A stretch of DNA of 63,308 nucleotides, the filler included, from Reticulomyxa filosa (lineage: Eukaryota > Protista > Foraminifera): NCBI GenBank assembly GCA_000512085.1. It is 17 parts of 17 records of this genome, joined end to end, with 100 filler letters (N's around TTAATTAATTAA, not from the genome) between each part and the next. Parts side by side here need not be neighbours in the genome. Positions count along the whole stretch, not along the records: positions 44,905 to 53,334 come from ASPP01010557.1; 16 more parts are not named here. The stretch is one strand, 5' to 3'. This document shows, piece by piece, positions 1 to 63,308 of this stretch (position 1 is its first letter; every line of letters starts with the position of its first letter). The position numbers and the translations under genes were made by a program. The notes beneath the pieces were generated by a model. The model saw nothing but the letters and a program-made list of their open reading frames with translations. It ran no database searches and had not been told where the DNA came from.

Positions 1-278
1 GTATTCTATGAATATTTTTTTTACAGCTGATATTCTGGTATATCAATGAAAAAAATGATTTTGAAAATTTTGCAAAACTATGTGTATTTTTACTTTTATT
101 AGAATTAACAAACTTCCAAATTTTTTTGTTTATTTTTAAGATTCTTCAAGTCACTTAGATACTTTTTTAAAAAAATTAGTCTTCTATCCTTCTTAGTTTT
201 CAGAAAAATCATATTCTTTTATTGTAGTTTATTCCCTCCGTCAATAATGAATCAAAATTTTAGTTTTATTTTCATTAA

Positions 279-319
279 GTAGCGTTTTAGGCGGTAAGTT
301 TTTTGTGCAACCTACTGTA
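279..319. mobile_element. Right-end terminal inverted repeat of a TA-flanked (Tc1/mariner-type) MITE family
   Basis: The reverse complement of 279-319 (TA-CAGTAGGTTGCACAAAAAACTTACCGCCTAAAACGCTAC) matches 2760-2800 with 3 mismatches and resembles both ends of 3321-3547. It ends in CTG followed by TA. Confidence 0.65.
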
Positions 320-2065
320 GATCAAAAACAAAAATAATCAATAATTCAAATTGTTGTAACAATTTTCCTATTTTATTTAACATAAAAATACCATTTTATC
401 TACACTTTTTTGAGAATTTTGAAAAGAAGGTGGCACATTAATTAGAATATATTATGAGTTATTTTTCCAAAAAAGTTAAAAGATTGGATGGAGCAAAAAG
501 AGTTACAAGTTATCCTGTAAACGAATAATATAAAAATCTCAACAGTAAATTGTCCTTTCTAACACATATAGTTTTTATTATTTGCTTTGGTTACTTTGAT
601 TTTTTACTTGTGAAACCCTCACCATATGAGTTTACTCAAGTACATTCATGACAAATTGAAAACATGTTTTACCTTATAAGTTTATTGAAAATGGGTCTTT
701 AGTGATAATAACTCTTTCATGATTTACAACAAAAAACCTGGCAATTTATGTTGTCTTCTTACAGATAAATAACATTTTTATTATATAAAATGTATAAGTG
801 AAATTGTTTTATGAACTACTATTTCGAAAATAGTTGAAAAATATAACATTGTGTGAAAAGGTTTTTATTTTATGTCCTATTACAATTAACAAAAATAATT
901 GTTGGTCCTTTCTGAAGATAAAAAGAGAATTACTCAAAGTATTTTTAGCAATTTTTCGAAAAGAAAACACAAGAAAGTGAAACGAGATTGGAAAGGGACT
1001 TTAAAAAAAAATTGAAATGAAACCAGACTTTTTTATTCATATATCTTTTGCAGTTATTAGCAGCAACGAAGTTACCATAGCAAACCTTCAACGTATTGAC
1101 ATAGCATGGATTGAACAAAAGACAATTATTGTTTGTACATCATTTTTTTAGGATAGGATATGGACAGTGACGGAAAAAGAGAGAAAGAAAAAGGATATGT
1201 AAAGAAAAAGTGAGAAAAAAGTGGAAGAAAAAGTGTAAAAGTAAAGGGAAAAAATGCTTTTTTCTATACTTTCCTTTCCTTTTAAAATGGAATAGGTTGA
1301 CTCAAAGTTATGATTTGATGTGCAAAATATACATTTTCGTGATGGCAAATCATATCTCGTTTTTGTTGATTGATTCGAAATATTCTTGGATGTCTTAAAA
1401 AACAAAGCTAAATATGTAAAAATGATGTGTGCTAATAAAGTAATGATAATGAAAAAGTGATTAGATTATGTATGGAAAGTGATTTATTATGTGAAATATC
1501 AGAAAATAATGTGCGATTACAAAATCTAATTATTTTAACTAATGTACAAGATTCAACCAAAGTTGCATATAGATATATCAAAATAAATGTTATCGACAAC
1601 GAGATTATTATACTATTTTTTAAAATAATAATAACAATTATGAAACAAAACAATATATGTGTATGTGTATATTAAGGTTGTAAAAAAAAGTCTTTACACA
1701 ATTATATTTAATATGGAAAAATTGCTTTATACGCAAGTAATAACAAAGTTAGTTGATTATTATTTGTGTTTGTTGTTTAGATTAATTAATAAAAAAAATA
1801 CTTACAAGAAAACATAGTAAATAACAAAGATATGTATTTATAAGAACATGTTAACAAATTGATAGATCAAGTACATATAATAGTGGAAATATTATTGTCA
1901 CAACGAATACAAATCAACAATAATTTAAATTAGTTTGAATGAATTAGTTATTCAACAAGGAAATCAGAATTGAAAAACAATTGCAGCAATAAAAGCAAAA
2001 TAGTATTAAAAAGGGGACTCCCACTAAGTGGAGGGGAGGATGGAGGGCACAAGTGTACCAGAGTG

Positions 2066-2270
2066 GCCAAGCATTCCATTGTTCAAGTATTCCGGTATTC
2101 AAGTATTCGGTGTTCAAGCATTCAGGTGTTCAAGCATTCCAGTGTTCAAGCATTCCAGTGTTCAAGTATTCCAGTTTTTAAGCATTCCACTGTTCAGGGA
2201 TTGTAGTGCTTAAGAATTCCAATTTTTAAGCGTTCCATTATTCAAGTATTCCAGTGTTCAAGCATTCCTG
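2066..2270. repeat. 16-bp minisatellite, consensus TTCAAGCATTCCAGTG, about 12-13 degenerate copies
   Basis: Directly visible, e.g. ttcaagcattccagtg ttcaagcattccagtg ttcaagtattccagtt. Each unit is two related 8-mers. Confidence 0.9.
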
Positions 2271-2760
2271 GTTCCTATTGTTTGTTCCACAAAAAGTTAT
2301 CTCTTTTTTGTAATAAGGGAAAAGAGGAACGACTGCACTTTCAGATCCTGGTTCCTGGGGGAAAAAAGTAGGACCCCTTTTGTTAAAGGGGGGAGGTGGA
2401 GGAGGGTTGTAACTTCTGTCCCTGGCTCCGGGGGAAAAAAGCGTGACCCTTTTGTGACAAAGGGGGATGATGTGGGACTTCACTTTCTGATCCTGGCTCC
2501 CGAAAAAAAAATGCATTCCTTTTGTTAAAGGATTGAGGTGTATGTGGGCAAGCAACTTTAGTCCCTGGCTCCGTGAAAAAGCTATATCCCTTTAATATTA
2601 AAGGGTGGATTTGGGACATCAACTTCAGCACATACTCACGAAAAAAAAAAGCAAAACCTTTTTGTGTTAAAGGAGAAAGGTGGAAGGTGGCAGCATCTTC
2701 AGCAACTGGTTTAAAAAAAAAAATAGTATTACATTTGGGTTAAAGGAGTGAAGTGGATGT
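2267..2760. repeat. Degenerate ~70-80 bp tandem repeat (about 7 units), each with CCTGG(C/T)TCC, an A-tract and a CCTTT-loop-AAAGG hairpin
   Basis: Unit starts near 2267, 2347, 2421, 2492, 2563, ~2631 and ~2705. Hairpins include ccccttttgttaaagggg and the perfect palindrome ccctttaatattaaaggg. Confidence 0.75.
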
Positions 2761-2761
2761 A

Positions 2762-2902
2762 CAGTAAGTTGCATAAAAAACTTACCGCATAAAACGCTAC
2801 ATTATGATGATAACTGATTTTCTCCATGAACAAACATTTAAATCTAATTTTTTTCATTTAAAAAAATTAGGTTTAAATGTTTATTTTTCATGGAGAAAAT
2901 CG
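2762..2902. mobile_element. Truncated copy of the foldback MITE (left end plus internal palindrome)
   Basis: TA|CAGTAAGTTGCA at 2760-2773. The segment ~2816-2902 folds back on itself (gattttctccatgaa...ttcatggagaaaatc) and is homologous to 3321-3547. Confidence 0.65.
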
Positions 2903-3320
2903 ACTAGAACACCTTTTGTATTAAAAGATTGAAAAAAGCCAGCTTCCACATGAACTCTGAAATTGAAGGCATATAACCAATATGGAAATATTGTTGAGGG
3001 TACTTCACAAGGTTTTGACATAAGTGAAACACTACGCATATACTGGAAATACAGCAAATTGGCAATGATATCATATTAATAGACAAATACGTAATCGTAT
3101 ATCTCACAATGAAATGTTTTTGATAATTGGATTTCATATGCGTTTTCTTTGTTCATACATACCTTATTTGGAACTAGTCCTTTTTTGTTGTTGTGGAAGT
3201 AGAAAAATTTAGCTGACCTTTGAGATCTGAGATTTGCCAAAAAAGAAAGAGTATTTATACTTATATCATGATAATGCATAAAATCACAAACAAATTTTTG
3301 TGTATAAAATATTAAAAATG

Positions 3321-3547
3321 CAGTATGTTGCAAAGAAAACTGAACGCCTAAAACGATATCTTATGATGATAATTGATTTTCTAAATGAAAAATCAACATT
3401 TAGACCTAATTTTTTTTTTAATATCTAGAAGACTTTTAGATATTTTTAAAAAAAAAAATTAGGTCTAAATGTTGATTTTTCATTTAGAAAATCAATTATC
3501 ATCATAAGATATCGTTTTAGGCGTTCAGTTTTCTTTGTAACCTACTG
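3321..3547. mobile_element. Complete ~227-bp foldback MITE (near-perfect palindrome), Tc1/mariner-type ends
   Basis: The left arm cagtatgttgcaaagaaaactgaacgcctaaaacgatatcttatgatg... is the reverse complement of the right arm ...catcataagatatcgttttaggcgttcagttttctttgtaacctactg over ~100 bp. Flanks are TG on the left and TA on the right. Confidence 0.8.
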
Positions 3548-4344
3548 TATATTAGTACTTTAAATAAACTATTCACATTTGTTGGATTCTTCAAGTGAAT
3601 AAATAATGCATGTACATATATAAATTAGATACACAATATTAACTGATACATTCGATCATACTGACGCCAGACTAAGTAGATTTCGCTACAATATAATATG
3701 TTAATCATATCTTTATATTGATTCTTTTTCATTTCAACTAAAGCTAACTAAATGTCTTTCAATTCAGTCAACGTTACGTATTCTCTCCTTCACTAGATTT
3801 TGTTTTTAAAGTTGCAATGTCGCTTTAATTCTTCGTTTCCTACTTCTAACCCGTTTCTTTCGTTTTTCAACATCTATATCGGTTTAAATTTTCATCTTCT
3901 GACGTAGGCTGCTAGTTCATTTTTTTCTTTTTTTTTTCCCGTCAAAAATATGTTTCTAGGTTTGTTGGTCCCCTGAACAATGCAAAAGAATATTTGATTT
4001 ATTGTTATAACATTACTAAGGAACCTGTTATTTGTAAACAACAACACTTCCACTAAATAACCTAAAATATAACAATGAACAGAAGAGCCGATAATTGTAT
4101 CAAAGTATTACTCTTCAAGTGGAGACAATTAACTTCCGGAGTTTAAAAAAAAAAACGGAATAAATTGTTTCTATCTAACTTGAGATGAAATGCGACTGCA
4201 TTTTAAATTATTATTGATTTGTTTACAAATCGATCAATATGACACAAAAACTTAATTTTTTTTTTAAGTATTTACTCTTGGCATTTTTTTGTAAAGCTAT
4301 CTAATCATGTTTATTCCCTTTCCTCCCACTCATCGTGTTCTCTT

Positions 4345-6630
4345 CTAAAAAAGGAAAGATCGGTTAAAAGGTTTTCGAAAAGAAGAAGAAGAAGAAGAAG
4401 TAGAGGATGTCTTTGGTGGAGTTTTGTTGGTTCCTTGCAAAAGCAATTGCACTTGTTTGTGAGCAAAGTTTCTCTTTTTGAAATGTGCAGCATTGGTATG
4501 GATAAGACCGTGTTTGTTGGAACAGAGCAAAGGCATTCGGAAGCGGTTTGTGTCTTGAATGAGGACCTCTTCAATGAAAAGCGCATCATCATCGAGATCG
4601 AGGACACCACAGACATTGAAGATACCATCCCATTCCTGTGTCGTGGACCGCGACTTAGTTTTGGGGATTTCGTTTCGTTTGGCGACGAGCACTCCATTTT
4701 TATACCAACGAATGGCGGGACGTTTGCTGCGATCGATCCAAATGGAGATCCAATCGCCACCACCATAGTAAGGGATGTCTTTGCATACTGTCGATCCTTT
4801 TCGTTGGATGCTGCCACTTTCATCATTCGATCCACTGCGTGTCGAATAATGATTTTTATCATCTTCGAATCCTTCTTTATTGTTTTCATTGTCATCGTCT
4901 TCTTCTTCTTCTTCTTCATCGTCATCATCCTCATCATCCTCATTTTCTTCATCACTTTCATCATCATCATCATCATCATCGTCATCATTGTCATCAATGC
5001 CATCTCCTTCATCTCTATTTGTTTGTTCTTCATTGTCGTCGTCGTTTCGTTGCTCTTCATCCCCATTCTCATCGTCGTCCTCATCGCCATCCTCACTCCT
5101 TTCTTTTGTCGCGCTAAATCGACCCAATCTGCCGCTTCTGCTGTTTCGCGTATTGAATTCGGTCGGACTTGACAGTACGCCTGAGCTCACGTCTTCGTGG
5201 TGGAAACCACTGTTGGATCGTGCCAAAATCGAGTCTGATATAGTTTGTGAGTTGTTATTTTTTTTTTTTTCCTCCAATAATTGTTTGACATGCACAAACA
5301 AACACCATTTTCCCCTCCTCATCCTTACATTGAGAGGAGGAGGAAAGAAAAAAAAAAAAAAAAAAAACAAAGAGTGTAGGAGAAAGACCTTTGAATAGTG
5401 AAAAAGATTGATTGTGACTTCGATAATAATGTAGGAGTGGTGATTGAGACAAATAAATGTTTTCCAGAGTGGCTCTATACGAGCGTCGTTTGTTTGAGGA
5501 GATATGTCTTCCAATTTTGGATTCTCTTGCACCGTAATAAAACAGTCCATTCGATGAGCTTTCCAAGTCATGAGCTTCATGGTAAGTTGCATTGTCCACC
5601 AGTCCAATCCACATTTCATCTCCTTTTTATATTTATTATATATACATATATACATACATATATATATATATATATACATATATATGTATATGTGTTTTTT
5701 ATTTTTATTTTTTAAAAAAAAAAAGTGTTTTTAAAGTGCAAACAAGTTAATCAACTTTTGTGCAAAACAAAAATGTTGACAAGGAGACGATCAGTGATCA
5801 TTGGCATATCACTGCGAATATTGATAAAGTCGAGAGAGGGGTTGCTAAAGTGTGCGATGCTGTTGGAGTGAGCCCATGACACTTGCTCACCAAACAATGG
5901 ACGAATTGCACTTGCGCTCCATCGCATTCCTTTATATATACATATATGTATATGTGCACACCATTGTGTTATTTAAAAAAATACCACACAATTTTTGCTA
6001 AAAAAAAATAAAAAATAAAAAATAGAAAATACCACCAACAAATGTTGCAATAACATCCAATATGTAATGTTCCATTGGTAATTGCCATTGGTGTACAGTA
6101 ATTTGATAGAGTATTTTTTTAATATTAATTTGCATTGGTTCATTGGATTCATAACAAAACAATGCGATATTCAATGCAATAAAATCAATTCCGACCATTT
6201 CTCCTCTTGTCCTTTTTCTTTCTTCTTCTTCTTCTTCATCATCTTCATCTTCTTCTCTTTCTGATGTACCATTGCCATCCTCGTTGTCATTGTCATTCAT
6301 TGACACCAATCCTTCATTCAAAAGGTGTGCTTTTAATAGCAAACTTAACTCGTAATGGCTTGGAATCATGTGCTTCCATGTTTCACTCTTTTTTTCTATA
6401 TCTTTGTAGTAATTCCTTCCCACTCTTTTCCCTCTTTCTCTTGATTCTCGCAATCTTTGCTCTTTCCTTTTATTTCCTAGGCCTATCTGCACTTTTGTCA
6501 CCTTGTTTGATGTTTGTCTACCCTCCTGCGAACACCAGCGCTGAGTATTACAAATCGTACATTTTTGTCCTTTCAATTTCTTTGACAAGCAGACACGACA
6601 ATCCCACTTTCTATCCAAACTATTTCCCAT
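4345..6630 (-). CDS. Multi-exon protein: N-terminal RanBP2-type zinc finger plus SPRY-like domain interrupted by a long D/E-rich insert
   Basis: Exon 1 starts MGNSLD and has WDCRVC-x9-CTIC. A GT-AG intron at 5930-6032 joins in frame to MRWSASAIRPLFGE. Later exons carry EMWIGLVD...LFYYG and GDWISIWID...IRWYKNG (SPRY-like strands) either side of an acidic tract. Internal exon borders are only partly resolved. Confidence 0.55.
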
Positions 6631-7074
6631 GTCTTTCGATTGTGCAAATTATTTTATTGGTAAAAAACCCATTTCATAAACCGACTTTTGCCTAAAAAAA
6701 AAAAAAAATCACCACTCTTTACTTTTAAAGGCATATCAGATCAGCAAAAATTTTTTGGCTTACGTGTTAGTAAATTTTTCTTATTTCTTCACCTGCAAGT
6801 CTGCATTTTCTCTGAAAACTAATAAACCGAGCTTCTTTATTTTTGTTGTGTTTGAGTTAAAAGAGTAGCTTTACATTTCAAAGCATTAGGTTTTTGTTAA
6901 GACAATCATAATCCTCTTTGTCCTCTACGAGTAATGCGAATTTTTACAAAGTAAATGAAGTTGATGCACGAGATCGAATTAAGAGAAAGGAGTACTTGTT
7001 AAAAAATAATTAGGCCAAATCATCCATCAGCATCAAACACATCCAAAAAAAAAAAAAAACCAAAGAGAAAAGCA

Positions 7075-8035
7075 ATGAATCTCTTTCGCAGACGTCAAGG
7101 TTCGCTTGACATGGAGTATAAATTTCACGTAACATTTGAAAAGCTGACGTTACAGAACGAGCCTCATTGTGTATATGCGCGCATTGGACTAAAAGACAAA
7201 AGCCGAAAGCACTCGACAAAGATATTTACACAATGGCGACGTGGGAAAGAGATATTTGCAGTCCATGACACAGTGGAACTTTGTGCACGTTTATCATATG
7301 AAATGTCGGACAACAGCGATCACGCAAAAGTAACAACAGACAATAATAACGATAACAATAACAATAGCAATAATAATGGAAATGATAAGCACAGTCCAGA
7401 TTTGGTGGAAAACACGTTTGAGTCAAAACTGATAAAAATAACGATTGAAACGCGTGAAAGTATGACGAGTAAGCCAGCCATTTACGGCGACTATGTAATG
7501 GACATTGCTGGATATGTTGATGTCAACGCACCAGACAAGGTATTTTCAGTCAATACCCAATTGCAAGGTCACAAGAAATCAACCCGGCAGGCTTTCGTTC
7601 AAGTATATATATATGTATATATATGTATATATACATATATGTGTATGTATATACAAATGTATATAACAAAAAAAAGACCCCCTTTTTTTTTTTTTTTTGA
7701 AGCAATACATTGCACGTGCGTACGCACGTTGCAATATGCATGCTTATGCATGAGAATGCATCAGTCAAAACAAAGTAACAAAAAAAAAAAAAAAAAAAAA
7801 AAAAGGAAGGGGTTGTAAGAAACACCACTGTGCGTATTTAAAAAAAAAACAAAAAAAAACAGGCGTCTATTCGAAGTGAATTTATTCCAGAAGAAATGTC
7901 AAATGCTGCTAATAAGGGCGTGGCTGGCAACGGAGTGGGCACGAATCCTGTCCAATGTTCCATTCCATTCTTGTCACATCACCTTCACTCCAACACGGAG
8001 CCTGCAGTCTCGTCACCGTTGACCAACAAGAAAGA
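7075..8035 (+). CDS. NT-C2 (EEIG1/EHBP1-type N-terminal C2) domain protein, 3' truncated by the contig end
   Basis: YKFHVTFEKL..., FESKLIKITIE..., YGDYVMDIAGYV fit the NT-C2 pattern. An intron at ~7603-7862 (gtatat...aacag) is followed by ASIRSEFIPEE. Confidence 0.65.
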
Positions 8036-8135
8036 NNNNNNNNNNNNNNNNNNNNNNNNNNNNNNNNNNNNNNNNNNNNTTAATTAATTAANNNNNNNNN
8101 NNNNNNNNNNNNNNNNNNNNNNNNNNNNNNNNNNN
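8036..8135. other. Artificial contig-joining linker (44 N + TTAATTAATTAA + 44 N); first of 16
   Basis: Identical 100-bp blocks start at 8036, 14524, 20597, 22145, 24662, 26738, 31902, 33162, 35198, 37585, 40208, 41908, 44805, 53335, 55580 and 61945. TTAATTAATTAA gives stops in all six frames. Confidence 0.98.
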
Positions 8136-8136
8136 T

Positions 8137-8172
<36 letters not shown>

Positions 8173-8179
8173 CAAAATG

Positions 8180-8990
8180 CAAAGTGACATTGAAAATAGA
8201 ATCAACAAAATGAATTCGCGAGTTTGCAACTGTGGGTCCTCCAACGACGGAAGATGGGTTTGGAGTGTGTCCGTGGATCGACCTTTGCGGTTGGACTTTT
8301 TCGAGCGTTTGGAAACGAATCAATTGTGCGAGGATTTGCTGCGACTTGTCATTCGGCGTTTTCAACGCGAGTGCGTTTTGCACATTCAAATTCTCTTTGT
8401 TGCTACTTTCGCTCACACCACTCGACCTGCTCTCGCCTTCACCTAGACTCGACTTCGTTGTCGTCGTCGTCGTCGTCGTTGTCTTGTCGCTCTTCACACT
8501 TTTGTTGCTACTCGTTCCTGTCGACGCCAACTTTTTCATTTTGCAATTCCATCCGGTTTTTTGTTGTCGGTGTTTTTGTTTGTTTTTTTTTTGAAAAAAC
8601 TCCGCATTTTTGTTGTTGTTATGTATTTGCATATTAGTATATGTAAAGTGTCCATTTGATCCTTATTTATTCTAAAATGTCCATTTTTGTGTTTGGAAAA
8701 TACACAAACTAATTGTGTGCTTACGTTGGGCTTGGGATTGGTATTGCTGTTGAATGATAGCAGTCGGGAGTGCGGTGTTGCTAGATCAACTGATTTCAAT
8801 ATAGAGTCAGGACTCTGACTTTTTTATTTGTTTTATCCCACAATATACCCAGAAAACAATCCTGTCTTCTTTTGCTTGTATGACTTGCATTTGTTTCTCA
8901 TATGTTTCAAATACACTTGCCTGGCTTGGATCGCTGCTTTGGCGTCGTCTTCTTGCCTTTCTTTCTGTTGCTGCATAGCCAACTAACCAG
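8180..8990 (-). CDS. Hypothetical S/T-rich protein, multi-exon fragment
   Basis: GC-richer, protein-like segments (ERKARRRRQSSDPSQ; KKLASTGTSSNKSVKSDKTTTT; QQILAQLIRFQTLEK) are separated by AT-rich intron-like tracts. No family recognised. Confidence 0.4.
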
Positions 8991-9322
8991 CACACTGTCC
9001 ACCACCACAATAAAATAACAAATTCTGAAATGCAATCTAGAAAGAGAATTTTTACTAAACACAATTGGCCTGCCTGTTGAAATATATATAATACTATATA
9101 CTTCAAATATTTCTTCCCAAAAAACTGCCAACAGAACGGACTTTTAACAATGTATTCATTTTAAGCTATTAAAAGCAAAATCAAAAGTGCTAAAGTACAT
9201 ACCCTTATTTGGGATGTTATTGTTTGTTTTGGTGAATTCTTAAAGAACAAATTTTTTCAATATTGCGTTGTTTTTGTTTGCCGTGTTGGACGAGTGGGAA
9301 AAGAAATTGCCCCAAAAAAATA

Positions 9323-11091
9323 ATGATGAATCTAGCAGGTGGATTTGGAACATCGTTACATAAAACGAAGCAAGTTAGTGCTTTCAGCCTGTCTGACTTT
9401 GAGCATGAAGGAATATTTGCTCGTTATTATTTCGACACCTGTTCAAAAGACACGAAGGAGAGACAAGGAGAATTGGGAGCCGAAGAGAAAAAAGAGTTGG
9501 AAGCGAAACAAGAACAATCCAAGAAAGAAATTGAGCAAGAATTTTTTAGTATTCGTCGAAACTATGCACGGAGTCATGACCCTTTGTCAAATGAAATGCA
9601 AGAATGGCTGGGCCTGGGTTTGCACAGCAAATACGATGGGAAGAAAGGTATAGCCAAGTATGGACGACCTCCAGTAATGTTGATGGTTGCACTGGACGTA
9701 TCAGGATCGATGGATTGTACGATAACCGCCAGCGAAGGTGAAATGCAAAGTACATCGAAAATCGAAATCGCCAAGCATAGTCTGTTGTCTATGCTTCGCC
9801 AACTCAAAGACAACGATTCAATTGGAATCGTCACATTCAATACCCAATGCGAAGTGTTGTTTCCATTGACAGTATGGAAACAGGCAAATGCTGAGTCATT
9901 AAAAAAGGTGATCACTTCCGTTGTTGCAGGGGGCGGAACGGACTTGTCCGTGGCATTCGCAGGGGCAAGTAAGGTGTTGAAAGAGAAGCGCGCAAAGGAC
10001 AGTAGCAGCGTACCCTCAAACACGCAGTACCGTATATTGTTTTTGACCGATATGCAACCCAATTCTGGAGAAAGAAGAAAAACTGGATTGTTTGGTTTAG
10101 CGGAAGAGTGCGCCAACGAACAAATTTACACTACTTTTGTCGGTGTTGGTGAAGACTTTGGAAGCGACTTGGCGCAGTACATTTCCACTGATTTGAAAGG
10201 TGCTCAATACATGACAGTGAGGACGGCCAAAGAATTTGAAGATTTGATGACCGAGAACTTCGAATACAGTATTTTTCCAATCATTTTTGATTTCAAGTGA
10301 AAACTGGATTTTTTTTTTTACCATTTGCTCTTAAAAAAAAAAAAAAAGGGACATATATTTGTATAAATGAGGAGTATACGTAATGTCAAACTTAGCAAAT
10401 ATAATTTGTAACCAGGCTCGAAATAATTGAAAGTGAGACCTCGGCGTATGTGATGGACCAAGTGTTTGGCACTCGCGAGCGGGACAAATCGACTGGTTGT
10501 TTGATGACGGTGAAAACACTATTCCCTTCACATGTGGACGAACAGGGGGTCACCAAAGGGTGTATGCTGCTGTTGAAAATGAAGCGTAACCCATTGCTGG
10601 CAAATAAAAAGAAAGAGGACGGAGAAGAGGGCCAGTCGCAATCCTCTTCGGTGGTGCAGTTCAAATGCACATATCACAATGCAATTACTGCCTCAGATGA
10701 ATCCAAAGTATTTTCGGTCGCCTTTCCTCCGTTAGATGTGCTTCAACGTCCTTCGGACGAAGAGTGGTTCGAAAGTCATGGTGTGCAGAAAATTATTGTA
10801 CTGACACATTATATCAACTTTTGTAGGGCAGTTATTGCCAATGTCTCTGTTGACCAAACCACTGGAGTCCCTAGTCAACATTGTCCACGTGTAGATAAAG
10901 ACTCCTCTTCTTCAAATTCCTCCGCCAGTGGAGAATTGCTCACTTCACAACTTGAGGTTTTTGATGCTTTCAAAGATTACTTTTCCAATCAATGTGAGCT
11001 TTTGCAAGACGAATTTATGAAACAAGAAATTGTTGTTCTCAACAAATTCATTGACCAACAAAAGCAAAAATATCAACAAAAAGAGGAATAA
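9323..11091 (+). CDS. von Willebrand factor A (vWA) domain protein, two exons
   Basis: MIDAS motif ALDVSGSM, plus GGTDLS and ILFLTDMQPN. An intron at ~10297-10414 joins ORF 9263-10300 to ORF 10450-11091. Confidence 0.85.
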
Positions 11092-12306
11092 TGTTTCCCT
11101 TTGACACACATTTTTTTTTGTTTGAAACCTACAACGTAAAAAGATTTTTACTGAGAGAAAAAATTATATTGTACTGACAATATATTGACCTTAGTTTGTA
11201 TAACCATTTGTAGCACTTAATTAAGCATAGTAATTTTGGGCTACTATCTTTAGGAAAACTTTATTTCTTCATCAGATACTTCCTAAAATATAGACTGCTA
11301 TTTGCGTTCTATGGCTTCTCTTCCTCTTAAATATTGAGCAGTGTAATATTAATTTTCGTGATATTAATCTCAGTCCCTTTTACAACTACTTACGTCCTAT
11401 GCCATTTGTTTAAAGTTTTTTCGTGACTGTTGTTTTCATTATTTGTGTAGAACAAAAACAGCAATCAGTAATACTGTCACTAGTATTCATACAAATCTAG
11501 TTGTCACAACTGAATTTGAAAATTATATTTATTATGTTTTGATAGTGAGTAATTGTCGGAATTAAGAATTGGAGAAGTTAGAGGACAACAAATGTTTCAA
11601 AGCCCATTTAAGTTTTGCTCAAATAAGTATGACTCGCCCTACTTTGTTATTAGCCAATAATAAATATTTCTACTAAAATAATTTAATCGTTCTCATTTTT
11701 ACTTGACTGTCGAAACCAACAAACCAAGATCAGTTTAGATTACGAAAATCAAACACTAATAAAAAACAACGTAATATTTCAACAGCAATATCAATAAAAA
11801 AATAATGGGAGCTTTCTTAACTTGAACAGGCTTAAAAATTATGCACGCACATAAAGGGGAGCATAACTAAAACGGAAAATCGTATTAAAAACAGTGATGC
11901 GAACTAAAAACCAATTCATTGGTATTTATTCTTCCCCGATTTTTTGTAGACAATAGTTTTTACTTTGTCATACGCCAATAATCTTTAGGAAAAATACAAA
12001 TACATGGAGGCTTGCAAATAAGAAGGGAAACGTAAAGAGTGACCAGTTCGAAGTATCATCAAAAAACGAATTATCTGAAAAGGTGGTCATGTCTTGTTAA
12101 TCGAAGCAAAAAAGAAAACAATTAATGTAGTCCTTCCCATCAAGGTCAAGCCACCCAAGCAACCCAAAAATTAAAAAAAAGAAGAGAAAGTTAAAATTCG
12201 AGAAAATGCTCATTGCATTTTATTTGTGTCTGTAATTAATTATTGAAGTAAAAACGTAGTCCCATTTCCCTAAACTCCCATTGTAGTGTTTTTTTTACAA
12301 ATAATT

Positions 12307-13754
12307 TTATGTTTCTTCGATATATTCTCTCTCTGTAATGTACTTGAGTTCTCGTTGAACACGATTCTCATTTTGTTTCGAGTATTTGTTGTGATCTCTA
12401 AGTATTCGTTCAACTAGGTCTTGTGTTTTCAAATTTGATTCCAAATCTGTCAATTTTTCTACTTTTACGAGATCTTTTACTCCATAATATCGTTGCAGAT
12501 CGTTTGGACATAACTGTAGTGTTTGTCATATTATTCATTCTGTGCACCGGATCGATAAGGCCAATGGCACACGTCATAAAAAAAGGGAGGGGGAGAAGAA
12601 GAGGAAAATTGGAAGGGAAAGATTATCAACTACAACATTCTCAGCAATACCCAAGACACGAATGTTCAACACATTGACCATATCACGTGAAACAACCCAA
12701 GGACAGCCAATGACAACCTCATCAACATAACGGCAGCTAAGAACATTTAAAGTTCTCTCTTGCAAACTCATCATAGGCCAGTATTTGCCTTGCTTTTCAC
12801 GGATGGTTGTGTCATCATACAATCCAACGTATAGAAATGTGCCTAAACTTTTCGCTCTTTTTTTTTTTTTTTATTTTAATTTTTTTTACATAGTTTTTTT
12901 GGAGAAAAAAAAAAAAAGAATTTTTTCAATAAAAACTTTTTTAAAGCCGCCACATGGCCAGGATGAAACAAATCCCACGAGCCATCAATGTAAACTACAA
13001 CGTCATCAGCTTGAGGAACTCGATGATTGGAAAAAGCAGAAATGCGATGCGATGTCGCAAGGAACTGTGACCAACTTACGACACTAGCATTTGCTTCATC
13101 GTCTTCTTCGGCTTGTTTTTGTTTTTTTTTTTTTGGCTCACGATTACGTTTTTCATGGTTCACAGCCAAGAGCAATCGTTCAATCAATGCGGTAGTGGAT
13201 ACTCCAGGTGTCCGTTTAAATATTTTCAATCGATTCATCACTGCCGCATAGGCCGATTGACCTGTTGCATCATGTGGGATATCGTCACCATGCGCAACGT
13301 AATCTGCTCGTACTTGAGAACTGTCCAACAATTCCACCGTCGGTGAATAAGGAACATCAAACACAACTTCATCTGTCCATTTGCATGCTCGCACCATTGC
13401 CATTCGTTCTTCATCGTTCATTACAGGTTCCCGTTTATTTCTAGCAATTTCTTTGTCACTGTGTACTCCGACGATAAGTATGTCGCCTAATCCCTTTATT
13501 TTTATTTTTTTTTTTTTTGTGATTGAATAAAGCTTATCAATCAAATTTTTTTTTTATCAAAAAAAAACTTTGGCTTGTCGAATCGCATTATAATGGCCTG
13601 AATGCATGACATCCCAGCATCCGTCAAGATAAATCCTTACTGGCCTACCATTTATGCTATCGATATGACGTGGAGATGACACTACTCCATCTACAGTGTT
13701 GTCATTTCCAAACACAAAAAGTGTTCCCGTCAATACTTTTTTTTTAGCTGACAT
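12307..13754 (-). CDS. PCYT2: Ethanolamine-phosphate cytidylyltransferase (two cytidylyltransferase domains), multi-exon
   Basis: Two HxGH motifs (DGCWDVMHSGH; DGSWDLFHPGH), GDILIVGVHSD, RACKWTDEVV, RTPGVSTT and ERTLNVLSCRYVDEVVIG. ATG at 13754; stop after EYIEET at 12307. Confidence 0.93.
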
Positions 13755-14408
13755 GTTAAAACACACTTTGGTCAAGGTGGTCCTCACTGCTTTGTGATTT
13801 TTCTTTCAATTTCTCTTCTGTTTGTGAGTTGGATAATATCTGTTTACTCATTATTTCCAATATATCGAAAGTCGCAGAATGTTATTTTCAAAACAATAAA
13901 TTGAAAGACGGGAAAACTCTAACACTAGTTGCTGCAGAATTTAAATTCGGTTGTTTTTTAAATATTAAATAATGTTTGTAAATTGAATCAACTTAACTTG
14001 AACATAAACGTCATTTCACAATATTCCATCATTCCAGAAACTAAAACTCAAGGAAAATAATAATTAAAAAAAATTACAAGCCATGCACAAGCGGGCTACG
14101 CATTACATTAAAAAATATAACATACAACAAAAAAAAAAGAAAAACAAGTACTATTTTCTCAATGTAATCCTTACAGCTTACAAAAAAACAAACTTTAACA
14201 TTTTGTAATTTCCAAGTAATAGCTCAGTCATCAACTTCAGAAAAAAAAATGAATAATGTTTTGAAAAACCGGCTCACTGCAATCACAGTGGCTGAAGGGT
14301 CCATCATATGATGAAGGGGGGGGTGGGAATTAGGAGGATTGGACGTTAATTTAAAAAATTTGAATGGGGGAGGACAGTTGTCTGTTTTTACAGTGGCTGT
14401 CGAGTGAG

Positions 14409-14497
14409 CAAAAAAAATGAATAAATAAAAAAAACTTATTTAAGCGTCACTGAAGTGACGTCAAAATATTTTTTTTTTATTTATTCATTTTTTTTTG
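14409..14497. repeat. Inverted repeat / hairpin with GC-rich core CGTCAC-TGAA-GTGACG
   Basis: caaaaaaaatgaataaataaaaaaaa pairs with ttttttttatttattcattttttttg, enclosing a 6-bp inner stem. Confidence 0.7.
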
Positions 14498-17169
14498 TGT
14501 GTTATTTTGAATTTTTGTTTTTTNNNNNNNNNNNNNNNNNNNNNNNNNNNNNNNNNNNNNNNNNNNNTTAATTAATTAANNNNNNNNNNNNNNNNNNNNN
14601 NNNNNNNNNNNNNNNNNNNNNNNCCCACCCCTGGAATGTTCAGAAATTATGGTTTTGTTGCAACTGTAGCAAGTTGAAGATTTACATGTTTTGATAATGT
14701 GTCATATGTTGATTGTGTTGCACCTAACTGTGATATTTTTTTGTTTTTGGTATCAAACATTTTTCCCACTTGTGATAATTCCGAAAAAGGAACACTCAAA
14801 TTGAATCGTTGATAACTTTGTTATTCTTTGTTTTTTTTGGATAGTCAAAGTATTGAAGTATTAAATTTGAAATGTTTTGAATGAGTTTTTAACTGCTTGT
14901 TTGATCGCAATACAATGATAAAATAAAAACATGGCCCAATCAAAAAAGTTTTAGGTAAAAAAGTGCTAACAAAAAATTAATACGTATATTAACATTGGAA
15001 ACTTCGTTGTGACAATTGACCCCCCATTGCTGTGATGATTTTCTTGAAATTCTATGTACTTATTATTATGATCTATCAATTTCGATCGATGAACAAAAAA
15101 AGGATATATGATCGAATATCTGATTTTTTTGTTTATTAATAATTTCATTTATTATTCACTTTCGAAACAAACATTAACAAAATTAGTATTCTCACTTCGT
15201 TGTGAAGATAGATATACAATGTCAGTCTGAATATTGCCAATGTCAGGAGAGATCACAATAGACAAGTGTATTTGTTTGGCCGTGATGACAGCACCTTTTT
15301 TTCAAATGATGTCGTTATTTTAAGGTCTTATATTCGTACTGACTAGCTTCTTTCTTTTTGGCAGCTGTTACATTTTTGCTGAGGAATACATTGGTGAAGG
15401 AACTCTCGATATTATATATGTTTGGCCTATTATGTTGTTTGAAGAGAGGAGCCAAACCACATTCGTAATATCCAAGAGAACTTTTTCTAAAAAGGGAAAA
15501 CCTTTTCTCTGGAAGAGAAAAACCATTACTCAAAAAGTAGGATTATTCCAAAAAAAAATTTTTAATTTCAATCTGTGGTTAATCTGTTTTTAGAATCACA
15601 AATCAAAAATGAAATAACATTAAAAATTGAACAATTCTTTTTTTCAAGTTGTTTTGTCAAAACATTCCAAACAATTGCAAATTTACATCTTTTTTTATAA
15701 GCATTTATGAATTGTATATTTATGTCTTACTCAAGAAAAAAAGGTCTTTTTTTTTTTTTCTTTGGTTGTCTGTTCTCTCTAGTACCAATCCGTAATTAGG
15801 GTGCTAATCGCCCTCTTAGCAACACACTGGTATGTCTTTATTCTTTTTTTAATTATTTTCAGCTTAAAAAAGTTGTTTTGTTTTTTTCTTTTGAACAGAC
15901 CGCAAACTCTTATATAAAAAAAAGATGACTTTTTTGTTTGGATGCTATGCATCATTCACCAAGGAAAAAATAAATAAATTTGAATATGGGGTAAGGCCCC
16001 CCGTCTCCGCAAGGAGTACAAAAGGTTTGGTATATGTTTATTATAATTTTTTTTAATACAACTGATTTTGTTTTTTCATTAATAGCCGCAACCTGTCTGT
16101 CCAAAAAAAAAATTTTTGTACGTCCCCACCACCACTACAAACAAAGAAAAACTTCGGGGTTGAAGCCACCCCGCGTTAAAAAAAAATGAAATGGTTTGTA
16201 TCTCACATTTTTTTTATTTTTATTTTTTTTAATAAATGTTTGTGTGTTTGTTATAGGCATGCCCCCATCAACAAAAAATTTTATATGCTCCCTCCCCGTT
16301 ACAAAAGAAAAAATATATAGGTAGATTGGAATTGGGGCTTTAAGCCCAAGGTCAAAGTATGTTTTTGTTTTTTTCTTTAAAAAATGAAAAAACTGTTTAA
16401 TTTGTGAATGTGTTTATAGGATTGCAAGAGTCAAGAGAATTGGAAAGTTTTTTTATTTTTTATTTTTTATTTTTTTTTGAGATGAAAGGGAAGGGAAAAT
16501 TTGGGGAAAAGAAAAAGGGATGGGAAAAAGAAAAAGGGATGGGGAAAAAGAAAAAGGGATGGGGAAAAATGAATGGAAAAAAAGGGTGAAAAATTTTATT
16601 TAAGAAAATAGAAAAGAAAAATAAGAATATTAAAGAGGAAAAAAGAAAAATAAGAATATTAAAGAAAAAAAAAAAAAAAATGAATATATGAATGGGAAAA
16701 AAAAAAATTAAAAAGAGAAAAAAAGATAAAAAGTATAAAAAAATTAAAAAATTTGTAAGTGCGCATGAGCGCAGTGTTCAAAGAAGATAATGTCGTTCTC
16801 GACAAAGAGACGACATTGACAATGTTTTTTTTTTGTAGTTGGTCAGCTTTGGTGACCTGGAAAAGTTTGTTTTTGTTGATAATGTTGCCGATGGGAGTCA
16901 ATGGATTTGAAGTCAACTAATGATGACTAGAATGAAAGCAATGATCTATGGCCTTTGGAAAATTTGACTTGGACAATTTGGGCAATTACTTTGAATATCA
17001 AGATTTCGTGCCCACATGACAGCACAAAGGAAAAGTGGTATTTATAACCAAAGAAATAGTAGTTTTGATCTTCCATTAATGTGATCCAAACGAGCAAAGC
17101 GGTAACTTGCGTGGAGAAAATTACTTGAGCACCTGAAGGATATGTATGATGTGTCAATGTCGACAAAAT

Positions 17170-20100
17170 CAATGAAAAGATTTCGGATTAGCACAAAGTC
17201 GAAACTAAAAAGATGGACCAAAAGTAAAAAAAAATCGCATCAAAATCGAAGTCGTGCAGCATGTTTAAATCAAAGTAGTGATGTGCTATTGTAAGCTTTT
17301 ATCTCAAAAGACTTTTCGGATAAAGTGGACATGATGCAGTTGGACGATTGGTATTACAATGCATACGACTACAATGTAGACAACAAGAAATGCTTTACCG
17401 CTGGCAAAGGTCCGGATTCTTTGTTCGACCAGGAAGCGTCTACATGGTGATACGCCAAGACGAAGAAAAAAGATTACATAATCGTTGTCGGTGATGGCGT
17501 AAATTGGTGATCGCGAGTTTGAACAGCACGTACGAAGACTGGAGCTACGTTTCATTGGAACCAACTGGCACTAGTGAAATTATTAGTATTTGACTTTGTG
17601 TTATTTCTTGATTGTAATAATAAACAAATAAATATATATTTATATGTTTATACGTATTATTATTTATAATTAACTTGTTTTTGTGATCAGGATTCGATTT
17701 GTGAGATGTAAATGCAAAAGATGGAACAATTGGCGAAAAGTGATGTTTAATTTATAATGGCCGTTGGTATTTTGCACGCAGAACGACAGTATCAAATGCA
17801 GTGATTCGACAAAAAGGGCACCATGCAAATTGAAAGCTTGCAAAGCAGGACGAACTTCAATGACCTAGTGGTAAAGATGATTTAGTACACACAAGAAAAA
17901 CAACGATGAATGTGCAATTGTACAACAACAATAAAAAGAAAGAGAAGAAATACTTGTAAATGAATGAAGAAAACGTGGCCCCATCGTTTGAATTGGAAAT
18001 CCATCAAATTCTGTCCATTGATGATTGATCCAAATGCGTTTAATAGTACCATGTTCGAACAAGACGGCAAGATTGAACCGCTTGTTTCTTAGGAAAAGCT
18101 GATTTCAAAGGTCAAATTGTCACTGCAATTGAGTTGGACGAGCGGCAGACCTATTCAAATAATCGAGCTTAAAGAATTCATGGCCATGCGCATTGACAAG
18201 ACGGATCAGGATGCATTGAGTGGGTTTTGCTGCTTGGACTTGGGTTAGTACGACAGAGTCCAGTCCCGATTCCAGTCTGTCCCAACTTACAAAGTCGACG
18301 ACAAAATAAAAATGATTCATGCCAAAATGAAGTGAGAACCAATTCATTTGATTTAGCAAACGCGATGGAATGGTCATTTTGGGATTGCTCAATGGATAAA
18401 GGGGGCACATGACCGATAAAGGGTGCACACGACGGATAAAGGGGCGCATGACGGAAAATTCAAAGTCGTGGGAGTTACCAACGGTGACCGTGGTAAGGTC
18501 GACACAAGAAGCAAAAACGTCAAAGTTGGCGGTCGTGCTCGTGAAGGTGTGTGAAATGGGTTGGCGGACTGACTTTAGTCGCAGCGAGAAACAGGACCCG
18601 AATTCGATGATTGACTGGTCAATGGTTATAATGGAAGAAATAACCCAAGTTCACAACAACAGCAAAAAAAGGCCCTACTTACTTTGTATTACCATATTTG
18701 TGCGTGTTTCAATACAGTGTACGAAACAGTGAATACTTGCTCGTCGATGTTACGAGCAAACATGATATTGAACGGAAGCAATGACGAAATATCTTTGTCT
18801 TCAATCGCTTTTTTGATATCGTCCAAAGAGCAAGAACGCGAGGAAGAAGCAGAAATGAATAAAGATGAAGACGACAAAGCCTAACATGGACACGTAAAAA
18901 GCGTAGTGGTAAATTTCGTCGACGTGGCTGTCGGTGATGGAGTTTGAATCTAGAGAAGAAAGATATGTGCCTTGCGCTATCTTGCAATATAGAATTTTCC
19001 AATGAAAAAATTATTGGAATTGAGTTAGATAGCTGGTATCATAACGCAGCTGATGGAACTGTGCGAGGAAAGACAGGTTTCAAAGTTAGCTTTAATTTAT
19101 TTGTTTATTTGTTCTTGTCTTATTTTAATTTTATCTTATTCACTCTAGTACGCTCCCGAATACAATTTCGTTGTGGAGAATCTAGGACCAGTGGTATAGT
19201 TTATTTATTTGCTTTTAGAGAAAAAAAGTCCTTGATTATTGTTGGATTTTATTTTTGATGTTAGAAAGCAAACTACCTGCAGCAATGATAACGACTTTGA
19301 TGACGAAGACGATACAACAACATCTCCAGCAAGCGCCATAATCGAAAATCCAATTCAAAGATCGAACATTACGTAAAGTTATCTCGAGGAAAAGTAAAAG
19401 TGGTAAAGTATATTGGAGAAGCCGATTTGGAGTTGGACACATGGAACCTTTACGGCACAATGGCACAGCGTGGGGAAAGAAATATTTTGAGGGTCAATGT
19501 ATGTCGTGGCCATTTCATGCAAGAAGCTCAATTTCTCAAGTGGTGATTCCTTTGGTGAAGTCATTGGGTCCGGAAACCTCCCAATGCGACCTTCCAGTTG
19601 AAACCATTAAAAACCCGACAGTTGTATAGTTTTCGTCAGTGGAGGGGGCGGTAAGTATCAAATACATTGGTTATCCTCCTTTTGCCGAGAGTGAAGTTAT
19701 TTGTATTTAATTAGATTTGTTTTTGTGGGAATAATTCTTTTTAATGTGTAACACTATGTTGTGTTTTCTTTATAGATGTATGGACTCCTGGTGCTCATGA
19801 CAATATGTACAACAAATACTGCTACTTTCAGGTGTTTTTTTTTTGTTTGTTTTGTTGTGCAATATTTGTTTGAAGTCAAAAGACGTATATCAGATGAAAG
19901 AGACTTTGGTTCGAATGTAAAATGTAGTGTCCCAGGAAAATAGGTACGTTTACCAAAACGAAGATCAATTGTCGCGACTCAATCGATTTTTGAAGTGGAA
20001 ACCGCAGAGACGACGAAAGGGAAGAAAATACAGTATTGGACAACAGGTGCAAATTGAAACGGGAAAAAAAAAGAGTTAATCTGACATTTTTTTTTTTTTT

Positions 20101-20596
20101 TTTTTCAAACGATGTGCAATGCTAAACTTTGAAATTTGAAAAAATAGACAACGCAATACATGAGAAAAGATACGAAATGATAGAACGTATACAGCATTGA
20201 AGTTAGATGGAAAAAATACCTGAATGACCGACGGGTAGTACATACTTTACATGCAGGTTTGTTATTATTTATAAACTGCTATTGGAGATAGAAGAGATAG
20301 GAAGGACAAATGAACAAAATAAAATTTAATATTTTGCTTTTTTTTTTTAAAAAAAAAAAAAAAAGACACATGGATGGTGGTATTATTTGTGCGGAAACAT
20401 GTGAGCAAATGGCAATCGACGAAGACGGTGTTCAAAATACAGCGTAAGAGGTCGAGTGAAATTGAGCCTTATACATCATATCATGGGCATATAAAATATA
20501 TTGAAGAAATAGACGAAGAAGAAATGTATGGACCAGAAAATCAATAAATGCTAAAGTGGGACAAACAATGCGCTTCAGTGTGAAGTACGGACATAG
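17170..20596 (+). pseudogene. Decayed multi-CAP-Gly-domain gene
   Basis: Repeated broken CAP-Gly-like pieces: QLDDWYYNAYDYNVDNKKCF (~17335), IGDR...RFIG (~17500), AIELDE (~18125), IIGIELDSWYHNAADGTVRGK (~19010), HNGTAWGKKYF (~19460), YSIGQQVQIETG (~20030) and GHIKYIEE (~20485). Many stops and frameshifts. Confidence 0.55.
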
Positions 20597-20733
20597 NNNN
20601 NNNNNNNNNNNNNNNNNNNNNNNNNNNNNNNNNNNNNNNNTTAATTAATTAANNNNNNNNNNNNNNNNNNNNNNNNNNNNNNNNNNNNNNNNNNNNATTA
20701 TCCACCTTTTTTTTTTTTTTTTTTGGTCAAAAG

Positions 20734-20985
20734 GCCAAAGACTTGCTGTCCCAAATGCTAATAAAAGATCCAAAGCAGCGCATTGATATACAAGGGGCAC
20801 TGGCTCATTCGTGGTTTGCTGATATTGAAATGGAAGCTTCTCAAATACACACTAATTTGAATGTTAGCTCCTTTTTAACTGGTAAGACAAGCTCAATGGC
20901 TCCCTCTGACACAGACAAACATGTGGAAGAAAAAACTTCTGATGAAGAGACAGGGGACATTCAAAATGCTCCAGCGGAACATTAG
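20734..20985 (+). CDS. Last exon of a Ser/Thr protein kinase (CAMK-like C-lobe end)
   Basis: AKDLLSQMLIKDPKQRIDIQGALAHSWF is kinase subdomain XI. It is preceded by a polypyrimidine tract and AG acceptor. Confidence 0.8.
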   Translation, partial: AKDLLSQMLIKDPKQRIDIQGALAHSWFADIEMEASQIHTNLNVSSFLTGKTSSMAPSDTDKHVEEKTSDEETGDIQNAPAEH

Positions 20986-21603
20986 CCGCAATTTTAAGTT
21001 GGCGTGTGAAGGTGTGTCGTTTATCTTGCTTTTTTTTCTCATTTTCATATGTTGAATGATTTTGTGTTTCTAAATACTCTGATCAAAGTATTTTTCTTTA
21101 ATATCTCCAATGCTCCTTTCCAATTCAAACAAAAATGAAACAAACATACTGTAAATTTTTTCCATTGAATTTGCAAGCAAATTTCAACACTTCATTATAA
21201 AATTCGACAAAGTTGCTTAACAAAGCTTTCTGTTTGAGTTCATTGTTAATTTCCATTTTTTCAATTTGACATCAACAGCATTCAGTTTTTTGGACCGAAT
21301 TTGATATTTTTTCCTTTTTTGCTTGTTTGCAGTTTGCACTAGTCATGACATCATAATATTTACTCATTTATAAATGTTAGTCCTTATTTCAGATGTAGAT
21401 GTCTGTTGTCATTTGGATATTCCTTCTGCACGAATTTCAGTTTATCTTGTTACTATCGAATTTATAAAGTATGTAATCGCTGGATATGAAAAAAATTTTG
21501 CAATGAAAGCATTCCTTGTCTTATTGTTAAATTCAATGGAATGACAGTTGGCAATGACCATTGAAAAAGCAAAAGAAACGAAAAAAATTGACGAGTTTTC
21601 TTA

Positions 21604-22041
21604 ATGAAAACCGGCACCTTGCATTTAACTCGCACAATGTTAATGAGAACTAGCTTTTGTTTGCTTTTGACATCATTTCTTCTTTCAAAAGGGCAAGCAG
21701 ATGAAAATACATGCGATAGCTTTACTAGTTGTTACGAATGTACGGAATACGCGCCTGTACTAAATCTGAGTTGTGCGTGGCAACAATACGTTTTGAATAA
21801 TACCCAAGACCACAAAGTGATTGCTTCAGTCCAACAGCGATGCGTACCAGTCGATACGCAAAATCTTTCTTCAAGCTGTAGCACATGTTGCACGAAGCCT
21901 TATTGTTGCAATTGCTTGAAACAAAAAACATGTAAGGCTTGCGGCGGGCAGGGGTTGAATCAGAGCTGCACATGGGATCATTCGCTGCAATATTGCTTTG
22001 AATATACAACTTGTCCAGGTATAGCACAAAAATGGAGATAA
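21604..22041 (+). CDS. Secreted cysteine-rich protein with two PSI (plexin-repeat)-like modules; may continue past the contig end
   Basis: Signal-peptide-like MRTSFCLLLTSFLLSKGQA. CDSFTSCYEC...CAW...C and CLKQKTCKAC...CTW...C fit the C-x5-C-x2-C...C-x-W pattern. Confidence 0.6.
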   Translation: MKTGTLHLTRTMLMRTSFCLLLTSFLLSKGQADENTCDSFTSCYECTEYAPVLNLSCAWQQYVLNNTQDHKVIASVQQRCVPVDTQNLSSSCSTCCTKPYCCNCLKQKTCKACGGQGLNQSCTWDHSLQYCFEYTTCPGIAQKWR

Positions 22042-23635
22042 AACAAGGAAAGAAGGAATATTTCGAAAGAGAGAGAAGAAAAAAGGGAGGCTTAAAGGAA
22101 GGAAAGAAAAGTTCATGGACCCCGTGAACATATTTTTTTTTTTTNNNNNNNNNNNNNNNNNNNNNNNNNNNNNNNNNNNNNNNNNNNNTTAATTAATTAA
22201 NNNNNNNNNNNNNNNNNNNNNNNNNNNNNNNNNNNNNNNNNNNNACACAACAAGAACATAACAATTGACAGGAGCAATAAAAGTTGCACAACATTGTCAC
22301 GGGTTACTATCGAATATAGCAAAAGTGATTGCAGAAGAGAATGGAGAAATGTTGAAGTAAATTACATATTCTTTCATTGTATATGAATGTATGGAAACTA
22401 AACTCATGTTATAATAGAATATTATATCCTCAAGTTTGAATCATCATTTTCAATCCCAAGGTCAATTACATTCATTCCAGCCATCGATTTGCATCATTTG
22501 GCTACATATCCAGTTGGTTGGATATTTACGTCGAGTATGTTGTATGTGATTTCAAATGTCACACACAACATACATGCAAATTGATATGATTAATGGAGCA
22601 TATCAATATTGTGGTATGTTGGTGATTGGATTATTTTCCTGATACAAGAAAACTGTGCCGTCATCGTCAAGCAAGAATAGTAGCAAACCATCATATTATT
22701 CCATTCGATATTTCATTGACTCAATTGCCTTTAAAATAATAATTGTATGTGCAATTGCAAGAAACTGTTTTGTATTTATTTTGATTTATCAAAAAGCATG
22801 TATTATTTTGTCTTTTTTTAAAAATTAATTCGTTGTTTCTTTTATCTAATGATACAGGAACTAGAACACGCTAATGCCACAAGCAGTGGACTGATTGTGG
22901 AATTACAAATAAGAATAAAGACATGAACAAAAATGTTAGAGCCTGCCTGGTGAGCAATGATCAATAATGAAAACGGAAAAGTCCTTTGGATCATTGAACG
23001 CGTCAACAAATAAATCAATCGTTGGAAACCAAAGACCGAAAAAATATATGTTGAAACATTGGAAGCATCCACAAAAAGGTCAAAACTCGCTTTGAAGAAA
23101 TATTCGGCACTAAGATCATCGACAAAAAACTTAGTGGCGTTACAAACGTGCAGCTTGGATTTAGAGTTGTGTGATAATTTTAAACTTGTTGGTTTTTTTT
23201 ATTTTTATTTCTTTTGTTTGAAGTTCCTTAGCAAAAGTGTATCCTTTTCAATACTTTTTAAAAAATTATTCAAAAAATGATATGTTTTGAATTTTGTTCT
23301 AAAGACCGTAGCACATCGTAGACATAGAATTCATTCAATTCGTACCCAAGGAAAAGTCTCAACAAGTGAAACAATAAAATCTTTCTCAATAGTTTGCAAA
23401 ACTATTAATTGCACTTAATTTACGAGTTTCACGAAAATTAAGTTTTTGGAAATTTTTTTATCTAATACAATCTTTATTTATTTTACAAAAATTTACAAAC
23501 TCGTAAAAAGTTGGTAATTTCAGTGATGAAAAAAATTTTTATTTAGCAAAGTAATTTAAATAGTGTAGAGATAGGCAGTGATAAAAGAAAATCTGTAAAT
23601 AAATGAATAGAAAAATAAAAAATAGATAACAATTT

Positions 23636-24617
23636 TTAACAAATATCTTTCAACTGAATTGCTTGTAATTGGTTTGAAAAGGTACCACAAGCAATAAATC
23701 CGTGGGAAGTGTGAATATCAAAGCTGGTCAATTTATCGTTTAACTTGCATTTTCCGAGAATGCATTTCCTACGATCCTGGTGCTTTGAAGCGTTGTTTAC
23801 GCCCACATCGGCAATTACAAGATCATCGCCTAACGTGCCACAGGCCACTATTTCGTCGATTCCGTTCACTCCGTTAAAATTTTCAAAATTTCGAATTTCC
23901 CTTTTTCGGATCTTGGTTACTGTGTGAAACAAAAAAAAACGTGATTTCCATCCATCCGAAGAAATTGTCAAAGAAAAAAAAAAAAAAAGAGAGACATACG
24001 GAAAGAAACATCAAAGACATCTTGTTCTGTGGAATTGTATTGATTAATCTCCAACGTCTTTTCAATGGATTTGGAGTATAAATTGACATTGAGAATACTG
24101 CAATTTTGAAGTTGAATCAAGACACGGCCCGTGGACTCGATGAATATGGCATCATCGACTTGTGCTTTATTGATTTGATTGGTTTGAAGCACGTCAATTG
24201 CTCTCTTCCAGTCTGAGTTGGTCTTTGAGTCGTGATTTGAAAATGAAAAATCCCACAGATTCATGTTCTTCAATGTCTTTCGTTGGCGCATGTCCCATAT
24301 CTGTCAAAAAAAACAAAAAAAACACTCAACAAGCAAACACAATGACAATGACAATGGCAAATGGAGTTGAACTTCAATAGAGCCATTTTCTCGAATGAGA
24401 TATAAAGCTAATCCATCGTTACTCAAGCACATGGACTTGACACAAGACTTTCTTGTCGTTTTCTGGTCATAACCCAACAGCGCGATGTTTGAGTTGCTCA
24501 CTGTCGACCAAATGGGTAATGTTGGTGAAGAAGGAGAAGAAGAAGAAGAAGAATTGGAGTTCAATGACCAACAAAAAATATCTCCATATCGATTACTTCC
24601 TGGAAGTCTCCGGGAAC

Positions 24618-24649
<32 letters not shown>

Positions 24650-24661
24650 AAAAAAAAAAAA
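23636..24661 (-). CDS. Hypothetical beta-propeller (WD40-like) protein, 3' part, multi-exon
   Basis: VKSMCLSNDGLALYLIRENGSI and LTSFDIHTSHGFIACGTFSNQL are propeller-blade-like. Three ORF pieces are separated by short poly-T introns. Confidence 0.45.
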
Positions 24662-26837
24662 NNNNNNNNNNNNNNNNNNNNNNNNNNNNNNNNNNNNNNN
24701 NNNNNTTAATTAATTAANNNNNNNNNNNNNNNNNNNNNNNNNNNNNNNNNNNNNNNNNNNNAACTGTTACTAAATGGCAAACAAGTGTCGAAATTATTTT
24801 CCTAAGGGGCAAATGTACTCAAAGAGTTTGTTGTTTAAGGAGTTTTTTAGTAATACTTGTATTACAATTTATTTTTTACCACATACACGATATTGAATTG
24901 AATCATACATAATATGGTTGAGAATTGCTATTTCATGAATGGCAGCATAAAAATACGTGAAAACTGAGTTGGTTCAAATTTTATTGATGAAACGAATAAC
25001 ATACGCAATCAATTTTTTTATTACATACAATACATCCCAAATGTCTTTGTAAATTGATAATTGAATAGAGTTATCATTTTTTATTTCCATTTTAATGCAT
25101 TATACGCAACAATAATTAATCCTTGCTCATTAGATTTTCGCTAATTTCATAAAATCTAATGCCTCTAGCTCTTCTTTTTTAATTGACAGATCTTCAGCTC
25201 CTTTCGCTTTTGGAACATCTTCTATTTGGTGTCATTTTTTTTTTTCTTTTCTTGTATTTAAACGTAAAAATTAGATAAAAAAGATTTGTGATATAACAAG
25301 AAGGACACTTGATTGAAATCGAATAATAAAAAATATCACCGTTCTTACCGTTCACTTGATAGTTTTTTTATTAGAATCCGCGTATATACTTTTTTGAAAA
25401 GTATCCTCGTGGTATTCCACCCAATAATTAATTTTTGTTTGTTGTTGTAAAAAGGAGAAAATTATTCTCTATCATTTATTTATTTTGTTTTGCTGAAAAT
25501 ATTCTCGACAAGAGTGCCTGTCGTTACATTTACAATTTCTACACCAGAGCTTCATAGTACGCTGTCTTGGATCAAGAAAAATAATAATTTTGTTATCAGT
25601 GGACAACGCCCTACCAAAATGAGAAGGGACTTAAAAAACCATTTCAGTAACAAGTTCCTTTCGTATTACATTTAAGCCGTCCCATTTCTACAAAAGATTC
25701 TAAAATAATTTTTGACAGTTTTTCCTGGTGCGGAAAGTATCTTTCCTCTAATATGTAACTGACAATACTCAGAAGAAATTAGCTATTTAAAAGAAATTAC
25801 ACTGAACATTGGAAAGAGATGTATTCTAGGCTTTAAAAAAAGGGAAAACAAACTCTAGCGAAGCAAAGTTTGAGAAAATATGAAAAAGATAAAACACAAT
25901 TATGTATTGTTTTGAGTGATTTTGATTTGCATTTCAAATTTATATCTTTTTCTTTTTATTCATACAGAATATTGGGAAAAAATTGTTAATATTGATGAAA
26001 ATGATTTATTATTTAGTTTGCATTTCAATTTATATGCTTTGAAATCTCAAAAACGCAAATGAATTGGCTATTAGGATAGAAAAATTGAATTATTTAATGA
26101 TTGCATTTAAACCAAGTTCAGGTAACATCGTATTTCTTGTTTTTCTGGCATTTACTTTATGTCAAAAGAAGAAGAAATTAAAGTAAATGGATTAAATAAA
26201 TTGAAGGACTTGTTGTCAATTATGTTATTTTTTTAATTTAATGCCAATTAGCATATTCAAATAGCAATTTGTTGATAAGATTAATTATAGCCACTTAACA
26301 CGGTTTATACAGTTTTAATTTTGACACATTTGTCCTCCATCCAAACTACTCAATCGTTTGGTATTTTTTAACAAATTTGACAATTTTTCAAGTTTGAATA
26401 GACAGATATGTTTGTTTTTATATATTATTTTAAAAAAGAATTGAATTAAAAATAGCACTGCTGCTATCGCTTAATATCAAAATGGATTATATTTATTAGG
26501 CAGTCAATTTTCAGCAAGTAAGGAATGGTATCAAATATTCCAAAATCAGGAGTTACCAGAGTATGTGTCAAAAGATGAAAGAAATGCAAAAAATTTATAT
26601 GTTACAAAAGAAAGTGATTTTACTGAAACAATGTTAATTGGATTTATTATGCTAATCATTTTATTTTTATCTTTGCGAAAATTAATGAGCTGCTCGACTG
26701 TCAAGAGATTGTGTAATAACAAAATGATATGCTGTTTNNNNNNNNNNNNNNNNNNNNNNNNNNNNNNNNNNNNNNNNNNNNTTAATTAATTAANNNNNNN
26801 NNNNNNNNNNNNNNNNNNNNNNNNNNNNNNNNNNNNN

Positions 26838-29800
26838 TAACAGCAATTTTGAAGAAGAATAAGATGAAATACATTGCAGATATAAATGCAAAGACAAAAA
26901 CAAAATAATGAAAAAGAAAAATATATAAAAAAGACAAAGAAATAAGAATAAATAGAAAATAATATAATCAAACGAATCAAAGGAAGAAATTAACGAAGTA
27001 AATGGATTATATATTGACAATCACTTTATCACTTTGGCACAGCATAGTAATGTTGAAACAATTTGTGCGTTGGTACTGTTATATTTGGAAAAGCGGATCG
27101 GATTATAGATTATGTTTACAGTTTGTCTGTTTTTTTTTAATCATCAATCATAGTGCATATGCAGCATTGGAAAACAACAACAAACAGTTCTATTCAATAG
27201 CTTTGAAAGCATCTACAACAACTCACTTAGTGAAAATGATTTGATGAATTACTTGAACACTGCATGTAGTTTGTTTGGAAGCGAGAAGACTTATCAATTG
27301 ATTGAAAGCATCTCCACAACGAATGTAAACATGACAAAATTGTCAGAGTTGTCCAATCAAATTGTAAAAGCCTTTTGATCCAAGTTAACCAAAAACATTA
27401 TTTTCGAATCACATTCAATCAACACACAAATGGATACACAAATAAATAACAAAGAAATGAACATTGCGAATTCACAATTAGTGTATCGCAATTTGTTCGT
27501 TATGTTGAACATATGCAAAAAAACAAGTGCAAATAACAATGCAGAAATATCCGGATTTGCTCTTCAAAAGTATTTCTCAATTTACCGTGGTCAGTGTTAG
27601 TATTGTATCCTTCTCAAGCCAGTTACGAAAGGACAGCTATGTGAGATTGCATGCGCATTGACAGATACAAAATAAGAATTGATTGCCTAGTCTATGTTAT
27701 GTCATAACGATACATACATACACACATGGTCATAGACAATTATCTTGGACGCATTCAGCGACTAAATGAAAGAAAAAGATTATCAAGAGCACTTTGATGA
27801 AGATAGATAGTGAGAATAGTTTGAAGGCATTTCAAATGACTGGATTTCTTGTCTTCCAAAAGAAAAAACAATCTGCAATGAATATCCGGAAATTTTACAT
27901 GTACGGTATTCCTTCAGTAGCTATGCCTTGACTGTAAAATCGTAAAGGACCACATAATTCGGTCTGTCCAGAAGAAGCAAGTTCCAAAAATGATGGAAAT
28001 ATTGTAGATATGATTTCTGAGTTGGTTATTTGATTGACAGTTATATTATGATTGAATATGGAAATGCAAAAGTAATCCAGAAATAAAAAATGAATTTTCT
28101 GCTCTATTCATCCAAATGAAAATCAAAAAAGACTATCATGAAGGCAAACAAGTTAATTGAAAGAAATCGTGTAAAATACAAAAACGTCCAATTGATCGGA
28201 TGTATATTTAATACTTATTCATCATTTCCACTCAGAGATATTCACGAGAAATTTAATACAATAATGTAGAGAAATTGAAAATGATATTATTGTTAAAATT
28301 CGAAAGCAATTGGTGGAAGCACGTTAGAAAGTGGATACTTGGCGTTCATGGTACATGCTTGATGAAGAAATAAAGGAAAGTGAAAAAGACATTTCATATA
28401 AATTGGAAGTTATCATAATCGTAGACAGCAAAAATGCGAACAATATTAATCAATTTTTGAAGGAAAGTACAGCCAATCAACTATCTTTTTTTTAAAACAA
28501 AGTCGTCGCAATTGCGCAAGACATGACTTCATGCATAGAGCAGAAATGAACCAATGAAGATACAAAGATGGCATTGCAAAATTTAAAAGATTTACATCAT
28601 TTGAAAAAGTCGATATGTATACAAATATCCGATCTCGACAGTTGTTTCAAAACAAAAAATGGTGGCCAGTTTTGATACATTTAATCGTTGTGAACAACTT
28701 GAAAAAGCGTTGGACTTGATCATTGAATGCACGGTTTTTAAGAAAAAATCAGTAATTGGACAAAAAAAACTTCAAATGGTTTTACGACGTTACAAAATAA
28801 ATACAAAACCAATTTTGATCAAAAGAATTTACATGATTTACAAAAGGTATTGGACTTCCTTTTTACAAAAATTAATATTATCTGATGTATGGACATATAT
28901 TCGGAAGCAAACATTACTATCAATACAAAGACAGTCAGTAATTAATTTTCAACGAATTCACCATCAAAACGAAACGATACTGAACGACAAACTCGACTTT
29001 GTGCAGCAAATATCTCAATTCAAAAGCGTTGAGAAACTCGAACATTGTTCAAAAAAATTAGAAAATGATGAAAATCTAAAAATGATATTATTTGAAAATA
29101 ACAATTTTAAAAGAAAGGAATGACTCGAAAAATCAAAGAAAGCATGGAGAAAGTCAACTCAAAAGTCACGACGATGATGATGATGCTAAAAAAAAAAGAT
29201 AATGGAGCAATCAGAGATTTAATAACAGTGTGGAAACAAGATTGCAAAACTCGGCCAGGTCCTTGACGTGATGATAATCAATCATGATCATTTTTGGAGG
29301 GAATTGATAAATTTGTATGAAAATCTGGACAAATTCAACAAAAAAGATAACATAGATTCAGACTTGTTTGAGATGATGTATTCCGCATATCACAAAGATG
29401 ATCACAATGACAACGATAGAAATCTGCTTTCCTTCTGTGTTATATCAATTTAGTATTCCAGAACAAGTGCGAAACAAAATTTCCAGTGAAGCATTGACGT
29501 CAGTAGTTAAGCATATTGGAAGTGGTGTCACGTTACAATGATGTATTGAATCTGGGATTTCCATTAAAGAAATTAATGACAGAATGAAATTTTAAAGATT
29601 GTCAATAAAATCACAAATAAACACATCGAAAGTAATGAAAGGAAAAATAGATGAAATTATTCAACTGGATCAAGAAAGGCTGACCTTAACATTTTGGGCA
29701 GGTTTTGTTTTCATTTCTCCTAAATCTTTGTCAAATGATAAGAAAAACAAAAAAAAATAGTTGAATTGAGACAAAATTCTTAGTGGAACAAGCATTGGAG

Positions 29801-30960
29801 TTTAAAGTGTATCGATTAGACAAAACAATATTGCCTCGAACGTTTTGTGTATATGTATATTTGTATATATTGTTAATATAAGCACAAATATATACTAATT
29901 TTTTTTTAAAAAAATCCAATAGCGAATTAGGGTTAACGAACGTATCGATACAATACATTTACAATCGAGCGGGCGGATGTCGACAACTGGTGGAGTACTT
30001 GCCGTGGCATCGCAACTTATGCAAGAGCTTATACTTGCTATTGAAAGACGACATGTATTGACTGCTGCAGCAGATAGCGATGCGGAAGAAGACGACGGTG
30101 CGCAAGAAGATGAACATAGTGGACTACCAAACGCCGATAGCGTTGTACTTCATCAGCATTGTGTTCGTGCACGACCTGATAGCGCAAAAGATTGCCTCAA
30201 TAAGTGACCACTACGCGGCGAAGAAATAATAATAACAGTGGAAATAATGCTGGCAACCAAAAAAAAACTACAACATATTATTTGAATTCGGTACAATCTC
30301 CCGCTGCACTCGGTGTACGAATTGAGTCTATATACGCATAATGGCAATGCGTTTCGCCGTCGCAACAAACAGAAAGCGCAAAACTTTCTGCGATTATGTC
30401 GCTCTCGTACACATTGTCAAAGAGCGAAGAGTAACTTGACGGCAATGGGCTTGTACTTGCTGAAACGCTGGCTCAAGTGTCAAAAAAAGTGGATTGCAAC
30501 GATGAAAAAAGAAAAGCGTCAGGTGAAAGAAAAAAAAGACACTTTGGGCAATGAAAACGGAAAAGACAAAGACAACGAACATAAAATCAATGCCATTCAA
30601 AATTAACAAGAAGAAATGAATCGCAAAAAATCGTATCTAAACCATTGAATCGAAATTACATGAAAAAAATTTGCTGAAACGTTGTATGAAACATTTACGA
30701 GCCAAAGTGCTGCTTGTGACTTGGTCGTAATGTGGGAAAAAAGATTCTAAGTAATCAAAGAACTCGCGATGATAGGCTTTGACGAGCCCACAAATATTGA
30801 CGCTGATGAAACCAAAAAGCTGGAAAAAATAGTTAAAAACGCCCAAAGATGCCGATGAAGAAATGCAAAAACGATTGGAAGAATGAGACAAACGCAACAA
30901 AAAGTGTGAGGAATTGGGCCTAAAAGAGATAGTGGCTTTGAACTTGGTAAAAAGAAACTA
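26838..30960 (+). pseudogene. Long decayed coding relic(s), family not recognised
   Basis: Purine-rich, codon-like plus-strand sequence broken into short K/E-rich ORFs (28659-29123, 29268-29453, 29977-30207, 30313-30606). Confidence 0.3.
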
Positions 30961-32001
30961 GTATGTGAGCAACATAGTTACATATATAATTTAAGACTCA
31001 ATTATCAAACAAACAACGTTGATAGAAACACTGTACCAAGGCTTGCAATTGTAATTTTTATGGAAAAAAACTCAAATCACCAACTCTTGCTCAATTTAAA
31101 GGAATTGATATTATGATCAGACCTCAAGATTTTTCAAACGGCTTTTTTTTAAAGAAATAATAGAAAATCGAAATTGTATTTAATGGATTATCTCTACTTC
31201 ATCATAGCGAGTTATAATAACACTATAACAATCGACAATACAAATGATAGTTGGCAGCGATAGTAAACGCAATATAACATTTGCATTCGACAGCAGACAC
31301 ACATTACGGGAGTTGTTTAAAATGACTTCCCATAATGAGAAAGAGATAGAGAAGATGATTGATAATAGTGATAAAAAGATCCTCATATTGAACTGGAAAA
31401 AAAAAATATTGTCTAACAAAATGAAAGAATATATCCAAAAAAAACTCTCTATAAGCAATGTATAATTTCAAAGAATAACAATCAAATCATTCGAAGATAT
31501 TATTGAAAAAATACTATCATAAAAATAGTCGTTGATGGCAACTACATTGTTATTAGTAGATTGCTATGTTTTTTTTTAAGTTAAAATTAACAAATCTTCA
31601 ATTTGTGCTTGAAAATTTTCTTTAAACATGTATTGACCTTGATCCTGTGGATGACAATATTGCAAAACGTGTCAACTTGCTTTTTTGTACTTCTCTTTAA
31701 AAATAATTAATATTTGTTTCTGCACGAAAGATAACATAATAATAAAGCAATCTTTTCTTTCAATTTTTTTTTTTTTTAATATTCAACATGGGCGTTTGGG
31801 TGCGTACCATGATATCTTCCATTGCCATCAAGTTTGTCATTTTCTGTGGGACGACCGAGGAGGATTCACTCATGTCAACGTGATATCTTATGACATTGCC
31901 GNNNNNNNNNNNNNNNNNNNNNNNNNNNNNNNNNNNNNNNNNNNNTTAATTAATTAANNNNNNNNNNNNNNNNNNNNNNNNNNNNNNNNNNNNNNNNNNN
32001 N

Positions 32002-33161
32002 TTCTGATTCGGCCAAGGCACGACGGATCTTGGACCACGAATCTTCGGGCATGCTTGGGATGTAGCCCTTCAAAAACACTTCTGGGCTGAGCATTAGCAT
32101 TTTGAATGGGTTATCTGTTTTTTTAAATAGAAAAATGAATTTTTTTTTTTTTGTAAATTCAATTGCATGTGGAGAAGGAAAATCCTAATTTATTAACTTT
32201 TCATAGTTTGTTGTATTCCCAGAAAATGAATGCACAGCTTGCCAATAGCGGCGTGAATGGGACTCTTCATCAGTGTAAACTTCCGAGAAGTGACCATTTT
32301 CCAAAAGTTTTGCTCCACATCGGTGTTAAGAATATTACATCCCAATATGTATGATTCCAATTCTAGTCATATTCACAATTATTTGCAAACATCTTTTAAA
32401 GTCAAGTTATTATATACACATATATGTATTTTGCATAGATATAGTAATATCAACTGCTTAAAGAAGCATCACCAAGTCTTATTGCAATTGACGATGCAGC
32501 GGCCAACAATGGCGTGAAATCTTGTTTGCCGCTATACTCTGTGTCAATATCTCCTTTCTTCAAACTTGAAATAATTTGCGTTCGAAACTGACTGTAAGTG
32601 TCTATGTCCTTGTCTTTGAATACTCCAATGAATGGATCAAAGGAGCAAAGAAGTGGATCGCAAAAATCAAGTTTCGAGAAAACTCACTCAATTCGTCTTT
32701 TTCAAAGATTGGGAATTTTGATCGAACATGTTTGTGTGTGATCAGTGCTTGAGTCCAGTCCATGCCCTTCAATTGGTACAATTGTTTCAAAAACCAAATG
32801 TGTAAACTGTACTCTAACTTTTTGTCTTCATTGGCAAATTGCGACAAAAGGGATACACATTCATCAAGTCTCTTAAATAATTCATTAGTTTCCTTCGAAA
32901 TCCATCAAATCCACATTTGCGGCAATCCAATAAGTATGCTTGGTCAAAAGCGCTTTGAGTTTGGAGATCTTTTCGATGACTCTGTTATTTTCGAGCATAT
33001 TGACATTCAAGTCGACAGTAGTTGTTGAATCCAAGTAAATCCGTTCCAATACGCGATTCAACAGCAAAGCCTCTGGACTATCCAAATCCATCGTCTTGTC
33101 TATCCATTGATTTCTAGCCATTTCCTCCAATCGTTGCAGCTTCACCATTGCAATTCCATTT
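32002..33161 (-). CDS. RNF213/mysterin-like giant E3 ligase, internal fragment just upstream of the expected RZ finger (contains ~2 frameshifts)
   Basis: Colinear motifs LHIWFLKQLYQLKGMDWTQAL, DPFIGV...YSQFRTQI, IGKLCIHFLG and NPFKMLMLSPEVFLKGYIPSMPED resemble the recalled RNF213 segments ending in FLPTMPED. One-base shifts near 32890 and 32680 fall beside short T runs. Confidence 0.6.
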
Positions 33162-35297
33162 NNNNNNNNNNNNNNNNNNNNNNNNNNNNNNNNNNNNNNN
33201 NNNNNTTAATTAATTAANNNNNNNNNNNNNNNNNNNNNNNNNNNNNNNNNNNNNNNNNNNNACGATAATAACCAGCTCACTATTTTCAATTCATCATGAA
33301 CCACACTACACGATATGGACTTCTAATTTTTTTTTTCCAAACTATGCATTATTCAAAACGCAATAACATGATCCATATTTAATCATTAATCGATATTTGT
33401 TCAATGATGAACAAATAGATTTATTGGAAGAATGATAGGCACGTGCGTTGTGTGTGACTTCCATGATTTGATATATTGTGTGTTCCATCAGCAACAATTC
33501 GATCATGATGTTGCCACTTTTGCTTTCGTGTATGCAATCATCGATATTGCTGAGGCTGCTGTCACAATTACCATTATCGCCAGAAACTCGTTGCAGCACC
33601 AATGATAATATAAACAGCAAAAACGTGTCCATCATCATTCCAAAACTTCGTTGATACACCTTGGAATATCTGTTAAAATATTTCAAGCAACACATATCAC
33701 ATACATAAAAATAAATAACCAATATACGTATAAATATGTGGTGTGTTATTAGTTATTGAATATGTACATATATTAAAAAAAAAAAGTATATATAAAAAAC
33801 TTTTTAAAGTAATGGACCCAAACACAATCACAACAACAGGTAACAGAAACTTGGAACAGGTACACATAAATGACCAACCAAATACTGTGTGGAAAAGGAG
33901 ATGGGAGGGGTCTAGACTGCTGACATAAAATGTTGTTCAGCAGGATCCAGCGCCACCAACACATTGCCAATATCCAAAATTTTTTCTTGATTCGCTAAAT
34001 AATGGAACGATTTTTGAATGGTCAATCCAATTATCGGCTGACACGATTGATGTTGTTACTTTTTGTAACAAATGTGCAATAGCATTAGCTTCTCATTGCG
34101 CATCAAATTAAATTGTGGGATAAAGCAGCGGTACCCAAATATCGGCAAGCACAATACCAGTCCAATGGATTAAAATAATTGACAAAAAAGTAAAAGAGAA
34201 CGTGGACTGTGTTTCGTTGTTACCATCATAAGTATCACTGGAGCCTGCGCTTGACATCGCCACACCCATCAAGAAGCTTCTATTGAGGATGCGCTATGTA
34301 AAAATAGTCCATGAATAGGAGCGCGCAAAGCCGCCACTTGCAATGTGAAGAGCCATTTTATAACGAAAGTAAAGTTGACATAATGTCTTTTTTTACTTTT
34401 TAAAACAAATCCAACACGGTATCCTCCAAATATTCTTTTATTCTTTATCATCATCCCCTTCATACTATCTTCATTCTCTTGTTTGCTTGTGATACCGCAA
34501 TATTGATATCGTTTCGTTTCCATTTTGTGCGATATTATCACACCTTTTTTCTTCTTGACAAACTTGACTTCGTAGTCGAATAGCGCCAAGATCCAGATCG
34601 TCGGCGATTAAACTGTGAGAATTTTTTTCATCGGTTCCAATGGCATACTAAATTCATTCGTTCTCGTCGCCCTTTTGATAGGAGACATACTTTGGCCTTG
34701 GATAATGGTCGTTGCTGGAAATTTCTCGCATCCATTTCCATGCGTCCATTCAACAATTTTTGGATTGACGATACATGAGGAGGGTACCATTTGTATTTTT
34801 TTTTTCATTTTTTGACGTACTATTCTTTATTGCTTTCTTGAGTGCCATCCAACACGTCGCCCGTGATCAATATCCGATCCTGGAGGTAGTTCGGTAAAGA
34901 TAATAGGCGTTTGTTCGACAAACGCAAGACACAACTCTTGCAGCGATGGATTGGAAAATGCAACAAGCTCTTCACCGATCAACAATGTTCAAGATTTCTA
35001 CCATCAGTATACGCACGATTTATAAATCTAAATTTGCGAATGTGCGTGCATACACGACCAGTTTCGGTGCGAGTGCTCAATCTCTGCGTTAACAAAAGTT
35101 AGCGCCATTTCCATAACGACCAAGTGTTCCTTATTCGTTGGCGCCGATGGATCGCAGTTCGACTCTTTCTTTTGTGCTGTATCGCGCCAACAATTATNNN
35201 NNNNNNNNNNNNNNNNNNNNNNNNNNNNNNNNNNNNNNNNNTTAATTAATTAANNNNNNNNNNNNNNNNNNNNNNNNNNNNNNNNNNNNNNNNNNNN

Positions 35298-36044
35298 CAT
35301 TCACATGAAAGAAGAGAAGAAAGTGAAATGGAATTATATTGTGGATTGAAAAATGTGAGATTGGAGAATATTAAAGAAATAAAGTTTGGATTTTTCATAA
35401 GTCATGTAAGTACTTCTGATGACATTCAAGTCGCACAAACGTTTAGAAGTGCTCAAGGATGTATTTTACATTTTCATCCTTCTATGAGAAGATCAAATCA
35501 AATTCCTAGTTGTGATGCATCATGGATATCTCCATTTAAACGTGAACGTGAAATTTTATTTTCAAGATCTAGCATAAACTCTTTTTTTGATGAGAAAATA
35601 TATAAAGAAGAGCATTCATGGAATGCAAAAGTAGAGAGTGAAGATGAATATACACAAATTATATTATTAACGTGGACACTGTATGATCAGTATATCCAAC
35701 AAACTATGCAAATAAGCGCAATGTGGGACCATGTTATTGATTTAAATCTTATTTTTTCTGTACTTATTGGTCATTCTAATAGAGATATCAATGAAGCATT
35801 TAAAATATTATTTGAATTTGAAGAATGGAAAATTAGAGATAACAATCAACAAAAATACAAAGAAAAAACAAGCGAGTTTTTGAAACAACGCTGTTGCAAT
35901 CACAATGTCAATTTGTTTTGTATGTTTCTTTCTGAAAAGCTCAAAAAAGCTGATATTGGACTTGCAATTATATATACTGCAGTCAATGGTTTACCATTTG
36001 TTGAAAAGGATAAAGAAGCATTGATAAAAAACAAAATATGTTGA
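35298..36044 (+). CDS. ADP-ribosyltransferase-like protein (R-S-E class fold) with a C-terminal helical, possibly UBA-like, region; 5' truncated
   Basis: Frame is open from the contig start. LYCG (35334), STS (35409) and ISPFKREREILF (E-x-E at 35544-35552) occur in canonical ART order and spacing. Confidence 0.7.
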   Translation, partial: HSHERREESEMELYCGLKNVRLENIKEIKFGFFISHVSTSDDIQVAQTFRSAQGCILHFHPSMRRSNQIPSCDASWISPFKREREILFSRSSINSFFDEKIYKEEHSWNAKVESEDEYTQIILLTWTLYDQYIQQTMQISAMWDHVIDLNLIFSVLIGHSNRDINEAFKILFEFEEWKIRDNNQQKYKEKTSEFLKQRCCNHNVNLFCMFLSEKLKKADIGLAIIYTAVNGLPFVEKDKEALIKNKIC

Positions 36045-36880
36045 ATTTGTGAAAATAAAAGTTGCTTATAACTAAATTACTTGTTGCCATTCACCAAAGC
36101 AAAAACGACATTTTGATTTTATTTGAAAAGATGAAATTCACACAAATCAAAATAATTGTTGAATGACAGGATACTCTACAACAATATTTGTAACTTCATT
36201 TCGAAAATTTTCAGAATAAAACTCTTCTCTAAATAATAGATAATTATTTAAATTTATGTATAGATATTACCAAATAGTCTTGCGCTTGCTACTATTAAGA
36301 ATCCATTGGCAATTGTTTCTTTTCATTTGTAGTTTATTATCTCGATACATATATTTTATCTCCAATGTATGTTTTTGAAATCACCAAATTGTGAACCTAC
36401 AAAAAATAACAATTCCTTGTAAATACTCTCCAAAAATGATTATGAACAAAAAAAGCATCAAAATAATCTTTTAATTGACCTTTTTTTGTTATAAAAATCG
36501 TTTTGACAGCTTTTTTCGAAAATACCTTGGGATGGATGATAGTAAAACTATTTTATTTGAAGTAATTTCAAACGTTTCTTTTTTTTTAGTAAAATATCAA
36601 TATATGATAGATCTTTATACAAGGTATTGCATTAAATTATTATAAAGGGCTGATTTCTACACAAGCCAGACATAACAATTGTAACTATTTGCAATTGTTG
36701 GTAACGAAGCGTTGTTACAACTCCACATTGTAACGCTTAGCTTTAAAGGATTTTTCTTCTTTTTTTTCTCCTCTTGTTGATCACCAAGTTCTGAAAACTT
36801 GGTTCATCATGCTTCGAAAGAAAATAGCCAGATTGGTCTAAGATGGCGTTTTTTGGCAACTTTTTTACTTGTTTCAATAA

Positions 36881-37584
36881 ATGAATTTTTTGGCAGATTT
36901 TGTAGTCTCACCAGCCTTTTCAGAGCAAGGTAGTGCAAAGCTATTGATTGGTCCCGAAATTGTGCCATGTGCAAAAGATTATGAACTAAAACCATCTGTC
37001 CATAGCAGAACAGTAGCGTCCATTGGGATAAGAGTAGACAATGCAAATGCTGTCACCGACCAAAATTGTTCAAGCCTGCCAATCGGCTTTCCGCGCAGTG
37101 TGCCAAGCACAAGCCGATTGGCATATATGTGCAGCAAACTTCATTCTTTTAGTCCTCTTTTTTTGAACTGCACCGAAGCGAAAGATCCCAAGGAGTGCTA
37201 TTCGTGCATTCCACCATGGGGCGGCCCACAATGGGCGAAAGTGCTGACCGTGCATTTCCGAGAGAAAGAAAAGGAGAGCAGAGCTGCAAGGACAAAGGAA
37301 TTGGAGGAGTTGATCCGAAAAAATCTGAGTCTTTCTGAAGACGAACAAACTGTTGTATTAATGGTTGTCAATAAGGGGTATCTGTACTTATTCCTTAATT
37401 TTGTTTGCGTACTTGAAAGTCTGCTGACTCCAGCCGAAGCTATCGCGGTCAAGCGGAGCTGTATTGTCGTCACCACGGATGAAGACTCATACATCCGCGT
37501 CACACGAGCTGGTTTTCCCGCTCTTCGATCGCTTTGGCTCACAGAGAGTGATATTAGAATGGTATATATACCATATAAAAAAAA
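36881..37584 (+). CDS. Nucleotide-diphospho-sugar transferase (GT77-like) protein, N-terminal part, 3' truncated
   Basis: TVVLMVVNKGYLYLFLNFVC...IVVTTDEDSY...G matches the first strands and helices of the Nucleotid_trans family. The DxD region lies outside the contig. Confidence 0.55.
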
Positions 37585-37741
37585 NNNNNNNNNNNNNNNN
37601 NNNNNNNNNNNNNNNNNNNNNNNNNNNNTTAATTAATTAANNNNNNNNNNNNNNNNNNNNNNNNNNNNNNNNNNNNNNNNNNNNATGGAAAGTTTTTGTT
37701 GAAAGGTTAGAAAGTGGTTTTGTTTTTTTTTGCAAAAAGAA

Positions 37742-39696
37742 ATGGGCTTATGTATGGGCAAGGACAGTGATCTGCAAGACGTTGTGCCAAATCTGGCAAT
37801 TGGTGGTCCAAGTATAAAAAAAAGAAAGAGGACCTTGTCGAAAAAAAAGCGGAAGGGGCAATGAAAACACAAAGTAAAAGCGCGGAAACATTATCAGTGC
37901 AAGTATTTGGCGATTCATCTGTGAACGTATCTTTCCCTTCGCATTCCTCCCGAGAAATGCAAAAAAGTTCCAGTGTACCAATGGAACAAACGGGAAGTCG
38001 CATGAGTAGTAACATGATCCCAACATTTATTCCGCAAACACAAGCAGCACGAGCACAAGTACGGCAACAAGTCAATCCGCCATTGACCCCCAATCCAAGT
38101 GCGGCTACTGAATCGATTGGAAACAGTAAGACAGTGACACCAATCATTTCGAACACGTTGAGTTCGATGCAACATATTATCGAAGAAGTAGAAAAGGAAG
38201 AAAACGAAAAGAAACGTGAGCAGAACCAATTGGCACAAATGTCATCAAACGACAGTGTTGTAAGAACGATTCAAGACAAGAGTGAACACGCTGTAAAGTT
38301 GACCGAAGGAAATGCAAATGCTCATGAATTGGCTATTGTAGCCCCAATATCAAGCGGTATTTCAGGACATGTTTTCGAAGTGGTCGATAAAAATACCAAT
38401 GTCAAATACGCTTTGAAAGTGTTCAAAGTTATTTTATTTTTTATTTTTTATTTTTTTCTCCAAAAGGGGTTTGTTTATACCTTTTCGCATTTTTTTTTTT
38501 TTTTTTGCATGCTTGGGTCGTACGTGATAAAGTGGTCCCCTCCCTCTCTCCCTCTTTTTTCCTCATTGAAAGTATTGAATTGGAATGTGTGTGCTTTTAG
38601 ATCAATCCCGAAAAAAAAGATCGCATCATCAGCATCTTACACAATGAGTTGAATATTTTGCAAATACTAAGTGGGCTCAATGGCGTCATCAAGTTTAATT
38701 TTTTTTTTTCAAATAAATAAACAAATTATAAATAATAACAATTAATAAATAAAACAATTTATTTTTTTTTTTTACAAAAAAAAAAAAAAAAAGATTGCAC
38801 AATTATGATATGAAAGAAGATCGTGGATATTTGTTGACGGAATTGGCACATCGAGATTTATTCAGTTTTGTTTACAAAGAGGGATTTTTTTTTATTATTA
38901 TTTGCAAAGAAAAAACAAAAACGTTTTGTAATGTGTAATGACAGATTGGATCAAACAAAATCACTCAAACCGAGAATTGAAGGTCAAACTTATCATTCGT
39001 CAACTCTTGATAACATTGGAGCAAATGCATCAACTCAATATTGTTCACAGGTTTTTTTTTTTTCAAAAAAAAAAATTCAATTAATCAAAAATCAAGCAAA
39101 CAATGAATAAAAAAACAAAATTGAAAACATATCATTATACGTAATACAATAATACATATTATTTATAAAACTAATAAAGAGATATCAAACCGGAAAATAT
39201 CGTATTTGTACAAACAAAGAAAGAAAATAATGGTAACGACGATGGGGAGATAAAATTTATCGACTTTGGTGATGCCATTTGTGTGCAGGATAATGAGATT
39301 TATAAACATTTGGTAGGCACTCCATGCTATTTGGCTCCAGAACGCTTTCGTCAACATCGTGGATGGGAACTTAAAGCGTCAGATTTGTGGTCAATCGGAG
39401 TCCTGTTATTTGAAACGTATACAGGGAAACGGTGCTTTTATGCGCCAACAAACGAAGCTTTAAAACACAGAATTCAACGTGGCAATTGGAGTATTCCCCA
39501 CGGACATGAACCCTCTTTTTTGTGTCAGCATTTCATTTCCGCGCTTTTGTCTTTGAATCCTGAAAAAAGACCTTCTGCCAAATTTGCTCTTAAACATCCG
39601 TGGCTGGTTACTAACGCAAAATTACTTGAAAAGAGCTTGTTTGAGTGGAATTATCTCAATGATAATCCACCTAAATGGGCTACTTATGTACCTTAA
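37742..39696 (+). CDS. Ser/Thr protein kinase (CAMK-like), multi-exon, N-terminal MGLCMGK acylation-type motif
   Basis: ISSGISGHV, YALKVFK, IVHR/DIKPEN (split by an intron), IDFGDA, VGTPCYLAPE, DLWSIGV and NPEKRPSA...HPWL. Using the ATG at 37742 needs one extra A in the homopolymer at ~37816-37823. Confidence 0.88.
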
Positions 39697-41264
39697 TTTT
39701 TTTCCCCCACCGTCTATTCGTAATTTTATTTTATAATAATAACTTCTTTTTTTTAACATGTATTTTATGTAAATTTTTTTATATTGGTGTGTGTGTATGT
39801 ATCAATTATCTACTCATAAATTTTTTTTGAACTTTTTGAAGAAAATTGGAAGATTGTTGATTGTGTATTTTTATTCTCTTTTTTTGTTGCTTGTTATCGA
39901 TTGTTATTGATCCCAATTATTGGATAACTTAGACTTGCTCGTTCACAAAAGTATGACAACTTCTTCGAAACACAGTCCTATTTGCTGTAATTGTTTCATT
40001 TCTATGAGTATCTTCTAGTAGTAACTAAGGATTGATAATTTGATGCTAGCAGCAATATTTTGATCACAAAGCATTCATCACCATTTTCAAGCAGAATATC
40101 TTTTAACACTGCAAGTGTAAAGGGTGTTTAAAAAAAAAAAACTTTTATTCACTCTGATTTTAAAGATAACAAAGTTGAACTTTTTTTTGTTGTGTTAAAC
40201 ATTTTTTNNNNNNNNNNNNNNNNNNNNNNNNNNNNNNNNNNNNNNNNNNNNTTAATTAATTAANNNNNNNNNNNNNNNNNNNNNNNNNNNNNNNNNNNNN
40301 NNNNNNNGATCTTTGATGTTAAGTAACATATGTTTTATACTCTTTATTTCTATCTATATGATATGCTAATGTAAGATTGTATATCACATTTTGTTAATAC
40401 ACAAAATAGCATCAAGAAGTGAATAAATCTCGTCTTCTTCAACCAAAATTGCTGCCGACACAAGCAGAAACGAAACAAACTCTTCAATCAAGCGAATGTA
40501 GCTGCTCACATGCATACATGTTTTCGTGTCAAGTTATTACGTTCAAATGATTATTGGTTGGAAAAAAAACTTGTTTGGTGTTAGTAACTTCACACTACCT
40601 TTTCATCTTTAATTAAATTTTATAAATTTCAATTCACTGATACCTTCAAACGTTTTACTATTCTGTTGACCTTCATGCAATTAACTCTATTTGTATGCAA
40701 ACATTATTTCTATCAATCATAATATCCATCATTCCTTGTTAAAAAAGAAGAATTAGTGTTGTACTTATTTATTGGATGGAATGGTATACCTGAGAGTGGT
40801 TATTTTTTCAAAAAAAAGTAATATGATGCTTTTTTTTCTAAAGCTTTTATCGGAAACTGACCTACCCAAGAAAAAAAGATAGCAAGAACAGTTTTTTGGT
40901 AGAATCTCTGAAAAATCAACAGGACTTTTAAAAATATTATTCACTTACAAACAAAGAGGTAAACAAACAAAAGAAAAAGGAAGCAAACACAAAATATATC
41001 ACACGATGGGATCGCGGCCTTTTCTCATTGCCAAAAGTGTAAGCATTCAATGCAAAAAAAAAAAAAAGAAACCAGTGAAAAAAGAGAAAGGGAGCTGACA
41101 GAAAAAAAAAGTTGCAAACTAAGTTTGCACACCAGAAAGAATTACGGATCACAGAAAAAAAAACCGAGGACAACACTAAAGTAAAGAAAGTTGTCTCTGA
41201 CGGTGCCTTTAGAAAAGTGTGGGATATAGTAACCACATACAAAAAAAAAAGATCAAAATATGGT

Positions 41265-41800
41265 TCATTTTTGAGGACTGATTTTGTGAATGTTTTTGAT
41301 ATGTGCATTTTTAGCAGATTTTTGACGAAACCTTTTTTCACAATAGTCACATGAATAAGGCTTTTCACCAGTGTGAATTCTCTTATGTACAGTTAAATTA
41401 TGTCCTACTGCAAATCCTTTTCCGCAAACGTTGCACACATGGGGTCTCTCATTAGTATGCGTCCGTTCTGTACAAAAAGGCAAAATACATTTATGGATCA
41501 ACAAAAAAAGAAAAACAACCAAATAAAAAAAACAGGTCTGAAGCGTTTACGTAACCATGGTCTCGCCATCTGAAGAAGTAGAAAAAAAAAAACAAGTATA
41601 TATGTATCTACGTACCACACTTATAAACACATATGTACATGTTAAAAAAAAAAAAGAAAAGTAAAAAGAGAGAAAGATACATGAACGACATACCCGTGGT
41701 TCTGTTTAAAACTTTTGTCACAGTAGCGGCATTTGAAAGGTCTTTCATTTGTGTGGATACGCAGATGTTCTACATAATTCGTTTTTCTGCCAAATTTCTT
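41265..41800 (-). CDS. C2H2 zinc-finger protein, 3' exons
   Basis: [36 protein letters not shown] and [20 protein letters not shown], with TGEKP-type linkers. Confidence 0.9.
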
Positions 41801-42007
41801 TTTTTTTTTTTTTTTTTATAAAACAAACAAAAAATCGACGAATGAGCTGGACATGTTTGACCATATATATATTTTTTCTCCCTCCCCCTTCCCTTTTTTT
41901 TTTTTTTNNNNNNNNNNNNNNNNNNNNNNNNNNNNNNNNNNNNNNNNNNNNTTAATTAATTAANNNNNNNNNNNNNNNNNNNNNNNNNNNNNNNNNNNNN
42001 NNNNNNN

Positions 42008-43250
42008 GAGAAAAACGCTGAAATCCAAAAACGTGATGAAAGGGGTGATCACGCAGTTGTCGCTAAACGACAGCAAATCGAATCCATTTTCTTTGTAATG
42101 GTATTTGGTTACTTTTACCTGCCACAGTTACAGTGTTTCTTGTGTTTTGACATAAAAGGATCTAAGTCACCGTAAGGAATTTATTTTTTTAGATGAATAA
42201 ATCGACTATTTTTTTTAAAAAAAAAGATTATTGGAACAAGAGCGTTGCAATTACTGCACAAAGGAAGCAGACGATGGCAGCACTACTGAAGACAATCAGA
42301 ATGCTCAGTCGAATCCTGAGTCCGTTTGGACGCAAATACCAACGATGATCACCGCATATCACATTTGTTGCGGTGGATCGCAAGCAAATGGAGGTTATTT
42401 ATTCTTTTTTATTTATATCTATGTGTACGTATGTATATATCTATCCTTTTTTTAATTAAAAAAATTTATATTTAAATGATGATTCTAACAAGTTTTTTTA
42501 TGTTTTGAAAAAAAAAATAAAATATAAAAGGAGACTAATAAACATAAAATGATTTTTTTTGTTTTGTATGAAACTGTGAAATGGAGGGCCAACAGATAAC
42601 GTGTACTCAGCACCGGACTCAATAAAAGAAGAAAAGGAGCATGATGATGATAATGTATTATTTGATGATGCATTGGCAAACGAGGGGTTGCCAACGGTAG
42701 TGTGGACGGCGCCTTTTTTCAGTGGATGCTACTGCAGTGAAGCGACAATGTACGTGCAATACATGTACATATGTATGCCAGACCAACTGATGACCAGGCA
42801 GCATGTAAATTATATAATCACAAATACTTGAAAGGATTGCAGCTGCAGCTGGCGAATGTCCTGAATAATGCATAGGACAATCCCATTCTCAAGTCCAAGC
42901 CTTATCTTTGTTGTTGCATCCTATTGTGGTTATTTGCCATAGCAAACATGGTGCATAGCTGCCGCCACTCTACTCGGCGTGGTCGTGTCTCCTTCGTATA
43001 TTGGCATGACTAACAATAACCACACGTCGAACCAGATTTGGATTGTATTGCAAGTGATCCTTTTTCGGGGCAATTGTTGAGGTCCTTAAAGCACTGGATG
43101 CGCTATGTCTTTGAATATCCGCAACAAATAAAAACTTGGCATTTAAGCGCTCAAGGATATAAATCAATGTGCTGATTGTGTTGGACGAGTCTTACAAAAT
43201 AAATTCAAGTGAATTGTTCGAAAGATGGCTGCTACTCATTGACCATTGCT
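42008..43250 (+). CDS. Hypothetical membrane protein fragment (multi-exon, possibly degenerate)
   Basis: Coding-like exons with hydrophobic stretches (IFFVMVFGYFYL; WCIAAATLLGVVV; IWIVLQVIL). The 3' frames do not join cleanly. Confidence 0.3.
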
Positions 43251-44956
43251 AAGTTAGTTGCACAAAACTTGTTGCTGTTGCATTTGTTTTCCTTGTTGAT
43301 GATTGTTTATTTTTTGAATTAAAACTTTTTCCTTGTTTTGATTTTTTTTCTCAACACAGTATTAGTCCTTTTCTATATTTTGAAAGTTTGACAAAAAAAT
43401 GATAAAACAAATCTACAATGTTTGCGATCTGATTCTATTATTATTCAAACTGAAACAAACAATTAAAACATTAGGTGCATATGAAATTACATCAAGCTCA
43501 CGAACATTGATCGTTTATGAAGAGTTTTTCTTGTTGTCCCTTTTCGAACTGATTTTGTTTCATTTTTGTTCGAAGATATTGTAAATGAAAAATTTTTTTA
43601 TTCTTTCCTTCATTCGCGTTAGAAGAAAGAGGTAGAATCTTTTCTACGGTGCAACAGTTAATGTTGAAAATTAGGCTGCTAATGCTAAAGTATTTATCAC
43701 ATATTTTACATTTCCAATCGTTTGTACTGTTTTACAAAAGCGAAAAATAGTTTTAATTCTTTTTACATTATTTCTTCATTTTTTTTTTGTTTGATGTTAT
43801 AACCATCCAAAATCAAATTGTTTGCGCTTTGGAAAATAAAACAATTGTCATATTGGAGATATCTTGCTTTTATTACGCACCTTTTAACAATTATTTATTT
43901 TAAAATTTATACGCTTGATTTGCAGGCTTAGTGTTCATATGCCTTGCATTTAAAAAAAAAAATTATAAACATTGCAGAGTGAGATTTTTAACAACTCATT
44001 CATTTTCCAAAAACTTTTAATACTTTTCAAAGTGCAAAATGTAAACAACATTGGAAAGTATGGATCAATTTCTATGGTGTTTGAAAATAGTTTAGTGGAT
44101 TGAAAAATCGATGTCAAATAACTCAAAACCAAAGTAATCATTCTTGTTATTTGCATTATTGTCAATATTCATACAATACGTTTTCACAGATATTTGATGT
44201 GCAAAAAATTCTCTGTTTGTTCGAAACAGCGTAGACCTATTTGTTATTATTATTTACTTTGTAATTTCGTGAACAAAAAGTTATTTAAAAAATCGCTTTT
44301 CAATGGATTCAGAACAAAATAATCCATCACTTTAGTTCAGTCGTAAGGGAAAGTGTGCTCATCAAAGAAAAAAAATTTAACGAAAATAATACGTTACCTT
44401 TCACCCGCATTTCCGCAAAAAAACTAATTATTTAAAAACCTATGACTAGGATACGGGCTTGTCCTTGTCAATACAACTTGTTTCAAAAAAAAAACAAAAA
44501 AAAACAGTTAAACATTTAACAAAAAAAAGACACTTTTGTCAGTGAAGAAAAACTCAAACAAGGGTCTAACTTTCAAAAATAATAAAATTTTTATCAAAGC
44601 TTTTTTTTGACAATAGAAACTTATCCATTTCGAAAATTAATGTTTGAAATGATTTCAAATTCATCTAATTGAATATCAATTTTAACTACAATGAAAAAAA
44701 ACTTCTACTAATTTAAAAAAAATTAACGACAAAGCATCTTCAACAATTGGAGAATAGATCATTTTGCTCAAGGGCAATTTGTTATTTCTTTTTATAAAAG
44801 AAAANNNNNNNNNNNNNNNNNNNNNNNNNNNNNNNNNNNNNNNNNNNNTTAATTAATTAANNNNNNNNNNNNNNNNNNNNNNNNNNNNNNNNNNNNNNNN
44901 NNNNAAAAAAAAAAAAAAAAAAAAAGCATAAATGTTGAAATGTCCAAAATGAATGT

Positions 44957-46090
44957 TTGTTGTTGAACACAATAGTTGATTGCTGTTGTGTGGTGTTGAT
45001 GAGCTGGTGGCATTCCAACACGTATTTTCGCTGGTGTTGCGGATGCGAGTATTGCATATTATGTTCGATGCGATTTGGTGGGAACAGCCCGGCCATTGCC
45101 AAGCACTTGTCCGCGTTGCGCGAACGGCTCCATTCGAGCGCAGAAAAAAGCAACACATTTTCATTGGATGGGAAGCAGCAGTTTTCGTCGAGCCAAGGGA
45201 CAGCGTCACCTCAAAAGACGCCAAACGGACAATCACCGGCCGGATGGAATAAAAAAGTTCGGTTTTCATTGGCAAATGAAGTCGAGTTGTCCAACCATCA
45301 CAAGCAAGAGGTCCAAGGCCCACATAAGCAAGAACAAATTGTAGTGCACACCCAGGGCGCAATCCAAATGGACAAAGCACAAGAAAAATTGATAAAAGAA
45401 AAAGAGGAAGAAAAAGATAAAAATGGCAATGGCAATGGTGTAACAGCTCCTCTTCCTACTATTACTGCTGCTACTACTACTACTACTACTGCGTTGCCTC
45501 CTACCGAAACTACTCGCTCTTTCGATCGAAAACGTGAGAATACTAGATCACATGAAGAAAAGATCGAAAGATCTGCTCATCACAGCAGCGTTCGAAATCA
45601 TAGTATTAATAATAGCAATAATAACAATGTTAGTAATAATTATAATAGTAATAGCATTAACAATAATAATAATAATAATAATAATAGTGTCAATAATAAT
45701 AATAACAATAGCAATAACGGTGGCTTCAATGCTGTCGATGATGTCAGTCCTATCAGTGAGGAAGAAGGGTATGACTTCAAAGAATGCGTCGAAGAGACAA
45801 TGGCCCACTCCTCCAAACGCCATGCTATCTCATTGCAAGTCGGTAATTCCAATGCCGATATCGACAATGAGAGACAACGCTTTGATGAGAAAACTTACAG
45901 TGACGATGTCAGTCATGATGGCAATGGCCATGAGGTCTACGAAGAAGAACTTGCCGATTTTGGCGATGATCTACAGACTCGTACGCGCACCAACACGCAA
46001 TCCGAGTTTAGTGATTGTGCGAAAACTGATGCCAGTACTGCACACTCAAGCAGAGCCGTTGGAATTCCTATTCATCCTATTCCCAGATAA
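44957..46090 (+). CDS. 3' exon of a membrane (possibly 7TM/GPCR-like) protein: last TM helix plus long low-complexity Thr/Asn/acidic tail
   Basis: 377-codon ORF. LLLNTIVDCCCVVLM is followed by a Cys cluster (WCCGCEYC) and (ACT)n and (AAT)n encoded T and N runs. The GPCR label is inference. Confidence 0.5.
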   Translation: MLLNTIVDCCCVVLMSWWHSNTYFRWCCGCEYCILCSMRFGGNSPAIAKHLSALRERLHSSAEKSNTFSLDGKQQFSSSQGTASPQKTPNGQSPAGWNKKVRFSLANEVELSNHHKQEVQGPHKQEQIVVHTQGAIQMDKAQEKLIKEKEEEKDKNGNGNGVTAPLPTITAATTTTTTALPPTETTRSFDRKRENTRSHEEKIERSAHHSSVRNHSINNSNNNNVSNNYNSNSINNNNNNNNNSVNNNNNNSNNGGFNAVDDVSPISEEEGYDFKECVEETMAHSSKRHAISLQVGNSNADIDNERQRFDEKTYSDDVSHDGNGHEVYEEELADFGDDLQTRTRTNTQSEFSDCAKTDASTAHSSRAVGIPIHPIPR

Positions 46091-46999
46091 TGATGTTGGC
46101 TTCTTGAATAATGCTCTATCGTTACCTTTTTTTTCCCACTTCTCCTACTTTTTTTTTAATTATTTTTTTTAATTATTTTTTTTTAATATTTTGCTTAGTA
46201 CAGGCCCTTGTGAATAGACAAAACTTGTGTGCATCTTTTTTTTTTGCGTGGATTTTGATCTCTTTTGTGGATTATTCTTTAGTATCATCACTGTCCGTAT
46301 CATTTTGTTTGTTTTGTTTTGTCTTGCCTTGTTTTATTTTGCTTTTGTTTTGAGCATGCAAAAGAAGGAAAAAACCACAACTGTCTAATTCGGAAAATTT
46401 TTTAGAATTGGATGAAATATTTTTTTTTGACTTTTTTTCAGCAATTTTTTGTCATTTCCGATCTCTTCTTTTTTAGATTCGATCGAGAATGAGCATTGAA
46501 TAACAAAGTTTAAAGAGTGCACGCAAGGCTCACTATCCTGAAATCTCCTTTTTTAACAACTTTATCTTTGTTTCAATGCTCTTTTTTAAAAAAAATTTAA
46601 GATAAATGATCATTATGAATGCCGCATTCGAGAATCAAAAATTGATTTTTGAACAAGTTTAAAACTTAAAGAATAAATATGTTTCATAATAAAATACAAC
46701 GTACTTTTTGTCTTCTTTTTTTTGAAAACTTGAAATAACGTTGATACTGTAGGGCACTGTCCTACCAATTGTTACCCATTGAAAGGAGATTTGAGACTTT
46801 ATCGCTTTCGCTTCCATCAAAAAGTTTTGTTAAGTTTTTAATTATTTAGATCCTCTAAGTTTTCTGTAAACGTTGCTTAAAGACTCAGTCTGGTTATGCC
46901 TTTGATTCAAAGTTAAATGAAAAACAGCAAACGACAGAATATGCACATGTTAATATATAAGTTTAATTTCACCAAATTGATTTTTTCAACAAGCGAACA

Positions 47000-49900
47000 T
47001 CACAAGATCCCACCACGTTGTTCCACAAGCAATTTTTGTTGTGGAGTTAAATCTTTTGTATTCTTCCAAATACTACCTTTCATAGATAAACCACTTTGAA
47101 TACCCGCTTTCCAAATATAATCCACCACATCTGTCTCTGTTACATCAACAATTTTACCATTATCACTACCCCATAATCGAATTGTTTTGTCCATTGAACA
47201 TGATACTAACTTCGAGCCATCGGGTGATAATTGTGCTCCATATATGCCCCCAATATGCCCTTCTAATAATTGGATTTGTTTTCCTGAAGATACATCCCAT
47301 ATTCGAATAGTTTTATCTTGTGAATATGAAATAATTTTTGAACCATCTGGTGAAAATTGTATCCCTTGTATATGATCTGAGTGCTCTTCAAATATTTGAA
47401 TTTGTTTCCCACTCAAAATATCCCACAGCCGAATAGTCTTATCATATGAGCTGGATACAATTTTAGTATCATCTGGAGAAAATTGTACTTCACTCACCAT
47501 ATCTCCATGCCCTTCAAATAACAAAAGTTGTTTTCCAGATGCTACATTCCACATTCGAATTGTTCTGTCCCATGAACATGATATAATTTTAGATCCATCG
47601 AGTGAAAATTGCGCTCCTTCTACCATATTTGTATGTCCTTCAAATATTTGAAGTTGTCTTCCAGATAGAACATCCCACAATCGAACTGTTCTATCGTAAG
47701 AACAAGATACAATTTTAGATCCATCTGATGAAAATTGAACTCCATTTACACCATCAGAGTGTCCTTCAAATTCTTGAATTTTTCTTCCAGAGGAAATATC
47801 CCACAGTAGAATGATATTGTCGTCAATTGAACATGACACAAGTTTTGAACCATCTGGTGAAAATTGAACTTTTTTCACCCAGTCAGAATGTCCTTCTAAT
47901 AAGTGAAGTTGCCTTCCAGATGCTACATCCCATATTCGGATTGTTTTATCATCTGAATATGATACAATTTTGGAACCATCTGCTGAAAATAGCAATCCAA
48001 CCACAATATCTGAATGACCCATGAACACTTGAATTTGCTTTCCTGATTGTACGTCCCATAATCGAACTGTTTTATCTACAGAACATGATCCAATTTTCGA
48101 ACCATCTGGTGAGAATTTTACTCCAGTTAAAATATTTAAATGCCCTTCTGCTAATTGAATTTTTCTTTCTAAAGCTATATCCCATATTCGGATTGTTTTG
48201 TCTTCAGAGCATGATAAAATTTTTGACTCATTTGGAAAAAATTCTACCCCATTTACAGTTTGTGAATGCCCTTCCAATATTTGAAGTTGTTTCCCTGTGG
48301 ATGTATCCCATATTCGAATTGTACTATCAGATGAACCAGATACAACTCTGGAGCTATCAGGTGAAAAGCGTGCTGAGTTTACGGTAACTGAGTGTCCTTC
48401 CAGCACTTGAATTGAATTTCCAGAAGATAGATCCCATATTCGAATTGTTTTATCTTCTGAATATGACAATACTTTTGATTCATCTGATGACAATTGGATT
48501 CCATTTATATCATCTGTGTGTCCCTCCAATATTTGAAGTTGTTGACCTAAATGTGCGTCCCAAACACGAATACTTTTATCACTCGAGTATGATATAATTT
48601 TTGATCCGTTCGATATAAATTGGGCTGCAATTACAGTATTTGAATGTCCTTCCAATGATAAAAGTTGTTTTCCAGATGATAAGTCCCATATCCGGATGCT
48701 TTTATCGCTTGAACATGACACGATTTTGGAGCCATCTGATGAAAATTGTGCTTTATTTGTCCAAACTGGATGGCCCTGTAATAATTGAGTTTGTTCCTTA
48801 GATGCAATATCCCATATTCGAATAGTTCCATTCGAACAGAATACAATCATAGAATCATCAGGTGAAAATTGCGCCGCAAGTATACCATCTGAATACCCTT
48901 TCAAAATTGGAATTTCTTGACCTGATAATACGTCCCATACTCGAACAGTTTTATCATATGAACATGACAAAATTTTAGAACCATCGTGTGAAAACTCTAC
49001 TGCTTTTATTATATCTGTATGTCCTTCCAGCACGTGAAGCTGTTTTCCAGACGATGCATCCCATATTCGAATAGTTTTATCACCTGAAAAAGATATTATT
49101 TTTGTCCAATCAGGTGAAAATTGAATTCCTGATATATAATCTGTATGTCCTTCTAAATATGCATATTCTCCAAAATAAATCCCATTCATTGATGCATTTG
49201 TGAAATTGACCTTGGTTAAGCAGGTTTGATAAAAACTCACATTATCTAAATTTGCATTACTAAAGTTCGTCCCTTCAAGGAATGCACGATCTAAAATTGC
49301 ATAAGGAATTTTAATATTGTTCCAATTTTGATAGTCCATATTAATATTAGCAGAATTGAGTATAGTGATCGCATTTGCTGCTGCAATACTAACATTTTTG
49401 TTATCTTTTGATGATTCAACGATTCGAAATAGTCTTGATTTTAGATTTATAAATATTGGATTTAGATCGTGAATCCTCTCTGCAATAAAGTGAATAATTT
49501 CTAACTCTTCATTTAATAATTTAAAATTAATAGATAAGTGTTGAACATGTGTTTCAAAATGTTGCTGAAATTGTTGGTTATTGATATCAACAATACCAAT
49601 AATATTGGGCTTCCATGAAAGGATGTCAAATATAATCTTTTGTGCTGCATAATATTCTTGACAAGATTTATGTAAAAATTGATATTTGTTATTGCCAACT
49701 CTTCTCAATACATATTTTGCAATACTATCACCATTGAAATACTCTTCCCAAATATCTTGTGTATTTATAACTGAAGTATTATCTCCATTTATTTGCAATT
49801 CCAACTTTTCATCAGTATTTTTAATGTCTGTTTCTATTATTGGATCCAATTTACTCCAAATTCTATCATCTTCTTTGTAATCATCTTCAGTCGCAACTTG

Positions 49901-52582
49901 ATTCCCTTGAATAAACATTTCAAATCCTAGATTTTGACAATATTGTTGAAATGCCAGTTTGGCCTTTTTAGGATTTGTTTGAATTCTTAATTCTGACAAT
50001 TTTTTGGAAATATTTTCAACATGAATATCAATCCATTGTTCATTGAATGCTTCATAAACTTGTGCTTTTGATATTTTGGTTCCTGCAGAATGCTTTTTCA
50101 TTAATGATGGCAATACAGTTAATATCATTCGAAGTAAAAATGGCTCTTCCATCATTTTATTCAAATTTGGATAATTTTTTAATGTTTCTTCATATTGTCG
50201 CACTGTCCAATCCAAATTATCATTCACTTTATTTTTTTTATTCATTTTCACAAACTTATTAATGTATCCATTCATTTGTTCCTTTGAAAAAGGCCATAAA
50301 TATGTCATCGATGTAATTGTTGTATTATTTGGACCAATTAAAACCTGTTTAATATCTTCATCATTTAACACATGACTTCGGCAGCTAACAATGATCTTTG
50401 CATTCCATTCACTTAAATTAAAGCGATTGTAAAAATATCTTTCATTGTCATTATTTTTGTCATATTTATCAAATATTTCATCAAATCCATCCAAAATAAA
50501 TACAAACGAAATATTTTCACGAATCACGTCAATTATTTCTTTATTGATTTGTTTCATTTGTAGAGCCTGAGAGATAATATGTTTTTCATTTAATTCATTA
50601 TAACATTTTGGTAATGAAATATACACAGGAATGGACGCTGAAGAACCATTTGTACATAATTCCCATAAAGATTCTTCCAAATGACGACCAAATAAACTTT
50701 TTCCTGACCCTGATTTTCCCTGCAATATCATTACCTTAGCTTGTTTTCGCTGTTCGCTTTTTTTCTCTTCATTTTCTTCTCTTAACAAATCAATTATATG
50801 TTGATGACAATCATATGAGTCATTTTTTTCATTATCGTCATTATCAGTGTATGAATAATTATTTGCTTGCAAGGAAATATATGTTTCAAGAGCTTGTAAC
50901 ATGGTCACATCCTCTTCTAGTTCTTGTTTCCTTGCTTTTTCCATTATCAATACAACATCAGCACAACTTGCTGGATTCATTTCGCCGATAATATGTTTCT
51001 TGAAATATTCAAATAAAATTACATGAATAGCTTTACCTTTCATTTCCTTTGGATTGAATTTACAAAGTTGATCATAAACAAACTTGATCAATTTTAATGT
51101 GATATCATTTTTGGCATTGGTTTCTTCTTCGTGTATTACTTTTAATTGAGGAGGTTTCAATATTCGAATTTCTGAATGTGGTTTGTAACGACTTGCAATT
51201 TTTTTAATTTCTTTTGTATCAATCCATTCACAGATGACATCATTGATTTTAGTCAATGTTTCGTCACTTGATTGTTTTAATTCATCTTCTGATGGATTAT
51301 TGGGTTCCCATGCTCTAATATGTTCATAAAATAAATGGCTTAATTTTGGGTTTTCGATGACAGTGTATCCTTCTAATGTTGTAAAACTCTTCAATGTTGC
51401 TTGCATTTCAATATATACATCATGTTTTGGAACATACAGTTTAATATTATGAAATCGATGATGTGTCTTTGATTGTTTACCAAAAAAGTCTTTATCTTCA
51501 GACACAATCAAATTGAATTGCTCTGCCTTCTTTATCACTGCAACAGCAGTTTGTAATTTGGTTGGATTATCACATAAAATTGTAAATCTTCCAATATCAA
51601 ATGCTTGATTAAAATCACCACCATAGTCTGCTTGAATCTTTTCCAATAATCTTTCATTTCCTTTTAAACTTGGTGGTTTCACAACAGTAATCTCATATCT
51701 CTGCAGTTCTGTCACCAAATTTTTAATTTCGATACTATTCATTGCATGTTCACTTCGTTCTCTCAAATTTTCAATATTCATTGCATGTTGTCTTATTTTA
51801 TTTGCTTTCAATTCATAAGACAATCCAGATTTGATTGTATATGAGCATTGGTAATTGTTATCCTTGATAGATGCTAAATCACCACTTGCACCAATTGAAT
51901 ATTCGGAATTATAAAACATTGCTTTGACAATTGATGTGACTGTTGATCTTTTACAATCAGGACAACTAAAAGATGTCTTATCTGATACAAATGTGATATT
52001 GTCAAATCCGATATTAACCCACACTAGTAATTTGGCTTTTGATGCCAAACAAGTGTCATTGCTGCAATATCCTTGCAGATTAATTCCTGGCTTTGTTTCT
52101 CCAATTTCTGTTTTTTCAACTTCCTTTTGCACACTCTTGCTTTTATTATCGCTTTCATTCGCTTCTTCTCTTTGTTCTCCTTTCTGTGTATTATTCAAAA
52201 AAGAGTGAAATAAATAGATGAACAGAAAAATTACTTTATTATTACCTGCTCTATATTCTTCAATTCGTTGGCTTTGCTTTCTGCTTCTAATTTGTTCTTT
52301 TTTTGTGTTAAAGATTGAATGTCCAACACCACTCAATAAAAATACATGTAATACCTCTTTTTCAATTGATTGCTGAACAAGATCTTCAATTATCAATTCA
52401 ATATCTCCATTGTGACGTGCTATCTTCTGTTGCAATTCTTCTTTGTTAATTGAATCTCCGAATAATCGAATCAGCATTTTTATTTTTTTTACATACATGT
52501 TGTCTCCTTCGTTTGTAACTTTAGAACTGTTGTTGTCTTGCATTCCTCCATTGCATTTTACTTTATCTATTAACAGTGACAT
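47000..52582 (-). CDS. NLR-like STAND protein: CUE/UBA-like + Cys-rich module + RelA/SpoT-type nucleotidyltransferase domain + NACHT NTPase + pentapeptide repeats + 16 WD40 repeats
   Basis: Walker A GKSGSGKS (50696-50719), Walker B FVFILDGFDEI, winged-helix FLHKSCQEYYAA, pentapeptides (~49165-49300) and 16 GH...WD repeats (~47170-49160). RelA/SpoT-like motifs LKGNERLLEK-DYGGD-DIGRFTI-KDF-EMQ-HLFYEHIR at ~51310-51690. Two predicted introns (52297-52354, 52184-52245) give ~1820 aa. Confidence 0.92.
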   Translation of the reverse strand: MSLLIDKVKCNGGMQDNNSSKVTNEGDNMYVKKIKMLIRLFGDSINKEELQQKIARHNGDIELIIEDLVQQSIEKEVLHVFLLSGVGHSIFNTKKEQIRSRKQSQRIEEYRAGNNKVIFLFIYLFHSFLNNTQKGEQREEANESDNKSKSVQKEVEKTEIGETKPGINLQGYCSNDTCLASKAKLLVWVNIGFDNITFVSDKTSFSCPDCKRSTVTSIVKAMFYNSEYSIGASGDLASIKDNNYQCSYTIKSGLSYELKANKIRQHAMNIENLRERSEHAMNSIEIKNLVTELQRYEITVVKPPSLKGNERLLEKIQADYGGDFNQAFDIGRFTILCDNPTKLQTAVAVIKKAEQFNLIVSEDKDFFGKQSKTHHRFHNIKLYVPKHDVYIEMQATLKSFTTLEGYTVIENPKLSHLFYEHIRAWEPNNPSEDELKQSSDETLTKINDVICEWIDTKEIKKIASRYKPHSEIRILKPPQLKVIHEEETNAKNDITLKLIKFVYDQLCKFNPKEMKGKAIHVILFEYFKKHIIGEMNPASCADVVLIMEKARKQELEEDVTMLQALETYISLQANNYSYTDNDDNEKNDSYDCHQHIIDLLREENEEKKSEQRKQAKVMILQGKSGSGKSLFGRHLEESLWELCTNGSSASIPVYISLPKCYNELNEKHIISQALQMKQINKEIIDVIRENISFVFILDGFDEIFDKYDKNNDNERYFYNRFNLSEWNAKIIVSCRSHVLNDEDIKQVLIGPNNTTITSMTYLWPFSKEQMNGYINKFVKMNKKNKVNDNLDWTVRQYEETLKNYPNLNKMMEEPFLLRMILTVLPSLMKKHSAGTKISKAQVYEAFNEQWIDIHVENISKKLSELRIQTNPKKAKLAFQQYCQNLGFEMFIQGNQVATEDDYKEDDRIWSKLDPIIETDIKNTDEKLELQINGDNTSVINTQDIWEEYFNGDSIAKYVLRRVGNNKYQFLHKSCQEYYAAQKIIFDILSWKPNIIGIVDINNQQFQQHFETHVQHLSINFKLLNEELEIIHFIAERIHDLNPIFINLKSRLFRIVESSKDNKNVSIAAANAITILNSANINMDYQNWNNIKIPYAILDRAFLEGTNFSNANLDNVSFYQTCLTKVNFTNASMNGIYFGEYAYLEGHTDYISGIQFSPDWTKIISFSGDKTIRIWDASSGKQLHVLEGHTDIIKAVEFSHDGSKILSCSYDKTVRVWDVLSGQEIPILKGYSDGILAAQFSPDDSMIVFCSNGTIRIWDIASKEQTQLLQGHPVWTNKAQFSSDGSKIVSCSSDKSIRIWDLSSGKQLLSLEGHSNTVIAAQFISNGSKIISYSSDKSIRVWDAHLGQQLQILEGHTDDINGIQLSSDESKVLSYSEDKTIRIWDLSSGNSIQVLEGHSVTVNSARFSPDSSRVVSGSSDSTIRIWDTSTGKQLQILEGHSQTVNGVEFFPNESKILSCSEDKTIRIWDIALERKIQLAEGHLNILTGVKFSPDGSKIGSCSVDKTVRLWDVQSGKQIQVFMGHSDIVVGLLFSADGSKIVSYSDDKTIRIWDVASGRQLHLLEGHSDWVKKVQFSPDGSKLVSCSIDDNIILLWDISSGRKIQEFEGHSDGVNGVQFSSDGSKIVSCSYDRTVRLWDVLSGRQLQIFEGHTNMVEGAQFSLDGSKIISCSWDRTIRMWNVASGKQLLLFEGHGDMVSEVQFSPDDTKIVSSSYDKTIRLWDILSGKQIQIFEEHSDHIQGIQFSPDGSKIISYSQDKTIRIWDVSSGKQIQLLEGHIGGIYGAQLSPDGSKLVSCSMDKTIRLWGSDNGKIVDVTETDVVDYIWKAGIQSGLSMKGSIWKNTKDLTPQQKLLVEQRGGIL
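47170..49160 (-). repeat. Coding tandem array of 16 WD40 units (~126 bp, 42 aa)
   Basis: Consensus LEGHxxxVxGVQFSPDGSKIVSCSxDKTIRIWDxxSGKQLQI, counted 16 times in the translation. Confidence 0.92.
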
Positions 52583-54081
52583 ATTTTCATAATTTATGCA
52601 GTCATATATTGCTTTGCTGTTATAATTTTTTTGTAAGAATATACAAATATTTCAATTAACCCACCAGAATCCCTGTCATCGACAATATTTGCAAAATATC
52701 TAAATGGGTTTACAATGAACAATAATGCTAAAGAGAGATTAGCACTACTTAGTGTCTTTATTAGTTTGCCAACAACATGTTAGAATACAAACCTTTTTCA
52801 TTGTCCGAAAAACCGATAAAACACAATTAGAAATAAAATCAACCTCAAAACATTCCATGTCGTTCCTCTTGTCGCAATTACGCATCATTCCTAAAAACGA
52901 TCATGCAGGGTTTTGTTAAGAAAAAATATAGGTGAACGCTTTTGCGCAAGAAAAAAACTTATAGTTAGGTCTTGAATATTCTTTTGAAAAAGGCACTAGG
53001 GTGTAGTCACTTCATTTGAAAAACTGCATTAATTTGTAATGTGCAAAGCCATATTCCACGGAAAACATGTACTATTATTAAAGTTGTTTATTTAAATTTG
53101 ATTGAATTGTGAATTATTTGTGTTTGTTTATTAATAAAATTCATTTTAAAAAATTTGTTTTCAATATTATTCAAAATGAGATAATTGAAACTAATAAATA
53201 AATAATAACATTTATTTGTAAATGAATACATGAATTTGTAGATTTAAATTATGTAAAAGATGCAAAATTTTCTCCTGATGGTTTATATGTCATATTTTAT
53301 TTGGGAAATGGCCTTATTCATATACACAATGTACNNNNNNNNNNNNNNNNNNNNNNNNNNNNNNNNNNNNNNNNNNNNTTAATTAATTAANNNNNNNNNN
53401 NNNNNNNNNNNNNNNNNNNNNNNNNNNNNNNNNNCCCCCAGGTTCGCCCTCCCCGACCCAAGCCAACTGCAGCCGGTATGAACATTCGCAATATATAATT
53501 TCAATTACTACTATTGAGGTAGTATAAAACCTCATTCTTCTCTTGATCCCTTACCTTATATATTTTTTCATTCATCACACTTTTTTTTTCTTCATTTTTT
53601 TTTTTCAATAGGAAAATCATTAATCAAAACTGAGTTTTGCAATGGAAAAAAAGTTGATGTTTCACTATTGGAATTCGCCGAGAAAACATTTTACAAAAAA
53701 TCTTTTTCGAAAATGCAACTTTTCAAACGTCGAAAATGTAGACAGAACCACGAGCGCAAGCAAAATGTTACTTTTCTTTAATATAAAAAATAAACAATCA
53801 ATCCAACATCAAACCCTTACGTCCTAAGAAAAACAAAGGAAAATCATTTGACTTGGTTTACAAACTCAATCGTTTAGAAAAAAACCTAAAAATAAAATAA
53901 TTAAAAATAACAAGAAAGCTTTTTAACCTTTTCAACAACCCCAATTTATTATGTATTATTATTTTTTGTTCCTTGTTAATGACTTTTTTTACCTTGCAAG
54001 AAAAAAGACAACTAAGCAAATGTAGGGGACATCAATAACAAAGAAACCTTTGGACGGAGATTTGTTTCAAAACAATAATTG

Positions 54082-55579
54082 TTATTCTTTCAAACAAGAC
54101 TCCCAGTTTTGCAACAAAGGCTGTAAAACAATGAGGTTGTCCCAGACAAACTTGGAACCGTCATGAACTTCCCAATGTTCAATTTGAAGTGGATTCATGA
54201 CATCCCCTTTCCCTAAAACATTGGCTACGTCGTCATTGCGCAGGCCACGTTTGTCAAACAACCATTGTTCTGATTCCGAGTGATATCGAATTACCCATTC
54301 GTTTTTTTGTACTTTTTGATGATCGTCATTGCTGTCAATATTAATTTTCAAATCTGTCTCCTTTTCTTGTTCAGTATTATCATCATCTTTGTTAAAATCC
54401 TTCTGTTCATAACCGTATTCATTGGCCGTACCGATTGTGTGTTTTGTAGTTTCTGTGTCATCGTGAAAAGAGCCTTTCGAGAGATGTGACGAGTTTACCT
54501 TTTGCTGAGGCTCGTCATGAGTGCTATCATCTTTACTGAGTTCATTATCTTGTTTTCTATACCATGCGCGACCACAGTGTAAAGAAGATTGTTTTTGATA
54601 CACTCCATTCATTTGAGTATTAATTCCTTTTCGTCCTGACACTTTCAACAAATTGGGGGCTTCAAGCAAATTCAATTTGCGGAACAAATAGAAATCATCA
54701 AATCCTTGTAAAGATACTTTGTCATGTATGATATTTTTCTCGTTATTCACATCATCCGTGTAACGCCACACCTTTTGCATATTTTTATTGAAGTGATTTG
54801 ATGAGCAAATGATAATTCTGCTACAAAGGAAATAATTTAACATATATGACATTGTTTGTTTATTTGTGTGAGTTTGAGATTGTCGTGTACCACCCCAAAA
54901 CTGCTTTGCAAGGACTGCGACTGTTACTCGTATTTGAAAAACGATTGCACCCAGCTAAAATGGTGAATTCGGATTCGAAGCTATTTGTGTTTTGCAATGA
55001 CGACGAGGGCAAAGTAGTAGATAGTAAAACACTGGAGCTGAAAGTGCCAGTGTCCAAAGGCTTGGATGGAGAATTTTTGTTAGGCTGTGCTTTAACAAAT
55101 ACCCATTTGAAATTCGGATGCCAACGAATGAAATAATCATCTTTATGGCGTTTTCGATACACTGTATGTTGATAAATAATGCACGGTTCCCGTCGGTACA
55201 CTCCATTTAACCCCACCAATTCAGTTTTGAAATCTTTTTGATTGTCTCCAATCACGTGAAATCCAGTGACATAGATATAGGCCGGTGTGCTGATCATCAC
55301 TTCCGTCCATGACAGTTGCATTTCGCTGTGACGTATAATATCCGCTTGTACGTGTGTTTCCACATCCACTGCACTTGCGACATACATACAGCCACACTTG
55401 TGAAACGGGCATTTGATCTTCTCTTTTTCTTTCATATTTGCGTTTGCACTCATTGCCGTCATTGCACCTCTGCCATGTTGATGATGCAGCAATCGCTGCA
55501 AACTTAAGCTCTTTGTCATTGTCCCGTTCATATCGTTATTGATGTTATCCTCACTATTATTATTATTATTATTATTATT
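54082..55579 (-). CDS. Hypothetical protein: TRAF-type zinc-finger-like motif followed by two copies of an unnamed beta-rich domain; 5' truncated
   Basis: CPFHKCGC-x11-H-x7-H. Two related segments: YVTG...LNGVYRRE...VYRK...FIRW...W and KVSG...MNGVYQKQ...WYRK...VIRY...W. Intron near 54790-54870. Confidence 0.55.
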
Positions 55580-55679
55580 NNNNNNNNNNNNNNNNNNNNN
55601 NNNNNNNNNNNNNNNNNNNNNNNTTAATTAATTAANNNNNNNNNNNNNNNNNNNNNNNNNNNNNNNNNNNNNNNNNNNN

Positions 55680-56325
55680 CAAGATGCACAACCTACTTTA
55701 ATTGTGCAGCACACAATTGTTGTTTGACCAGAAGTACTTTATTTTGTTCCACAGTTCCATGGCTACGTGGTAATCCTTGACTTGTCTTTGTAAGGTTCTC
55801 ATAAGTCGTTAACACTTTTGTCATTGTCTGTTGTGTATCATAAAAAAAAAAAAAAAAAAAAAAAAAAGATAATAATAATGACGTATAAGAATAGTGATAA
55901 GATATGATACAAACTTGAATAAAAACTTTCTGTGCGAATGTAGTGGATTCAAGTGACTCACGCTGTGGATTTGTGAGAATAGGGAAGCCACAACGTGCCA
56001 GGCATGCATTGATTTCGGTCCATTGTGGGTGTGTAAAATCGATGACAGCTTGGTGTGTTGGGTCGGACATGGGATCGAAAATATGACTCGGTTGGAACAG
56101 CAGTGCACTCTGTGCATTGGTGATACGTTTATTGTCGCTTTTCGATTCGTCTGAGAGGGGTCCCATTATGTCAGTGCTGCCATCGCTGCCACTGTGCAAT
56201 GGAAATGCCAGTTGTTCAGTGTTGATCGTGTCGCAAGCAAGAGACTCACTAACATTACTGCTCTCAAAATCGTTCCGTAAAGGAAAGTCCTCACTCTCCT
56301 TGTTTTTTTGCAAGTGAACACACAA
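55680..56325 (-). CDS. Hypothetical protein fragment (weak resemblance to the CEP70 N-terminus)
   Basis: Coding-like ORF containing one intron-like poly-T stretch. QWTEINACLARCGF...MTKVLTTYEN is followed by coiled-coil-like residues. The family resemblance is weak. Confidence 0.4.
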
Positions 56326-57748
56326 TTCAAATACAATTCAATTTCATAATTTTTTTTCAAAATTCTCTCTCTCCTTCTGTTTTTAAGGTATAGAAACAAA
56401 TAACACACACATAAAAAGTTTGTAGTCCTCAACGGGAAGCATTTCTGAATTGAAAATAGCTTTTGAACTGGCCTTGTGAAGTGGGGACACGCCAACACAA
56501 TTTTGTGCACTTGAATCTTTGAAAACTAGAGAAAGAGAAAAATTGTTTCACACGATATTATCTCAAAGCTTATTTGGTTTTTTCTTTTTTTTAAAAAAAA
56601 ATCACATTCTGTGGCAAGTGAATCGCTTTCGTCGTGAGTGATTGGGAGATTTGTATTACTTGCAGCAGATGGTTTTTGTCGTGATGTGAACAATAATTCG
56701 GAGCGTGCTTTTTTTTCAAAAAAAACAAAACATCAAACGTTTGTCTTGTTTTTCAATAATCAAAGACATACAACTGATTTAGTTATTTATTTTGTGTAAA
56801 CTAAACGTAATGACTGCTCTTCGTCGTGGTGAAGCAAAATACTAGAGTCTTGCTCATTTGGCTCTACTTCCGTAGTTGAAAGTGTTTTCCAAATGTTTTG
56901 TGTCTCACGAATAAGAGCATCTAAATCATCGTCATTTATAGTTGAACTCAGGGTTGTCATCACTCAACCACTCTTTGGACAAGAAAATACTAACAATTAT
57001 GAAGACATTTCAATGACAAAAATTGGACTCGTCTACTTGGATTTTCCTTTTAAAAACTACACAAAAAAAAGTATTAACTTCAACTTATTATTAAGTAAAA
57101 TATATCAATCTAAAAACAAAAAACGTGCAAATACCATTTTAATTAATTAATCGTTGTAAAAAGAACAATTTACAATTGCACATTTACATGAACAAAAGTA
57201 ATTCAATCGGTTTTGTAGAATATAGTCTTTTACACTTATAATAGACCAGTTTGTGTAATTGACTGGTTGAACACAATTGACCAATCAATACCACATATTG
57301 GTTCAAAGCAATTCGAATTTCGCCTTATTGCAGAAGACACTGAATTGTTTTGTAAAATTCCATAATTGGTGTCAACACCAAAGAACTGCACATACAAACT
57401 ACAGCCACAAATACATGCAATTCAAGGTCAAACATCTTTCTATGACCCTTCCATATTGGTTTTCATTCTAGATATTCAAATTATGAATAGTTTTTTGTAA
57501 CTAGTTTTTGTTCTTGCTCATTTTGTATTAATGGAATAATAAATATTATAATTTTTTTTATGTTCTCAACAAAACTTAAATGAAGATTATCCATTTATCT
57601 TTTTCTAAATACGAAAAATAGTACATTATGTCATAATGTATATTTATGCAATCAAAATATATTTACAACAAAATTAACTTATAAAAATGAAAATAATTAA
57701 TGATATATTGTTTGTTTTTTTAATTGGAAAAGATATAAATAAAATATA

Positions 57749-59224
57749 CAGCTGCGACAAAAAAAATTAGACAACCTTAAAATATGAACTTTTTGTGTTT
57801 CTAGCGAAAATTTTAGTAGCAAATTGTGATTATTTTTTCTGGTTTACTGGATATATGTTTACACTTTTATAAGTAATTTGTAAAAACAATAAACAAAAAT
57901 TTAGAAAAGTTGTTTGAAGAAAAAAATTTTCAAAAATAATTTGAATTGAGGCAATATCCAAATCACATTGATGTATGTAGCAGAATGTATTTGCTTTTTA
58001 CAAAATTATTTACAAGAAGATGCTTCCACAATATATATATAATAACTACCGTTACAAACAAATAAAAACAAACAAAAATTCTTAATATTCCATATGCCCA
58101 CCCATTGCTTTGATCAAAGCTTTTATCATCATTGATTCCAATAACGTTCTACAAATATCTTTGTCAATCTCTTCCCATTCTCAAACACATCACAAAGCCG
58201 CTTCAAAGATGTAACGTCATGGTTTTTGGTGGATCTTCATCTTTATAATTCGCCACATATTCTCGATTGTATTGACTTGTGACAAGATGCATTGTCTTGA
58301 TGAAAGATAAAGTCCATGATACTTTTCTTCGAGACAATATTGACTAGAGTTTCACATTTCGTCAGCGAGAATCTCTTTATACAACTCAGAGTTAACAGTT
58401 AATGTGATTTTTGCGTCATCACCGACTCATCCACCAACATTCAAATCAGGTTTAGTATTACGATCATAAATCATTTCATTATGTCTTCGCAAATGTATTC
58501 TTATATTCACTTCCGAAACGATTTATTTTCGTTTTAAAAAAAAAATCACTTTCTCCAATCACTTTTGGTCTATAATTTTTGTTTTTTGACGAAGTATAGA
58601 TACAACTTTTATGGCGCTTAGTTAAACTATGCTTTTTGATAAGTATGCAATCATTTAAACAATGGAATTTTAAAAAGTTCTTCAAAGTGCTCAAGGAGAA
58701 CGCTCTTTTATATGTTCGTACGAGTAATCGCCGCAAATATATGATGTTTGTGCTTCTCCAGAGTAAATTAAGCGATTCGCAAGACTAACATCTCTGTCAG
58801 TCCACGTTTTAGGACATCTAGATCCTCTTTTGCATGTAATCGTTCTACTGTTGAGGATGAATCACAAATTGCTAGACTCACGATATGACATTAACATACT
58901 TATTCTTTCAAATAAAATTTATTGTTGTATTCTAGACAGCTTGTGAGTCATTACTAGAAGCAAAGAATAACAATAAAAAAACAACTTGTTGCAATGTCGA
59001 AAAATAAAATCTTATATGGAAAATTGTGATCGCAACTAAAGCAAAATTTTTTTCTTCAAACAACTTTTCTAAATTTTTGTTTATTGTTTTTACAAATTAC
59101 TTATAAAAGTGTAAACATATATCCAGTAAACCAGAAAAAATAATCACAATTTGCTACTAAAATTTTCGTTAGAAACACAAAAAGTTCATATTTTAAGGTT
59201 GTCTAATTTTTTTGGTCGCAACTT
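57749..59224 (-). mobile_element. Tc1/mariner-family DNA transposon, 1476 bp, ~180-bp TIRs, TA target duplication, defective
   Basis: 57749-57930 is the near-perfect reverse complement of 59043-59224. TA at 57747-48 and at 59225-26. Transposase remnants lie inside. Confidence 0.92.
58082..58951 (-). pseudogene. Tc1-like DDE transposase pseudogene
   Basis: Minus-strand remnants KKHSLTKRHK, TVNSELYKEIL, FIFHQDNASCH, NTIENMWRIIK and EWEEID...ESM...ALIKAMGGHMEY*, all typical Tc1 motifs. Stops, frameshifts and deletions are present. Confidence 0.88.
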
Positions 59225-60017
59225 TACGTATTTAGTCTAAATAATAAGTCGAAACAAAATTAATTTAGAATGTCCTAAACAAGTGCTTTGTAATTGACTT
59301 AATATCTTCTTTTCACCTACAATTTTCTATTAAAATATCAACACAAATAATAAGTTTTCAACAGAACATACTTATATATAGTTCATTTTTAGAAATTTTT
59401 AAAAATAAATCGCTTTCAAAAAAACCTTAAACAACAGATTTTTAGTTCACTTTTTGCCAACAAAAAGAATTTTGTTGTAGAAAGCTATATTACATAATTT
59501 GTAAGACTATCTCTTTTAAATTTAATCAAAAAGAAAGTTAAAATTTTTCACAATTTGTTTCACAATGCTTATTCATAAAGAATTAGAACTATAATCCTTA
59601 CTAAAAGTTTTTGCAACAACTTTTTCTGTGAAAAATCAGCATTAATGTCAAAAAGTATCCTATAACCAAAGGATCGCATTCAATATAATCTTCTAGATTA
59701 CTAGATTTTAGGATTAATGAAATGTTCGACAAAAATTACAACAATACAAAACGCACTCGTTTGGTAAGTATGAGTAAATAGTAGTGTTCATTTTTCCCGC
59801 TGAACGCCTTTTTAGGATGAGTTGTACCGAACCAACAAAAGGGAAAAAAAAGAACAAGTGAACTGAATTTGACGTTTGAAGCGAGAAAAACGCATACCCA
59901 AATGGAACCAATATCTTGAAACTGATCAAAAAAAGGGCTCAAGTGAAAAAGAGAAAATACAACCCATTATCACAACAATTGGGAAAATAAACAAAAAATT
60001 GATTAAACACACATTAA

Positions 60018-61944
60018 TTACACTTGAGTATTGATTTGGTAACCTTGAATTTCTGCTTGCTGTACACGTAAATCAATGTGTGCTCTCAACATATCATTGA
60101 TTTGCTTACCCTATTGTGTGGTTCATTGTAATAGCACATAGTATTTATGTTGTACACGATGAACAAAAGACATATCAAAAGAAGAGAAAGCATATATAAT
60201 ATGAGTGAAATATTTACCAGCATGGTTGCAAATTGATATTTCTTTTGTGTCATCAAAGTACCAGCGACAAACAAAAAGGCATTGGAACGGAATCCATATG
60301 TTAAAATTTCTTCCATTTTATATTTTTCTATTATTTTGTTGTTATAAGGGTCAACAAAGATGACACCGTTTTCACTGATTCCTAAAACGAGATCGTCTTG
60401 TTCTTGTGATTTGGTTTTTTTTAATCGAGACACACGAACAGCACGGAAAAAGCAATTTCCAAAGTATTGCGGTGAAGCCTCTTTGCGCAACAGCTCTAAA
60501 TATTTTCTATATGCATCAGGCTTATCCAAATGCTTATGTGCAGTGTGTAATTTCAACACTTTGCTTTCGGCTTCTTCAGGACGATACTTTCGTAAGTAAG
60601 TATAGGGTATATAATTTTCGACTTCCGCATTCATGACACCGGTGATATAAAAGTTGTCATCTTTCAACCCGTGGTTGGCTTGCAATTGAATCGCTGCCAA
60701 CTGGAACGCATGCTCTTCACTCAATGGATACAACCCGTGCAACACATGCCATGCAGCCGTCACAAAAGCCACTTTCCATTCTTGACGGGAATATGAAGTT
60801 TCTTGTGCCTTTGAAAATAGCTTGCATTTGTAAACAAATGCCACTTTGCGATCTTTTTTTTTTTTACTGCGTTTCCACGATGACACAACATCCATTATAC
60901 GTTCACTCATTTCCAATTCTCGATCCATTGGCACTATATGGTTATGTATATTGTATAAATATTATATACATACATACATATATATATGTATATATAGCGT
61001 CATTAATATTAATATTGTTCATGTCGATTGCAACACAAAACTGTTTTGTAAATCGTCAATCTTTTGTTCTCGCTCCATTTTGTCTCTTTTTTCGTAAATT
61101 TCTTTATCCCATCCAGGCCTTGGCTGTTCACATTCAAACAGACCAAATGATTCTGGATGTTTCATTCGATAAGTGTCCGCCATTGCCTTTTGGACTTGCG
61201 ACGCTCTTGTCTGGGAGGTGACTAACAGCGTTCGATGGGAATTGTCCAAAAATTGGACTTTGATACTGATTGGACCACGCACTTCAATACGTTTTATTTC
61301 ATCCGGCATTGGCTGTATACGACGCTGTGTGGCTTCCATTGTTCGATCCAAGGCCTTCAATGCAAATGTCGCGGCTTCACCGACATTTCCTGCTTCTTTG
61401 GTTTGTTGGTACAAATAGCATGCCAAATAGTTGGCAAACTCATCGCTGGGTGGGAAGATGCTTGCGCAAATGCACATCAGTTTCCACGATTGCTGTAATG
61501 ACTCCCTATTATTGTTATTGTTATTATTATTATTATTACACAATTAATTATTGGCTTACAAGTTTATTTATTATTCGTCAGAGTCGACAACACTTAACGC
61601 TTTAGGATTCTTTGTTGTCATTTTCACCAATTGACAAAAGATTTCATCTCTCAATTCTTCCGGTGCTTTCAAGGCAAATCGTAACAATTTGTCCGCATGT
61701 TCATCGGTTTTCGTCTTTCGAATCAAACATACACATTACACATTATTTCTTTCATACAATATATCTGTCTGTATATACACATATACATATATATAAAACA
61801 AATAATAACTTTGGAAGATTTGCGATTTTTTGTGTAACTATTAATATTTTTCCATGTTTGTCTCGCCTGCTGGTTTAACTTTGAATCCAATTTTCTCAAG
61901 GCATCCATTTTGTGCTGTTGATACAAAAGCAAATACATATAAAA
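60018..61944 (-). CDS. MyTH4-FERM domain protein (unconventional myosin/KCBP-type tail), 3' part, multi-exon
   Basis: MyTH4: LRDEIFCQLVKMTTKNP, SWKLMCICASIFPPS. FERM: IKVQFLDNS...FGLFE, AFQLAAIQLQ, YFGNCFF, LVLGISENGV. The last exon GKQINDML...NTQV* ends at 60018. No motor domain is in the contig. Confidence 0.88.
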
Positions 61945-62299
61945 NNNNNNNNNNNNNNNNNNNNNNNNNNNNNNNNNNNNNNNNNNNNTTAATTAATTAA
62001 NNNNNNNNNNNNNNNNNNNNNNNNNNNNNNNNNNNNNNNNNNNNAAAAAAAAAAAAAAAAAAAAAAAAAATATATATATATGTATATACATTTATATAAA
62101 TATATTGATGTATCCATATTGGAAAGCTAACATGTTAGATGTGCCGATTGTAGGATTGAGTCTATTGCAAATGGTGGCGATGGAAGTATTTGGAGAAACA
62201 AAGGTGCAAACACTAAAAAAATTTTTGTTTTGTTTTGAAAAAAAAAAGAGAATAGAAATGTCAATATAGGATTTATTGAAAAGATAATCTCATTTGATG

Positions 62300-63090
62300 A
62301 CTGAATGAAAAAAAAAGATACTTTGAATGCAAACCGTGACAATAATGAAAATGCGCGCGTGCACAGAAGTGTCGAGCGACAAACAGCCCGAAACAATCTC
62401 AAAAGACCTGGAAATAAAAACCTTCTGCCGAATTTCAGCCAATGGATAGATCGAGCGTGTGATCATTATCCGATGACAAAAATGTGCAAGACGACGAGTT
62501 TGAACTGAATCGTCAGTTTACCGTCATCAGCAAAGATTGAGAAAAAGTTAAATCAGAACTAGTTGTTGATGTGGGCAGCATTAGCATTATCGCGTTGAAG
62601 AAGGAGTTGAGATCTTATTATTTTTTTTATTTTTTATTTTTTTGGGAACACATTATTTTGTAAGAACATTTTAAATTGAAACTGTTTTGAATGTTAGATT
62701 GTCAGATACTCTGACTTTGGCAAAGGTGAAAAGTTTATCGGCGTGGAATCGATTTGGATAAAGCACTTGCTCAAGGCCATGATGGCAAAGACATGGCCAC
62801 GAAAGACACTTACAAAGCTCTCACAATTGTCCAAACTGAACTTGTATACAGCGATGCAATCCAATCGCGAGTTTGTGGCTGTGAACAAGTTGGATCGCGT
62901 CCACGTGCAAGATGGTCGCATTAGCATCGTCCACTACATGGGGACTTTGATCGAATTGCGAGAGATAGAGAGAGAGAGTACTAACAAAGACTATCTTGGA
63001 TGCTTTGATCTTGCTCAAACCAAACAAAAATGATTAGCGTTAAAGCATTTGAAGGACATGAAAAAAGTCGAGTTGTTCCATCAATTATTG
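62300..63090 (+). pseudogene. Second decayed CAP-Gly-repeat-like relic
   Basis: DFGKGEKFIGVE, then (shifted frame) AQGHDGK, and LDRVHVQDGRISIVHYMG resemble CAP-Gly segments. Frames are broken. Confidence 0.4.
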
Positions 63091-63308
63091 GAAAATAAAA
63101 AAAAAGTTATTCATATTTTTTCTCCTGCAAACTACTGTAATCGAAATATAGTTTGATGATACAGATTAATATCATGGCTACTTTCGTCATACCTTTGATC
63201 TTTTTTCCTTGATGCAATACTCTAACATCTTGTTTAAAATATCTTTTTATTGCATACATTCTTTTCTGTTATACGTTATTCTCATTGTCATCTACTCCTA
63301 CATGACGA

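Follow-up and report, generated by a model that had tools for sequence, protein, structure and literature searches.

We analysed a window of 63,308 nucleotides of DNA from Reticulomyxa filosa, a giant syncytial foraminifer capable of fusion, in which 17 parts of the genome are joined end to end. The locus described here lies on the minus strand of an 8.4-kb piece (positions 44,905 to 53,334, from ASPP01010557.1) and consists of one long open reading frame (ORF), which is likely to encode a STAND/NLR-type intracellular receptor with a putative RelA/SpoT-homologue (RSH) effector. The NCBI gene model of this ORF starts at Met14 and comprises 1847 aa. A short conserved N-terminal segment is followed by a four-cysteine beta domain, the RSH domain, a NACHT domain, pentapeptide repeats and 16 WD40 repeats. 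Thereby, the tripartite order of NLR/STAND proteins is present, with the RSH domain as putative effector, the NACHT NTPase and C-terminal WD40 repeats. No significant Pfam match was obtained for the flanking ORF at 44957-46087. The features are, from the 5' end of the gene and in positions of the whole window:

47000..52582, minus strand: complete NLR-like ORF of 1860 codons without internal stop, followed by a stop codon
52355..52582, minus strand: proposed exon 1 (aa 1-76), with a segment (about aa 28-72) kept among paralogues
52297..52354, minus strand: probable intron 1 of 58 nt (GT..AG), stop-free, which the ORF passes through
52246..52296, minus strand: probable exon 2, 17 codons, in its own frame NKLEAESKANELKNIEQ, matching the linker of the paralogues P0043, P0037 and P0039
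52184..52245, minus strand: probable intron 2, 62 nt, GT..AG, stop-free
51788..52105, minus strand: four-cysteine all-beta domain, aa 160-265, with Cys173, Cys178, Cys207 and Cys210 invariant
51233..51745, minus strand: RSH synthetase-fold domain, Tas1-like, aa 280-450, putative effector
51635..51667, minus strand: donor-ATP phosphate-binding motif LKGNERLLEKI (Lys307, Arg311, Lys315), aa 306-316, by alignment
51596..51598, minus strand: codon of Asp329 (in FDIGRFTI, aa 328-335), invariant in 38 of 38 copies
51446..51466, minus strand: G-loop equivalent THHRFHN, where relatives have GYRD or GYRS, by alignment
51407..51409, minus strand: codon of Glu392 (in IEMQAT, aa 391-396), invariant in 38 of 38 copies
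51314..51340, minus strand: distal motif SHLFYEHIR (His416, Tyr419, Arg423), aa 415-423, aligned with Tas1 GHKYYEDWR
50753..51232, minus strand: linker of about 160 aa between RSH and NACHT, 62% conserved among paralogues
50243..50752, minus strand: NACHT NTPase, placed by Pfam at aa 617-778
49178..49342, minus strand: pentapeptide-repeat stretch (about aa 1081-1135) directly before the WD40 array, with the Pfam repeats at about aa 1081-1130
47153..49177, minus strand: 16 WD40 repeats, aa 1136-1810, putative sensor, by Pfam

The original prediction, made from the sequence without database searches, had described the gene as uninterrupted. This applies to the ORF but probably not to the gene, as two short GT..AG stretches close to the 5' end look like introns that contain no stops and are probably read through. 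Together they amount to 120 nt, so that the reading frame is restored behind them. The RSH domain was correctly placed N-terminal to NACHT, but it does not form the N-terminus of the protein, being preceded by the N-terminal segment and the four-cysteine domain. At a guess, the conserved segment of about aa 28-72 is a UBA/CUE-like helical module; Pfam gave nothing significant for aa 14-76. For the four-cysteine domain, Foldseek against the PDB yielded no match at E≤0.001, VIA-align reached a Z-score of at most 6.1, with chains of a generic beta-sandwich or cupin-like type, and the scores of a language-model atlas search were all under 0.8. Scans of the RSH domain and of aa 1-620 with NCBIfam and PADLOC gave nothing relevant.

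The NACHT assignment is based on a match to PF05729 at aa 617-778 (E 7e-9; 36.1 bits, above the cut-off of 26.7). The Walker A motif GKSGSGKS (aa 622-629, 50696-50719), the Walker B motif ILDGFDE (aa 696-702, 50477-50497) and the sequence FLHKSCQEY (aa 969-977), which had been given for NACHT, were all found where they had been reported, and Pfam agrees with the proposed architecture of NACHT and 16 WD40 repeats. The linker (aa 451-610) and the region behind NACHT (aa 781-1080) gave no significant Pfam match. The WD40 units are 42 aa long, with a mean pairwise identity of 54%, and TRF describes the array as a 126-nt unit in 15.1 copies. Unit positions 14-16, 18 and 34 vary most.

The segment in front of NACHT had been predicted to be RelA/SpoT-like, with RelP, RelQ, Tas1 and CapRel suggested for a structural comparison. 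PF04607, profile searches, a fold model and Foldseek all agree with this assignment. The RSH domain of the ORF matched PF04607 with 21.0 bits (E 4.3e-4), which is below the Pfam gathering score of 27 bits; 36 of 38 paralogous copies match this family at E≤0.01, with a best E of 2.9e-7, and the paralogue P0031 carries a precomputed PF04607 match. In the PDB, Tas1 (6ox6) was the top match both of the single RSH sequence (phmmer, E 0.063) and of a profile built from Reticulomyxa sequences only (hmmsearch, E 0.0039). A broadened profile, comprising the R. filosa copies and distant relatives, found Tas1 (1.9e-25), YwaC (1.9e-12), RelP (1e-7), RelQ (2e-7) and Rel (4.5e-6). An exhaustive HMM search linked 32 distant relatives, several of them passing PF04607, to the RSH family, and the Reticulomyxa-only copies were aligned to the non-Reticulomyxa relatives by hhalign with a probability of 99.7 (E 1.7e-25). 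A word-index homology search started from P0121, the closest non-Reticulomyxa NACHT relative, returned only P0121 itself, and fungal RelA_SpoT NLRs were not named among the homology-search matches.

An AlphaFold2 model of the RSH domain, for which the input alignment contained close paralogues only, reached a pLDDT of 80 and a pTM of 0.70. The top 50 PDB matches of this model in Foldseek were all RSH synthetase structures, led by Tas1 (E 3e-7, TM 0.63) and followed by RelQ, RelP, Rel and CapRel. With VIA-align, the Z-score was 12.1 for both 5ded and 6ox6, with 156 residues aligned for the latter, and 10.5 for 7ztb (CapRel). RsfS/iojap and Pol lambda/mu, which were considered too, gave lower Z-scores (9.9 and 8.9 vs 12.1) and lacked sequence support, and were therefore rejected. 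The model thus predicts a Pol-beta-like fold of the RSH synthetase type for aa 280-450, and the sequence comparisons indicate that the domain is homologous to Tas1 and the small alarmone synthetases.

The motif LKGNERLLEKI aligns with IKSRERAMQKI of Tas1 and VKEMRSLIEKL of RelP, so that Lys307, Arg311 and Lys315, each of them found in all or in 37 of the 38 copies, correspond to K-x3-R-x3-K in Tas1 and K-x3-S-x3-K in RelP. In the alignment with Tas1, RelP and YwaC, Asp329 occupies the Asp position of their D-x-x-G/R-x-R/T-I motif, and it is taken to be the Mg2+-holding residue, a role carried over from D90 of FaRel2 (PMC11782079). Glu392 aligns with the E-x-Q motif (EIQVNS in Tas1, EIQIRT in RelP); the Arg of E-x-Q-x-R-T is absent from the R. 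filosa domain, as it is from Tas1. The two codons do start at 51598 and 51409, as had been calculated, and both residues are intact. The original prediction had also been made to depend on the conservation of this Asp and Glu among paralogues, and we found Lys307, Asp329, Arg332, Glu392, Gln394 and Tyr419 invariant in all 38 copies. The G-loop deviates: His375 (51458-51460) occupies the site of the acceptor-stacking Tyr, a position with His in 34, Tyr in 3 and Asp in 1 of the 38 copies, while almost all non-Reticulomyxa relatives have Tyr here. In alarmone synthetases the G-loop Tyr contacts the acceptor base, and the exchange Y128F impairs FaRel2 (PMC11782079). His in place of this Tyr suggests that the acceptor site of the RSH domain is altered.

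All close matches of the NLR-like protein belong to R. filosa, in line with the rhizarian source assumed in the original prediction. A count of paralogues in the source genome, proposed together with the original prediction, yielded at least 47 long copies of the same architecture and 30 further short or partial models. Many of the paralogue models are partial, disrupted or fragmentary, and some of the family may therefore be in decay; the partial models are mostly located on very short contigs. When 32 long paralogues were compared with the protein encoded by 47000..52582, mean identity was 0.81 for RSH, 0.67 for NACHT and 0.57 for WD40. Conservation is thus highest in the RSH domain and lowest in the WD40 array, and this difference between regions argues for selection. 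In a quick tree the deep branches were weak. Bacterial contamination was ruled out by the AT-rich composition throughout, the probable spliceosomal-type introns and the dozens of R. filosa paralogues.

By analogy with other STAND proteins, binding of a ligand by the WD40 propellers would lead to oligomerisation of the NACHT module, by which the clustered RSH domains would be switched on. These might use ATP as pyrophosphate donor and an adenine or guanine nucleotide as acceptor at its 3'-OH, giving a (p)ppApp-like product and depleting ATP as described for Tas1. Alternatively, the acceptor could be an RNA end, as is tRNA for CapRel and FaRel2. As an immune or allorecognition response, the affected part of the syncytium would then be arrested or die. 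It is possible, if clearly speculative, that R. filosa possesses a large NLR repertoire (at least 50 genes) sharing a Tas1-like pyrophosphokinase executioner with a His-type acceptor site, whose alarmone-like product or RNA-end modification would have a specificity so far unseen in bacteria. Such an alarmone-based immune or allorecognition system would have evolved in Rhizaria separately from fungi, with a bacterial toxin domain as its probable source.

A less probable but serious alternative is that the RSH-like domain is a pseudoenzyme that keeps the fold and serves as adaptor, nucleotide sensor or homotypic interaction module. The replacement of the G-loop Tyr by His in most copies points in this direction, given that Tyr to Phe at the same site is already harmful to FaRel2, and so do the PF04607 score below the Pfam threshold and the inactive nucleotide-enzyme domains reported from related conflict systems. 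However, Asp, Glu and Gln are found in 38 of 38 copies and the ATP-binding Lys and Arg residues in at least 37, and RSH is the most conserved region of the protein, which would not be expected for a mere scaffold. His, too, can stack on a base, and three copies have retained the Tyr. Another view, that the family is a decaying, non-functional repeat-like expansion in which the intact ORF is incidental, appears very improbable. The many partial or disrupted paralogue models would fit it, as would a search for R. filosa RNA runs that listed none, but the partial models come mostly from very short contigs, the ORF is stop-free over 5.6 kb, the functional residues are invariant over 38 copies and conservation is region-specific (RSH 0.81 vs WD40 0.57).

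If the RSH domain is active, its product might be a diffusible second messenger for a separate downstream effector, rather than the domain being directly toxic by depleting ATP or modifying tRNA. In STAND and other conflict systems, domains that generate nucleotides often pass the signal on to a separate effector, and as the Tas1/Apk1 family includes makers of both (p)ppApp and (p)ppGpp, membership in it does not fix product and role. We nevertheless consider this unlikely, as no candidate gene for a receptor or effector was found within the 8.4-kb piece and Tas1, the nearest characterised relative, works by bulk ATP consumption (PMC11782079). Finally, the alarmone might be made to act on bacteria, i.e. 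prey, symbionts or pathogens, an idea raised by Dyrka et al. 2014 (PMC4986451) with regard to the RelA_SpoT NLRs of fungi. There is hardly any probability left for this in R. filosa: the protein has no Pfam-detectable export module, a charged cytosolic nucleotide would not readily enter bacteria, and the closest characterised relatives are toxins working inside the cell that holds them.

An NLR-type receptor with a putatively active RSH effector, the reading we prefer, can be compared with several known systems. Bacteria are known to use RSH pyrophosphokinases in the stress response, as toxins against other bacteria and as effectors of phage defence; toxSAS enzymes and Tas1 are toxins, and in prokaryotic NTP-dependent conflict systems the RelA domain occurs as an effector. 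The best match of the R. filosa domain in both sequence and structure is Tas1/Apk1 of Pseudomonas aeruginosa (6ox6), a (p)ppApp synthetase toxin of type VI secretion; it belongs to a family of exported alarmone synthetases, and 2,959 Tas1/Apk1 homologues have been published. The two share K-x3-R-x2-(E/Q)-K-I, D-x-x-R-x-T-I, E-x-Q without a following Arg, and H-x2-Y-E-x2-R. Unlike the R. filosa protein, Tas1 is a toxin domain that bacteria secrete and that the immunity protein Tis1 neutralises, and it lacks a STAND module; its G-loop Tyr is retained where the R. filosa copy has His375, and identity is about 22%.

The RSH fold is also common to CapRel(SJ46), FaRel2 and other toxSAS enzymes, which are tRNA 3'-CCA pyrophosphokinases of toxin-antitoxin and phage defence systems. 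As proposed for the R. filosa protein, a sensing part is joined to an RSH effector in these systems; the effector is toxic and is set free once an invader has been detected (PMC11782079). However, CapRel and the toxSAS enzymes are bacterial, are controlled by a pseudo-zinc-finger antitoxin domain and not by a STAND NTPase, and are more distant in sequence than Tas1. RelQ/SAS1, RelP/SAS2, YwaC and the long Rel/RelA/SpoT enzymes have the same catalytic fold with aligned Asp, Glu and basic residues, but differ in their housekeeping (p)ppGpp synthesis, a GYRS-x-H G-loop, the complete E-x-Q-x-R-T and an identity of about 12-17%. On the side of the receptor, the fungal allorecognition receptors HET-E/D/R (NWD family; PMC4986451) likewise combine NACHT with long arrays of 42-aa WD40 repeats varying at few unit positions. 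Their effector is HET and not RSH, and the fungal repeats can be more than 80% alike compared to 54% in R. filosa.

A parallel in architecture is found in fungi, where RelA_SpoT is one of 12 N-terminal effector classes of NLRs, including RelA_SpoT-NACHT-WD40, e.g. in Gaeumannomyces graminis (Dyrka et al. 2014, PMC4986451). A survey of Sordariales from 2025 counts it among the canonical N-terminal domains (PMC12258605). The novelty claimed originally was therefore overstated, as this combination has been known from fungi since 2014; the statement that no eukaryotic NLR with such an effector has been characterised still holds, and we found no report of an assay of a RelA_SpoT domain on a eukaryotic NLR in the literature searched. 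The R. filosa architecture fits the class definition of Dyrka et al. (RelA_SpoT N-terminal to NACHT or NB-ARC plus WD40, ANK or TPR), and both groups share the order of effector, NACHT and repeats and the same inferred logic of an enzymatic class-1 effector. They differ in that the fungal domains are found directly with PF04607, whereas the R. filosa copy remains below the threshold and its protein has two extra N-terminal modules and the pentapeptide stretch. In fungi the class is rare, with less than 1% of N-terminal annotations (PMC4986451) and about 17 NLRs across Sordariales (PMC12258605), compared to at least 47 copies in the single genome of R. filosa.

Both the domain combination and the toxin logic have thus been published already, and this is not a new kind of system. 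What R. filosa adds is the expansion to dozens of copies, an effector steadier than the sensor, and the placement of the effector in the Tas1-like toxin branch. That the acceptor loop varies naturally between Tyr and His offers a handle on substrate choice, and besides fungi there is now a second system in which to ask whether eukaryotic NLRs kill or signal via alarmone-type nucleotides. The fungal RelA_SpoT NLRs belong to Opisthokonta and R. filosa to Foraminifera within Rhizaria; the combination of RSH and NLR occurs in a second, very distant eukaryotic lineage, and the R. filosa gene is a new-lineage, divergent member of a kind already catalogued in fungi.

The piece at 44905-53334 contains a single long ORF (47000-52582, minus strand, 1860 codons), which is AT-rich throughout (GC about 0.27-0.37 along the gene). 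The observation behind the original prediction of an NLR-like receptor with a RelA/SpoT N-terminal effector was confirmed with respect to the ORF, its NACHT and WD40 parts, the places of the quoted motifs and the codon starts of the candidate catalytic residues Asp329 (51598) and Glu392 (51409). The following features were detected, numbered in ORF amino acids (aa) where indicated:

52355-52501, minus strand: conserved N-terminal segment, kept among paralogues (aa 28-76, with conservation at aa ~28-72)
52354-52297, minus strand: probable intron 1, 58 nt, GT..AG in the DNA
52245-52184, minus strand: probable intron 2, 62 nt, GT..AG in the DNA
51788-52105, minus strand: conserved four-cysteine domain (aa 160-265), all-beta in the AlphaFold2 model (pLDDT 87)
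aa 617-778, minus strand: NACHT domain (Pfam, 36.1 bits, cut-off 26.7)
49178-49342, minus strand: pentapeptide repeats (aa 1081-1135; Pfam ~1081-1130, E 7e-7)
47153-49177, minus strand: 16 WD40 stretches (aa ~1140-1810; Pfam)

The WD40 array is encoded by a 126-nt unit present in 15.1 copies with 64% identity (TRF), and the 42-aa units share a mean identity of 54%. Variation among the 16 units is highest at unit positions 14-16, 18 and 34, a clustering which recalls the positions that are hypervariable in NACHT-WD40 allorecognition genes of fungi. The pentapeptide stretch, 72% conserved across paralogues, separates the NACHT-associated region from the WD40 array. GC climbs to 0.44 at the left end of the piece. 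A neighbouring ORF of 377 codons (44957-46090, plus strand), convergent with the NLR gene, contains long Asn-rich and Thr-rich low-complexity runs; a search for a family match to it gave none.

The region aa 280-450 is well supported as a RelA/SpoT-homologue synthetase (RSH) domain, by a predicted model and independently by sequence profiles, and five lines agree with the RelA/SpoT assignment made originally. PF04607 matched the window copy with an E-value of 4.3e-4 (21 bits, under the 27-bit threshold) and 36 of the 38 paralogous copies compared (best E 2.9e-7). Among all PDB sequences the sole meaningful match was the Pseudomonas toxin Tas1 (6ox6; E 0.063 for the single sequence, 0.0039 with the 38-copy profile). 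An AlphaFold2 model built from the 38 copies (pLDDT 80, pTM 0.70) retrieved exclusively RSH synthetases among the Foldseek PDB top 50, with Tas1 first (E 3e-7, TM 0.63), followed by RelQ/SAS1, RelP, Rel, an exported Streptomyces synthetase and CapRel. VIA-align yielded Z 12.1 both to 5ded and to 6ox6 (156 residues, 22% identity) and lower values for the comparison folds RsfS (9.9) and Pol lambda/mu (8.9). Furthermore, hhalign of a Reticulomyxa-only alignment against 22 non-Reticulomyxa relatives, several of which pass PF04607 unaided, gave a probability of 99.7 (E 1.7e-25), and the combined profile matched Tas1 (1.9e-25), YwaC (1.9e-12), RelP and RelQ (~1e-7) and Rel (4.5e-6).

In the printed alignments LKGNERLLEKI, the predicted donor-ATP phosphate binder, corresponds to IKSRERAMQKI in Tas1 and VKEMRSLIEKL in RelP, and FDIGRFTI, carrying the putative Mg2+-binding Asp, to KDLARNTI and LDIAGIRV, respectively. 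IEMQAT is aligned with EIQVNS (Tas1) and EIQIRT (RelP), and SHLFYEHIR with Tas1 GHKYYEDWR. Lys307, Asp329, Arg332, Glu392, Gln394 and Tyr419 are kept in all 38 copies. The G-loop, in contrast, reads H-H-R-F in the Reticulomyxa family and G-Y-R-D/S in the relatives, the Tyr position being occupied by His in 34 copies (His375 in the window copy), by Tyr in three and by Asp in one. In alarmone synthetases this Tyr touches the acceptor base, and FaRel2 is impaired by Y128F (PMC11782079). Because His replaces the G-loop Tyr while the donor motifs are kept, the donor side of the active site looks intact and the acceptor side altered.

The gene had been described as uninterrupted, which is probably incorrect. 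ORF aa 77-133 read as hydrophobic junk, and in paralogues only 18% of these columns are occupied. The 17-codon probable exon between the two introns (52296-52246) reads NKLEAESKANELKNIEQ in its own frame, and only in this frame does it match the linker K-L-E-A-E-x-K-x-N-E-L present in paralogues P0043, P0037 and P0039. The ORF reads through both GT..AG stretches because they are stop-free and their combined length of 120 nt keeps the frame; the NCBI model runs through them, too. Judged solely by comparison with paralogues, two short introns probably interrupt the ORF, leaving the RSH, NACHT and WD40 parts untouched. A look-up of sequencing runs gave no RNA run. The segment in front of them (aa ~28-72), for which a Pfam scan gave no match, looks helical and UBA/CUE-like by eye. 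In the four-cysteine domain Cys173, Cys178, Cys207 and Cys210 (C-x4-C ... C-P-D-C) are invariant. No convincing match was found among PDB structures; the domain does resemble (TM ~0.7) models predicted for uncharacterised proteins of eukaryotes, namely rotifers and sponges, some of these proteins carrying a fused ubiquitin or ADP-ribosyltransferase domain.

All close relatives belong to Reticulomyxa filosa, a freshwater foraminifer. The RSH domain was matched by 30 short or partial R. filosa models and by 47 more proteins of 1000-2000 aa, in which NACHT and WD40 follow; these include the NCBI model of the window gene, beginning at Met14. An exhaustive HMM search of 1.84 billion representatives gave about 43 matches down to E 5e-9. 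Those with a named source were all R. filosa models, as were three of 833-1017 aa that were looked up (P0078, P0086), and no other rhizarian appeared at close range. Compared with the window protein, 32 long paralogues had a mean identity of 0.81 in RSH, 0.72 in the pentapeptide, 0.68 in the four-cysteine domain, 0.67 in NACHT, 0.62 in the linker and 0.57 in WD40. Such a combination of a constant effector with a repeat sensor that diversifies would be expected in an NLR repertoire. Paralogue P0031 (RFI_08856) possesses two complete RSH domains in tandem (aa 140-310 and 522-692) ahead of NACHT. Many paralogues exhibit, after the domain, a weak echo of its first helix-strand motif (window ~aa 455-483), with individually non-significant E-values.

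After a gap in E-values, the same search returned 32 distant relatives (E 1e-8 to 1e-3). Distant RSH relatives comprise a Guillardia theta protein (P0112), DUF285 fusions (P0113, P0117) and bacterial toxins of eCIS-core (P0109, P0119) and phage MuF type (P0122). RSH is joined to TPR in P0110 and P0118 and occurs in an RSH-TPR-kinase fragment (P0136). P0121, encoded on a metagenome contig (L001:2745-6257), is an Ank-RSH-NACHT protein with a shorter relative, P0108; its RSH domain retains the G-loop Tyr. A quick ML tree united every Reticulomyxa copy in one clade (SH-aLRT 99), adjoining P0110, P0108 and P0121 (SH-aLRT 90, not strong); the eCIS toxins and the majority of the unnamed relatives lay elsewhere in the tree. 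This placement, coming from the quick tree alone, is only a lead.

By analogy, we may reasonably infer that a ligand activating the NLR would switch on a Tas1-like pyrophosphokinase. This might deplete ATP, yield an alarmone-like product or modify RNA ends; with His in place of Tyr, no single acceptor is indicated. Tas1 synthesizes (p)ppApp and depletes ATP, and toxSAS enzymes act either in this way or by pyrophosphorylation of tRNA CCA ends (PMC11782079). The wider Tas1/Apk1 family includes (p)ppApp as well as (p)ppGpp makers (PMC12691689). It is established that polymorphic toxin systems, MuF fusions included, use RelA/SpoT-like domains as toxin modules (PMC3482391), and in prokaryotes the RelA domain occurs, though rarely, as an effector of NTP-dependent conflict systems (PMC7159879). 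A literature search for 'Reticulomyxa' together with 'NACHT' found no paper. In fungal NLRs, RelA_SpoT is among 12 N-terminal effector classes, with explicit RelA_SpoT-NACHT-WD40 cases (PMC4986451), and is termed canonical in Sordariales (PMC12258605). With its RSH-NACHT-WD40 architecture the R. filosa gene adds a new lineage to the kind already catalogued in fungi, of which it is a divergent and greatly expanded member; it does not constitute a new kind of system.
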